IMG/VR virus record: IMGVR_UViG_3300015259_000002
Span: 1-45,377 of that record
Strand: one strand, 5' to 3'
Source of the DNA: a virus
Lineage: Duplodnaviria; Caudoviricetes
DNA length: 45,377 nt
A program made the translations under genes and the position numbers. Shown here in pieces: positions 1-45,377 of this stretch. How positions within the stretch are numbered: position 1 is the first letter of the stretch; every line of letters starts with the position of its first letter. The notes below the pieces were generated by a model. That model did not search any database. It was not told the origin of the DNA and saw only the letters and a program-made list of their open reading frames with translations.

Positions 1-123
1 CATTGCCGTATGATCGGGCCGGTCAACTGCTCGCAATGTTCAGCTATCACCTTTCGCGTGGCATGATTATCGACGCACATAAATACGATATCATCTCGTA
101 AGATGATGCTACCAGCGTTAACC
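1..123. repeat. Terminal direct repeat, left copy (circular-assembly overlap)
   Basis: 1-123 is identical to 45255-45377 (cattgccgta...gcgttaacc), and the E1 frame continues through it. Confidence 0.97.
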
Positions 124-407
124 GGAGTTACATATTCCGTGATCGCAGACACGAGCAACTGATATCCGCACCTCTCTCGTATCTCATTCGCTATCACTTC
201 CGCTTTGGGACCGCACTCGGGAAATATCATCCTCTCCGCATTCTTCGGCTCGAAGCTATCCCCGTCAACGAGTACCAAATGACAACTCTTCCCGAGGGAC
301 GCAAAGAACACGGAAGCATATCGAGCCACGATCGAACCAACACCACCTAACCCGACGACGACGATACGCTGTCCCTCGCGTACCCTCTCTAATATGCGTT
401 CCCTCAC
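1..407 (-). CDS. E1/ThiF-family Ubl-activating enzyme, 5' part (continues at 45254->44885; 258 aa in total)
   Basis: Hand translation from GTG at 407, overlapping the JAB stop: MRERILERVREGQRIVVVGLGGVGSIVARYASVFFASLGKSCHLVLVDGDSFEPKNAERMIF...GPKAEV...DDIVFMCVDNHATRK. Shows GxGGxG, VDGD..N..R, K and D..CVDN..TR motifs. 407+370 nt = 259 codons. Confidence 0.93.
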   Translation of the reverse strand, partial: MRERILERVREGQRIVVVGLGGVGSIVARYASVFFASLGKSCHLVLVDGDSFEPKNAERMIFPECGPKAEVIANEIRERCGYQLLVSAITEYVTPVNAGSIILRDDIVFMCVDNHATRKVIAEHCEQLTGPIIRQ

Positions 408-1282
408 TTGCTATCCCTCCAGTATGTACTCGGATCGAATTCCGAAGGCCCTTTCTCTTTCTTCTCTCGGCGCCTCCTCTCTTTCTTCCGCCACCCAGAT
501 TCTTCGACCCACTTTTCCCCTTCCCAATGAGATTTCCAATAACCGCCCCCCCTCTTGTCATCCCCCTTCCATTTGTCATCCCCTTCCCATCCCCACTTCT
601 TGTGCTCTACTTTCGCAAACCACCCTATCGGCACCTCTTTGAGGTGTAGCGGCTCCGCCACGTCAATCGGTATCACATCCCCCGGTGACACCTTGCAGCG
701 CACCCCGTCGACAACAAAATCAACGTGCGCTGACAACCTCTTCCACTCACTATCACTCTCTTTGTTGTCGTAGTCAATATGCCCGAGAATGATATGCAAC
801 CCTGCCTTAAATTCCTCATCATCTTTGTCGGTCATCGACGCATAGGCGCCCCCATAACCGTGCGAATGAATATCCCCGACGATGACGCCCACCTCCCCCT
901 TCGGCAACACCGCCTCGAACTTCACATCGTAAGCCGACACCTTTTGTTCGGGAATGACAACATCCAACTCCCCTTGACTCCCATTCCGAGCTACTAACAG
1001 CCCGGCCGCTTCCGAACCGTTATGCCTTTTCGCCACCTCCCGAAAGAATGCCCACACTCGTCGGAACGATAGGGGGGAGAATTTGGGCAACTGAAATCTC
1101 ACTCCTGAATCCACCTCCCCCAAATGCGACGGCCCCTTATTCGCCTTTACGAGTGACGAGAAGAACGGCGTATTACGTCCGATGTACAGCCCATTTGACG
1201 TCAAGACGTAGAAGATAGGTACATCCTTCGGAAGTACCAACTCCTCTCCCTTGCGCGCAACGAACAGCGGCGCCTCGTTCAT
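404..1282 (-). CDS. JAB/JAMM metalloisopeptidase (Prok-JAB, PRTRC protein A-like)
   Basis: Catalytic Glu (GSEAAG) plus exact HxH-x7-S-x2-D motif (HSHGYGGAYASMTD); IPEQKVS motif; N-terminal YVLTSNGLY segment like PRTRC protein A. Confidence 0.92.
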   Translation of the reverse strand: MNEAPLFVARKGEELVLPKDVPIFYVLTSNGLYIGRNTPFFSSLVKANKGPSHLGEVDSGVRFQLPKFSPLSFRRVWAFFREVAKRHNGSEAAGLLVARNGSQGELDVVIPEQKVSAYDVKFEAVLPKGEVGVIVGDIHSHGYGGAYASMTDKDDEEFKAGLHIILGHIDYDNKESDSEWKRLSAHVDFVVDGVRCKVSPGDVIPIDVAEPLHLKEVPIGWFAKVEHKKWGWEGDDKWKGDDKRGGGYWKSHWEGEKWVEESGWRKKERRRREKKEKGPSEFDPSTYWRDSK

Positions 1283-2109
1283 TTCGTTGCCTTCCCTTTC
1301 ATAGCTCCCAACGTCGCCGCGAGCGCCGCTTCGGAGTTAATCCCAACTGCGGCCCCCTTCAGTCCATTGTGTCCCACAAAGAACATCCGTTCCGCCATTT
1401 CATCGACTGTCATTTTGGTGGGAAGATAATTCATCTTCAACCCGCACATCGGATCCTTCTTTGTCAACACCTCCCACTTCTCGATTGTGCCGATCCTCTT
1501 CTCACTCTTGATCGTCTCCGAGTACCAACTTTGCCCTTCATGTCGTTCGGAAGAGTAATTGAATCCCGCGAGCAAAAGATTCTCGACCAACTGTCGCGTG
1601 ATCAAATCCAAATTCTTCGATTCCTCCATCCCCACTTTCATCGGCTTGAATTGATAATTAGCCGTGCAAATCCACGCTAACGCCGTTTGCTCTGCCGCAG
1701 GATCGGGCCACTTCGACACGTTCAAGAGCGCCGGAAATAACAACTTCTCTTTCGCCTCGAACGGTGTGAGCGAAAAGAACGCTTCGTTCGCGTGCGTGTA
1801 TGACCACAACCCATCTCCCATCCGCATAACCATAACCATCGTCACAACAAACGGCAGAGATACCGTGACGTTCCGATATATCGCTTTCGGCCCATACGGT
1901 TCCGGCGAATCTTTCGCTATCCACTTCATCGTTCGAACAGCCGGCAACGTCTCATGCGCCAGGACCATTAAACCCCCGCGCCGATAAACCGCTCGCACAC
2001 CTCGGGGAACATACGTCGGTGCCGTTATCGCCGGCCTCTTAGCCGCCACGGCTAACGCCTCGACTAAGGGGAACGCGCCCAACTTGAAATTTTCTATGAT
2101 GATCGACAC
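1279..2109 (-). CDS. Prokaryotic E2-like conjugating enzyme (Prok-E2 family D / PRTRC protein B-like)
   Basis: SLPFVV...LLFPALLNVS...AWICT matches the L..P..N....IC catalytic-Cys pattern; lies between Ubl and JAB. Confidence 0.78.
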   Translation of the reverse strand: MSIIIENFKLGAFPLVEALAVAAKRPAITAPTYVPRGVRAVYRRGGLMVLAHETLPAVRTMKWIAKDSPEPYGPKAIYRNVTVSLPFVVTMVMVMRMGDGLWSYTHANEAFFSLTPFEAKEKLLFPALLNVSKWPDPAAEQTALAWICTANYQFKPMKVGMEESKNLDLITRQLVENLLLAGFNYSSERHEGQSWYSETIKSEKRIGTIEKWEVLTKKDPMCGLKMNYLPTKMTVDEMAERMFFVGHNGLKGAAVGINSEAALAATLGAMKGKATK

Positions 2110-2111
2110 AG

Positions 2112-2426
2112 TTACCGGCCCCCCTTCTCTGCCGCCTTCTTCACAAAGAGCAACATCCCCCCCTCGGTGACAGTCGCACTCCCGTCGGCCTGTTCCCCAT
2201 CAATGAGCGCCACGGCTTGCGGATCAATGTCGAGCAAGTCTTTCCACTCCTTCCGCACCTCTTCTACCGTCATCCCCACGGCCGGTAGAACGTAGGAGTA
2301 CAGCCCGTGGGAAACATTGACCATCCCCTTCGGCCTCTCTTTGAGCGACGGCGCATCGAAAACGCTCTCTACCGGCGCGCCGGACACCACCTCGGGACTC
2401 TCTTTCACTTTCTTCTGTTCGGCCAT
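2112..2426 (-). CDS. Ubiquitin-like beta-grasp protein with C-terminal KGG-R
   Basis: Strand-strand-helix pattern (VNVSHG..SYVLP..GMTVEEVRKEW), ALIDG, LLFVKKAAEKGGR; AGGAG RBS; first gene of the operon. Confidence 0.85.
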   Translation of the reverse strand: MAEQKKVKESPEVVSGAPVESVFDAPSLKERPKGMVNVSHGLYSYVLPAVGMTVEEVRKEWKDLLDIDPQAVALIDGEQADGSATVTEGGMLLFVKKAAEKGGR

Positions 2427-2531
2427 TGAATTCCACTCCTAGCTGTGAACTAACAGTCGGTCGATTGAGGCGCCGCACACTACGGCGCCCCCCACCTCTC
2501 CCCTTTACCGCACCTCCCCCCATAGCGAAAT

Positions 2532-2608
2532 TAGGAAATTCCCTTGAATTCTAGGTATTTACCCTTATTCTAGGGATATCCCTACCCCCTCTAGGGGAAC
2601 TCCCTACG
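2532..2608. repeat. Degenerate ~20-bp periodic array, consensus TAGG-N5/6-CCCT
   Basis: Units start at 2532 (TAGGAAATTCCCT), 2552 (TAGGTATTTACCCT), 2571 (TAGGGATATCCCTA) and 2592 (TAGGGGAACTCCCTA). Confidence 0.65.
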
Positions 2609-2709
2609 TGGGAACTTTCCACCACTCCTCCCTCGCCCGGCCTCACCGGGCCGCGCCCCTCCCCGCGCCCCTCCCGGCGGCGGCGTAGAAGTACCTGAGC
2701 CCGCCCCAC

Positions 2710-2785
2710 GGAGCAGTAGCTAACGCGGTGTCAGCGCCCGGCCGAAAACCGGGAGATGTCGGTTCAACTCCGACCTGCTCCACCA
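2710..2785 (+). tRNA. tRNA-Phe(GAA), atypical C33
   Basis: Acceptor GGAGCAG/CTGCTCC, anticodon arm CCCGG-CCGAAAA-CCGGG, T arm GTCGG-TTCAACT-CCGAC, encoded ACCA. Confidence 0.85.
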
Positions 2786-2790
2786 CCGAT

Positions 2791-2861
2791 CCGCTCGTAG
2801 CTCAAGGGCAGAGTAGCCGCCTGATATGCGGCCGACGGAGGTTCAACTCCTCCCGAGCGGA
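2791..2861 (+). tRNA. tRNA-Ile(GAT), CCA not encoded
   Basis: Acceptor CCGCTCG/CGAGCGG, D stem GCTC/GAGT, anticodon arm GCCGC-CTGATAT-GCGGC, T arm GGAGG-TTCAACT-CCTCC. Confidence 0.85.
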
Positions 2862-2994
2862 CCCCCTCCCCCAGATAGCGGCTCGTCCAAGATCGCAGAA
2901 GGACTTGAGCCCGGCGGAGAACCCTTCCCCCTCATGGTGACGCCGCGCAGCGGCGGGGCCGGAGGCCCTAAGAGGGTCGTGTCCTCGGCACCCC

Positions 2995-3065
2995 TGTCGG
3001 CGTCGGGCGGACGGGACGTGCGCGCCAAAGGCCGCACGGCACGGCCCGACCGACCGACGCTGACG
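2995..3065. other. Long GC-rich hairpin
   Basis: 2995-3021 pairs with 3039-3065 over 27 positions, with three single purine-purine mismatches and two G-T pairs. Confidence 0.7.
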
Positions 3066-3200
3066 GCAACAGATTTCCGATCCCAATCTGTCGTAGGCCG
3101 TAGGCGAAGGGGGGTGCGCGCTTTGCTGCCCGTAGGGCAGCGCGCCCCCCTGAGCCTGCTGTCCCTTCGCTGTTTATATATTAAGGAAGGAACTCATCCG

Positions 3201-3263
3201 ACTGAGTACACTAGGTACTCATAAACTGAGTACCCTAAGTACGCAGTGGGGAAAATTCCCCAC
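3201..3263. promoter_or_regulatory. Two tandem imperfect palindromes plus a third palindrome (operator/origin-like)
   Basis: ACTGAGTAC-N5-GTACTCATA (3201-3223), ACTGAGTAC-N5-GTACGCAGT (3225-3247), GTGGGGAA-AA-TTCCCCAC (3246-3263). Confidence 0.55.
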
Positions 3264-3743
3264 CTAGATATCCTTCAGGAAATCGAGGTATCCGCCGCCC
3301 TTGAGGTCATCGAGCCCATAGGTTCTTGTCTTCGACCCGGCCTTCGGGAATGGGGCGGCCAAGATAGCCTCTGATCGTTCCCCGATTCCTTCCCTTGTCA
3401 GCCTCAGTTCGATCCGGTCGCTCGGACCTTTTCCCCTTCCGAGACGAAGGGCGAATCTCTTGCTCAGGATTCCGGCCTCTTCGAGCCGCCGTATCGCGAG
3501 CCGGGAGGTTCTATCGCTGACTCCGGCCTCTCTACCGATCTGGCGGGCAGAGGTGGTCGTCCAGCCCTGAGGGGTACAGGGCCTCTTAGCGATCGTGATG
3601 GCGATGATCTTGAGGGACGGAGCGCATTGGACCCGGAATAGCCAGTCGAAGAGAATGCGCTGTTCGGCTCGTACTTTCTTGAACGAATCGTCGTTAAGTC
3701 TTTTTAGGCCAGGACTTTGGAGTTCTCGCCAGCCATTTGACAT
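3264..3743 (-). CDS. Winged-HTH DNA-binding protein (replication-initiator N-terminal-like)
   Basis: GWTTTSARQIGREAGVSDRTSRLAIRRLEEAGILSKR is a typical HTH_36-like segment. Confidence 0.75.
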   Translation of the reverse strand: MSNGWRELQSPGLKRLNDDSFKKVRAEQRILFDWLFRVQCAPSLKIIAITIAKRPCTPQGWTTTSARQIGREAGVSDRTSRLAIRRLEEAGILSKRFALRLGRGKGPSDRIELRLTREGIGERSEAILAAPFPKAGSKTRTYGLDDLKGGGYLDFLKDI

Positions 3744-3895
3744 CTGGAGCCCTCTTGGAAGAGGCGGAACCGGGGGTTCAGTCGGGGCGCTTCCAAGTTC
3801 GCCTCGACATCCCCCCCGATCCTGCCAGGGACGGATCTACCGCCATATTCTAGAACGAGATTTTGGCGGTCGAAAAGATTTTCTCCGGATTTCAC

Positions 3896-3924
3896 TTGCC
3901 TAGCCTAAGCCGTCGCGATATTCT
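3896..3924 (+). promoter_or_regulatory. Sigma70-like promoter of the early arm
   Basis: TTGCCT-17 nt-TATTCT, 9 nt before ATG 3934, with no SD. Confidence 0.55.
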
Positions 3925-3933
3925 TCTGTCGCT

Positions 3934-4146
3934 ATGAGTCACCGCAATGCCGAGTTCGATCCTGTGATCGAGTCGGAGAAGCTAGAGAAAGAAGGGAAGT
4001 GGCTTGAAGCGCGTTGTTGGGGTTGCGGGGATAAATTGCCCTTTAATGAACTCCCGAGAGTGATCGGAAAAGCGACCGAGCAACATAAGCCGTGTTGGCA
4101 ATGCGGTGGCACCAGAATCACTTGGATTATTTGTGAGCGACGATGA
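3934..4146 (+). CDS. Small zinc-ribbon protein
   Basis: Two CxxC pairs (CWGC, CWQC). Confidence 0.7.
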   Translation: MSHRNAEFDPVIESEKLEKEGKWLEARCWGCGDKLPFNELPRVIGKATEQHKPCWQCGGTRITWIICERR

Positions 4147-4328
4147 GTGAGAGACCGAACCTTTTCGATTGTCGGTGTATCGAGTGCGGTGGTTTCGTTG
4201 GAAACCTGGTCTTCCGGGGAAAAGAGCCGCCCCCGATCGATTTTAGCTGCCCTCATTGTGAGGTCGGGCTCCTCTACTGGAAACTCTTGGGAGAGTACCT
4301 GAACACCACTTTCAAATCCGATGAGTGA
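4143..4328 (+). CDS. Small zinc-ribbon protein
   Basis: CIEC and CPHC; ATGA overlap with the previous gene. Confidence 0.7.
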   Translation: MSERPNLFDCRCIECGGFVGNLVFRGKEPPPIDFSCPHCEVGLLYWKLLGEYLNTTFKSDE

Positions 4329-4569
4329 CAACAACCACGCGGCTCCTGGCGGGCGCTACACGCTCCAGGCGCTCGAAGGGAAGATCGTCGCAGTCGGGGC
4401 GACGGATAACCTAGCGCACGCCGTAGAGAAGGCCCGTCAGGTCGCTCAGGCGCGTCAGAAGTACATCGTGATTCACGATCTCAAGGACCCGAGGCTGACT
4501 CGGGACCTGAAGGGTTCTGAGGTGACGTCCTTCAAACTCTACGGCTGCTACATGGCGGGGTACTTTTGA
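4321..4569 (+). CDS. Hypothetical protein
   Basis: Coupled ORF in the early operon. Confidence 0.65.
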   Translation: MSDNNHAAPGGRYTLQALEGKIVAVGATDNLAHAVEKARQVAQARQKYIVIHDLKDPRLTRDLKGSEVTSFKLYGCYMAGYF

Positions 4570-4596
4570 TGAGGAAATGCCGTGAGCGAGCCGGTC

Positions 4597-4679
4597 TTGG
4601 GGGTAGCTTAAGAAGCGTTCGCATCAGAGCGCCGGGGCTGGAAACCCTGGAGGTGTCGGTGCAAATCCGTCCCCCTAAA
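4597..4679 (+). ncRNA. tRNA-like RNA, anticodon GGA (Ser), enlarged D-loop, no long variable arm
   Basis: Acceptor TTGGGGG/CCCCTAA, D stem GCTT/GAGC with 17-nt loop, 6-bp anticodon stem around CTGGAAA, T arm GTCGG-TGCAAAT-CCGTC. Confidence 0.65.
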
Positions 4680-4703
4680 ACCGGCTCGCTCTTAGCCGTG
4701 AGA

Positions 4704-4791
4704 GGGTCCTTAACTCAAGCCGCTACGGAGCGGCGTGGTAGAGCCTTGGACATGAGCCAGGGGGTTGCCGGTTCGAGCCCGGCAGGACCCT
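4704..4791 (+). ncRNA. tRNA-like RNA, central triplet ATG, hairpin inserted in D-loop
   Basis: Acceptor GGGTCCT/AGGACCC, inserted GCCGCT-ACGG-AGCGGC, anticodon arm CTTGG-ACATGAG-CCAGG, perfect T arm GCCGG-TTCGAGC-CCGGC. Confidence 0.7.
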
Positions 4792-4798
4792 CTCTTTT

Positions 4799-4875
4799 GC
4801 CGTGATGGTGTAACTGGAAAACATGCCGGTCTTTCAATCCGGAGGATGCGGGTTCGAGTCCCGTTCACGGCACCA
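4799..4875 (+). tRNA. tRNA-Glu(TTC)
   Basis: Acceptor GCCGTGA/TCACGGC, anticodon loop CTTTCAA, T arm GCGGG-TTCGAGT-CCCGT, encoded ACCA. Confidence 0.88.
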
Positions 4876-4877
4876 AA

Positions 4878-5219
4878 ATGAAGAGTCCATTCCGTCAGAG
4901 CGCAACGATCGGCGAGGTGTACGGTCCCGCGATGGTCATCGAGGATCAGGCTGCGGCCGATGCGTACTTCGATCTGATCGTCGCTCACCTGATGACGTGG
5001 GGCGAGTCGAAGGAATCCGCCGAGAAGATGGCCAGAGACAATCTGGCCTACGTCGCTGGATACCACGGCGACGCGACGCGCCTTCGAGTCGAGAGGCTCT
5101 TTAACTGCGCTCACCCGTTCTTCGGGCCGATCGCTAAGAACGGGCCTCCGACCGACGAAGAGGCTCTGCGTGCCGGAATGATCTTGGGTAAGAAACTGAG
5201 GAAAGAGAGAGAAAGATGA
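4878..5219 (+). CDS. Hypothetical protein
   Basis: Protein-like composition; coupled to the next gene. Confidence 0.75.
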   Translation: MKSPFRQSATIGEVYGPAMVIEDQAAADAYFDLIVAHLMTWGESKESAEKMARDNLAYVAGYHGDATRLRVERLFNCAHPFFGPIAKNGPPTDEEALRAGMILGKKLRKERER

Positions 5220-5422
5220 TCGACGATAACGAGCTAACCGGCCTCACCGAAGAGGCTGAAAAGGTCTATTTATCTAGTCCAGCTAGGATCCGGAGACACA
5301 CTCTGGGAATCTTGCTCCAGGTGTATCGAGTCCACCAGGGATGTCCGATCATGCTTCCGAAGAGAGTAGCGGATCCTCTGTTCATCGACTCCGAGAAAGA
5401 GATAGACGATGCTAGCGGATAA
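5216..5422 (+). CDS. Hypothetical protein
   Basis: ATGA overlap with the upstream ORF. Confidence 0.6.
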   Translation: MIDDNELTGLTEEAEKVYLSSPARIRRHTLGILLQVYRVHQGCPIMLPKRVADPLFIDSEKEIDDASG

Positions 5423-6425
5423 GTTGCACCAGGTCGCATCGACTGAGGCGGAGAAGGACGAAGAGGCGAACGCCTATCACTGGAGGCGTCCTTCTCTCGC
5501 CGGTCCCACTCGCTGTCAGCGTCAGCTGGTGTACAGGGCCACGAAAGAACCACGGACGAACCCGATCAGCGGCCGCTTCTTCCACGTCCTAGAGGCGTCC
5601 TCCTGGGACGAAGAGGTGATGAAGGACTGGATCCGCCGCGCCGGCCTCGCCATCAGCGCAGAACAGACCGAGGTGAACACCGCCGTCGGCGTGGGCCATA
5701 TCGACGGCCTCATCTGCGGTGATCTGGCGAAGCCCCCCGTTCTTCTTGAAGTGAAAGCGATCAACCACTTCACCTGGCAGCGATACGACTCCGGTAACGA
5801 GCTACCGATTGACTACATGACGCAATCGGCTCTCTACCTCGCCTCCGAGGATCTCCGGAAACTCGAAGTTAAGAGGGCCGTCCTGCTCATCGTGAACAAG
5901 AACACGCGCGCCCTCCTGGAGTACGTCCTCGAGTATGACCCGGAGATCGACACCCTTTTCCTTGTGAGTCGCACCAACAGCAACGGTGATACCCATATCG
6001 TCGATCCAGGGGACCCGGACGCCGTAGTCCTACTGAACGTCATCAGCGAGTCGATCGATCGACTCGATCAAGTGAAGTCACACGCCGGAGCCGGGACGAT
6101 GCCGCCTCGCCCGTTCGTCAAGGGCGATTGGCACTGCGATTATTGCTCGTGGAAAGGTAAGTGTTGGTCGGATTACGACGTAGAACGGGACATCGTTGTC
6201 GGTGTCGATACAAGGATCGATGAACCGAAGATGGCGTCCACACTCGAAGAGTACGAGGCGCTCGGGCGTGCGGTCCGTCGATGCGAGATGGAGCGTGATG
6301 ATCTCCGCCCTCAGATCGTGAAGGCTATCGTCGCCGCCGGAGTCGAGACGATCCACTGCGGTAAGTACAAGGCGACACTCAAGAAAACCAAGAAGAGCGA
6401 GATGTTGAAGGTGGAGAAAGAATGA
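5409..6425 (+). CDS. PD-(D/E)XK Cas4-like exonuclease
   Basis: N-terminal Cys (CQRQ), GHIDG, LLEVK, YMTQSALY and C-terminal CDYC-x5-C. Confidence 0.88.
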   Translation: MLADKLHQVASTEAEKDEEANAYHWRRPSLAGPTRCQRQLVYRATKEPRTNPISGRFFHVLEASSWDEEVMKDWIRRAGLAISAEQTEVNTAVGVGHIDGLICGDLAKPPVLLEVKAINHFTWQRYDSGNELPIDYMTQSALYLASEDLRKLEVKRAVLLIVNKNTRALLEYVLEYDPEIDTLFLVSRTNSNGDTHIVDPGDPDAVVLLNVISESIDRLDQVKSHAGAGTMPPRPFVKGDWHCDYCSWKGKCWSDYDVERDIVVGVDTRIDEPKMASTLEEYEALGRAVRRCEMERDDLRPQIVKAIVAAGVETIHCGKYKATLKKTKKSEMLKVEKE

Positions 6426-6625
6426 GCATATGCGAGGAGTGCCAACTGAGTGTTCAGGCGATCCTTGAGACGGCCCACCAGGAGCTAATAGAGTCGCGTA
6501 AGTTTTTGGATCTAGCCGACTCGAAGTTGAACGACTCCATGAAGAACCTGAAGGCGTCTATGATCTTAAGCTTCATCGGATTGGGGTGGTTCTTGGGCTC
6601 TCTTATCTTCTCGCTCTCTTGGTGA
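6422..6625 (+). CDS. Small membrane-anchored protein
   Basis: Coiled-coil-like segment and a C-terminal hydrophobic helix. Confidence 0.65.
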   Translation: MSICEECQLSVQAILETAHQELIESRKFLDLADSKLNDSMKNLKASMILSFIGLGWFLGSLIFSLSW

Positions 6626-6628
6626 ACC

Positions 6629-7489
6629 ATGAACGATATAGTGAAACCTGACGCTAAGTCGGTGACGCTCGAAAAGGTCGTCATTGGAGGAGACCTGGCC
6701 GCCCTGACGCCCTCTGAGCGGCTCTCCTATTACCTGGAAGTCTGTCGAGCTACCGGCCTAAATCCGGCAACTCGACCCTTCGAGTACCTGAAACTGAACA
6801 ACAAACTCGTTCTCTACGCGAGAAAGGACGCAACGGAGCAACTCCGAAAGCTGAACACGGTCTCGATCACGAAGCTGGAGACGACTCGCCTCGAAGATGT
6901 GTACGTCGTAACCGCCTACGCGAAGGACTCGAAGGGTCGGGAGGACTGCGCTACTGGCGCGGTGACGATCGGCTCCATGAAGGGCGATAACCTCGCCAAC
7001 GCCGTGATGAAGGCCGAGACGAAGGCGAAGCGGCGAGTCACCCTCTCGATCTGTGGTCTCGGTCTCCTGGACGAAACCGAGGTTCCGACCGTTGCGGGAG
7101 CTATCCCGGTGGTCGTGGATAACGAAACCGGGGAGATCCTAGGGGACGCTCTAGGACCGCCAGGAGACAAACCCTGGGATCGTACGACTCAGAATAAGCC
7201 CCCTTCCGTCGTGGAGCGCGAGAAGGCCGCTCGGGCTCCCGCATACGGGGCTCTCTACAGCGCAGCCCGCTCCTACCTCCTCGAGAGCGAGGGGATGGCG
7301 GCGGCCGCGAGTAACCCGAGGGTCTCGGCGATCCTCAAGGAATGGGGCCTCAAGCCCGGAGCTAGTGAGACCGATATGGAGGCGATCCGAAAGACGCTCG
7401 TTGAGAAAACCAATTCCCTCCGTGGAGGATCTCCGCCGACCGCCTCAAAGCAAGAGGCCGGCGTGATCCCGGAAGGGCTGCCGTTTTAA
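6629..7489 (+). CDS. Single-strand annealing recombinase (RecT/Red-beta-like)
   Basis: VC...GLNP...PFEY, NAVMKAETKAKRRVTLSICGLG and an acidic ..GLPF tail; adjacent to the exonuclease. Confidence 0.78.
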   Translation: MNDIVKPDAKSVTLEKVVIGGDLAALTPSERLSYYLEVCRATGLNPATRPFEYLKLNNKLVLYARKDATEQLRKLNTVSITKLETTRLEDVYVVTAYAKDSKGREDCATGAVTIGSMKGDNLANAVMKAETKAKRRVTLSICGLGLLDETEVPTVAGAIPVVVDNETGEILGDALGPPGDKPWDRTTQNKPPSVVEREKAARAPAYGALYSAARSYLLESEGMAAAASNPRVSAILKEWGLKPGASETDMEAIRKTLVEKTNSLRGGSPPTASKQEAGVIPEGLPF

Positions 7490-7561
7490 CCCGAAGGGTG
7501 CCGTCCGCCTCGGTGAGCAGTTCTCTCTTTCTCTAAATCTCCTGTGGCGGCCCTGAAGTGG

Positions 7562-7592
7562 TCCCAATCGCGCGGCACGGTTGGGAGTTTTT
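7562..7592 (+). terminator. Putative intrinsic terminator
   Basis: TCCCAATCG-N7-CGGTTGGGA followed by GTTTTT. Confidence 0.5.
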
Positions 7593-7616
7593 ACCCTCTA
7601 TCAACGAAAGGAAACC

Positions 7617-8069
7617 ATGAGCATCATCGACGAAGTCGTTCAGGAAATCGCGAAGTCCGGTGAGAAGGGCATCACGTTCGAACAGATCATCGACGTTCAG
7701 AAGAAGTTCGGGAAATCGTCCACTCCGGAAGGTGCCTGTGGCGCCGCCGGGTCGATGGTCTCTCGACTCAACCGACGCCGGATGATCTTCACGGACCGAT
7801 CGGTGCGTCCGTACCGATACAAGCTGTCGAACTCGATCAACACGACCGAGTACGTGAACGGGAAAGCTGAAGGCCACGCCCCGAATCCCCCGAGACGGAA
7901 GCCGCGCCGCCATGTCATCCCCGGTGGATTCTCGGCCGCGCTCGGACGAGCCACACGAGACTTCGTTGCCTCGATCGAGACTCTGATCGAGATCGAAGTG
8001 AACCGACGCGTGAAGAACTCTGTTAGGGATCTCTGGAAGCGGCAGATCAGCGATCTGATCGAGGAGTGA
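7617..8069 (+). CDS. Putative winged-HTH DNA-binding protein
   Basis: AAAGGA RBS before ATG 7617; GITFEQIID...SMVSRLNRRRMIF...YRYKL wHTH-like pattern. Confidence 0.6.
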   Translation: MSIIDEVVQEIAKSGEKGITFEQIIDVQKKFGKSSTPEGACGAAGSMVSRLNRRRMIFTDRSVRPYRYKLSNSINTTEYVNGKAEGHAPNPPRRKPRRHVIPGGFSAALGRATRDFVASIETLIEIEVNRRVKNSVRDLWKRQISDLIEE

Positions 8070-8413
8070 TGGCAGAGATAAACGAGGAGTTCTTGAGGAA
8101 GATCGCTGCCGCCTCCGACTTTCGGTTCCGTATCTCGAAGCATCAGCCGCACTTCTTCTTCGACGATCTGTGGGGATTCGAAATCCTCGGCAAGAAGGGA
8201 GCGATCTGGACGTACAGAGGTAATGTGTGGGCTGGCCTCTGGGCCTCGGAGGCTGATATTCTAGCTAGCCGGCTCAATGAGGCCAGAAAACTACTCGACA
8301 TAGATAGGAACGAATTCCGCCGAGACAAGGGACGTCACTATGTCTACTTCAAAATCGACCCCGCCGAGGTATCTGAAGCCGCACGGTTCCTACAGGCGGA
8401 TGGGCCTTTTTAG
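8066..8413 (+). CDS. Hypothetical protein
   Basis: Coupled ORF with GAGGAG RBS. Confidence 0.7.
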   Translation: MMAEINEEFLRKIAAASDFRFRISKHQPHFFFDDLWGFEILGKKGAIWTYRGNVWAGLWASEADILASRLNEARKLLDIDRNEFRRDKGRHYVYFKIDPAEVSEAARFLQADGPF

Positions 8414-8567
8414 GTCTCTCTGGCTCAAGATCGTGTGCTTCTGGGTCGGCCATGACTTCGCTGTGAAAGAGAGCCGGTGGCGGGTTGCGACAGATGACCC
8501 GGACCACGTGTGGACGTCCTACGTCCGGTGCGATCGGTGTGGCGTGTTCTGGAGTCGCAATGTTTGA
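8400..8567 (+). CDS. Small phage zinc-binding protein (C-x4-H...CxxC)
   Basis: CFWVGHDF...RCDRCG; start at ATG 8400. Confidence 0.65.
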   Translation: MGLFRSLWLKIVCFWVGHDFAVKESRWRVATDDPDHVWTSYVRCDRCGVFWSRNV

Positions 8568-8931
8568 CAAATATATCCTAGACGAGAACGGGAACCCGGT
8601 AGTCGAAGGGGATCTCTTCAAGTGGGCCAGCTGGTATCAGAATTTCGGTGCGCATCGCCGCGTGGCCAGGACCGTCCTGCGTAAGTTCTGGGTCTCGACG
8701 GTGTTCTTGGCTCTCGACCACTCGTTCACCCCTGGCGCTATCCCGATTCTTTATGAGACGATGGTGTCCCACAAGAACAAGAACACGCCCATGAATGAGT
8801 TGTGGGTGCGGCGATATGCTACAGCCGAAGGGGCCAAAGAGGGCCACGAAAAGGGCGTCGCTTTCGCGAAGCGGAAAGAGGCCGTGTTCATCAACAAGAG
8901 CCGCGCTAAGAAGAGAGGTAAGAGATGCTGA
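8560..8931 (+). CDS. Conserved-looking phage protein of unknown function
   Basis: VSTVFLALDH...LYETM...RRYAT...GH pattern familiar from phage hypotheticals; GGAG RBS. Confidence 0.75.
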   Translation: MFDKYILDENGNPVVEGDLFKWASWYQNFGAHRRVARTVLRKFWVSTVFLALDHSFTPGAIPILYETMVSHKNKNTPMNELWVRRYATAEGAKEGHEKGVAFAKRKEAVFINKSRAKKRGKRC

Positions 8932-10079
8932 CGGCGATCGAACTGGTTCCATTCGTGAACACGATTAAGAAGTTCGAAGAGAGTCGATCTGGCTACGAGG
9001 CGGTGCTCGCGGAGTCCGGGCGCCCGTTCACGCCTCTCTCTGCCCCCTACGTCCCGAAAGAGGGATGGGCCTACAACAGCGGCGGCGAAGGGAACCAACA
9101 GGACGACCCCCTCCGCCACTTCTTGGCATGGGAGTTCTACGGGGACCAGAACGCGCTCCAGTCGGGGTTTAATATCCTCTCGTACCTAGCCGACCACACG
9201 ACCGAAGGCGAGCACACCTATCAGAACGGTCACGGTCAGAGACACCCGAACTTCGGGCTCTACGCTCTTAAGGCTATGGCGCTCGGCGACACGGCGATGG
9301 CCGAGAAGTTGATCGCGGCCGAGGTGAAGTTGTACTCGCTGAACCTGGGTTCGAAGGAATGGACGTCGCTCGGACCGAGCACCTTCCGTCCCGGCTGTCG
9401 ATTCCTCTCGACGACGGTGCGGCTCTGTCACGACGTACCGCTCCTCCAGAAGGCGGGCCTCATCCATCCGGATCAGTTCCCAGGTCAGGTCTCGCCGGAT
9501 GCTGTCCTCGCGCGCCTCATCGAGTGGGCGAAGCGGTGGTTTTGGGAGATGCAAATCAGCGACAAGGGTACAGGGTGGGCCGCCGCTCCGGGCCTCTACC
9601 GCTACGACGACGACGAGCGCGACTGGCTATATTGGGCGCAGAGCACGTCGGACTCGGAGGAGAGCCACTTGACGGCCTTCATGCATTACAGCCTGTTCCC
9701 GCGAGACGTCGCTGTCGCGCTGACCTGGCTCGACGGGATCATCGACGGCGAGACGAAGAACCTCTGGGCGCGCCGCCTCCGTGATATGTCCACCTGGGCG
9801 CTCGCGGTCGCCTACGATCCGGTGACGGGCCTCGCGAAGCGCGCCCAGGACTGGAGCCCGGATATTCTCGCGGAGCGCGGCCCCTTCCGTCTCTACGCGA
9901 ACGCGGACACCGGCGAGCGTACGCACTCGCTCGCGGTAACGATCGCCTCGGCGCGGGCGTCGAAAGAAAAGCGGAAGAAGGAACTCGTTAACTGCTTGGA
10001 ACTCGGGATGAAACTCCCTCCTGGAGAGGTGGACGAGGGCCTCGTGATCGCGGCGCAGCATCTCGAGTTCGGATCGTGA
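8925..10079 (+). CDS. Hypothetical 384-aa protein, helical and aromatic-rich
   Basis: Long ORF with GAGGT RBS; no motif recognised. Confidence 0.8.
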   Translation: MLTAIELVPFVNTIKKFEESRSGYEAVLAESGRPFTPLSAPYVPKEGWAYNSGGEGNQQDDPLRHFLAWEFYGDQNALQSGFNILSYLADHTTEGEHTYQNGHGQRHPNFGLYALKAMALGDTAMAEKLIAAEVKLYSLNLGSKEWTSLGPSTFRPGCRFLSTTVRLCHDVPLLQKAGLIHPDQFPGQVSPDAVLARLIEWAKRWFWEMQISDKGTGWAAAPGLYRYDDDERDWLYWAQSTSDSEESHLTAFMHYSLFPRDVAVALTWLDGIIDGETKNLWARRLRDMSTWALAVAYDPVTGLAKRAQDWSPDILAERGPFRLYANADTGERTHSLAVTIASARASKEKRKKELVNCLELGMKLPPGEVDEGLVIAAQHLEFGS

Positions 10080-10345
10080 GCAAAGCGAAGCCCGAGCCCA
10101 CGGGACCCTTCGGTCGCATCCGAGCATGGTGGGATCGCGTGCTCTGCGGTGCCGACATTCACGATGTCGTGGTCCCGGATGGCTATGAACTCTGGCCGAT
10201 CCCGACGAAGTCGAGTGCGTCAGTGTACGCGGACGGCTATGTCGCGTGCCGACGCTGCGGCCTCAAGCATTACCTCGACCGGCTCGACCCGGTGAACGAG
10301 GACGTGCCGGAGATCGCGCCGGAAGGAAGGATCATCGCGCGATGA
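10076..10345 (+). CDS. Small zinc-binding protein
   Basis: VLCGADIH...ACRRCG. Confidence 0.65.
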   Translation: MSKAKPEPTGPFGRIRAWWDRVLCGADIHDVVVPDGYELWPIPTKSSASVYADGYVACRRCGLKHYLDRLDPVNEDVPEIAPEGRIIAR

Positions 10346-10372
10346 CGAGCAAAGCGAAGCCCGAGCCCACGG
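10078..10372 (+). repeat. 26-bp exact direct repeat at the starts of two consecutive genes
   Basis: GAGCAAAGCGAAGCCCGAGCCCACGG at 10078-10103 and 10347-10372. Confidence 0.9.
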
Positions 10373-10587
10373 TGCCGACGTTCGAGCGGTTCGTGGACGA
10401 GTGCCAGTTGGCGGTCTCGGCTGGCGACTTCTCGCGCGAGACGTTTCGCTCGATCGTCCATCGGGCGGTCGCGGACGGGTTCCTCTGGTCCCTGAACAAG
10501 TGGCGCTCGCTCGAAGGCGCTCCGATCCGGGAGTTTTGGGCCGAGATGGAGCGGGCGGAGCAGTCCCTCCGCTCGTGCAACCCATGA
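10342..10587 (+). CDS. Hypothetical protein
   Basis: ATG 10342 (ATGA overlap): MTSKAKPEPTVPTFERF. Confidence 0.65.
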   Translation: MTSKAKPEPTVPTFERFVDECQLAVSAGDFSRETFRSIVHRAVADGFLWSLNKWRSLEGAPIREFWAEMERAEQSLRSCNP

Positions 10588-11237
10588 CCCGGCGCAAGAA
10601 AGCGAGCCCCCCAATGACCCTGCCCCCCGATCTCCGACCCATCGCGCTCCACATCCAATGCGAAGAGGGCATCGCGCGCGAGTGGATTCCCGCCTTCCAA
10701 GTATCCGCGAACTTCGCAGCGAGCCCGGAGCCGCGCGAGCGGTGGAACCTGAGCCACATCGGGACCGGCCGGCGCGTGGCGATTCTCGGCTCGCTCGAAC
10801 GTGTGCGCGAGGCCGCTGCCGAATTGGAAGCCATAGCGGACTTCTCATTCGCGGATGAGGAGGCCCACAAGAGCCATCAGGCGCAGAATCCTGCGGCCGT
10901 CGCCCTCGTCAGGCGATTGAGAGAGGAAATGGACGAGATCGAGCGCGAGAGGTACATGGAGGACAACGCAGTTCTCGATGCGTACGCCGACGCCGAAGAA
11001 CGAGGAGCCCCCAAAATGACCAAGACCCTCAAAGCACTCATCGCCGTCGCATCCATCGCGGCCGTCCTGTACCTCCTCCTCTCGCTAATCCTCTTCCAAA
11101 AGTACCACGCCGAACGCGTCCTCGCTCGCATGGACAAACAGACTGAAATCTTAGAGCAGATCGCGGACGCCGTGGCAAAGTACCAACTGATCTATTGTCT
11201 TGAGAAGCCCCTCGCCATACCCGAGCCGCAGAAATGA
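10584..11237 (+). CDS. Hypothetical protein with C-terminal TM segment
   Basis: ATG 10584 (ATGA overlap); an internal GAGGAG+ATG near 11016 precedes the TM part. Confidence 0.65.
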   Translation: MTRRKKASPPMTLPPDLRPIALHIQCEEGIAREWIPAFQVSANFAASPEPRERWNLSHIGTGRRVAILGSLERVREAAAELEAIADFSFADEEAHKSHQAQNPAAVALVRRLREEMDEIERERYMEDNAVLDAYADAEERGAPKMTKTLKALIAVASIAAVLYLLLSLILFQKYHAERVLARMDKQTEILEQIADAVAKYQLIYCLEKPLAIPEPQK

Positions 11238-11392
11238 CCCCCCTCCTCGCCGCCCTCGCGCTCCTCGACGCCGCGTACCCGATCCTCGAAACGATCCTCA
11301 CCGTGATCGCCGTTGCCGGATTCGTCAGTCTCCCGGTCATCGGCGCCTTTGTTGTCACCCGAAAGGAACGCAAGAATGCCTCTCACCGCTAG
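11234..11392 (+). CDS. Small membrane protein (52 aa, not in ORF track)
   Basis: MTPLLAALALLDAAYPILETILTVIAVAGFVSLPVIGAFVVTRKERKNASHR; fills the gap with overlaps on both sides. Confidence 0.6.
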   Translation: MTPLLAALALLDAAYPILETILTVIAVAGFVSLPVIGAFVVTRKERKNASHR

Positions 11393-12341
11393 ACTCGTCG
11401 GCCGTCTCCCGAAAGCCCCGCGTTACCCCTCCGCCGTCGCCCTCCCGAACGGAAAGATCGGCGTCGTCGCGCACGGATCCTACTACCTCGTCGGGCTCAA
11501 CCCGGTTCCCGGCACGGTCCGCCCGATCAAACTCGCCGATCTCGACCGCGACTCTGCGAGCCTCGGCCACGACAAGGCCGACAACTCGGTCGTCCTCTAC
11601 GGCGGTCGCGGCCACGGGATGGGCGAGGGCGACGGCACGCTCGCCGACTGCGCCCGGATCCACGCGGACACGGGAGCGGCGATGCCGGAGCCCACTTTCA
11701 CGCTCCCGATCAACCTTGCGGAGTGCGGAGTCGTCGAAGAGGGGGGACTCGATCTCATTGTCGGCGGCTTCGACTCGAACGAAGTCCCGCGTCGGTTCGT
11801 CTGCACGCGTCGGTCCGGAGCGATCATCGTCAACCGGCACCAGTTGGCCGTCGGCTGCGCCGGGAACGCCGTCCGCATCAACGATCGCGTCTACGTTGGC
11901 TTCGATTCGTTCCTCCCGGACGTCGGCCCGCTCGGGATGCCGTTCCTTGAGCGCGCCACGGCTGGTGGTCTCTCCTCGGGCGCCGAGCAGTTCGCGGAGA
12001 TCGACCAGCCCGGTTGGCTCCGGGTCGTCGTCGGCCAAGAGGAAGGGAACGACGGTTTCTGGCGCCTCGGTGCCGGTGCCGGCTCCGGGAACTCGAAACT
12101 CTGGCTCGTCGAAACGGGCGGCCACGTCACGACGCTCGGTGACGTCGAAGTCAGTGCAGACGACGTGCTCTACGCGGGCGGCGGGATCATCCCGTTCGCC
12201 ATCAGCGGGTGCCCGCTGATCGACCGGACGCACGACGACGGGCACCTCTACGCCATCGCACCGACGATCACAGTGTTCTTCGATACGGGCGGCCAGAACG
12301 CGTGGCCGACGGATGGAGTGTTCGCGATCAAGGTGGTGTGA
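11376..12341 (+). CDS. Kelch-repeat beta-propeller-like protein
   Basis: LPKAPRYPSAVALPNGKIGVV, SVVLYGG, LPINLAECGVV..LIVGGFD and INDRVYV blades; AAAGGA RBS. Confidence 0.65.
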   Translation: MPLTARLVGRLPKAPRYPSAVALPNGKIGVVAHGSYYLVGLNPVPGTVRPIKLADLDRDSASLGHDKADNSVVLYGGRGHGMGEGDGTLADCARIHADTGAAMPEPTFTLPINLAECGVVEEGGLDLIVGGFDSNEVPRRFVCTRRSGAIIVNRHQLAVGCAGNAVRINDRVYVGFDSFLPDVGPLGMPFLERATAGGLSSGAEQFAEIDQPGWLRVVVGQEEGNDGFWRLGAGAGSGNSKLWLVETGGHVTTLGDVEVSADDVLYAGGGIIPFAISGCPLIDRTHDDGHLYAIAPTITVFFDTGGQNAWPTDGVFAIKVV

Positions 12342-12772
12342 TGAGCGATCCGCGACGCCTCGTCCTCGCTCTCCCGGAGAAGTTCGGGAATGGGATGCCG
12401 TCGCTCCCCTCTGTGAATCAGACCCGAACCTGGCTTCGGCTCGGTCAATATTGGAAGTACGGGAAACTTGCGAAGGCGTATGGAGAAGCGATCCTCGAGG
12501 CGAAGGCGCTCCGTGGCGTCCCGTGGGGCGACCCGGCGAAGAGGGTGACGATCACCGTTCGCCGGGTCGCTGCACGGCTCTACGATGGCGACAATCTACA
12601 CGGATCGCCGAAGCACCTGATCGACGCGCTCGTTCGCGCACGGATCGTCGTGAACGACCGGCCCGAGAACGTGACTCTCGTGGTGACGCAGGAGATCGCG
12701 AAGTACGGTCGGAAGAAAGAGGAACGACCCTGGCGTGGCGTAGCGATAGAGGTGGAGGAGGTTACTTCGTGA
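12341..12772 (+). CDS. rusA: RusA-like Holliday junction resolvase
   Basis: PSVN...DGDNL...KHLIDAL...IVVND motifs. Confidence 0.8.
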   Translation: MSDPRRLVLALPEKFGNGMPSLPSVNQTRTWLRLGQYWKYGKLAKAYGEAILEAKALRGVPWGDPAKRVTITVRRVAARLYDGDNLHGSPKHLIDALVRARIVVNDRPENVTLVVTQEIAKYGRKKEERPWRGVAIEVEEVTS

Positions 12773-12956
12773 CGTTATTGAGTCCTCTCCCAACGTATCT
12801 GTAGCAGAGGGTTCCTGTCCATACCAATTTCTCGTATGGGTTATCTCTGCCGGTTTCCGCTGTACATACGCCCTTCTTGTACACCTTGAGATCCTGGCCT
12901 TCGAAGTTTCGGCACGTCGCGCAGCACCGAACCGTGTCGAGCCTCGGATCGATCAT
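12762..12956 (-). CDS. Small Cys-rich protein
   Basis: MIDPRLDTVRCCATC...C...C; ATGA coupling. Confidence 0.55.
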   Translation of the reverse strand: MIDPRLDTVRCCATCRNFEGQDLKVYKKGVCTAETGRDNPYEKLVWTGTLCYRYVGRGLNNVTK

Positions 12957-13138
12957 CGACCTACCAGGATCAGGGCGCCTGCGACTACCGCCAGGGCCGC
13001 AGCTACCCATCCAGGGATATTGCCTTCGCCCCAGATGGCGCTGATACCTATTAGGAGCAGGTATAGGCCCAGGATCACGCCTCCGACTCCGTTGACCGAT
13101 CGACCCCAACTGAAAAACGGCTTTCGTTCGTCCGTCAT
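12953..13138 (-). CDS. Two-TM holin-like protein
   Basis: Two hydrophobic helices in 61 aa at the end of the late operon. Confidence 0.55.
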   Translation of the reverse strand: MTDERKPFFSWGRSVNGVGGVILGLYLLLIGISAIWGEGNIPGWVAAALAVVAGALILVGR

Positions 13139-13485
13139 CGTGACTCCTTTAGCAATTTTATCTCAGTGACAACGGTATCCAGGACGGCGCTAATTCGTTC
13201 GATACTACCTTGCAACGCCTCGTCCCTGGCCTGTAGCGCCTCATCTCTGGCCTGAAGAAGGACCAACAGGTCCCCGTGTTTCTTGCTCTCTTCGCGGATG
13301 TCGCCTAGGAGCTTCGCTGTCTCGGTGATCTGGTGCTGCATAACAGCACCTTCGGTTTTGTTCACGAAAATGCGCTCCGCCATAAAGACGACGGCCGAGG
13401 CAACGACGCCGACGAACCCGGTCAGCTTCGCAATATCCACCTTCGACATCTTGGGGAGACCTGTCGTCGTTGATTCTGCGGTCAT
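13135..13485 (-). CDS. TM plus coiled-coil protein (lysis-cassette candidate)
   Basis: N-terminal TM helix; heptad duplication LQARDEALQARDEALQ. Confidence 0.6.
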   Translation of the reverse strand: MTAESTTTGLPKMSKVDIAKLTGFVGVVASAVVFMAERIFVNKTEGAVMQHQITETAKLLGDIREESKKHGDLLVLLQARDEALQARDEALQGSIERISAVLDTVVTEIKLLKESR

Positions 13486-16400
13486 CTCAGTTCCTGGGCC
13501 TGTTTCCGGAGTTCCTGAATCGTCTCTGCGGTGTCCTCGTTCACGGCCTGGACGTGTTCAGGGTCGGCGTAGAGGCGACCGAACCGAGAGAGAGACCGCT
13601 GGCGCCGTTTCATGGCTTCGATCATCTGCTTCCGTATGGAGAACGCTTCGATCCGGCGACCCTCTCCCTCAATGTGGGCGGAGACGGAAACAGGAGAGAC
13701 CATTCTAGAGATCGCCAGCTTCCGGCGATAGGACTTCTCGTCCTCAGAGAGCCCCTTCGGGAGCGCCATTTGATCCAGCATATTCCCGAGACGCCACGTT
13801 CTCCGAAGGAAGTTCGACATCGTTGAACTCATCCGGACCCCCAAGAAGAGATCGTCCTTCTCGCTCGCCGGCTGACCCTCGACGAGTTGCTGGATGAACG
13901 GGCTCCACATCGAGAAGATGAAATCGGAGAGCCCTGGACCTGACCCGATCTCGTTCAGGTCCGAGACGGGGATGAGCCCGACCGGGGACGTGTACGTGGC
14001 GATCCGGCGCCCGTCTTCGAGCGTCTTCATCGAGATCGGGACGCCGAATCGGGACTTCACCCAGTCCGGGAGATCGCGCTCGTCCAGCTTCTCGACCCCG
14101 AGGGTCAGGTACTCGTACGCCTTCGTCGTGAGGTACGGGATCTCCGGGTGCCGAGCCGCCGTGTAGAGCGACATGGGCAAGTTGAACTTCATCCACCGAT
14201 AGAAGGGGATCAGCGGGCGCAGGTGGGTCTCTTCGAACGGGGTGAGGGACCCCGGCGAGACGTGGTACTTCTTCGCCTCGAAGGCGGCTTCAGAGGGAGT
14301 CAGGCCCTTCCGGAGAAGGGCGGTGAAGTGGGTGAGGCGAGGCCAGTCGTCAGCGAACGACTGCATCTTTCGGAACGGATCGAGCCCGATGAAGCGACGG
14401 GAGACCGGTGAGAGCGTTGAGGTCTCGAACACCTTCTGGACGAAGGTGGGCTTCTTCGTCTGACCGAGCGCCATCCGGACGGTCTCTTGAAGGTCACGCG
14501 CACTCCAACCGCCGCCGAGGACGTTTCTCGAGAACGCCTCTTCGACGACATCGACGGGTCTCCACTCCTTAGGGAGTCGCTGGCCTTGAGCGGTCTCCTG
14601 AACTCCCATGAACACGTTGCTATCAGGGAAGACTTCGGCCGCTTCGGTCGCGAGAGAAACCTTCCCGTCGGTCGTCATATTGAGGCGAGCGAGGCCCAGT
14701 TCCTTCAGGCGCGAGATGGACTTCTCATTCGAGATGCCGCGCTCGATGGCGTTACGGAAGGGCATCCACACGTCCGTCATGGCGCCGAGGGCGTAGGCCG
14801 CGTCCAGAGGATCGCCACCACCACCCAAGAGCGTGAAGTACCACTCGCCGATCCCGTTGCGGCTGATCGTGGAGAAGAAGGGGAGGATCGTCCACTCGAC
14901 CCAGAGCCGCATCGTCTCGGCCCACGCCTTCTGGAAGAGGGCGACCACAGCTGACGAGGGACGCGCGAGCGCGAACGTGTGGCGAAGTTCCTTGGCTACC
15001 CTCGACGGGAAGACGTAGCCAGCGAGGAGTTCGGTCCCAGCGCCCCCGCGACCTCCCTCAGTGACCGACTCGTAGCCCTCTGGGATAGCTACCCCAGGGA
15101 GAGCCTTCCCTTCGGCGTCTACCTTCGGAACACCGAATCGCTTCACGACGCGTCGGGCGAACTTCATCTCGGCGATAGCCTTCTCGCCCTCGAAGGCACG
15201 CGCGAGACCGAACTTCATCGGATCGACTTCGAAGATGTTTTTTGTCGCCTTAATGCCATCGTATCCAGGGAGTTCGCCTCTCTCGGCCAACTTCTGAGCC
15301 TCGATCATCCCGATGCTTGTCCCGTCAGGGCGACGGAACTTCCGCATCTTCGAAAACTTGTCGGCTCCGGAGAACCGAAGGCGCGGGTGATTCGGTGGCA
15401 GGAGGGCAGCGAGCGCCATCTGCTCGTTCTTCAGCTTGAAGAACTCATCGCGCCCGTACTTCGAGACCGCGTGCGGTAGGTAGCGGGCTTCGAGGACTTC
15501 GAGATCGACCTCCTGGACGATGCGCTTATTTAGTTCGGAGGCGAGTTCGACACGGCGCGCCTCCTCGATGCGCTTCGCCTCCATCGCTGTGCGGTTCGCC
15601 CGAGCGATCTCCTCGACTCGATCGATAGGGGGAGGAGCGGCCTGCTTCCGCTGGACGACGCGCTTCCCGCGCACCGTCGGAGCGGTGAAGACTTCGGGTT
15701 TCGCGACGCCCTTCTTCATCGTTACCGGGGCCGCTCTGAAGAACGGAGGGTTCGTCTCGGATGGGGCTCGGACCTGCTTTGCGAGTTCGTCCACCGAGAG
15801 GCGCTCTACGCCGATCTCGTCGAGCGAAATGAGGGCCTGTTCCGCCTCCTGGATCTTCCCGTACCGAGCGGAGGCCACCGCTTCTCGAGACGGCTTCAGC
15901 GGGTTGATGCGAACGCCGGTCCCGATCTCGCGCTTGATGAGTTTCTCGAACGGTCGCAAGTTGATCTCGCCGAACTGCTTGATCTCGTCCGGGAGATCGG
16001 TGAACCGGGCCGCATCTCGGACCCCGTTCTCGGCGTAGTCGAGAGCGAGCGCCATGACCTCGCCAGCGTCGATGTGGCGACCTGCGTTCCGGGACAGTTG
16101 CTCAGCGATCGTCTCGGCGCCCTTCGAGATGGCCGGGAACTCCTTCGCGTGCCGGAAGGACCAGCGAAGCCCTTGCTCCATCGCCTCCCGGTGCATCTCG
16201 CGGGTCTCGGCCACGTCCGGACTCGATCCCTTCCGAGAGAAGGCGTCCATGAGCGCGTCAGCGGCCTTCGCCGTGATCGGGTTGGACCGGACTGCGGCAC
16301 CGAACCCTTTAGCGAACTTGGACATAACGGCTTTCGAAGCTGCCACCGTAGCGGCGTCCAGTTTCTGTGGCACTATGGGTAGCCCGCGCCCCGTCCCAGG

Positions 16401-16919
16401 AATCCCTGCGGAGACCGTTCTCCTGAACCCCTGCGCCACCTGCTCCGAGTACGGCAGCGCCTTCGGCCCCTTAAAGAGTTGGGGCTCAGCCGCTCTCGCC
16501 TGCCGTCCCGCGCTCGTGAACGCCCCGAACCGGGTCCAGACTACGGGGTCCATGCCGAGCGAGAGGACGAACCGGGCGATAGCCTTCCCCGAGAGCGGCG
16601 TCTCGTCCGGGTCAGGGGGGATGATCTTGTTCAGAAGGTCGCCCGGCGCCTGCGTACGGCGTAGCAGAGCCGCCTGGCCGACTTCACCGAGCGCGGCCCC
16701 CGCGCCCTCGCCGCGGGCCAAGGAAGAGCCCCCGGCGGCCACAGCAGAGAACGGGATGGATAGGACGTCCATCGCCTTCCCGAAGAGTCCTGGGCGCTCC
16801 TGGAGGCCGTACCGCTGCGAGAAGTCCTTCCGGTACTCCTGGACGGCACCTTCCGGGACTCGCTCGGCGATAGCCCTCAGACGGGCGAACCTGGCTTCCC
16901 GATCCTCACCTTCAGCCAC
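13482..16919 (-). CDS. Large internal virion/ejection protein
   Basis: 1145 aa helical protein; third of three genes after the nozzle; PFYRW..N and LPDW motifs typical of podovirus large ejection proteins. Confidence 0.65.
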   Translation of the reverse strand: MAEGEDREARFARLRAIAERVPEGAVQEYRKDFSQRYGLQERPGLFGKAMDVLSIPFSAVAAGGSSLARGEGAGAALGEVGQAALLRRTQAPGDLLNKIIPPDPDETPLSGKAIARFVLSLGMDPVVWTRFGAFTSAGRQARAAEPQLFKGPKALPYSEQVAQGFRRTVSAGIPGTGRGLPIVPQKLDAATVAASKAVMSKFAKGFGAAVRSNPITAKAADALMDAFSRKGSSPDVAETREMHREAMEQGLRWSFRHAKEFPAISKGAETIAEQLSRNAGRHIDAGEVMALALDYAENGVRDAARFTDLPDEIKQFGEINLRPFEKLIKREIGTGVRINPLKPSREAVASARYGKIQEAEQALISLDEIGVERLSVDELAKQVRAPSETNPPFFRAAPVTMKKGVAKPEVFTAPTVRGKRVVQRKQAAPPPIDRVEEIARANRTAMEAKRIEEARRVELASELNKRIVQEVDLEVLEARYLPHAVSKYGRDEFFKLKNEQMALAALLPPNHPRLRFSGADKFSKMRKFRRPDGTSIGMIEAQKLAERGELPGYDGIKATKNIFEVDPMKFGLARAFEGEKAIAEMKFARRVVKRFGVPKVDAEGKALPGVAIPEGYESVTEGGRGGAGTELLAGYVFPSRVAKELRHTFALARPSSAVVALFQKAWAETMRLWVEWTILPFFSTISRNGIGEWYFTLLGGGGDPLDAAYALGAMTDVWMPFRNAIERGISNEKSISRLKELGLARLNMTTDGKVSLATEAAEVFPDSNVFMGVQETAQGQRLPKEWRPVDVVEEAFSRNVLGGGWSARDLQETVRMALGQTKKPTFVQKVFETSTLSPVSRRFIGLDPFRKMQSFADDWPRLTHFTALLRKGLTPSEAAFEAKKYHVSPGSLTPFEETHLRPLIPFYRWMKFNLPMSLYTAARHPEIPYLTTKAYEYLTLGVEKLDERDLPDWVKSRFGVPISMKTLEDGRRIATYTSPVGLIPVSDLNEIGSGPGLSDFIFSMWSPFIQQLVEGQPASEKDDLFLGVRMSSTMSNFLRRTWRLGNMLDQMALPKGLSEDEKSYRRKLAISRMVSPVSVSAHIEGEGRRIEAFSIRKQMIEAMKRRQRSLSRFGRLYADPEHVQAVNEDTAETIQELRKQAQELR

Positions 16920-16920
16920 C

Positions 16921-18768
16921 TCATCCGCCTCCCTGCTGCGATTGCAGGAACTCCAAGATCAGTTGGATTTCTTCCGGCGTCAGCTGGCCACCACCGGCCT
17001 TGGGACGTCCGAAGATGTTCTCTCCGGGATTCGGGGACCCCATCGGCAGGGTTTCCGGTCGAACGAGGCCCAGAATCTCCTCGATGGATGGGGCGCGCTG
17101 CGCTGGGAACTGGCGTCGGAAACCTCCCATCGCCTGTCCTTCCATCCCCTCCATCGCACGAAACGTCTGAGCGCCCGCGTTCACCGCCTGCTCCGGAACC
17201 GTCGATGCGGTCTGGCCGAACTGTTCGAGGCTTCGCGCGATATTGGGGCTCTGCTGGATGTACGCAACGAGCGCCTGAAGCGGGGACATGGCCGTCTGAG
17301 CGAGGAGTTCGCCTCCGGCCCCGAGAGCCTGAGGCGCCATCGAGAGAGCCTCGCGACCACCTCGCCCCAGTTCCTGGATCACTCGCCGTTCAGGCTCGAA
17401 CATCTTGCCCATGAGGGCACCGGCGCCCTGACGTACGCCCTGAGCCGTGATCTCGCCCATCGCCCGAGACTCCCTCGGGTCAACAGGCGACGACTGAATC
17501 CCGAACGCCTCGGCCAAGTTGCCACCGCCCTGCGTCTGAACACGGCGCATGAGATCGGCGGCCATGTTCCGGAGCGTGCCACCCATCTCCGCCCCTGCTC
17601 CGAACACGGATCCCATCGCGGTTCGTGGCATCTCCCGCGTCATCTGAGCGGTTTCCTGGGTCTCGGGGGGCATCGACTCCATCGTCCCTCCCTCGAGACG
17701 ACTGATGAACGCCTCCGCGTCCGTCGGGTCCAGGTGCAGTTCAGCGAGAGCGGACTTGTCCCCACTCCGGATCGCCGCCGCGATCCGCTCGATATCCGCC
17801 CCGCTCATCTCGAGTTCCCCGATCGCCTCGTCGATCCTGTCGGGGACCTGCTGTTGCTGCGGTTGACCGGGAGCCGCCTGAGGTGCCGCACCGGGAACGG
17901 AGGGACCTTGGCCCGGCTGCGGGGCCTGAGGGATCTGGGGAGCCTGAGGGGCGGCTATGCGGCCTCCGCCGCCACCTCCCCCGGCCGCGCGTCGCGCCGC
18001 CATGTTCGTCCCGACCTCGTACACGTCCGAGAGGAACGAGTCCTTAACCGGACCAAGAAGGGCCAGCTCGGTCTGTTCATCGGGAGTCAGTTCAGGGAGT
18101 GTCGGATTCCTGAACGGGTCGCTTCTCTCTAAGAGGGAACCCTTCCGGACACGGAGTTCTTCGGAGGCCGCCTGAGCCGAAGACTGGAACCCCTTCGAAG
18201 CTCCGGGCTCCCCTCTCATCAACGACTTCCCTGACTTCAGGAGTTCTTTGACCCCCGGCATCGTCTCGGCGAAGGGCTTCAGGACGCCACGGATCTCCTG
18301 GGCGCGGGCCTTCATGCGGAGAGACGAGGATGTCGGCCCCTTCACACCGGAGGTCCGCCGTTGCTCCTCTTCACGGTGCGTGATGACGTCCTTCTGGGCC
18401 GCTGTCTTCGCTGCCAGCTGGCGATCAAACTCCTCCTTCTCTCTCCCCTCCTTCGACAGTTCCTCTCTCTTCTTGACTCTCGCCTGCTTCTTCGAAGCGA
18501 GTTGCTGAAGGATGACCGGGAGGAACGCTTCAGGATCCCCCTTCGCCGCCTCAGCGAACTTCTGCTTTTTCGGACCGAGAGCCGGGAGACCCTGGGCCTT
18601 TCGCGCAGCCGCCTTCGGCCCCGTAGGGATCAGGGTCTCGATCGCCTGCTGGAGAGCGAACCGCTTCCGGTCCTCGTCCCGCAGTTTGTTCATATTGTCC
18701 AGAACTGCTGCGAGACGATCAAACCCGGAGAAATCTAGAGGACCCGCTCGTTGGTTAATAAGAGGCAT
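16921..18768 (-). CDS. Internal virion/ejection protein
   Basis: A/Q/G/E-rich 615-aa protein in the ejection-gene position. Confidence 0.6.
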   Translation of the reverse strand: MPLINQRAGPLDFSGFDRLAAVLDNMNKLRDEDRKRFALQQAIETLIPTGPKAAARKAQGLPALGPKKQKFAEAAKGDPEAFLPVILQQLASKKQARVKKREELSKEGREKEEFDRQLAAKTAAQKDVITHREEEQRRTSGVKGPTSSSLRMKARAQEIRGVLKPFAETMPGVKELLKSGKSLMRGEPGASKGFQSSAQAASEELRVRKGSLLERSDPFRNPTLPELTPDEQTELALLGPVKDSFLSDVYEVGTNMAARRAAGGGGGGGRIAAPQAPQIPQAPQPGQGPSVPGAAPQAAPGQPQQQQVPDRIDEAIGELEMSGADIERIAAAIRSGDKSALAELHLDPTDAEAFISRLEGGTMESMPPETQETAQMTREMPRTAMGSVFGAGAEMGGTLRNMAADLMRRVQTQGGGNLAEAFGIQSSPVDPRESRAMGEITAQGVRQGAGALMGKMFEPERRVIQELGRGGREALSMAPQALGAGGELLAQTAMSPLQALVAYIQQSPNIARSLEQFGQTASTVPEQAVNAGAQTFRAMEGMEGQAMGGFRRQFPAQRAPSIEEILGLVRPETLPMGSPNPGENIFGRPKAGGGQLTPEEIQLILEFLQSQQGGG

Positions 18769-19373
18769 TAGAGGAGACCGAGGATTCCAGCGCCGCCAGT
18801 TCCACCAGCACCCTGCTTCTGACCGAGAATTCCCTGAAGCCCAGCGATCGTTCCGACGACTCCGTTGATGTCACCGAGAACCTGCTGGAACCCGGTCGGA
18901 CGGCTTCTCTTGATCGCGGCCAGTTGTTCCGACATGCCGCGAGACGCTCTCTGTTGTTCGAGGATCTGAAGAAGAAACTGGAGAGCCTCGGTTCGGGCCA
19001 TCTGCTGCCTCTGCTGAAGAGCCTCCTGGTAGAGACCAGGAAGTTGGGCCTGCTGCATCGCCTCTTCCTGCATGAGGCCGCCTGTTGCCGCAGCCCCGAT
19101 CCCGGATCCCTCTAGGCCGCGTTGTGCGAGGCTCTGATTGAGCCTCTCCATCGATCCCGACTGAGCCCGAGACAGTTGGTCTGAATATCGACCGAACTGG
19201 CGCCGCGTCCGCTGACGCTGGACTCTTGGGTTAAGTTGAGTCGAAAGCTGCTGGAAGATGGACTCAAAGAGAGGATTCGGCTGGAATCCAGGAACCTCCC
19301 TCGCGTACTTCTCACGCGCCTCCTGACCGGGGAACCCGAGGCTCGCTTCTAAACCGAGATATCCGCCGGCCAC
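18768..19373 (-). CDS. Small internal virion (pilot-like) protein
   Basis: Q-rich helix, LAQRGLEGSGI motif and Gly-rich hydrophobic C-terminus. Confidence 0.62.
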   Translation of the reverse strand: MAGGYLGLEASLGFPGQEAREKYAREVPGFQPNPLFESIFQQLSTQLNPRVQRQRTRRQFGRYSDQLSRAQSGSMERLNQSLAQRGLEGSGIGAAATGGLMQEEAMQQAQLPGLYQEALQQRQQMARTEALQFLLQILEQQRASRGMSEQLAAIKRSRPTGFQQVLGDINGVVGTIAGLQGILGQKQGAGGTGGAGILGLL

Positions 19374-19385
19374 TTTAAGACCCTC

Positions 19386-19790
19386 CTACATCAGAAGAAT
19401 GCGGTACGAGTTCGTCACCGTATCGCCCGCAACACCGAAGATCACCTGGCTCGCATTCCACTGTCCTGTGGACGCCGGAGCGAGAGCGATCTGAAACGGA
19501 TTATACAGAATGTTCAGGTATCCCTGCGGGGTTCTGCTCAGGCTGTGCGTGAACGTCACCGCATGAACCGCCGTTGAACTCGCAAACGTGATGTTGCGAA
19601 TGTCCCAACCCATATTCCCGCCAGAGAATAGGGTCTCTGTTCCCGTGCCAGCCGCCGTCGAGATCGGCATGATGGCGGAGGCCGCCATGTTGTCGCTCGA
19701 TACCCTTCCATCGAGAACAACGTAGACAGGGTTGACCTGCCCCTCTTCCTGCTGGTCTCGACCTCGGAACGGTCTCGCTGGAACGCTCAC
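19386..19790 (-). CDS. Tail-associated structural protein
   Basis: Follows the nozzle gene; THSLSRTPQG strand motif. Confidence 0.6.
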   Translation of the reverse strand: MSVPARPFRGRDQQEEGQVNPVYVVLDGRVSSDNMAASAIMPISTAAGTGTETLFSGGNMGWDIRNITFASSTAVHAVTFTHSLSRTPQGYLNILYNPFQIALAPASTGQWNASQVIFGVAGDTVTNSYRILLM

Positions 19791-22700
19791 GTTCTGCCCT
19801 CCGCTCCGAAGTTGATCGTAGCGAATCGGATCGCGAACCCCTCGTGGCAGAACTGATTCCGATACTTGAACTGAACCCTCTTCGCTCGAGCATTCAGGTT
19901 GTATCGCTCGCTGGAATCCACCGTCGTCCCAGCCGTTCCAACCGTGACGTCCCTTCCCTCCGAGACTGTCGTGAAGTCGGTTGAGAACTCCGTCGCAAGG
20001 CCAACATTGAGTCGGCTCTGTGTGAGCGATCCCGGCGCGTTGTTGTCGAGCGAGAACTGGCCTTCGAGTTCGATTTCTTCGACACGAGAGAAGAGGTTAG
20101 GAGCCGTGAGGGCGATCGGCTTCGTGAAGTAGATAGCGTCGATAGGTCCAACTCTGTACCCATCGCCAGAGGCCGGTGTGAACCCCAATTCAGCCGCAGT
20201 CTTATCGATGACGATCGTGGTGGAGGTGTTGGAGAGAATGTGACCCTCTCCCTCTGTTCCATCGGAATCGATGACAACGATCCTCGATCCCTTCCATCCA
20301 TCCGAAGTGGCTGAGGCTCCAAAGGCGCCAGAGACGGTGATCGTCAAAAACTGTCCAGCGGTTCCCGCTCCGGAGATGTTTCCAAAGGTCGTTCCTGTCA
20401 TACCCAGGTCAGCGTGGTTGAACGTAGCTTCTGCGTCACCTCTCCATACGTAGCCCAGATCATCTCCCCAGAAGATCCGATCGAGCCCCTCTTCGTCCGT
20501 GATCCCCTGAAGGCACCGAATGTGCATGACCGTGAAGAGAGACCAGAATCTCTCCATGTAGTCCCACACAAGAATATCGTGGGATGATCCCAGTCCAGCC
20601 GTCTTGACTCCGAACCAAATCTGGGTCCGATTCCGGTTATGACCCGTGGTGGAGGTATCGAGCCCCGCCTTGTCGAAGTCCAGGAACGTCTCGTAGATTT
20701 CTTTTCCGATCCAGTCGAATACGGTTCCGTTCGTTCGATACGGGCCACGGTTCGAAGTGAAGTAGATCCATCCGTCAATCGAGAGAATTGAGAAGTGGGA
20801 GAGGCACCCGAGTCCCTTCGTTAGCTCCTGCACGACAAAACTACTTGGGCCGAATCCAGAGAGAACGAATATCGAAGTCTGCTTGAAGATAAAGAGCCGG
20901 TCGAAGAGGACACCGAGACCCGTGATCGGCTCCCCAGTTCCGCTCTCGATTTCGATGAAGTTAAGGATCCCGAACTCCTCGAAAGAGAGGGACTCCGAGT
21001 AAAAGAGCCGACTTCTGGTGTTCTCGTCTCTCGTGTCATTGGCCATGAAGATCCGGCCATTGAACTCGACGGCGTACTGAGCCCACGGTGGAGGGCCTGA
21101 GTTGGAAAAACCGCCACGAGAATCGAGAGCGAATCCGAGAGTCGCATCCCCCACCATGTCGGTGTACTCGCTCGGAGTCGTCGCCGTCGGGGTGTTCGTG
21201 ATCTCGTCAACGAACCGGAATTCCGCTGAACCGGGCCTTGGGATACCGCTCGTGTCTCCGTGGAGTGTCCGGTAGATACGAATCGCGTCCACCTGCGGAT
21301 CTGAAGACGGATGCAGAAGGAGCGTCACCTGACTCGCTCCGGACGAATCTCTGTAGACCGCCGACATCGGAGACGGATCGCTCTCGACGCCGCTCTCTCG
21401 TGAGATGTAGGTATATCGGTACGCAACATCTCCATTGATGCCGGTCCCGGACCCGCTCGTTTTGAACCCATTCTGTCGCGTCGGACCCTGGATTCCCCAG
21501 CGACGAACGATCGTTCCATCGTAGACGAGAGGCGGCGAAAGACCGTTCGTGAGGTACGCGTTATTCCCTACGTGTACGTGGGAGGCGAGATGTCCTCCCT
21601 GGAAACCAGAACTCTTCTCGACAGTGAAGGCGCCGGGGAGAGTGGTGCTGTCAAAAGTGAGGATCGCCCCTTCTGCTGCGACGAGTAACTTCTCAGTCCC
21701 ACTTGGAGTCTGATACTCCGTGAGCATATCGATGAGACCAGCCTGGACGGACCCCCTAAGAAGTCCCGCAGCCCACTCGGGGACGTGAGTTCCTGGCCAG
21801 AGAACAGCGGAGAGACCGCCAACGATCCTGAGAGGAGGGCCGGCCGCTGAGGCCGAACGCCCAGAGTCCTCGGAGAAGATGTTGGGACGGGTCCCGCTCG
21901 TCGTCGTGGCGGCCGGGGCGTCGTTGTAGTCGCGCGAGTTCTGGTCGAACTTCCAGTATCCAATGAGACCGTTCACTCCGGAGTACGTCGTGTTGATCTC
22001 TTTCTGCGGGAGCGGCTTGTCGAAATACTGGAGGATCTGAGCCGCAGTCCGAGTGTCGTCTCCGGCGACGACGCCGACTCGAGCCCAGAATCGAACCTCA
22101 TCAAACGCGCATGAGGTGTAGCTCGACGTGGACGCGATCCCATTCGAGCCGATGAACGCATTCTGAAGGTTGCCGCCAGGCCCACGGTCGCGAGCCGTGC
22201 CATCGTCTGCGCTCGTATCTGTTCCGCTATCAACTCCGTCCAAGAAAACCTTGAGCTGAGTACGGGTTGCGGCTCCAGCAACGAGTTTCCGCTGGACCGA
22301 GATCATCGTCGTCGTACCAGCGACGAGGGCCGTAGCTGACGTGGCCGTCAACAACTCCAGAGAGCCTCCGCCCGCCGCCGCCGTGGTCGCTTCCGCCTGC
22401 ACGAGCCCGGCCGCCGTGGTCGTGACCACAAGCACGAACCCGTCCGGAGAGACCGCGTCCGTCTTCCAGTGGAAGAGTTGCCGCGAGACGACGGATCCAC
22501 CAGTCGGGATCTCGACCGCAAGTTCGATCGTCCAGGCGAGCGTGTTCCCCTGCTGGACGAAAGCGGCGTAACTCGCTCGGACGTCGGTGTCGGTGGACGG
22601 GAACCCAGCGAACGGGAGGATCACTGAGTCGTCGTAGCCATCCGTCTTGATCGAGTAGAGTTGCTCGTCGGGAATGAGGCCGACCTGATACTGCGGGCGC

Positions 22701-23611
22701 CTCGGCTCCAGGAACCCATTGTTGTCGGTTCCGCTGCCACGGATCTCGGACATATCGTCGTTGACCGCAGCACCGTTCCGATCGTTCAGCTTCCAGTAGC
22801 CACGAAGGCTCGTCGCGTTCGGGTGCGAGGTGTCGAGTTCTCGGTCTCGGTACGTCGAGAGCGCCGTAGCCGGAGCGGCTCCAGTCGCGAGCGTGGCGGC
22901 CCAGATCCGAACTTCGTCGAGGAATCCAGCTACCGGCTCGTCGTCGATCAGTGTCGCGTCAGTGAAGTCCACGAAGCCTGTCGAGGATCTCCCCGCTGCG
23001 CCGAGAAGGATCGGCACATCGAGATTCAGGAGAGAGCCCGCGTCCGTCCGACTCGTCGTTCCAGTAGTTCCGGTCTCAACGTCCGTCACGAAGATGTTCT
23101 GGTGCCCATCAACGAAAGTAGCTGCGACGTGGTAACGCGTCCCCGCGACTACGGTAGTTGAGGTGTCCGTGAGAGACCGCTCCGTGCCGCCTGCGGTGTA
23201 CCGGAAGCGGAATCTTTCGACGCCACCCGACTGCACCTGAGAGATCGACCACGACAACCGAGAGCCCGCGGCCGCGCTCGTATTCGAACGGCAGATGAGC
23301 ACCTGCTCACCGGCAGCTCCCGCGACGGTCGTTGGCTTGTACGTCAACTCAAGCGTGAGAGCCGCGGTGATGTCGTAGTCGGCAGTGTCGGTGATGAACA
23401 CCCATCCGCTCGTTCCGTCGAAGTTGAGACCACCCTTCCCGATCGCGAGAGAGTTGACCTTCCGGGCTCCGTGCCGCTTCGCGATCATCCCCTGATCGAA
23501 CTCGACGTTCTCGCACTGCGGGGACTCGTCGTCTTCGATCAGAGATCGATCCAAATTGGTAACGAGCCCCTTCGATCCCTGAAGGGTCTTCAGGCGATAA
23601 GGGCTAGGCAT
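19787..23611 (-). CDS. Tail nozzle/stabilisation protein (P22 gp10/T7 gp12-like) with two inserted LamG domains
   Basis: N-terminal GL...NVEF..G.IAKR.G; LamG motifs (YHVAATF...GFLDEVRIW...GYWKLND; FDEVRFW...GYWKFD); propeller-like C-terminal half. Confidence 0.75.
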   Translation of the reverse strand: MPSPYRLKTLQGSKGLVTNLDRSLIEDDESPQCENVEFDQGMIAKRHGARKVNSLAIGKGGLNFDGTSGWVFITDTADYDITAALTLELTYKPTTVAGAAGEQVLICRSNTSAAAGSRLSWSISQVQSGGVERFRFRYTAGGTERSLTDTSTTVVAGTRYHVAATFVDGHQNIFVTDVETGTTGTTSRTDAGSLLNLDVPILLGAAGRSSTGFVDFTDATLIDDEPVAGFLDEVRIWAATLATGAAPATALSTYRDRELDTSHPNATSLRGYWKLNDRNGAAVNDDMSEIRGSGTDNNGFLEPRRPQYQVGLIPDEQLYSIKTDGYDDSVILPFAGFPSTDTDVRASYAAFVQQGNTLAWTIELAVEIPTGGSVVSRQLFHWKTDAVSPDGFVLVVTTTAAGLVQAEATTAAAGGGSLELLTATSATALVAGTTTMISVQRKLVAGAATRTQLKVFLDGVDSGTDTSADDGTARDRGPGGNLQNAFIGSNGIASTSSYTSCAFDEVRFWARVGVVAGDDTRTAAQILQYFDKPLPQKEINTTYSGVNGLIGYWKFDQNSRDYNDAPAATTTSGTRPNIFSEDSGRSASAAGPPLRIVGGLSAVLWPGTHVPEWAAGLLRGSVQAGLIDMLTEYQTPSGTEKLLVAAEGAILTFDSTTLPGAFTVEKSSGFQGGHLASHVHVGNNAYLTNGLSPPLVYDGTIVRRWGIQGPTRQNGFKTSGSGTGINGDVAYRYTYISRESGVESDPSPMSAVYRDSSGASQVTLLLHPSSDPQVDAIRIYRTLHGDTSGIPRPGSAEFRFVDEITNTPTATTPSEYTDMVGDATLGFALDSRGGFSNSGPPPWAQYAVEFNGRIFMANDTRDENTRSRLFYSESLSFEEFGILNFIEIESGTGEPITGLGVLFDRLFIFKQTSIFVLSGFGPSSFVVQELTKGLGCLSHFSILSIDGWIYFTSNRGPYRTNGTVFDWIGKEIYETFLDFDKAGLDTSTTGHNRNRTQIWFGVKTAGLGSSHDILVWDYMERFWSLFTVMHIRCLQGITDEEGLDRIFWGDDLGYVWRGDAEATFNHADLGMTGTTFGNISGAGTAGQFLTITVSGAFGASATSDGWKGSRIVVIDSDGTEGEGHILSNTSTTIVIDKTAAELGFTPASGDGYRVGPIDAIYFTKPIALTAPNLFSRVEEIELEGQFSLDNNAPGSLTQSRLNVGLATEFSTDFTTVSEGRDVTVGTAGTTVDSSERYNLNARAKRVQFKYRNQFCHEGFAIRFATINFGAEGRT

Positions 23612-23614
23612 GAG

Positions 23615-24859
23615 TTACCCCGTTACGATCTGGCTCGGAAGGACTCCGATGAAGGCGTCGAGATCGCTGATAGGAGGCCCGTACCTTCGGGAGAACTGCC
23701 ACACTCTGTCGTCATCGCTCTCGGCGAGTTGACGAGCGCGGGCGAGTCCCACATCGAACTGTCTCTCTTGAACGGACATCATTCTCGCGTCCGACATATA
23801 GCGAGCCAGATGATACAGGCCGCCGTCAGAGATAACAGAGTGGAGTTCTTGAGGAAGACGTGGCTCCTCTTCGTCTCCCTGAAGCGGGGCCGGCATAGCG
23901 TGATATTCGACATCGACCTGCATCCGGCTGTCCGGGAGTGGGTAGAAGCGAATCCAGGGCGCATTCCCCGGCATGATCCTGAACGTCACGTTCGAGGCCG
24001 TGGCCCCCTGGTAGGGCTCATCGAGCGTGATCGCTGTGCCAGAGGCTACAGATCGAATCCGGTAGTACCGAGAGTCGGAGGCGAACCGGATGAACATCGT
24101 CGGCAAGAGGCTCGTGGCGGCCGAGGCGTTCGTAGAGATGACAGCGTTCACGAAGTCCGGAGTGATCGAGCCTCCAGCGACCGCGCCGGACCCGTTCGTG
24201 ACGACAACGTTGCCAGCGGTCCCGCCGATCTGAAGCTGAATCGCAGAGCCCCAGAAGTCAGGGAGCCCCCCTCCGTAGACCGTCGAGTACCAGAAAGGAT
24301 CCCCGGTCTGACCGAGAAGAGAGGGATCGGGGATCTGGGTCTGAACGCTCCGGTCCCACTGAGCGATCAACTTCACCGGGGACTGGGACTGTTTCACGAT
24401 GTACGTGGTGATGAGATCGGGAGGAAGTCGGTAGTTCCATCCCGTGATCGTGAAGGACTGATCGTTCGATGCGGTGCCGATCGCGGCGCCCGTGTACGGG
24501 GGATCGATGACGGCGGTCGTCGTCGAAGTCACGTCTCGGATCAGGTAGCTCTCTTGATCAGATCCGACACGCAGGAGGGCTCCGATGAACCGACGATCGA
24601 GCCTGGAGGACGCGCCGAAGGTCGCGGTAGCCAACCCGCCCGTCAGAGTCACCCCGGTCGCCGCCGCAGCGGCACCCTCTAACTGGGCGTAGGTCTGTAC
24701 AGTGAAGTAGCGACGCAGCCACCACGCATTCGGTACAACACGGGCCACTTCCTCGTAGGCCCGGTTGATGAACTTGTCGATCTCTGTATTGACCGCCGTG
24801 GACGGAGTCGCATTTCCGTACTGTTGACGGAGTGTGGCCCGGTACTCGGCGAATCTCAT
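23615..24859 (-). CDS. Head-tail adaptor protein
   Basis: FINRAYEEV, YRLPPD, FYPLPD and P.LPQELH motifs; directly upstream of the nozzle. Confidence 0.75.
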   Translation of the reverse strand: MRFAEYRATLRQQYGNATPSTAVNTEIDKFINRAYEEVARVVPNAWWLRRYFTVQTYAQLEGAAAAATGVTLTGGLATATFGASSRLDRRFIGALLRVGSDQESYLIRDVTSTTTAVIDPPYTGAAIGTASNDQSFTITGWNYRLPPDLITTYIVKQSQSPVKLIAQWDRSVQTQIPDPSLLGQTGDPFWYSTVYGGGLPDFWGSAIQLQIGGTAGNVVVTNGSGAVAGGSITPDFVNAVISTNASAATSLLPTMFIRFASDSRYYRIRSVASGTAITLDEPYQGATASNVTFRIMPGNAPWIRFYPLPDSRMQVDVEYHAMPAPLQGDEEEPRLPQELHSVISDGGLYHLARYMSDARMMSVQERQFDVGLARARQLAESDDDRVWQFSRRYGPPISDLDAFIGVLPSQIVTG

Positions 24860-24871
24860 TTCTGCCCAGTC

Positions 24872-25108
24872 TCACAGAGAATCGTGAAGTCCAGAGGTTC
24901 CCACTCTACCATGAGGCCCAGGTCGGCCGCGTCGGTACTCGTCCTCCATCATCGCCGCCCGTACGTCATCGAACGATGGGAACGCAGTCGCAATCGCCTC
25001 TTCAGCGATCTCGACCTCCATCTCCTTCAGGGGCTCGGGCTCTTTCTTCTCAACGAGAACCGGCTCGCTCTTCTCGGTCTTGTTCTTACGCCATCCCTTT
25101 GGCGGCAT
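24872..25108 (-). CDS. Small charged protein
   Basis: GAGGT RBS before ATG 25108 (MPPKGWRK). Confidence 0.6.
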   Translation of the reverse strand: MPPKGWRKNKTEKSEPVLVEKKEPEPLKEMEVEIAEEAIATAFPSFDDVRAAMMEDEYRRGRPGPHGRVGTSGLHDSL

Positions 25109-25115
25109 ATCTACC

Positions 25116-26618
25116 TCAATCCACGAGGGCGAGAACCTTCTCGGCCTCGACTTTCTGTTCCGGAGTCGGGGACGCCTTTCGCTTCGCTGAGGCTCGGATC
25201 GCTCGCTGAACACCCTCTGACGGGTAGGTGTGGTGTTCGACGGTGACGTCCTCGAGCCCGAACGTGGGGTCCTCAAGCCAGTACCGGATCTGATCGATCG
25301 TGAACCCGGTCTTATGCAGGTCTCCTGGGTTCGATTGGCCACCGTAAATCTTGTAAATCTGGTTCATGAAGATGTCGGGCGACTTGTCCTTAGCCGACAT
25401 CACGAACTCACAGCAACTCTCGAGGTCAGGGACCTCAATGAAGAGAGAGCCCCCGGGCTTCAGAGCCGAGACCCATTCCTTAAGGATCTGGGCGGTCTGC
25501 TGGAATGAGAAGTGTTCCAGGATGTGCGAGGCGCGGATCGCGTCCGCCTTCCCGTACTTTTCGATCAAAGGACGCATGTTCGTGATGTCCACGCGCTCGT
25601 CGGAGGACGGCTCGTAGAGATCGACCGTGATCCATCCTTCCTTGTGGCCCGGAGTCCCGAGGTCGAATCGAACGACGTCGGGTTTCTTCGAAGGGTCGAT
25701 GGGGTTCGCGATCCCGGTCACGAGAGAAGGATCGAACTTCTCTCCGGGACGGAGATACCAACTGATAACCTCACCGTCCTGCCACGCACCACGTCGGAGT
25801 CCAGGGTGATAGAAGAACCGTCGCCCCGTGTGAATATCGACGTGAACACACTGAACGCTCGTATCGCAGTACACCTCGGTGAGACCGTACTTCGACGCCT
25901 TCCGGCAGTAGTACACGTCCTCCGTCATCTTCCCGCAGCCCGGTGCGACGTCTTGGATATCGTTTCCAATGTCCACGAGACCGCGAGCTAGATCAGAGTA
26001 GATCATCGCGGATGGGATCAGCGAATCGACGGTCTTGAACCACGGAGGCGGGATCTTCGCGATGGTTGTTGGGATGTGAATGAGCGTACACCCCATCCCG
26101 ATCGCTGTGTTTTTCCCTCCTACGATGTCTCCGAAGTTCCAGTCTTCGAATCCTCCCATGTACCCATCGACGAGAATGAGCGAGTGCGGGGGAACCTGTT
26201 TCGACATATAGTTCCCGCCGATACACGCTACCGGGACGCCTCGATCGAGCGCGTCCCGGTAGATCGTGAAGAGTTTATTGACGGCGTCAGGGGGAGCGAT
26301 CGTGTCGTCGTCCCTGAAGAACAGCCATTCGACGTTGTTCTTGAGCGCGTACTCGGCGATGCAGTTTCTCGCATCCGCGACCGGAAGTTGTCTCTGGCCC
26401 GGAGAGCGAACGGACTCGTTCTTGACCCAGTCCCATCGCACGTCGGTTGGATACACGTATCCAGCACCGAAGTTGATCGGCATGTGCTGTGTCCCGAGGC
26501 TGATCGCGAACTCTGTCGGCACCATCCCGAGGGACGGTATCCCGATCATCAGGCCGCGATTGATCTTCGTGACAGGGGCGACGAACTTCCGACCTCCCAG
26601 TTGCGCCAATGAACTCAC
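25116..26618 (-). CDS. GT-A/GT2 glycosyltransferase fused to a SAM methyltransferase-like domain
   Basis: ARN, WLFFRDDDT, GMGCTLI and EDVYYC motifs; C-terminal ASHILEH...LKPGG.L.IEVPD. Start taken at the GTGA overlap (26618). Confidence 0.85.
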   Translation of the reverse strand: MSSLAQLGGRKFVAPVTKINRGLMIGIPSLGMVPTEFAISLGTQHMPINFGAGYVYPTDVRWDWVKNESVRSPGQRQLPVADARNCIAEYALKNNVEWLFFRDDDTIAPPDAVNKLFTIYRDALDRGVPVACIGGNYMSKQVPPHSLILVDGYMGGFEDWNFGDIVGGKNTAIGMGCTLIHIPTTIAKIPPPWFKTVDSLIPSAMIYSDLARGLVDIGNDIQDVAPGCGKMTEDVYYCRKASKYGLTEVYCDTSVQCVHVDIHTGRRFFYHPGLRRGAWQDGEVISWYLRPGEKFDPSLVTGIANPIDPSKKPDVVRFDLGTPGHKEGWITVDLYEPSSDERVDITNMRPLIEKYGKADAIRASHILEHFSFQQTAQILKEWVSALKPGGSLFIEVPDLESCCEFVMSAKDKSPDIFMNQIYKIYGGQSNPGDLHKTGFTIDQIRYWLEDPTFGLEDVTVEHHTYPSEGVQRAIRASAKRKASPTPEQKVEAEKVLALVD

Positions 26619-27178
26619 GCACCGCCTCCGAAACCCCACCCATCGGCGGGGATAAGGGCCAGCCGAACAGTGGAAACCGCAGTCTGAGCGCCGGGCCAGT
26701 TCTTACCGACACCGCCCAGGTGAGCCGTCGCCTTAACGTCAGTAGCGACAGCCGACGCCCACGCAGTAACAGACGCACCAGCATTAGCGAAGAACGCGTT
26801 TTGAGCAGAGGCTTCAGCGGACGCCGTCAGAGTCGCGACGATGGGACCGGCAACCTGAACGATGCCGAGTTCTCCACCACGAGCCGAAGACGCCCACACC
26901 CCGGCGATGAGATCCAAAGCCGAGGCCGTCTGAACGATGAACGGAAGGAAGAGGCTCGCCCTCGTCGTCGAGGACGTGTTGAGAGCGGCCGTCGCGGTCT
27001 CAAGGAACGCGATCTGGCCAGTCGGGACGGTGACGGTCGTCGCCTCGTTCATAAAGGCGACGCGGTACATCTCACCGTTCGGACCGAAGAACGCAGCCCC
27101 GTTGGCCTGCGTCCAGCCGTCCGACTTGATGTTGTTGATTTCGGGCACCGCGAAGCGGAGCCCCGCACCGAGAGCCAT
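26615..27178 (-). CDS. Putative capsid decoration/cement protein
   Basis: A/T-rich beta protein downstream of the MCP; ATG 27178 with RBS. Confidence 0.6.
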   Translation of the reverse strand: MALGAGLRFAVPEINNIKSDGWTQANGAAFFGPNGEMYRVAFMNEATTVTVPTGQIAFLETATAALNTSSTTRASLFLPFIVQTASALDLIAGVWASSARGGELGIVQVAGPIVATLTASAEASAQNAFFANAGASVTAWASAVATDVKATAHLGGVGKNWPGAQTAVSTVRLALIPADGWGFGGGA

Positions 27179-27195
27179 GATGGAATGCCCCTTTC

Positions 27196-27627
27196 TTAAG
27201 CGGTGGCGAAGGTGAACTGGGTTCCCGAAGCGGAGTACGGGATGATGATGATCGTGAACGGCACAGAGGCGGTGATGAGGTCGTTGCTGATAGCGGCCGA
27301 CGCAGTGACTTGGTTCTTTTGAATTCCGAGCCACACAACAGCCGAGTCAGTGGCCACCACGGAAACAGCACCCATTCCGAAGTTAGTGGCAGCACCAACA
27401 CCACCGTGGATCAGGATGTTTGGAGCGGACGCCGTTCCGAACGCGCTCGCAGCCCAGGACATCGAGTAGAGACCCGAGGCCGAGGTCGCGTTAGCGAGAC
27501 CGAGACCACGATTCGCGCTGTTACTCGTGACGCTTCCGCTAAGAACCGTGAACTTAGCGATACCGATTGCGTTGTGGAGAAGCTGGAAGTTCTCCAGCCC
27601 GGAGCCCGCAGCTTCAAAAACTCGCAT
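27196..27627 (-). CDS. Putative virion structural protein
   Basis: A/S/T/G-rich; directly after the MCP. Confidence 0.6.
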   Translation of the reverse strand: MRVFEAAGSGLENFQLLHNAIGIAKFTVLSGSVTSNSANRGLGLANATSASGLYSMSWAASAFGTASAPNILIHGGVGAATNFGMGAVSVVATDSAVVWLGIQKNQVTASAAISNDLITASVPFTIIIIPYSASGTQFTFATA

Positions 27628-27641
27628 GGCGGACCCCTTTC

Positions 27642-28661
27642 CTAGAACGTGTCGGTGTTGATGAGAACGGCGTGACGCTTCATGTTCGAGAAGCAGATCG
27701 AGCCGCGCCAGTAAATCTGAGCGACGCGGGCCAGCTGATTCGGGAACTTGACGAACGGCGTCGCGCGGAAGTGACCCTTACGGTGAACCTTCAGGTAGTA
27801 GTACCGAGGGTTCAACATGTACATCCGGTTCGCCGGGCAGTCGTTGTCGAAGTACACGAGAGCCCCACGGAAGGCGAGCATCTGGAACTTCGGGTCGCCC
27901 TTCGCGCTGTCACGAGAGTTGAGCGGGAACATCTGTAGGTGCGACTCCATCGACCGCTCGTAGTTCTCGTAGGTCGCACGAGTCGTCACGATCATCTGCG
28001 GGTGATCCGAACTTCCCGCCGACGCCGCGTTATACCCACTGGACATCATCGAACGGCCGTTCGTACCGAAGGCGCTCGCGACGTTCAGAGCCGGAGTTCC
28101 GTCCGATCCACCGATCGCTCTCCACCACGTAAACGTGGCCTTGTTGATGCCTCCAACGGTTCCGGTCGTGACGGCTCCGGTCCCGTTGTCTTCGAGGCCA
28201 TCGGCGAGCCCCGTGATGGCCCCCGCGATACCGTTCGTGTTGCCGAGACCGTCACCGTTCAAAAGGTTACGGAGAGAGAGTTCAGCTGACTCGACTTTCG
28301 ACTGAAGGAGATCGAGGGCGCGAGCCATCCCGTCGTTGTCGAGTTCCTCGGCGAGGGAGATCGTGACCGAGGCGCCGTAGAGACGAGGGAGGTACTGAGC
28401 CGCAGTGAGAACGTTCTGCGGAGTGACAGAGATGTCGTCGTAGTTAGCAGCGAACCGCTTCGCAGTCGTGTTATCCGCGAAGAGGACAGGAACGATGAAC
28501 GACTCCCCGCCGTCGTACATCTTCACCGCACCCGTCCGATTGAGCATGTGCCAATGCGGAAGAGCGTCGTAGAAGTTGTCTTCGATACGCTTCACGTACA
28601 GCTGAAGCGTAGTAGTGATGATGTCGTCGTAGTTGCCGGGGGTCGTGGTTACGAGAGGCAT
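27642..28661 (-). CDS. Major capsid protein
   Basis: TTTL...DN, GG..F.VP, GGI.....WW, P.MIVTT and MYMLN motifs; 339 aa after the scaffold; GAGGAG RBS. Confidence 0.9.
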   Translation of the reverse strand: MPLVTTTPGNYDDIITTTLQLYVKRIEDNFYDALPHWHMLNRTGAVKMYDGGESFIVPVLFADNTTAKRFAANYDDISVTPQNVLTAAQYLPRLYGASVTISLAEELDNDGMARALDLLQSKVESAELSLRNLLNGDGLGNTNGIAGAITGLADGLEDNGTGAVTTGTVGGINKATFTWWRAIGGSDGTPALNVASAFGTNGRSMMSSGYNAASAGSSDHPQMIVTTRATYENYERSMESHLQMFPLNSRDSAKGDPKFQMLAFRGALVYFDNDCPANRMYMLNPRYYYLKVHRKGHFRATPFVKFPNQLARVAQIYWRGSICFSNMKRHAVLINTDTF

Positions 28662-28690
28662 AACCTGACTCCTCTACTTGTTCGAGTGAT

Positions 28691-29611
28691 TCAGATGCGA
28701 CGCATCTGATTGAGCGACCAGTTTTTCACGGCGTCGTAATAATCCGTGTCCTTTTTGAACGACTTAGGATCTGGAGCGCCATCATCATTCGAACTGTTCG
28801 CCGGCTTGGCGAGACTCGCTGCCGCACGCTTCTTCGAGGCGATGACCTTCTCTTCGATCTTCTCCGTCTGCCGGCCGAGGAGACGTGCGGCCTCTTCGTA
28901 GGCGTCAACGAGGCTCACGCCCTTATCGGGGGCGTAGAGTTTATCGGTGAGTTCCACGAGAGGGTCGCTTTCATCTAGCTCGGCGGCCTCCGGATGCGCT
29001 TCGTAGAACGCGGTTTCGTCCGCGCTCAACTTCTTCTGTGCGTCGAGTTCGCGTCGAATCGCCTGGAGTTCAGGCGAAATCTGAGAGGCGACGAGGCTCG
29101 CGGACTTCTGGATGAACCAGTTGGTCTGCTGAGACGGGGTCAATTCCTCCCAGTTATCGGGTAGATCGTTCGTCTGAATCGACGGAATGGTTCCGTTCCC
29201 GTTCTGTCGATCGCCCATCATGCGAGCGGAGAGGATACGGAGGGCCTCTGGGTCCTTCTCGAAATACGCCTCGAGTTTCTCCGCGATATCCGCCTTCTTG
29301 GCCCGGAGATCGAGATCCCTCTTCTGCTCCGCGATCTTCTGGGTCTTCTTCGTGTAGTCCTGCTGGCGAAGGGCGGCCTTCTCGAGAGCCTCGACCTGCT
29401 CCTCGGAGAGTTGAACCCCGGTCAGATCCACGCCTCCAATAATGAGTCGATCTTCAGCCGGCTCAGGGGAAGGCGCGGTTTCTGGAGTTTCTGTCTCGGG
29501 AGGCTTTTCTTCAGAGGCTGCGACTGCGTTCTGGGCGGCGGCATTCGCCATCTGTGTGGCGTAGAGTTGTTCCGTGATCAGAGCCGGAGTCTCTTTTTCT
29601 TCTGTTGGCAT
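28691..29611 (-). CDS. Capsid scaffolding protein
   Basis: Acidic N-terminus and RQQDYTKKTQKIAE motif; upstream of the MCP. Confidence 0.8.
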   Translation of the reverse strand: MPTEEKETPALITEQLYATQMANAAAQNAVAASEEKPPETETPETAPSPEPAEDRLIIGGVDLTGVQLSEEQVEALEKAALRQQDYTKKTQKIAEQKRDLDLRAKKADIAEKLEAYFEKDPEALRILSARMMGDRQNGNGTIPSIQTNDLPDNWEELTPSQQTNWFIQKSASLVASQISPELQAIRRELDAQKKLSADETAFYEAHPEAAELDESDPLVELTDKLYAPDKGVSLVDAYEEAARLLGRQTEKIEEKVIASKKRAAASLAKPANSSNDDGAPDPKSFKKDTDYYDAVKNWSLNQMRRI

Positions 29612-29693
29612 TTGCTCAGTCTCGCACAGTTCTTACGGTTACGTCAATAGCGCCGCTTTCGACGGCTCTCGCTAGCCGGCCCAGCAACGCGGC

Positions 29694-29933
29694 TCAGAGC
29701 GCGTCGATCGACGCCTCGAGATCCGCGCGCACCTTCCGAGCTGCGTCGTGGATGTTCTTGCGAAGCGTCAGCATCGCGGCGCCGCCCGCGTTCTTTTCGG
29801 TCGTGATGTTCGTTGTCGGCGTCGCGACCCCGAGACGCGCAGCCATCTGCACGTCCTGAATCAGCCGCGACACGAACGCGTGGTCCTGGTCGAGAAAGTT
29901 CTGGAGGGCTGTCAGGTCATCGATTAGAGCCAT
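29694..29933 (-). CDS. Hypothetical helical protein
   Basis: Extended -10 (TG-G-TAGGAT) 7 nt upstream of the ATG. Confidence 0.65.
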   Translation of the reverse strand: MALIDDLTALQNFLDQDHAFVSRLIQDVQMAARLGVATPTTNITTEKNAGGAAMLTLRKNIHDAARKVRADLEASIDAL

Positions 29934-29954
29934 GCCGCAGATCCTACCACGCTG

Positions 29955-30632
29955 CTACTGTCCGCATCCCAACTGCCCGAGGAGCCGCGCGCCCGAGTCC
30001 TTCAGGACGAGCGCGGTCGATACCCAAATCAGCGCCGCGGAGATCGTCCATCCCATGTTGGTCGACGCCCCGGTCGCCGTCTCGAACGACGCACCGTGAA
30101 CGACGCCCGCGCCAGCGACGCCGATCGTCTGATTCGAGAGCTGCGTCTGGTCGCCGTCGACAGTGATCGAGGTCGCCACCGTGGGATCACGGTAGACCGC
30201 GGCCGAGTCGATCGCGACGTCGCCCGGAGCCGTGTCGACGTCGACGCTGATGTCTGAACTCGCCAATCCATCCGCCTCGCTATCGTCACCGAGCGAGATG
30301 TCGCCGATCCACGTCGACACGTTCGCCGCGATGCGCGGTCCGCCGCCCGAAGTCACGATGACAAGATCGTTCGTCCCGCTCGGGAGGTCCGGCTTGAATA
30401 GGACGTACATCGCGGAGCCGACGCGGTTGTTGATGTTGATGATGACCTGGCGCACGACGACGAGCGTGCAGGTGATGCCACCGTACGTCACCGAGTCGAT
30501 CGAACCGGCGCCTTGCGTCCGGACGCCCACGGAGATCACGAGCGCCGAGGCGTTCGTCGCCGTTGTGTGCGAGATCGTCAGCGGCGGCGTGTTCGTCGTG
30601 CCTTCCGAGTCGGCGTCGAGCGTGATCGCCAT
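29955..30632 (-). CDS. Beta-rich putative virion surface protein
   Basis: ISHT...LVISV...SVTYGG pattern; T/S/A/V-rich. Confidence 0.65.
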   Translation of the reverse strand: MAITLDADSEGTTNTPPLTISHTTATNASALVISVGVRTQGAGSIDSVTYGGITCTLVVVRQVIININNRVGSAMYVLFKPDLPSGTNDLVIVTSGGGPRIAANVSTWIGDISLGDDSEADGLASSDISVDVDTAPGDVAIDSAAVYRDPTVATSITVDGDQTQLSNQTIGVAGAGVVHGASFETATGASTNMGWTISAALIWVSTALVLKDSGARLLGQLGCGQ

Positions 30633-30644
30633 GCCCGTGTCCGA

Positions 30645-31604
30645 TCAGTTCGGGACCATCGCCCACTCGACGTAGCCCACGACCGCGCGCGTCCCGACGG
30701 CGCCGACGACGGAGATGTTCATGGCCGCGTTCGAGACGAGCGGGAGCGGATCGGGGAAGCCGATGTTATGGCCGCCCGCGTTCGCCGCGAGGAAGGCCGG
30801 CACCACGATCGTGTTCGATGCGAGGATGTGGAAGTCGTGGAGCGTCGTGTCGCCGTTGAAGACGCCGTAGGCTTTCACGATGATGCGCGAGCCGTTCGTC
30901 GAGGCGACGAGCGCGCTCGAGCCCGACTGCGTCATCGAGAAGGTGACGGTGGAGGGAAGTCCGGTGACGCGCGGCTGAACCGCGATCGGCTGTGCGGAAG
31001 TCGGGATCGATACGGCTTGAGTGCCCGTTAGAACTACGGATATCGACTGAGCCGCTGCGATCGATACGGCGTTCGTGACGTTCACGGACTGAGAGACATT
31101 TGCCGTAACGTTGACGTTCGCGACCCACGCCCCGGTCTGAGAGACGCTGATGACCGGGAGGGTGGCGGCCGTGACCGAAACCACCTGAGGAACGTTGGCG
31201 GTGACGTTCGCGCTGACCAGTTGCGGGACAAGGAACTGAACTGGCCACGCCTGAGTCCCGGAGAGCCCCTGATTCGCGGTAACAGTAGAGACTCCGCCTG
31301 CACCGCCTCCAGCGGGATCTCGAACGAGGATCGCCGTCCAGGTCTCAACTCCAGAGGAGACGGTCGTCGTTGGCCCGATGAGGGAGACGTCGGTCCCGCC
31401 CGCCGCTCCACCGGCCCCGATGTTCGAGACGTACGCAGCGGTCCCGGTAACTGTCGCTGGGCCGGCGACGGACGTGGTGAACGTCTGACCGCAGACGACG
31501 ATTTGAGAGAGATCAGAGACGGCGGGGCCGGAAGCGGTGATCCCCTTCACCATCAACCAGCCGGGACCTGCGGGCTGATCGTATGCCCGGAACGGATCGC
31601 TCAT
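30645..31604 (-). CDS. Putative fibre/whisker-like structural protein
   Basis: TVTANQG...WPV and repeated NVTANV.Q.V.VT.A units. Confidence 0.62.
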   Translation of the reverse strand: MSDPFRAYDQPAGPGWLMVKGITASGPAVSDLSQIVVCGQTFTTSVAGPATVTGTAAYVSNIGAGGAAGGTDVSLIGPTTTVSSGVETWTAILVRDPAGGGAGGVSTVTANQGLSGTQAWPVQFLVPQLVSANVTANVPQVVSVTAATLPVISVSQTGAWVANVNVTANVSQSVNVTNAVSIAAAQSISVVLTGTQAVSIPTSAQPIAVQPRVTGLPSTVTFSMTQSGSSALVASTNGSRIIVKAYGVFNGDTTLHDFHILASNTIVVPAFLAANAGGHNIGFPDPLPLVSNAAMNISVVGAVGTRAVVGYVEWAMVPN

Positions 31605-31619
31605 GGGGCTTTTACCCCT

Positions 31620-32108
31620 TTACCGACCCTGTCCCATCACCACCGCAAAGAAGTCGATCGAAATCGTTCGAGCCGCAGCGGCGGTGTTCGTGAACGAGAA
31701 GTTCACCCGATAGGCCATGTTGTTCGGGTGAATGCTCAACGGGTAGGTCGCCGCCGTCGCTGGGAAGTAGACGATCTGAGATCCGGAGGCCGTCGCACTC
31801 CCAGCGCCCGAGGCGAAGAGATGCCCGTTCGCGTAACCGTTAGAGAACCGAGACAGAACGGTATCGGTCGAGATATCAGCGTCATGCCAGCGGCCAGCGG
31901 CGGACGCGGCGAAGCTGACGGTCCCGGTGAACGAATTCAGGATCGACGCCCAGATGCCCATCGCGAGTTCTTGATGAACTCCGACTTTAGCGTCCGAGAG
32001 AAGAAAGACACCGTTGTTGGTGCTCCCGGAAGCCGTAGCCGCAATCGTGATCTGCGTCGAAGCGGTGAACCGTTCGACGTCGTACCCGCGCGGAACCCAG
32101 TCTCCCAC
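31620..32108 (-). CDS. Putative structural protein
   Basis: A/S/T-rich beta protein with GGAG RBS. Confidence 0.6.
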   Translation of the reverse strand: MGDWVPRGYDVERFTASTQITIAATASGSTNNGVFLLSDAKVGVHQELAMGIWASILNSFTGTVSFAASAAGRWHDADISTDTVLSRFSNGYANGHLFASGAGSATASGSQIVYFPATAATYPLSIHPNNMAYRVNFSFTNTAAAARTISIDFFAVVMGQGR

Positions 32109-32109
32109 G

Positions 32110-32472
32110 TTAATCGTTCTCCCCTACGCCGTGCATCAACATCGCGAGCTTCGACGCGGATCCCCAGTCGGAAACTCTCACCCCAGATCCCACGCACGCG
32201 TTAACGTGTCCCCTCATGTGAGCCTTCAACTTCTCGAGGGAATCCGGAGTGAGGGCCCGACCGAGCGGCGTCATTGCGAAGCGAGCGTGGATCTTCAGGT
32301 GTTCCGCGTGGTCGCCCACCACAGGAACCCTCTGACCTGAGATGATGGCCTGATTCTCAAGATGCGGATCTGACGAAGGATCGAACGAGTCGCCTGCGCC
32401 ACTCGGCACGGCGGGACTGAAGCCGGGTTCATCCTCTCCGGTCCCGCCGTGCCGATAGATCATGGGAATCAT
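32110..32472 (-). CDS. His-rich protein resembling portal C-terminal extensions
   Basis: ENQAIISG..V..DHAEHLKIH...AHMRGH. Confidence 0.55.
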   Translation of the reverse strand: MIPMIYRHGGTGEDEPGFSPAVPSGAGDSFDPSSDPHLENQAIISGQRVPVVGDHAEHLKIHARFAMTPLGRALTPDSLEKLKAHMRGHVNACVGSGVRVSDWGSASKLAMLMHGVGEND

Positions 32473-32480
32473 TGGTTCAG

Positions 32481-32696
32481 TTACTTACCGTACGTCTCGG
32501 GCTTCGACTGCGGGGAATCGATGACAGCGCCACGAGCCGCCTCGCCGTTGCTGCCACCACCGCCGCCGCCGCCACGGACACCGAACGTGTCGTCACCCAT
32601 CAGCTTCGTGACGGCGCCACCCGAGTTCACGTTGTCGGTGGGCTTGATCTCGCCCGTGAGGAACCCGAGTTTCTGTGGACTGTTCAATTCAGACAT
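32481..32696 (-). CDS. Small Gly-rich protein
   Basis: AAGGAG RBS before ATG 32696. Confidence 0.6.
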   Translation of the reverse strand: MSELNSPQKLGFLTGEIKPTDNVNSGGAVTKLMGDDTFGVRGGGGGGGSNGEAARGAVIDSPQSKPETYGK

Positions 32697-33177
32697 CTGA
32701 GTTCTCCTTCGAAAATCTGGCAGCCTCTTCGATAGACTTGAAAATGCCGCCGTAGACCCGTCGTCCGTTCTTCTTCGGCCACGCACACCATTTGCCGGTC
32801 TGAAGATGAAAATGAACCCCAGGGACGCCTGATCGACCGGCTTCCCATGTAGAGTTCGCCATATTTCCTTTGCGGTCCACCAGCCGGAGGTTCTCTCTCC
32901 GGCAATCTAGCTTATCTCTGTTGACGTGATCGACTTCGTAACTCAACACCTTTTCTGTCCGATGACGGCTCCATCCGAGACCAAGAACATCTCGATGTAG
33001 AAGGGTGGTTCCAGTTCCTTCTGAATCTCGAAGCTGTCTCTGTGCGTACCCGTTCGGATGAAGTTGATACCTCCACCCGTTCGAATCGATCTTCTTCCAG
33101 ACGTCCTCGTCTACGCACGCGACGGCCCTGACGACACCGCCACGTCCGCGCAACGGGACGGGCCAGAACGGAATCAT
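32689..33177 (-). CDS. HNH homing endonuclease with AP2-like domain
   Basis: LHRDVLG...VDHVNRDKLDCRRENLR...N, followed by SGVPGV...KW.A...YGG.F.SIEEA. Confidence 0.9.
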   Translation of the reverse strand: MIPFWPVPLRGRGGVVRAVACVDEDVWKKIDSNGWRYQLHPNGYAQRQLRDSEGTGTTLLHRDVLGLGWSRHRTEKVLSYEVDHVNRDKLDCRRENLRLVDRKGNMANSTWEAGRSGVPGVHFHLQTGKWCAWPKKNGRRVYGGIFKSIEEAARFSKENSDV

Positions 33178-33323
33178 TCTTTTTTCGGGAGATCAGGGAT
33201 ATCGTTGCGGGCCGACGAATCAGAGAGAGGTCGCTTCGGGATGACCTTTCCCAAGGTGGACTTATCCTGAGATCCCTTCCAGAACGAAGAAGGGTTCTTG
33301 GACCCACTTCCGTTCTTTGCCAT
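33174..33323 (-). CDS. Small basic protein (49 aa, not in ORF track)
   Basis: MAKNGSGSKNPSSFWKG...LPKKE; GGAG RBS; stop overlaps the HNH start. Confidence 0.55.
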   Translation of the reverse strand: MAKNGSGSKNPSSFWKGSQDKSTLGKVIPKRPLSDSSARNDIPDLPKKE

Positions 33324-33334
33324 GACGGTCTCCG

Positions 33335-33733
33335 TTACTTCTTGGGATGCGAAGAACGGAAGCTAGTCGCGCCCGGAGTCGGGGGAGTCACAACGTCCTT
33401 GGGCTCCTCGGTTCCGATCGTCGCTCCGAAGTCCGCAGCCTCAGGATGGAAGAACGTGACTGTTCCCGTTTCCTCGATGCGATCGACCTCGGCGCCGATC
33501 TTCTTGTCGGCGTTGACGGTGATCTGAGCGATGTCCTTCAGGGCATCGTTCGGATCGAGGGCATCGGGGCTGATGACGTAGCAGGAGAGACCGTCTTCGG
33601 CTGGGGCAAGAGTCCCCGGTCCCGAAGTTGACCAGACGATGTCCTCTAGTTTAGCGGGTCGCTGTCCAGTCGATCTGGGGTTGAGCGTGATCTTTATCTT
33701 TCCGTCGGTGCTGCATCGTCCTGCGAAGGGCAT
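33335..33733 (-). CDS. Ig-like domain protein
   Basis: IVWSTS...LAPAEDGLSC.V...AQITVNAD pattern; GAGGAG RBS. Confidence 0.65.
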   Translation of the reverse strand: MPFAGRCSTDGKIKITLNPRSTGQRPAKLEDIVWSTSGPGTLAPAEDGLSCYVISPDALDPNDALKDIAQITVNADKKIGAEVDRIEETGTVTFFHPEAADFGATIGTEEPKDVVTPPTPGATSFRSSHPKK

Positions 33734-33870
33734 GGGTTTCTCCTCTTAGGTTCTTCTTTACCGATCGTGATCGTCCACGGGAGTTCGTTATCTTCTTCGA
33801 CAATATCGATCAGTAGATCGATCAGTTTATCTAGAAGGCGGTGAAGTTTCTTCCGCAGCCGGGGGTGCAT
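33694..33870 (-). CDS. Small protein (58 aa, not in ORF track)
   Basis: MHPRLRKKLHRLLDKLIDLLIDIVEEDNELPWTITIGKEEPK...; fills the gap. Confidence 0.5.
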   Translation of the reverse strand: MHPRLRKKLHRLLDKLIDLLIDIVEEDNELPWTITIGKEEPKRRNPCPSQDDAAPTER

Positions 33871-33888
33871 GATCCCTCTATTTTACAA

Positions 33889-34239
33889 CTAACCCCACTT
33901 CGTAGATAGCCCCTTCAATCGGCACAGTTCTTTGAAGTGGGCTCGGCTTTTGACGAGAACCGGATCGTGACCCATGTTGGGGTGGAGGAACGGTTCCCAG
34001 TCGCCCCTGACGTGAACGGACTCCTCAGTCCGGGGAGCCGGATTCGGACTGAGGAGCGAGTGGCAATCGGGGCACTTCCACATCCACATCTGGCCCGGTT
34101 CCGGGGGCTCCACCGGCTCCCATACGAAGTCCGACATCCCGCAAGTGCAAGTTACGGGTTTCAACTTCTCGACGACCTTTCCGACTCCGTGGACCTGTTT
34201 ATAGGCCCGAACTGCGTTCCAGTTTCGATCGAGCTTCAC
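33889..34239 (-). CDS. Zinc-ribbon (FmdB-like) protein
   Basis: CTC/CPDC and VKSRAH.KELC..KGL; follows the portal gene. Confidence 0.65.
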   Translation of the reverse strand: MKLDRNWNAVRAYKQVHGVGKVVEKLKPVTCTCGMSDFVWEPVEPPEPGQMWMWKCPDCHSLLSPNPAPRTEESVHVRGDWEPFLHPNMGHDPVLVKSRAHFKELCRLKGLSTKWG

Positions 34240-36323
34240 TTCCCGACTCCGTTCTGGGCTCTACGGGTCCTGATACCGGCGGCTAACTTTCCGAGGGATC
34301 CCTTCGCCAGAGCGCCCCCCTCGAAGCCGCTCTGGCGGAAGCCGCCGACGTCCTCGCTGGAAGGGCCTCCACCGCCACTCGCTGGGGCGCCTCCCGCGCC
34401 CCCCATCGCCCCGCCCCCTCCCATCATCGCGGCGTCGGCGAGCATGACCTGGCTCTGAGCGGCCTGCATCGGGTCCATCCGGAGGATCTTCGACGGATCT
34501 TCGATACCGTAGGCGTAGAGGACGTGCTTCAAGAGTTCCGGCCAGTTGATCGGAACCGTCGGTATCCCGAGAGGTCCAGGTTGTCCGAGAGGAGCTAGGA
34601 CGTTAATCAGCTCGACGAGTTGTCGGCGCCGGACTTCGTCGTTCGGTTTTGTCGTTGATCCGACCTCGATACGAACGTCGTACTCGCGGCGAATCTGATC
34701 GGCCGCGAGAACGAGCCACTTCGTCCCGGCCTCTCCTCCGATATTGATCGCGACCTTGGGAGGGAAGAACTGTCGCGTGATTTGAAGTAGCTTTCGAGAC
34801 ACGTCTCGGACGAAGAGTTCGACGAAGGTTCTCTTGTCGTCCACGCGAAGGCCGGTCGCCTGTTCGGCTGCGGCGACACCCGTGGCAGTGACTCCCGGCA
34901 CCGAGTTCCCCTGCTGCTCATCACCGAGACCAACCTGGTCCTTCAGATCACGACGGATGCGTTCCTCGATCGTGTAGATGGCCGGGTCAAAGGTCCCGAG
35001 GTTGAGAGGCTGAACGGTGTCGGGAGTCGCCTGCGCTTCTAAGTCAACGACGATGAACGGATTTCTCCCCGTAATCTGTTCCTTTAACTTCTCCGTGAGA
35101 ACTCCCTTCGGAGCCGCGATGATGAACTTACTCATCCGGTGGAACCACTGAAGAGAGAACTGGCGGATCTCGTTCAGTTCGAGTTGCTGCGGCTCGAGAT
35201 CCGCGAAGTCGCTCTTGGGGTAGAAGCGATCGGGGACCTCGTTGAACCCCAACATCACGAACGGGAACCCCTCCATCTCGAAGGGATTCGCGACCGGAGC
35301 GCGAAGCCAATCGGTGAGTTCGGCCGAATACGTGAAGACGTGATCGGTTTCCTTATCCCAAATCTCCCAGATCGCGGCTCGCGCCATGCGACCACCGGAA
35401 CCATCCGCGAGTTTCATGTACCCGGCCGACTGATCGCGCTGCACCGAACGAACGAGATCCGCCTCCGAAGGGTGGAGGATGTCCGCGTTTCCGGGGTGAA
35501 CGGGATCACTCGTGTCCGGAGACATCGACTGGACTTCGGAGTCGAAGGGCTCGAGGGGGTTCCCGCCCTTCACCTGAGAGCGGATCGGCAGATATCTCTT
35601 GTCATCTCGGACGTCGCGAGCGGGCCTGTAGATTCGATGGGCTACCCACTTCGCGTCGTTGAGGCTTTTGGCGTCCGGATCGACGAGGATATCGTAGGGG
35701 GAGACCCGGAGAACCCACGGGTACTCCCTGATGACGTTCGTGTTGTACTCGTCGATACTCGTACGAGACCCACCGAAGGGCTTCTTCTTCACCCCGACGG
35801 GTGGCTCCTGAAGCCCAGCGAAGAGACGAACCGCCTTATTGAACTCTTCGGCCTCGGCGAGTTGGGATGAGACATCCAACTTCCTATCGATCGTCTTTGG
35901 GTCGATACCGTACTCGGAGTCGAACCCGAGTTTGATGAACCCGCATCCGTAGATGACGGCATCGACAACGGAGAGGCGAATCTCCCTCCAGGAATTCGTC
36001 TCATCGAGGAGGTAGTTCATCAGGAAACTAACCGCCGCCGCTGACTCCTCGTCTCCCTCGCGACGGGGCTCAGCGAAGATTTTCCCTATCTTGAAGATGA
36101 TTCTAGGGAGAATCGATCGAACGTAGGCGTGGGCCTGATTCACCCTCACCGTGTCCACACGAGAGGCGCGGTTCAGGCGAATCGTCTCTGCGTCAGTCCC
36201 GAAGAGGTAGAGGGTGCGCCAGCGATTCCAGTCCTCTCTATAGGCGCGCTGAACCTCCTTAGCGACGGAGATCCGGTGCTGCCACGTCTTGAAAGACGAG
36301 AGATCGTTATCGTCCTCGACCAT
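34236..36323 (-). CDS. Portal protein
   Basis: 695 aa after TerL; DAVIYGCGFIK.G, RVSPYD..VDP.A, FPFV...PD.FYP, Q.ELN and TATGV motifs. Confidence 0.9.
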   Translation of the reverse strand: MVEDDNDLSSFKTWQHRISVAKEVQRAYREDWNRWRTLYLFGTDAETIRLNRASRVDTVRVNQAHAYVRSILPRIIFKIGKIFAEPRREGDEESAAAVSFLMNYLLDETNSWREIRLSVVDAVIYGCGFIKLGFDSEYGIDPKTIDRKLDVSSQLAEAEEFNKAVRLFAGLQEPPVGVKKKPFGGSRTSIDEYNTNVIREYPWVLRVSPYDILVDPDAKSLNDAKWVAHRIYRPARDVRDDKRYLPIRSQVKGGNPLEPFDSEVQSMSPDTSDPVHPGNADILHPSEADLVRSVQRDQSAGYMKLADGSGGRMARAAIWEIWDKETDHVFTYSAELTDWLRAPVANPFEMEGFPFVMLGFNEVPDRFYPKSDFADLEPQQLELNEIRQFSLQWFHRMSKFIIAAPKGVLTEKLKEQITGRNPFIVVDLEAQATPDTVQPLNLGTFDPAIYTIEERIRRDLKDQVGLGDEQQGNSVPGVTATGVAAAEQATGLRVDDKRTFVELFVRDVSRKLLQITRQFFPPKVAINIGGEAGTKWLVLAADQIRREYDVRIEVGSTTKPNDEVRRRQLVELINVLAPLGQPGPLGIPTVPINWPELLKHVLYAYGIEDPSKILRMDPMQAAQSQVMLADAAMMGGGGAMGGAGGAPASGGGGPSSEDVGGFRQSGFEGGALAKGSLGKLAAGIRTRRAQNGVGK

Positions 36324-36329
36324 GTGACA

Positions 36330-36443
36330 TCACTTCCCCCTCCCGAACTTCTTTCCCTTCTTCTCGATCGAGAAGGCGAGGGCCTTGGGGTTCTTAACGC
36401 CCTTCTTCTTTTTGAGCTTCCGAATCAGTCCCTTGAGTGGCAT
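36330..36443 (-). CDS. Tiny Lys-rich protein (37 aa, not in ORF track)
   Basis: MPLKGLIRKLKKKKGVKNPKALAFSIEKKGKKFGRGK; AAGGT RBS. Confidence 0.55.
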   Translation of the reverse strand: MPLKGLIRKLKKKKGVKNPKALAFSIEKKGKKFGRGK

Positions 36444-36858
36444 CGATTTTACCTTTTATGTCATCTGCCGGAGGGGTTATGTTGAACTGAGCGGCGGCGT
36501 CGCGACGGACTTGAACCTCTCGATCTGATCTGTAATTCGCCTCCGCGAGCCTGGCGTTGAAGGCTACGCACCCCGCCAGATGGTCCCTAATGAGTTTTCG
36601 ATCTTTGTCGGAGATCGGCCAGTCCTTGGGAGCGAGGACCGTGATCAGGGGCGACAACATAGTTGCGATCCAGTGAAGTGAGCTAGCGATCGATCCGAGG
36701 GCGTTCTGATTCGCGTCCGAAGTGGCCCGTTTCCCCTCCATGACGTTGTTCATGAACTCGATACTTTTATTAGCGAAGTCCCGTTGGAGTTTCCCGTCTT
36801 TGTCCTGTCCGCCGGGAAGGATCGAGTCGTAGTCAGGATCGTTATCGTCTCTGTTCAT
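36394..36858 (-). CDS. Hypothetical protein
   Basis: ATG 36858 with GGAG upstream. Confidence 0.65.
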   Translation of the reverse strand: MNRDDNDPDYDSILPGGQDKDGKLQRDFANKSIEFMNNVMEGKRATSDANQNALGSIASSLHWIATMLSPLITVLAPKDWPISDKDRKLIRDHLAGCVAFNARLAEANYRSDREVQVRRDAAAQFNITPPADDIKGKIDATQGTDSEAQKEEGR

Positions 36859-36865
36859 GTGTCTA

Positions 36866-37156
36866 TCAGACTCCGTTCTGAATCGAGGCCGTGAGGGCGC
36901 CACAGAGTTTCAGGGCTTCGCCGACGTCACCGTGTTTCAGGTTCATGGAGACCGTGTCGGAGCCGTCCTTGTTGGCGACAGCGAGGACGACGGTACGCCA
37001 CTGAGAGCCGAGCAACTTCACAAGATCGACGAGGCTCATAGAAAGAGGGACCTGCGTCGGAGCGGGCGTGTTTCCGTTCGGAGGCTCTTCGGCGATACGG
37101 TTCGCAAGCGATACGTTACGTCCTGGGTCAGCCGGGTCGTCGATGGGCACCTTCAA
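36866..37156 (-). CDS. Hypothetical protein
   Basis: AGGAG RBS near the start. Confidence 0.6.
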   Translation of the reverse strand: MKVPIDDPADPGRNVSLANRIAEEPPNGNTPAPTQVPLSMSLVDLVKLLGSQWRTVVLAVANKDGSDTVSMNLKHGDVGEALKLCGALTASIQNGV

Positions 37157-37268
37157 TCTCCTGTTGTTAGTTAGAGGGGATGGGACTTACGGTCGCTGTG
37201 GGTGTGCAAGGAGTGTGTGGGGAGCTAAGAAAATCATAGAGGTGATTTGCGACCTGCCCACCCCCGTC

Positions 37269-39071
37269 CTAGTTATTCTTTGAGATTTCATCTCCGATGA
37301 GTTTACGCGCGTACTTCTCTTTCTCTGGATCCATCGACTCGCCGGGACACTGTTCTTCGAGGAAGAACGAGAAGTCTTTGAGGGACCAGTTCGTTCCTGT
37401 TGGCCACGACGCGGGATCAACGAGTTCGATTCTCTTTTGACGGATCGGGTCAGTGACACCGAGATCCTCAGCGGCAGCGCAGGCGAGCCAGAGAGCGGAA
37501 ACAAGGTCATCGTGGCAACCGGGGAGCGCCCCCATTTTGCCGCGCTCATCATAGACGAACGTCTTCACCTGCTCAACTATCGGCTGGAAGGGGACGACGA
37601 GCATATCGTCTCGGAGTCGAGCGATGAGAGAACCGACGGCGGTAGATTTACTGGCCTGCGAGGTCTGGAATCCGAAGGTTCCGTCGGGCTGCGACTTTCG
37701 ATTCCACGCGCGGCGCTGTCGCCAGAGTTTCGAGAACCCTTCGTTACGGAGTCGGGAGATGACGGCGTGTCCGTGGTTATTGCGTTCGACGACGAGCCAC
37801 GCGTCGTTGTAGAAGCGGGAGACGCACTTCAAGAGTTCGGCGAACGAATCGACATCGAGGATCGTTTCGGCGTAGGCGACAATGCGACCGCGTACTCGAT
37901 CGAGAACTACGAGAGCAGACGAGTCACCATTTTCAAGACCTTCAGCCGGGTCTGCTCCGACCACGTAGTCCCCATCGGGGCCCCCCGGTTCCACGAGGCG
38001 ATGGACGAGATTAAGTCCAGGAGCGATTTCGGAGGGGAGGCCGATGTCGAACTGGGTGTTCGATTCTTTCGCTTCGCGGACCTGATCTTGGAGTTTCTTG
38101 ATGAGACCGATTTCGAAGACGGAACGGGACTGACCCTGGAACGCGTCGTCTTCGCAGCCGGGGTACTCTTGGCGGAAGAGGCGTTCATCGGCTCCCTTTT
38201 CATTAAGGAACTTATTGTTCGCCCAGGCGACTTGGAACGGGTCGAGCGGGTAGCGACTCGCCTGTTCTTGGATGAAGGGCTCGGCGGCTTCAAGGGGGAG
38301 GCCAGGGGTGGAACGGTATCGTGGGTCCATCCACCAGGGAAAGAAGAGAGCGCGTCCGTCTTTCTTCGCACGGAGGTACTCCTCGTAGAAGGAGCCACCG
38401 AGGCCGAAGCCGGTTGACTCGACGACCTCGAGGCACCAGGGTTCGTTCGCCATCGCATCGCGGCAGGCGGAGAGGGTGTCGTAGGCGGTATCACCCCACT
38501 GAGCGAGTTCAGAGAAGTGAGCGGCGTGGACGGTACGCGATCGACCGGCGGCCTCACCAATGACGTCCACATAGAGACTAGAATCTAGGGGCTCGTCAAA
38601 GGTGAGGCCGCGTCGATTGGAGAAACGACGAGCGGGTCGGCGGTTGGGGGGCAGCCGGCGATAGAATCGTTCGGAGATACCGTAGAGGTACTGAGCGGAC
38701 TCGAGTTTGTGTGCGATGACGATCGCTTCACAGGTGGAGAGTCTACAGATCAGACGGAAGAGGAGGCCCTGGATCAGGGTCGATACTCCCATTTTCCGGG
38801 CCTTTAGGACTACGATCGATATCCGCCCACGGGTCCTCTTCTCCTCGTCCATTTCCCGGCGTATCCGGAGGATGGAGTCGAGGATCATCGACTGAGCCGG
38901 GAGGAGTCGGCCCAGGTTCGAACCTTTCACGTCCATCGTCGCGATCTGGAGTTCGTCCAGTTCGATCGGGGGATTCGGGATCCCTGGGGCCGACGTGACC
39001 GGGGACTGGGTGCGGAGTTTCCGGGATCCGTCGATCCAGAAGTTCTTCGCGTCGAGCCACTCGTTCGACAT
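37269..39071 (-). CDS. terL: Terminase large subunit
   Basis: VLKARKMGVST (Walker A), AHFSELA (Walker B), VESTGFG, GADPAEG..DSS, VERNNHG and HDDLV. Confidence 0.95.
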   Translation of the reverse strand: MSNEWLDAKNFWIDGSRKLRTQSPVTSAPGIPNPPIELDELQIATMDVKGSNLGRLLPAQSMILDSILRIRREMDEEKRTRGRISIVVLKARKMGVSTLIQGLLFRLICRLSTCEAIVIAHKLESAQYLYGISERFYRRLPPNRRPARRFSNRRGLTFDEPLDSSLYVDVIGEAAGRSRTVHAAHFSELAQWGDTAYDTLSACRDAMANEPWCLEVVESTGFGLGGSFYEEYLRAKKDGRALFFPWWMDPRYRSTPGLPLEAAEPFIQEQASRYPLDPFQVAWANNKFLNEKGADERLFRQEYPGCEDDAFQGQSRSVFEIGLIKKLQDQVREAKESNTQFDIGLPSEIAPGLNLVHRLVEPGGPDGDYVVGADPAEGLENGDSSALVVLDRVRGRIVAYAETILDVDSFAELLKCVSRFYNDAWLVVERNNHGHAVISRLRNEGFSKLWRQRRAWNRKSQPDGTFGFQTSQASKSTAVGSLIARLRDDMLVVPFQPIVEQVKTFVYDERGKMGALPGCHDDLVSALWLACAAAEDLGVTDPIRQKRIELVDPASWPTGTNWSLKDFSFFLEEQCPGESMDPEKEKYARKLIGDEISKNN

Positions 39072-39582
39072 GATCGAGTTTTACCACGGTGGGCTTGTTA
39101 GTGGCTACGGCCTCATCGAAAGAGAGTCCACGTCGATCGAGTTCTTCTTTCAAGGCTTCGAGTCCACCGGACTCGATGAGGGCGGTGGAGATGACCTTGT
39201 GGGTCTGTTCTTGGAGTTGGCGACCGAGGATCGAGACAGGGTCATCGCCTAAGAACTGCATCGTAGCGACGTCGGCAGCGCGGGCGAGTTCATACCACTT
39301 CGAGTACGGGTTACGCATCTGAAGGATCGTGGCCATCTCGCGAAGGGCGATGAGTTTTTCCTTCGTCGGGCGGGGGTAGTTCTTTCGTTCCCGAGCGGTG
39401 AGGTTCGGGGTGAGGGCCATCTTGATGTACTCGACGACGATGGTGGCGGCGAGGAGGGAGGGGTTCTTAAGGAATTTGAGGGCTTCGGCAGTAGAGGGGG
39501 GAGCGGGAGGAGGACCGACACGAGAACGGAGGACACGACGACCCTTCTGAGAGGTATCGGTCACGTCCTCGTGTCGGTCCAT
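38743..39582 (-). CDS. Putative terminase small subunit (3' end overlaps terL by 329 nt)
   Basis: Directly upstream of terL; helical N-terminal ~170 aa. Confidence 0.45.
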   Translation of the reverse strand: MDRHEDVTDTSQKGRRVLRSRVGPPPAPPSTAEALKFLKNPSLLAATIVVEYIKMALTPNLTARERKNYPRPTKEKLIALREMATILQMRNPYSKWYELARAADVATMQFLGDDPVSILGRQLQEQTHKVISTALIESGGLEALKEELDRRGLSFDEAVATNKPTVVKLDHVERVARREELLDRRIPETPHPVPGHVGPRDPESPDRTGRTPDRDDGRERFEPGPTPPGSVDDPRLHPPDTPGNGRGEEDPWADIDRSPKGPENGSIDPDPGPPLPSDL

Positions 39583-39773
39583 AGCAAAGGGTGGAACGGT
39601 GTCAACCTAGGTAGAAAGAAGTGGCGCTACAGCCACCCCAGTAGCCGGTGGAACTGACGGTGATGGCAGAGGAGTAGCTATCAGGGTAGTACATCTGGCG
39701 GGTGGTGAGGGGGATGTACTGACCCAGAAGCATGGCCTCTAGGTTCAGGTCATTTTTGGTTTTGGCGAACACC

Positions 39774-40016
39774 TCAAAAGGAACGGACCGCCACCTCGAC
39801 GCGGTACTCGACGCCCAGGGCATCGTTAGGGACTTTACGCGAGATGAGCATACGAGCCTCGGCCTCATCACGGGCGACGATGATTTCGAAGGGGACGACG
39901 ACTTCACCGTCTCGGTACTTAGGGGACAGGGCGGCCATCGCGGCCTCACCGACACCGAGTTTCCACTCAACCCAACAGACGGCACAGAACGCATTCAACT
40001 TAGTGGCATCGGACAT
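39774..40016 (-). CDS. Hypothetical protein
   Basis: AAGGAG RBS before ATG 40016. Confidence 0.7.
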   Translation of the reverse strand: MSDATKLNAFCAVCWVEWKLGVGEAAMAALSPKYRDGEVVVPFEIIVARDEAEARMLISRKVPNDALGVEYRVEVAVRSF

Positions 40017-40027
40017 GAGCACACTCC

Positions 40028-40240
40028 TTAAAATTGACACACAGGTCCAGGCGCAGAATCAACCAGGTTATCTGGTGGATAATAGAGGTCTTCGGCGAGT
40101 TTCTTTCGAGCGGCTTTGGTGACGGTGAGGAACTTAGGGTTTCTAGCGCCGGACTTCTTAGAGTTCCCGATGGAGCCCCAATGGCAACAGCGACAGGCGG
40201 TGGTCTTTCTACCCGGTTTCCGTCGCTTATAGTTAGCCAT
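40028..40240 (-). CDS. Small basic Cys-containing protein
   Basis: MANYKRRKP...CRCC..GNSK. Confidence 0.65.
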   Translation of the reverse strand: MANYKRRKPGRKTTACRCCHWGSIGNSKKSGARNPKFLTVTKAARKKLAEDLYYPPDNLVDSAPGPVCQF

Positions 40241-40242
40241 AT

Positions 40243-40536
40243 CTACCCTTCTTTGAGGTATTTACCACGGATACCTGGGGTCCCTTTGACGTGGCCGACG
40301 CCGACATCGGCGAGGGCGGCGCGGAGGTCTTCGAGGTCATCGCCGACTTCGACGAAGTAGGTCTGACCGTAGAAGTGTTTCGGCCTATAGCGCCCTGACC
40401 GGATACAGTACCAAATACGGAAGCGAGTGGAGTTCAATTCACGAGCGGCCTCGGTGAAGGTGAGGAGACCATCAGGGAGCGTCTTCGGGACCTTCGGGTT
40501 GAGGTTTCTTTCCGGTGAGGATCTCGTCACACGCAT
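40243..40536 (-). CDS. Excisionase/MerR-type HTH protein
   Basis: LLTFTEAARELN..RFRIWYCIRSGRY; start uncertain (40536 or 40572). Confidence 0.65.
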   Translation of the reverse strand: MRVTRSSPERNLNPKVPKTLPDGLLTFTEAARELNSTRFRIWYCIRSGRYRPKHFYGQTYFVEVGDDLEDLRAALADVGVGHVKGTPGIRGKYLKEG

Positions 40537-40768
40537 CGCGTAGTTCCTTAATGCCTCTGAGTTTAAGGCCAACGATGAGGTTCCCGTCCAAGAAGCGCAC
40601 TTCGTCGGCCGGGATGATGGCCATGAGTTCGATTTCGAGGCCAGTATCCGGGGACCCTGAGAAGATGGGGATGAAAGCTAACCCTGTTGCCAGCGCCTTC
40701 CGGTACTCGTCGAGAGACTGACGACCGAATTCAGAGTCGGTCACCTCGGGTACGGTGAGTTCGATCAT
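40472..40768 (-). CDS. Hypothetical protein, first gene of the late arm
   Basis: ATG 8 nt after a consensus-like promoter. Confidence 0.65.
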   Translation of the reverse strand: MIELTVPEVTDSEFGRQSLDEYRKALATGLAFIPIFSGSPDTGLEIELMAIIPADEVRFLDGNLIVGLKLRGIKELRDACDEILTGKKPQPEGPEDAP

Positions 40769-40776
40769 GGCGGCGC

Positions 40777-40805
40777 ATCGTACCCCACCCGTCTCACCAC
40801 GTCAA
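40777..40805 (-). promoter_or_regulatory. Sigma70-like promoter driving the terminase/structural arm
   Basis: TTGACG-17 nt-TACGAT on the minus strand. Confidence 0.7.
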
Positions 40806-41041
40806 GGCTCTAGGAACACCCCCTCCCCAGAATTTTTCTCCCCCCTAGGGGGGTGGTAGGTAGGACTTCCCGCCAAAGGCCGCTAAGGCCCCTAGAATCG
40901 ATCTTGATCCCCCTGAACCTCCCATCCTACTACCCCCACCCACAGGATCGCTCCTAGGACCACCTAGGCCACTTCCTGACGTTCCTAGGAACACCACCGC
41001 ACCCCGGTTTCCCTGAACTGAGGGATTTCCGTACACCTACC

Positions 41042-41084
41042 CCTACCCAGTACACGCTAAGGCTCCTGACACCTACCCAGTACA
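41042..41084. repeat. 13-bp direct repeat
   Basis: CCTACCCAGTACA at 41042-41054 and 41072-41084. Confidence 0.75.
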
Positions 41085-41405
41085 GGTACCAGAGGGGGGG
41101 TGAGGAGAGTCCCTCGTGACGATCTGATCCGGGTGATGGGGGGGTCTCTCTCTGCTAGGGGTATACCCTAACTAACGTGCTAGGTGTGGGTTAGGTGTGA
41201 GAGTGAGGGGCGGAAGGAAGAGTGCTCATCCCTCTGGGATCGGAAGGCGCGATATAGGCGCCCCTCTAGGCGTGAGAGAGCGTAGACGGGAGGGAAGGAA
41301 AGAAAGGCACTTCTCTATCCCTTCCTTCCCCAGTTAGTTCCTAGAGACAGGGAAGGGCCTTCCCTACCCTTCCTAACGCTCACCGCTCCCCTACCCCTCC
41401 GTAGG

Positions 41406-41453
41406 TTCCCCTTCCCCTCTCCTCTCCTTTCCCTTCCCTTCCCTTCCCTTCCC
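41406..41453. repeat. Polypyrimidine tract ending in (CCCTT)4CCC
   Basis: 48 consecutive pyrimidines; minus strand reads (GGGAA)4GGG at 41431-41453. Confidence 0.85.
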
Positions 41454-41501
41454 GAGGTCTCACAGTTTTCGCTTGAAAACTCGAGCTCGTGGCGTGCTAC
41501 C

Positions 41502-42152
41502 ATGCCCGTCGCGCAACTGTGCGCCTCAAGAAAGAGAGAACCGCCCATGCTCTTCCCCGATCCATCTTCCTCCTCCTCACATCCCCCCCTCTCCCCTCCC
41601 GTCTCCCTCCTCGGTGTGTCCCTCGCTGGCGTCTACGGCTACGGCCTCACTTTCGCCGGGTACCCCTTTAGCCGTACGACGTACCACCGCTCCTTTCTCA
41701 TCGAAGCGCACCGCTTAACAGAGAGCGGCATCGTCGTCGATCAACGTCCTTGCCTCTCCGATCCCTCCTTCCGCCCGATCCTGTGCCTGTCCCCGATCCT
41801 CTCCCTTAAACTCCCCCCCTCGGGATACCGCCGATTCAACATCCTTCACGCGGACCCCGAAACCTCTCCCATCATCCCTGCTTTCCCGATGCTCTTCTCG
41901 TGGCCGCACATCCCCCCGCGTGGCGTCCTCCTCGACGAATTCGGCGCGCACGCCTACGCAATGTTCTGGTACCTCCGCGGCGCCCGCATCGCGTATCGCT
42001 CCGGCCCTAACCTACTCTGGCACCGCTCAGGCCCTTCCCTCGAAGAACGCCGCGCCGCCCCCCCCTCTATCCCCTGGACGCCGTCCGAAAGCTACCTCGA
42101 GCCGATCCCGCTAACCCCTTCCTCCGAACCCTCGCAACGCCACTCGTGGTAA
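41502..42152 (+). CDS. Hypothetical Pro/Ser/Leu-rich protein (start uncertain)
   Basis: Only long ORF here; converges on the 42209 hairpin; composition is driven by C-skew. Confidence 0.45.
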   Translation: MPVAQLCASRKREPPMLFPDPSSSSSHPPLSPPVSLLGVSLAGVYGYGLTFAGYPFSRTTYHRSFLIEAHRLTESGIVVDQRPCLSDPSFRPILCLSPILSLKLPPSGYRRFNILHADPETSPIIPAFPMLFSWPHIPPRGVLLDEFGAHAYAMFWYLRGARIAYRSGPNLLWHRSGPSLEERRAAPPSIPWTPSESYLEPIPLTPSSEPSQRHSW

Positions 42153-42208
42153 CGTGATCGTCGAACAGCGAGCTAGATCCCCACCAACACACACACCTAT
42201 AAACGCAC

Positions 42209-42243
42209 AAGGGGCGCCCGGAAAGAGAAACCGGGCGCCCCTT
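42209..42243. terminator. Hairpin terminator between convergent genes; closes the Ubl operon
   Basis: 13-bp perfect stem AAGGGGCGCCCGG/CCGGGCGCCCCTT with a 9-nt loop. Confidence 0.7.
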
Positions 42244-42263
42244 CTCGTTTCTACTCTTCTACC

Positions 42264-43187
42264 CTACTCTTCCCCCTCCCCCTCCTCATCGTCCGGCACA
42301 TCCCTCTTCTTACTCCTCCCCCCCTTTCCCTTCTTTCCTCCCTCCTCATCGTCCTTCATCCGCCGCGCCATTTCCTTGAAGAACGCGCTCATTAACCCTG
42401 CAAATATATGATCGGGAACCTCCGCGAGCCCCCCCGACTTCCCACTCTTATCTACCGTCACAACTCCCGCCCCCTCTTTCACCATCCGCTCTAGCGTCTC
42501 TAAGATCCCTCCCATCCCCCCTCCCTCCAGCCCGTCATATAACGCCTTCCCATGATCCATCCCGCAGTTCGGACACAACCTCTCTTTGTCCTTGCCTATC
42601 GCCATCCCCCCAATCGAATATCCGCACCCCGAATCGCTCATCGGCGCCGCTTCCCCCCTCCGTGCCCGGTGATCCTTAATCCCAGGTAGCGCCGGCTTAT
42701 GATCAAAGAGCACCTGCGCCGATTCCGTGCATACCACCGGCGACGCACACCTCACCACGCGCCAATCCTGTGCGCGTTCCAACTTTTCCGCCAACTTGCA
42801 CATCGTCTCAATCTTCCACCGCGGCATGTCCACAAAGATTCCCCCGCGCCCACTCGGAAGATGAACTAACTCGAACAAATTTGATCCATCGAGCGCCGGC
42901 AATAACTCCTCATGCGCCACCGCTGCAAAATGCGCCGATATCGCCCGCCCCTTCACAACCCTCAACCTCTCAAATTCTTCCGGCCCCTCCCACTTCCCCG
43001 CTCGATTAGGATACATCCGCACCGCCACCGTTATATCTTTGGGAAACGGCCCCTTCACTTCCGCGTTCAACTGCAACATCGTCATATACTCCTGAATCCC
43101 CTTCCACTTCTCTACCAACGGCGCCACATCCTCTTCCCTCACTCCCATCCCCACAGTTACCTTATCGCCTATCTCTTTATCACTCAC
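42264..43187 (-). CDS. Unknown 307-aa protein, last gene of the Ubl operon
   Basis: GTG 43187 with GGAGGG RBS, 1 nt after the ATPase stop; C...CPNC..DH cluster and charged tail. Confidence 0.75.
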   Translation of the reverse strand: MSDKEIGDKVTVGMGVREEDVAPLVEKWKGIQEYMTMLQLNAEVKGPFPKDITVAVRMYPNRAGKWEGPEEFERLRVVKGRAISAHFAAVAHEELLPALDGSNLFELVHLPSGRGGIFVDMPRWKIETMCKLAEKLERAQDWRVVRCASPVVCTESAQVLFDHKPALPGIKDHRARRGEAAPMSDSGCGYSIGGMAIGKDKERLCPNCGMDHGKALYDGLEGGGMGGILETLERMVKEGAGVVTVDKSGKSGGLAEVPDHIFAGLMSAFFKEMARRMKDDEEGGKKGKGGRSKKRDVPDDEEGEGEE

Positions 43188-43188
43188 G

Positions 43189-44883
43189 TTATGCCCTCCT
43201 AGTTTCGACGGACACAACCGACATCCCATTCGGAACGTCCACATAGTTCGCCACATTCCGCGCGTCCAACCTCCCCACAATCGCGCCCACTTGCCCATCA
43301 ATTTCCTTAACAAACCTATCAACCGATATCCCTCCCTCCCCCCCCCTGCGTTCCTCATTCATTGCCACTTCCGCCGCACTCTCTGCCGCCGCGTCCACAA
43401 CTGCGGCTGTTAGAAAGTCGCATCGCCTCTTTTCGACCGGCCCCCCCCTCGCGAACCGCACAACCGCTACAGCCGCACCGCTCATCCCGAAAACCCTCTC
43501 GGCCGAGAGCGCCGCAAACTTGTTGGTCGAACTCTCTTTGATCGGCCGCCCCCTCAACACCTTTTCTGCGACGGCCACAAACGAACGCCGATCGAGGCGC
43601 CCGAACCTCTCTACCTTCGCACCGATCCTCCGCAACACCGCCGGATCTACTTGCGACGCCACATTCGTCGTCGCAATGAACAGTATGAGTGAATCCGCCA
43701 CTTCCCGCCGCGTTGTATCGAGCCGCTGCAACAAAGTCGTCAACAGCCGATCGGCAACACCGTCAAAACTCGATCCCCTTTCCGCCGTCAATCCATCTAT
43801 CTCTTCCATAACAGCGATAACAGGCAACTGATATCGCTCCCCCTTGTAAGTGAACTCCTCTCGCGCCGCTTCCTCCACCTCGCGAAAGAACGTATCCAAA
43901 TTGGCATCGGATTCCCCGTACCACTTCGAGAGCACCTCCGCCGCTCTCAACTTAAACACCCTATGCGGCAACTCATCTACCTTCACACCGCACACCTTAG
44001 CCATTTCATCATATACGCGCCGCCAAAGCCCCAACACCGAGAGCGTTTTCCCGCTCCCCGATACCCCTTCTAGCAACCGCGTCGCACATCGCCGCAACCG
44101 ATACTTTCTTCTCAACTGCGGCGCCGTCATTTCCACGCGCACCCACTCCGCCAATTCTTCGATGAACTTCGGCGGATTCCCGATATCCCTCGACACCACC
44201 ACATCCGGCACCGAATCGGTGGATAGATACTTACGCTTCGCCTCTTCCACCGGCGCCGGTATCACATCGAATGCCATTTGCCGCTTGTGACATACGATAA
44301 CGCTATCACCCGGCCGCACACCCTTCGCGCGAATTCTCTTCTCTAGGTCATCGGTGACTCTATATACCGCCTTCCGCCCTCCCCCTTTCGTTTGTTCGAT
44401 CAACACCCTATCGGTGCCGATGATCCTCTCTAGGATCGTCTCATCCCCAATCGCCGTCATCGCCCTCGATACCGATAGAACCGTGTTGCTCCCCTTATCG
44501 GTGATAACCGTATCCCCGAGAGCGAGCGACTTCGCCTCTATATATTCGGGTAGCAACACACTCGCATTCTCCCCGTTGTCAAATATCACGTCAACGCGCT
44601 CCGGCTCTTTCCCCTTCATCTTCTCTTTGTATTCCTCGGGCCGCTGCACAACGGACGGCCTCAAGAAAGTGCCATACCTCATCGGCCCCATCATCAACTC
44701 ATTCAAGAGCGCGTAATACTTCTCAGAAGCAGCCCCTTTTACTATCAACTCCATAACGTCGTTGCACAACTTCGAGTGGGGCTTCGACCCCGCGTTCCCT
44801 TGCGACAGAACATCTGCCAACAGCGCACGTCGTTGCATAACGTCCTCTTCGGCGTCCAACAAAATATCTTTCACCGATGCCAC
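43189..44883 (-). CDS. ARC/Mpa-type proteasomal AAA+ ATPase homolog
   Basis: N-terminal helix then GPMRYGTFL, two OB-like domains (..GDTV.., RPGDSVIV..AFDVIP), VPDV..DIG, GVSGSGKT, LSKWYGES, AVMEEID, IATTN, DPAVLRR and ARC-like VRFARG...DFLTAA. Confidence 0.88.
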   Translation of the reverse strand: MASVKDILLDAEEDVMQRRALLADVLSQGNAGSKPHSKLCNDVMELIVKGAASEKYYALLNELMMGPMRYGTFLRPSVVQRPEEYKEKMKGKEPERVDVIFDNGENASVLLPEYIEAKSLALGDTVITDKGSNTVLSVSRAMTAIGDETILERIIGTDRVLIEQTKGGGRKAVYRVTDDLEKRIRAKGVRPGDSVIVCHKRQMAFDVIPAPVEEAKRKYLSTDSVPDVVVSRDIGNPPKFIEELAEWVRVEMTAPQLRRKYRLRRCATRLLEGVSGSGKTLSVLGLWRRVYDEMAKVCGVKVDELPHRVFKLRAAEVLSKWYGESDANLDTFFREVEEAAREEFTYKGERYQLPVIAVMEEIDGLTAERGSSFDGVADRLLTTLLQRLDTTRREVADSLILFIATTNVASQVDPAVLRRIGAKVERFGRLDRRSFVAVAEKVLRGRPIKESSTNKFAALSAERVFGMSGAAVAVVRFARGGPVEKRRCDFLTAAVVDAAAESAAEVAMNEERRGGEGGISVDRFVKEIDGQVGAIVGRLDARNVANYVDVPNGMSVVSVETRRA

Positions 44884-44884
44884 G

Positions 44885-45377
44885 TCACACCGCCCTTTCT
44901 GCCGCCACTCCGGGCAGCTTCACCACGTCGGCTCTCGCCTCAACAATATCGAACACCACTTCCGCAAAATGATGTTCCCCAGATAGGACCGTATACGCCG
45001 CGTTCAACATCATCGACGCCACGGCGAGATTCGCGAATAGCACTTGAGGGGTAGACGAAATCATTTCGATGCAACTCAACTCCGTCGGCAACTTATCCAC
45101 CGGGTTTGCTATCTCCGGATGAAACCTCGATAGCGTCGGTGTCTTTGTGACTCCCTCTCGCCGATAGAAAAGCTGCACGGTCCCGAAAGTACCCCGCTTC
45201 TTCCCTTCCACTCCATCATTCCCCCCTGACACGAGAAATATATCGCCTGTCCCGCATTGCCGTATGATCGGGCCGGTCAACTGCTCGCAATGTTCAGCTA
45301 TCACCTTTCGCGTGGCATGATTATCGACGCACATAAATACGATATCATCTCGTAAGATGATGCTACCAGCGTTAACC
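44885..45377 (-). CDS. E1/ThiF enzyme, 3' part (joined to 407->1 across the circular junction)
   Basis: CVDNHATRK, LVSGGND, ELSCIE (candidate catalytic Cys) and PQVLFAN...A motifs. Confidence 0.93.
   Translation of the reverse strand, partial: VNAGSIILRDDIVFMCVDNHATRKVIAEHCEQLTGPIIRQCGTGDIFLVSGGNDGVEGKKRGTFGTVQLFYRREGVTKTPTLSRFHPEIANPVDKLPTELSCIEMISSTPQVLFANLAVASMMLNAAYTVLSGEHHFAEVVFDIVEARADVVKLPGVAAERAV
45255..45377. repeat. Terminal direct repeat, right copy
   Basis: Identical to 1-123. Confidence 0.97.

What the first reader, a model, noticed from the sequence alone, without database searches (positions are those of the whole stretch)
1..2426. Phage-encoded ubiquitin-like conjugation operon (Ubl-E2-JAB-E1) coupled to an ARC/Mpa-type unfoldase; continues at 45254->42264
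Seen: on the circularised genome six minus-strand genes follow each other with 1-2 nt gaps or 4-nt overlaps and end at one hairpin. They are Ubl 2426-2112, E2-like 2109-1279, JAB 1282-404, E1 407-1/45254-44885, AAA+ 44883-43189 and unknown 43187-42264. The window edge cuts E1 and hides the operon. Catalytic motifs look intact: JAMM E...HSH-x7-S-x2-D, E2 LLN...IC, E1 GLGGVG/VDGD/CVDN and a free Cys. Established: Ubl/E1/E2/JAB cassettes occur in bacteria (PRTRC cassettes, Bil antiphage systems), whereas ARC/Mpa normally reads Pup attached by PafA, a different chemistry. Inference: this small podovirus carries a self-contained tag, untag and unfold pathway joining a beta-grasp E1/E2 cascade to a Pup-type ATPase. 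It could remove host defence proteins, counter host Ubl defences or remodel phage complexes. I cannot confirm novelty without a search.
Basis: partly seen in the sequence, partly recalled or inferred. Interest (0 to 1): 0.95.

Follow-up and report, generated by a model that had tools for sequence, protein, structure and literature searches.

The report
Phage-borne ubiquitin-like tag-and-unfold module
A small freshwater phage carries a five-gene kit, also picked up separately by several other phage-like elements from a bacterial operon, that likely lets it attach a ubiquitin-like tag to proteins and pull them apart with its own proteasome-type motor, whereas such tagging systems have so far been studied in bacteria as weapons against phages.

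Summary
On a circular 45,254-bp podovirus-like genome, six tightly coupled genes encode a beta-grasp Ubl (ends AEKG-GR), a diverged E2-fold protein (invariant Cys148), a JAB, a ThiF-type E1 (invariant Cys197), an ARC/Mpa-related AAA+ ATPase and an ORFan. Other assemblies bridge the window edge.

The Ubl-plus-ATPase pairing is not this phage's invention. It is the downstream half (AAA-Ubl-E2-JAB-E1) of an 11-12-gene operon; I found 68 loci in bacterial genomes, mostly Planctomycetota and Verrucomicrobiota. The same five genes, without the upstream half, sit in two more IMG/VR viral records and several phage-like contigs, in five separate tree positions (single origin rejected).

The ATPase lacks Mpa's GQYL proteasome motif. 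The likely mechanism is trim, tag, then proteasome-free unfolding, using the tag's roughly 30-residue flexible N-tail as a Pup-like threader. Chemistry and targets are untested.

This scan had already noted the bacterial operon and distant giant-phage E2-JAB-E1-Ubl cassettes on other DNA. I found no paper on a phage-borne Ubl-plus-ARC module, but could not read Burroughs 2011.

The parts
2112..2426 (-). Ubl precursor, 104 aa: about 33-residue low-confidence N-tail, beta-grasp 35-101, conserved K101-G102 followed by a 2-residue GR tail
   Evidence: AF2 pLDDT 80; Foldseek rows nearly all ubiquitin/MoaD/ThiS-type beta-grasp, prob 1.00, best E 1.9e-3; VIA Z 8.3 to MoaD 1fm0, rmsd 2.2 over 67; G102 invariant in 62 aligned sequences
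1279..2109 (-). Diverged E2/UBC-fold protein, 276 aa, putative catalytic C148 (LLNxS...WICT) plus invariant NxSSExHE motif
   Evidence: No Pfam hit for it or its family; model pLDDT 74; top 15 rows of VIA second look all UBC-fold, Z 3.0-4.5; C148 in 71 of 71 homologs; family HMM finds large-phage proteins that weakly hit Prok-E2_D
404..1282 (-). JAB/JAMM metallopeptidase with PRTRC_A-like N-terminal part, 292 aa
   Evidence: PF14464 E 3.2e-7, above cut-off; TIGR03735 E 3.3e-12, below cut-off; H139, H141, S149, D152 in 60 of 60 homologs; E91 is the conserved Glu after a 1-residue insert
1..407 (-). ThiF-type E1, N-terminal part (whole gene 258 aa runs across the circular join)
   Evidence: PF00899 E 5.7e-17; whole ORF contiguous in L115
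44885..45254 (-). ThiF-type E1, C-terminal part with crossover-loop C197
   Evidence: C197 in 59 of 59 homologs; TIGR03736 E 3.8e-12 for the whole protein, below cut-off
43189..44883 (-). ARC/Mpa-related AAA+ ATPase, 564 aa: OB region, Walker A K279, pore loop W321-Y-G, Walker B E360-E361, N407, R418/R419; no GQYL/HbYX tail
   Evidence: PF00004 and PF16450; TIGR03689 94.6 bits vs cut-off 504.75; family profile vs PDB: Mpa/ARC top, E 4e-70, near full length; motifs
42264..43187 (-). ORFan, 307 aa, with a CPNC motif and a charged tail; co-transcribed by layout but not part of the conserved module
   Evidence: Only itself (plus one weak hit, E 6e-4, to a repeat protein) among 1.84 billion representatives; no Atlas hit; absent from 68 bacterial and 45 viral loci
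42209..42243 (.). 13-bp GC-rich hairpin between the operon end and a convergent ORF; probable terminator
   Evidence: fold z -4.66; not called by the terminator scan
41547..42152 (+). Convergent 201-aa ORFan that shares the block's strand bias
41500..45254 (.). Left part of a roughly 6.5-kb block (continuing 1-2700) with a strong G-over-C bias on the minus strand
   Evidence: GC skew -0.2 to -0.5 vs mostly near 0 elsewhere; four-fold sites G 500/C 137 in the six genes vs G 1030/C 1217 in nine same-strand genes of the structural arm, Fisher p 2e-50
2710..2864 (+). tRNA-Phe and tRNA-Ile, divergent from the operon start, at the block's edge
45255..45377 (.). 123-bp terminal repeat of bases 1-123 (circularisation overlap) that cuts the E1 gene

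Best explanation
The phage carries an intact five-gene module, likely captured from a bacterial operon, that is predicted to tag proteins with a ubiquitin-like modifier and then unfold them without a proteasome. Shown: the genes, folds, catalytic residues, linkage and repeated occurrence in phage-like elements. Inferred from the families: JAB trims the GR tail to expose Gly102; the ThiF-type E1 adenylates it and takes it on Cys197; the E2-fold protein takes it on Cys148 and, with no E3 present, transfers it to target lysines; JAB also removes it again. Inferred by analogy with Pup/Mpa: the ARC-related hexamer engages the tag's roughly 30-residue flexible N-tail in its W-Y-G pore loop and unfolds or disassembles the tagged protein, with no docking on a 20S core. 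The most likely targets are host proteins (defence or regulatory complexes) hit early in infection; this last step rests only on gene position and repeated capture.
For: Fold and catalytic residues of all five proteins. The five genes are neighbours in bacteria: of 68 genome loci E2 68, JAB 65, Ubl 62, E1 60, AAA 58, misses mostly at contig ends. The ATPase travels with this half: 4 of 68 genome loci and all phage-like carriers examined have AAA-Ubl-E2-JAB-E1 without the upstream RING/E1/E2/Ubl/JAB half, and this phage kept it although it moved from first to fifth place. Carriers fall in five places on a four-protein tree; one origin is rejected (delta logL 551, p-AU 8.5e-6). Of 64 Ubl matches, 18 end at the Gly, 38 have short tails and 8 are fused to E2, the pattern of JAB processing shown for Bub (PMC11601596). 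Standalone Ubls have a median 30-residue N-extension (n=48), low-confidence in the model; Pup's disordered N-terminus is Mpa's threader, and Mpa disassembles ferritin without a proteasome in C. glutamicum (PMC8755798). No GQYL/HbYX in the phage and penultimate Tyr/Phe in only 2 of 45 homologs; proteasome genes beside Pup ligase in only 6 of 35 operon-bearing genomes.
Against: No biochemistry or expression data. The E2 fold rests on Z 3-5 matches, below what the tool calls reliable, with no Foldseek hit, and C148 was not mapped onto a known E2 catalytic Cys. Walker B is EE rather than DE (family-wide, 46 of 48). The phage proteins keep fewer family-conserved columns than the median homolog (E2 28/32, JAB 25/32, E1 40/45, AAA 33/35) and sit on a long branch. 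The block has a foreign strand bias, as expected of recent cargo. Six of the carriers are called phage-like from helicase, integrase, HNH or replication-initiator genes and small ORFs, not virion genes. Nothing identifies the targets.
Confidence: 0.55

Rival explanations
1. The module is a Bil-like weapon against competing phages (superinfection exclusion or lysogen protection): it tags and dismantles other phages' structural proteins rather than host proteins.
For: Gene order Ubl-E2-JAB-E1 equals BilABCD, which tags phage tail proteins (PMC10557695 passages). It is a separate, moron-like transcription unit with its own hairpin. One carrier (L124) has an integrase nearby.
Against: No integrase among the roughly 50 window ORFs scanned against PHROGs. 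No PADLOC hit for Ubl, E2 or JAB. The E1 is a 258-aa single-domain ThiF type, not BilD's IAD-AAD-CYS.
Confidence: 0.17
2. The block is recently acquired passenger DNA from a strongly strand-biased donor and is not used by the phage.
For: Foreign four-fold-site bias across about 6.5 kb, including the convergent ORF; tRNA genes at one edge; three distant relatives found by the Cas4-like gene and one by terminase show no Ubl, E2, JAB or E1 in the stretches fetched.
Against: About 5.4 kb of a 45-kb genome, all ORFs intact with tight coupling after a rearrangement; identical where covered in a second study; the same five genes recur in phage-like carriers whose base composition matches their own flanks (L070, L071); single origin rejected.
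Confidence: 0.12
3. The tag and motor act on the phage's own proteins, as an assembly or disassembly chaperone pathway.
For: Lambdoid phages use a Ubl (TAPI) and a JAB (TAPK) in tail assembly (PMC1779556 passages). Related E2-JAB-E1-Ubl cassettes occur in many large phage contigs.
Against: The module lies outside the structural gene run, has its own strand bias, and is shared with bacteria and with unrelated carriers at separate tree positions.
Confidence: 0.1
4. ThiS/ThiF-type sulfur-carrier or small-molecule chemistry (for example nucleic-acid thiolation), not protein conjugation.
For: The Ubl is closest in fold to MoaD/ThiS and the E1 is ThiF-like.
Against: No sulfur-transfer genes recur in the 68 loci; an E2-fold protein with an invariant Cys and an unfoldase are constant partners.
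Confidence: 0.06

Closest known systems
Class 6d operons of Iyer, Burroughs and Aravind 2006 (PMC1779556) / PRTRC cassette (TIGR03735 PRTRC_A, TIGR03736 PRTRC_ThiF, Pfam Prok-E2_D)
   Same: Standalone small Ubl with terminal Gly, separate Cys-bearing E2, JAB with an N-terminal extra domain, single-domain ThiF E1; best NCBIfam match of the JAB is PRTRC_A, and PRTRC_ThiF gives the longest E1 match.
   Different: All scores are below cut-off; the E2 family has no direct Prok-E2_D hit; no alpha-helical 6d protein or ParB in the module; an ARC-related ATPase is a fixed partner; carried by a phage.
ARC/Mpa of the Pup-proteasome system (TIGR03689; PDB 5kwa, 7px9)
   Same: OB plus AAA architecture and near full-length profile match (E 4e-70); Ar-Hb-Gly pore loop.
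   Different: 94.6 bits vs cut-off 504.75; no GQYL; Walker B EE; no Pup, PafA, Dop or 20S genes in the module; its linked tag is a folded beta-grasp attached by E1/E2.
BilABCD antiphage systems (PMC10557695)
   Same: Order Ubl-E2-JAB-E1, cysteines on E1 and E2, no E3.
   Different: E1 is a small ThiF type rather than IAD-AAD-CYS; no PADLOC match for Ubl, E2 or JAB; has an unfoldase; is in a phage.
Bub (6E/DUF6527) systems (PMC11601596)
   Same: Homodimeric-type ThiF E1, JAB-processed Ubl precursors, some Ubl-E2 fusions.
   Different: Bub uses Tyr/Ser oxyesters and a DUF6527 protease; here invariant cysteines are present and no such partner recurs.
Ubl system coupled with Pup conjugation in Thermofonsia and planctomycetes (one sentence in Kaur et al. 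2020, PMC7159879)
   Same: Links a Ubl cascade to Pup-type machinery in the same phylum.
   Different: That is a RING tri-ligase plus Pup ligation; this module has no Pup ligase or RING and keeps only the ATPase.
Large-phage E2-JAB-E1-Ubl cassettes (earlier scan notes) and Bacillus phage KLEB27-3 gp194/gp195
   Same: Homologous JAB, E1, Ubl (often ending GEKG or GRKG/GKKG) and E2 domains in phage genomes.
   Different: Their E1s lie outside the 99%-supported clade holding this E1 and 58 bacterial ones; E2s are long; their ATPase, when present, is Cdc48/PAN-like with AAA_lid_3, not ARC-like.

Membership tests
Class 6d / PRTRC | Small standalone beta-grasp protein with conserved terminal Gly | tested here: met
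   (fold and G102); no Prok_Ub profile match
Class 6d / PRTRC | JAB scoring as PRTRC_A | tested here: not met
   46.4 bits vs cut-off 101.8, though it is the best family
Class 6d / PRTRC | E1 scoring as PRTRC_ThiF | tested here: not met
   46 bits vs 144.75 for the whole protein
Class 6d / PRTRC | E2 of the Prok-E2_D family with conserved Cys | tested here: inconclusive
   Cys invariant; 0 of 72 members hit Prok-E2_D; only an indirect link through large-phage homologs, below cut-off
Class 6d / PRTRC | Conserved alpha-helical protein and ParB-related partner in the cassette | tested here: not met
   No such recurrent gene in the module; the window's sixth gene is an ORFan
ARC/Mpa | OB domains plus AAA module, Ar-Hb-Gly pore loop | tested here: met
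ARC/Mpa | TIGR03689 cut-off | tested here: not met
   94.6 vs 504.75 bits
ARC/Mpa | C-terminal GQYL/HbYX proteasome-docking motif | tested here: not met
   Ends ETRRA; penultimate Tyr/Phe in 2 of 45 homologs
ARC/Mpa | Linked Pup, PafA/Dop and 20S genes | tested here: not met
   None found in the window or among recurrent neighbours; elsewhere in 6 of 35 carrier genomes, MAGs incomplete
ARC/Mpa | N-terminal coiled coil that binds the tag; ATP-driven unfolding | not testable with these tools
   Profile aligns from Mpa residue 75 on; binding and unfolding need experiments
BilABCD | Order Ubl-E2-DUB-E1 | tested here: met
BilABCD | IAD-AAD-CYS multidomain E1 | tested here: not met
   258-aa single ThiF domain
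BilABCD | Antiphage activity by tagging virion proteins | not testable with these tools
   needs experiment
Bub (6E) | No catalytic Cys in E1 and E2 (Tyr/Ser instead), DUF6527 partner | tested here: not met
   C197 in 59 of 59 and C148 in 71 of 71 homologs; no such recurrent partner
E2/UBC fold | Structural match to UBC domains | tested here: inconclusive
   Top 15 rows UBC-fold but Z only 3.0-4.5, rmsd 3.9-5.0 over 99-132 residues; many UBC/RWD rows at Z 3.5-5 in the wide search, whose top row was actin capping protein

The most novel reading that the evidence does not exclude
Phages have repeatedly taken a hybrid pathway from PVC-group bacteria in which a folded ubiquitin-like tag, attached by an E1/E2 cascade, carries its own Pup-style threader tail and is read by a proteasome-free ARC-type unfoldase, giving a 45-kb phage a portable, reversible machine for disassembling chosen host proteins such as defence complexes. 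It would be a phage-run ubiquitin-unfoldase pathway and a working bridge between the ubiquitin and Pup logics.
Probability: 0.35. Interest if true: 0.92.

Novelty: new variant of a known kind. Interest (0 to 1): 0.75.

Why it matters
The bacterial ubiquitin-like conjugation systems tested so far (Bil, CBASS Cap2) are antiphage weapons, and Mpa reads only Pup. A compact five-gene unit that phage-like elements have kept in at least five lineages points to the minimal functional core of an undissected bacterial operon, turns the chemistry to the phage side, and makes two questions directly testable with five small soluble proteins: whether a beta-grasp tag can be read by an ARC-type motor without a proteasome, and what a phage tags.

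Tried and rejected
Single-protein locus scans with the ATPase found nothing, nor did the E2 alignment in viral contigs, although L070 and L071 were later found through E1, so these pattern scans miss real relatives and my counts are lower bounds. The Ubl, JAB and AAA alignments were too variable to seed scans. INPHARED phages: no ATPase match; one weak E1 match. Sequence profiles of Ubl and E2 gave no significant PDB match; Foldseek on the E2 model found nothing at E<=0.001 in the PDB, only uncharacterised viral proteins in BFVD. Profile comparison of this E2 family with the operon's upstream UBC-like E2 gave no similarity (global mode). Complex prediction of E1 dimer plus E2 gave no verdict (score 0.00); not used either way. 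Chimera or misassembly: rejected. A direct proteasome link: not supported; PF00227 also rings for E. coli in the control, so the 27 of 35 raw matches mostly reflect single, probably HslV-type genes. No close relative of this phage was found to date the insertion. No att-like repeat flanks the block and no sigma-70 promoter was called upstream. The apparent loss of the JAB Glu (E to S90) is an alignment slip; the residue is E91. The E1 tree is the quick version, rooted on long branches, so I draw no direction of transfer between large phages and bacteria from it. No RNA data were examined.
Full report
Observation. The window ends in a 123-bp exact repeat, so the genome is a 45,254-bp circle, classed by IMG/VR as a complete virus record with direct terminal repeats. 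It has terminase, P22/SU10-like portal, scaffold, major capsid, SU10 adaptor and internal-virion-type genes, consistent with a podovirus. Run X1, possibly the source, gives one 45,284-nt contig opened elsewhere and identical over the two stretches laid; run X2 from another study covers block and virion genes at similar depth and bridges both block edges; L115 holds E2-JAB-E1-AAA in one piece. The operon is not an assembly artefact.

The proteins. The 104-aa protein is a beta-grasp: AlphaFold gives a confident core at 35-101 and a low-confidence N-tail, the Foldseek rows are nearly all ubiquitin, NEDD8, MoaD or ThiS relatives, and VIA gives Z 8.3 to MoaD. It ends AEKG-GR; G102 is invariant. The 276-aa protein matches no Pfam family, nor do its 71 homologs hit any E2 family. 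Its model (pLDDT 74, 12-row alignment) has no Foldseek hit in the PDB, but the top 15 rows of the VIA second look are all UBC-fold at Z 3.0-4.5, and C148 is in 71 of 71 homologs. I take it as a diverged E2 with about 80% confidence. JAB and E1 pass Pfam cut-offs and keep all catalytic residues, including C197 in 59 of 59 homologs. The ATPase family aligns to Mpa/ARC over nearly its whole length (E 4e-70) but scores 94.6 against a cut-off of 504.75, has Walker B EE and lacks GQYL. The sixth gene has no credible homolog.

Where the module comes from. An E2 profile found 68 loci in bacterial genomes, mostly Planctomycetota and Verrucomicrobiota MAGs. They hold E2 68, JAB 65, Ubl 62, E1 60 and AAA 58 times of 68, in the order AAA-Ubl-E2-JAB-E1, and never the sixth gene. 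In 49 of 68 this is joined to a further gene set, usually upstream, which I label from weak Pfam hits and inspection as RING-like, second ThiF, UBC-like, unknown, second Ubl-like and JAB-like; 4 have the five genes only; 15 are cut by contig ends or lack a strong ATPase match. Proteasome genes beside a Pup ligase occur in 6 of 35 of these genomes tested, which are incomplete MAGs. The window's phage has only the downstream five genes, with the ATPase moved from first to fifth place.

Other phages. An E1 scan gave 45 IMG/VR loci; my profiles found JAB in 43, Ubl 34, E2-like 33 and an AAA in 15. Two, L070 and L071, carry the ARC-type five-gene module; L070's record has a phage replication module, and L071's a portal-like gene, ParB and helicase, at 81% CheckV completeness. 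The rest are mostly large-phage E2-JAB-E1-Ubl cassettes with a different ATPase or none, and their E1s lie outside the clade that holds this one. Of the best 80 of 213 metagenome loci, L122, L124, L132, L136, L173 (near-copy of L136) and L176 have the module without the upstream half, among small ORFs with helicase, integrase, HNH or replication-initiator hits (none for L176); no virion gene was seen in those flanks. On a four-protein tree (72 rows, 1335 columns, duplicates left out) these carriers occupy five places. Forcing seven of them together in a 33-row subset costs 551 log-likelihood units (p-AU 8.5e-6; fast search, 2000 replicates). Repeated retention of exactly these five genes is the best evidence that the ATPase serves this Ubl.

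An oddity. The block from about 41.5 kb through the join to 2.7 kb is G-rich on the minus strand: four-fold sites G 500/C 137 against 1030/1217 in nine same-strand genes of the structural arm. The convergent ORF shows the mirror image, 47 bacterial ATPase matches range from -0.48 to +0.16 in this skew, and six other carriers show none. The simplest reading is recent arrival as one piece from an unsampled, strongly strand-biased donor. This supports capture and also keeps the passenger rival alive. It is otherwise unexplained.

Mechanism. Shown: parts, residues, linkage, recurrence. Inferred from established family chemistry: JAB exposes G102 (of 64 Ubl matches, 38 have short tails and 8 are fused to E2; Bub precedent); E1 adenylates and forms a C197 thioester; E2 accepts on C148 and conjugates without an E3, as proposed for Bil. 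Inferred by analogy: Mpa threads Pup by its disordered N-terminus, docks on 20S by GQYL, and can disassemble ferritin without a proteasome; here the tag has a median 30-residue N-extension (n=48, starts called mechanically) and the motor has the pore loop but no GQYL, so it would unfold or disassemble rather than degrade. Host targets are my preferred guess (overall 0.55); rivals are defence against other phages (0.17), passenger DNA (0.12), own-protein remodelling (0.10) and sulfur chemistry (0.06).

Comparison and novelty. It works like a class 6d/PRTRC or Bil cascade wired to an Mpa-like motor, but fails membership in PRTRC, Bil, Bub and ARC/Mpa on tested features. Papers seen: Iyer 2006 (PMC1779556), passages and section 14, with no occurrence of 'AAA'; Kaur 2020 (PMC7159879), passages; Ye 2024 (PMC11601596), parts 1-2 of 7; Chambers 2023 (PMC10557695), passages; Iyer 2021 on jumbo phages (PMC7824862), passages, no JAB, Ubl or ThiF; Rambo 2021 (10.1101/2021.07.29.454249), passages, Asgard viruses with E1-like genes only; PMC2588565 and PMC8755798, passages. 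Searches listed no paper on a phage-encoded Ubl-E1-E2-JAB set with an ARC-type ATPase; they cover open-licence PMC and bioRxiv only. Burroughs 2011 was not held; from recall it treats planctomycete RING-bearing Ubl operons and may already show the bacterial one. No supplements were read, and the operon tables there could bear on this. Earlier notes of this scan describe what appear to be the same bacterial cluster and the giant-phage cassettes on other DNA; none matched this ATPase by sequence.

Verdict. A real, intact, apparently undescribed variant: a phage-borne Ubl cascade plus proteasome-free ARC-type unfoldase, present in several separate lineages. New variant of a known kind; interest 0.75.

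Noticed in passing
window 4584-4691 (+): A tRNA-like cloverleaf enclosed by a 20-bp inverted repeat (fold z -3.9), sharing a T-arm-like stretch with the two tRNAs; not called by ARAGORN or Rfam. Possibly a degenerate or novel tRNA-like RNA.
   Followed up: partly
window about 41500-45254 plus 1-2700: Strong strand-specific G-over-C bias confined to this block, including the convergent ORF; not seen in bacterial homologs or other carriers.
   Followed up: partly
L011:2749-12384 and most of the 68 genome loci: An 11-12-gene bacterial operon with two different Ubl cascades on either side of one ARC-related ATPase, with an optional second AAA gene after it (14 ORFs in 13 loci).
   Followed up: partly
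L072-L102, L113, L114: E2-JAB-E1-Ubl cassettes in large-phage contigs (up to 572 kb); some with a second ThiF gene, next to RNA polymerase genes in L072; others with a Cdc48/PAN-like ATPase downstream.
   Followed up: partly
L071:6780-8863: Two tandem E2-like genes, the first without the WxC motif, the second fused to the Ubl.
   Followed up: no
L124:3479-8125: A different gene order, AAA-Ubl-JAB-E1-E2, with an integrase gene downstream.
   Followed up: no
L200 (OM634661.1, Bacillus phage KLEB27-3 gp194-gp195): A cultured phage with a ThiF gene beside a PRTRC_A-domain gene; a possible tractable model for phage-borne Ubl systems.
   Followed up: no
window 3201-3245 and 3264-3743 (-): Two 21-bp direct repeats next to an HTH gene resembling replication initiators; a candidate origin near where the skew changes.
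   Followed up: no
window 25116-26639 (-): A methyltransferase with a weak glycosyltransferase-like N-terminal part among the virion genes.
   Followed up: no
L195:8564-13366 (record of L070): QueC-like, GTP cyclohydrolase and queuine tRNA-ribosyltransferase-like genes, suggesting 7-deazaguanine DNA modification in the second module-bearing phage.
   Followed up: no
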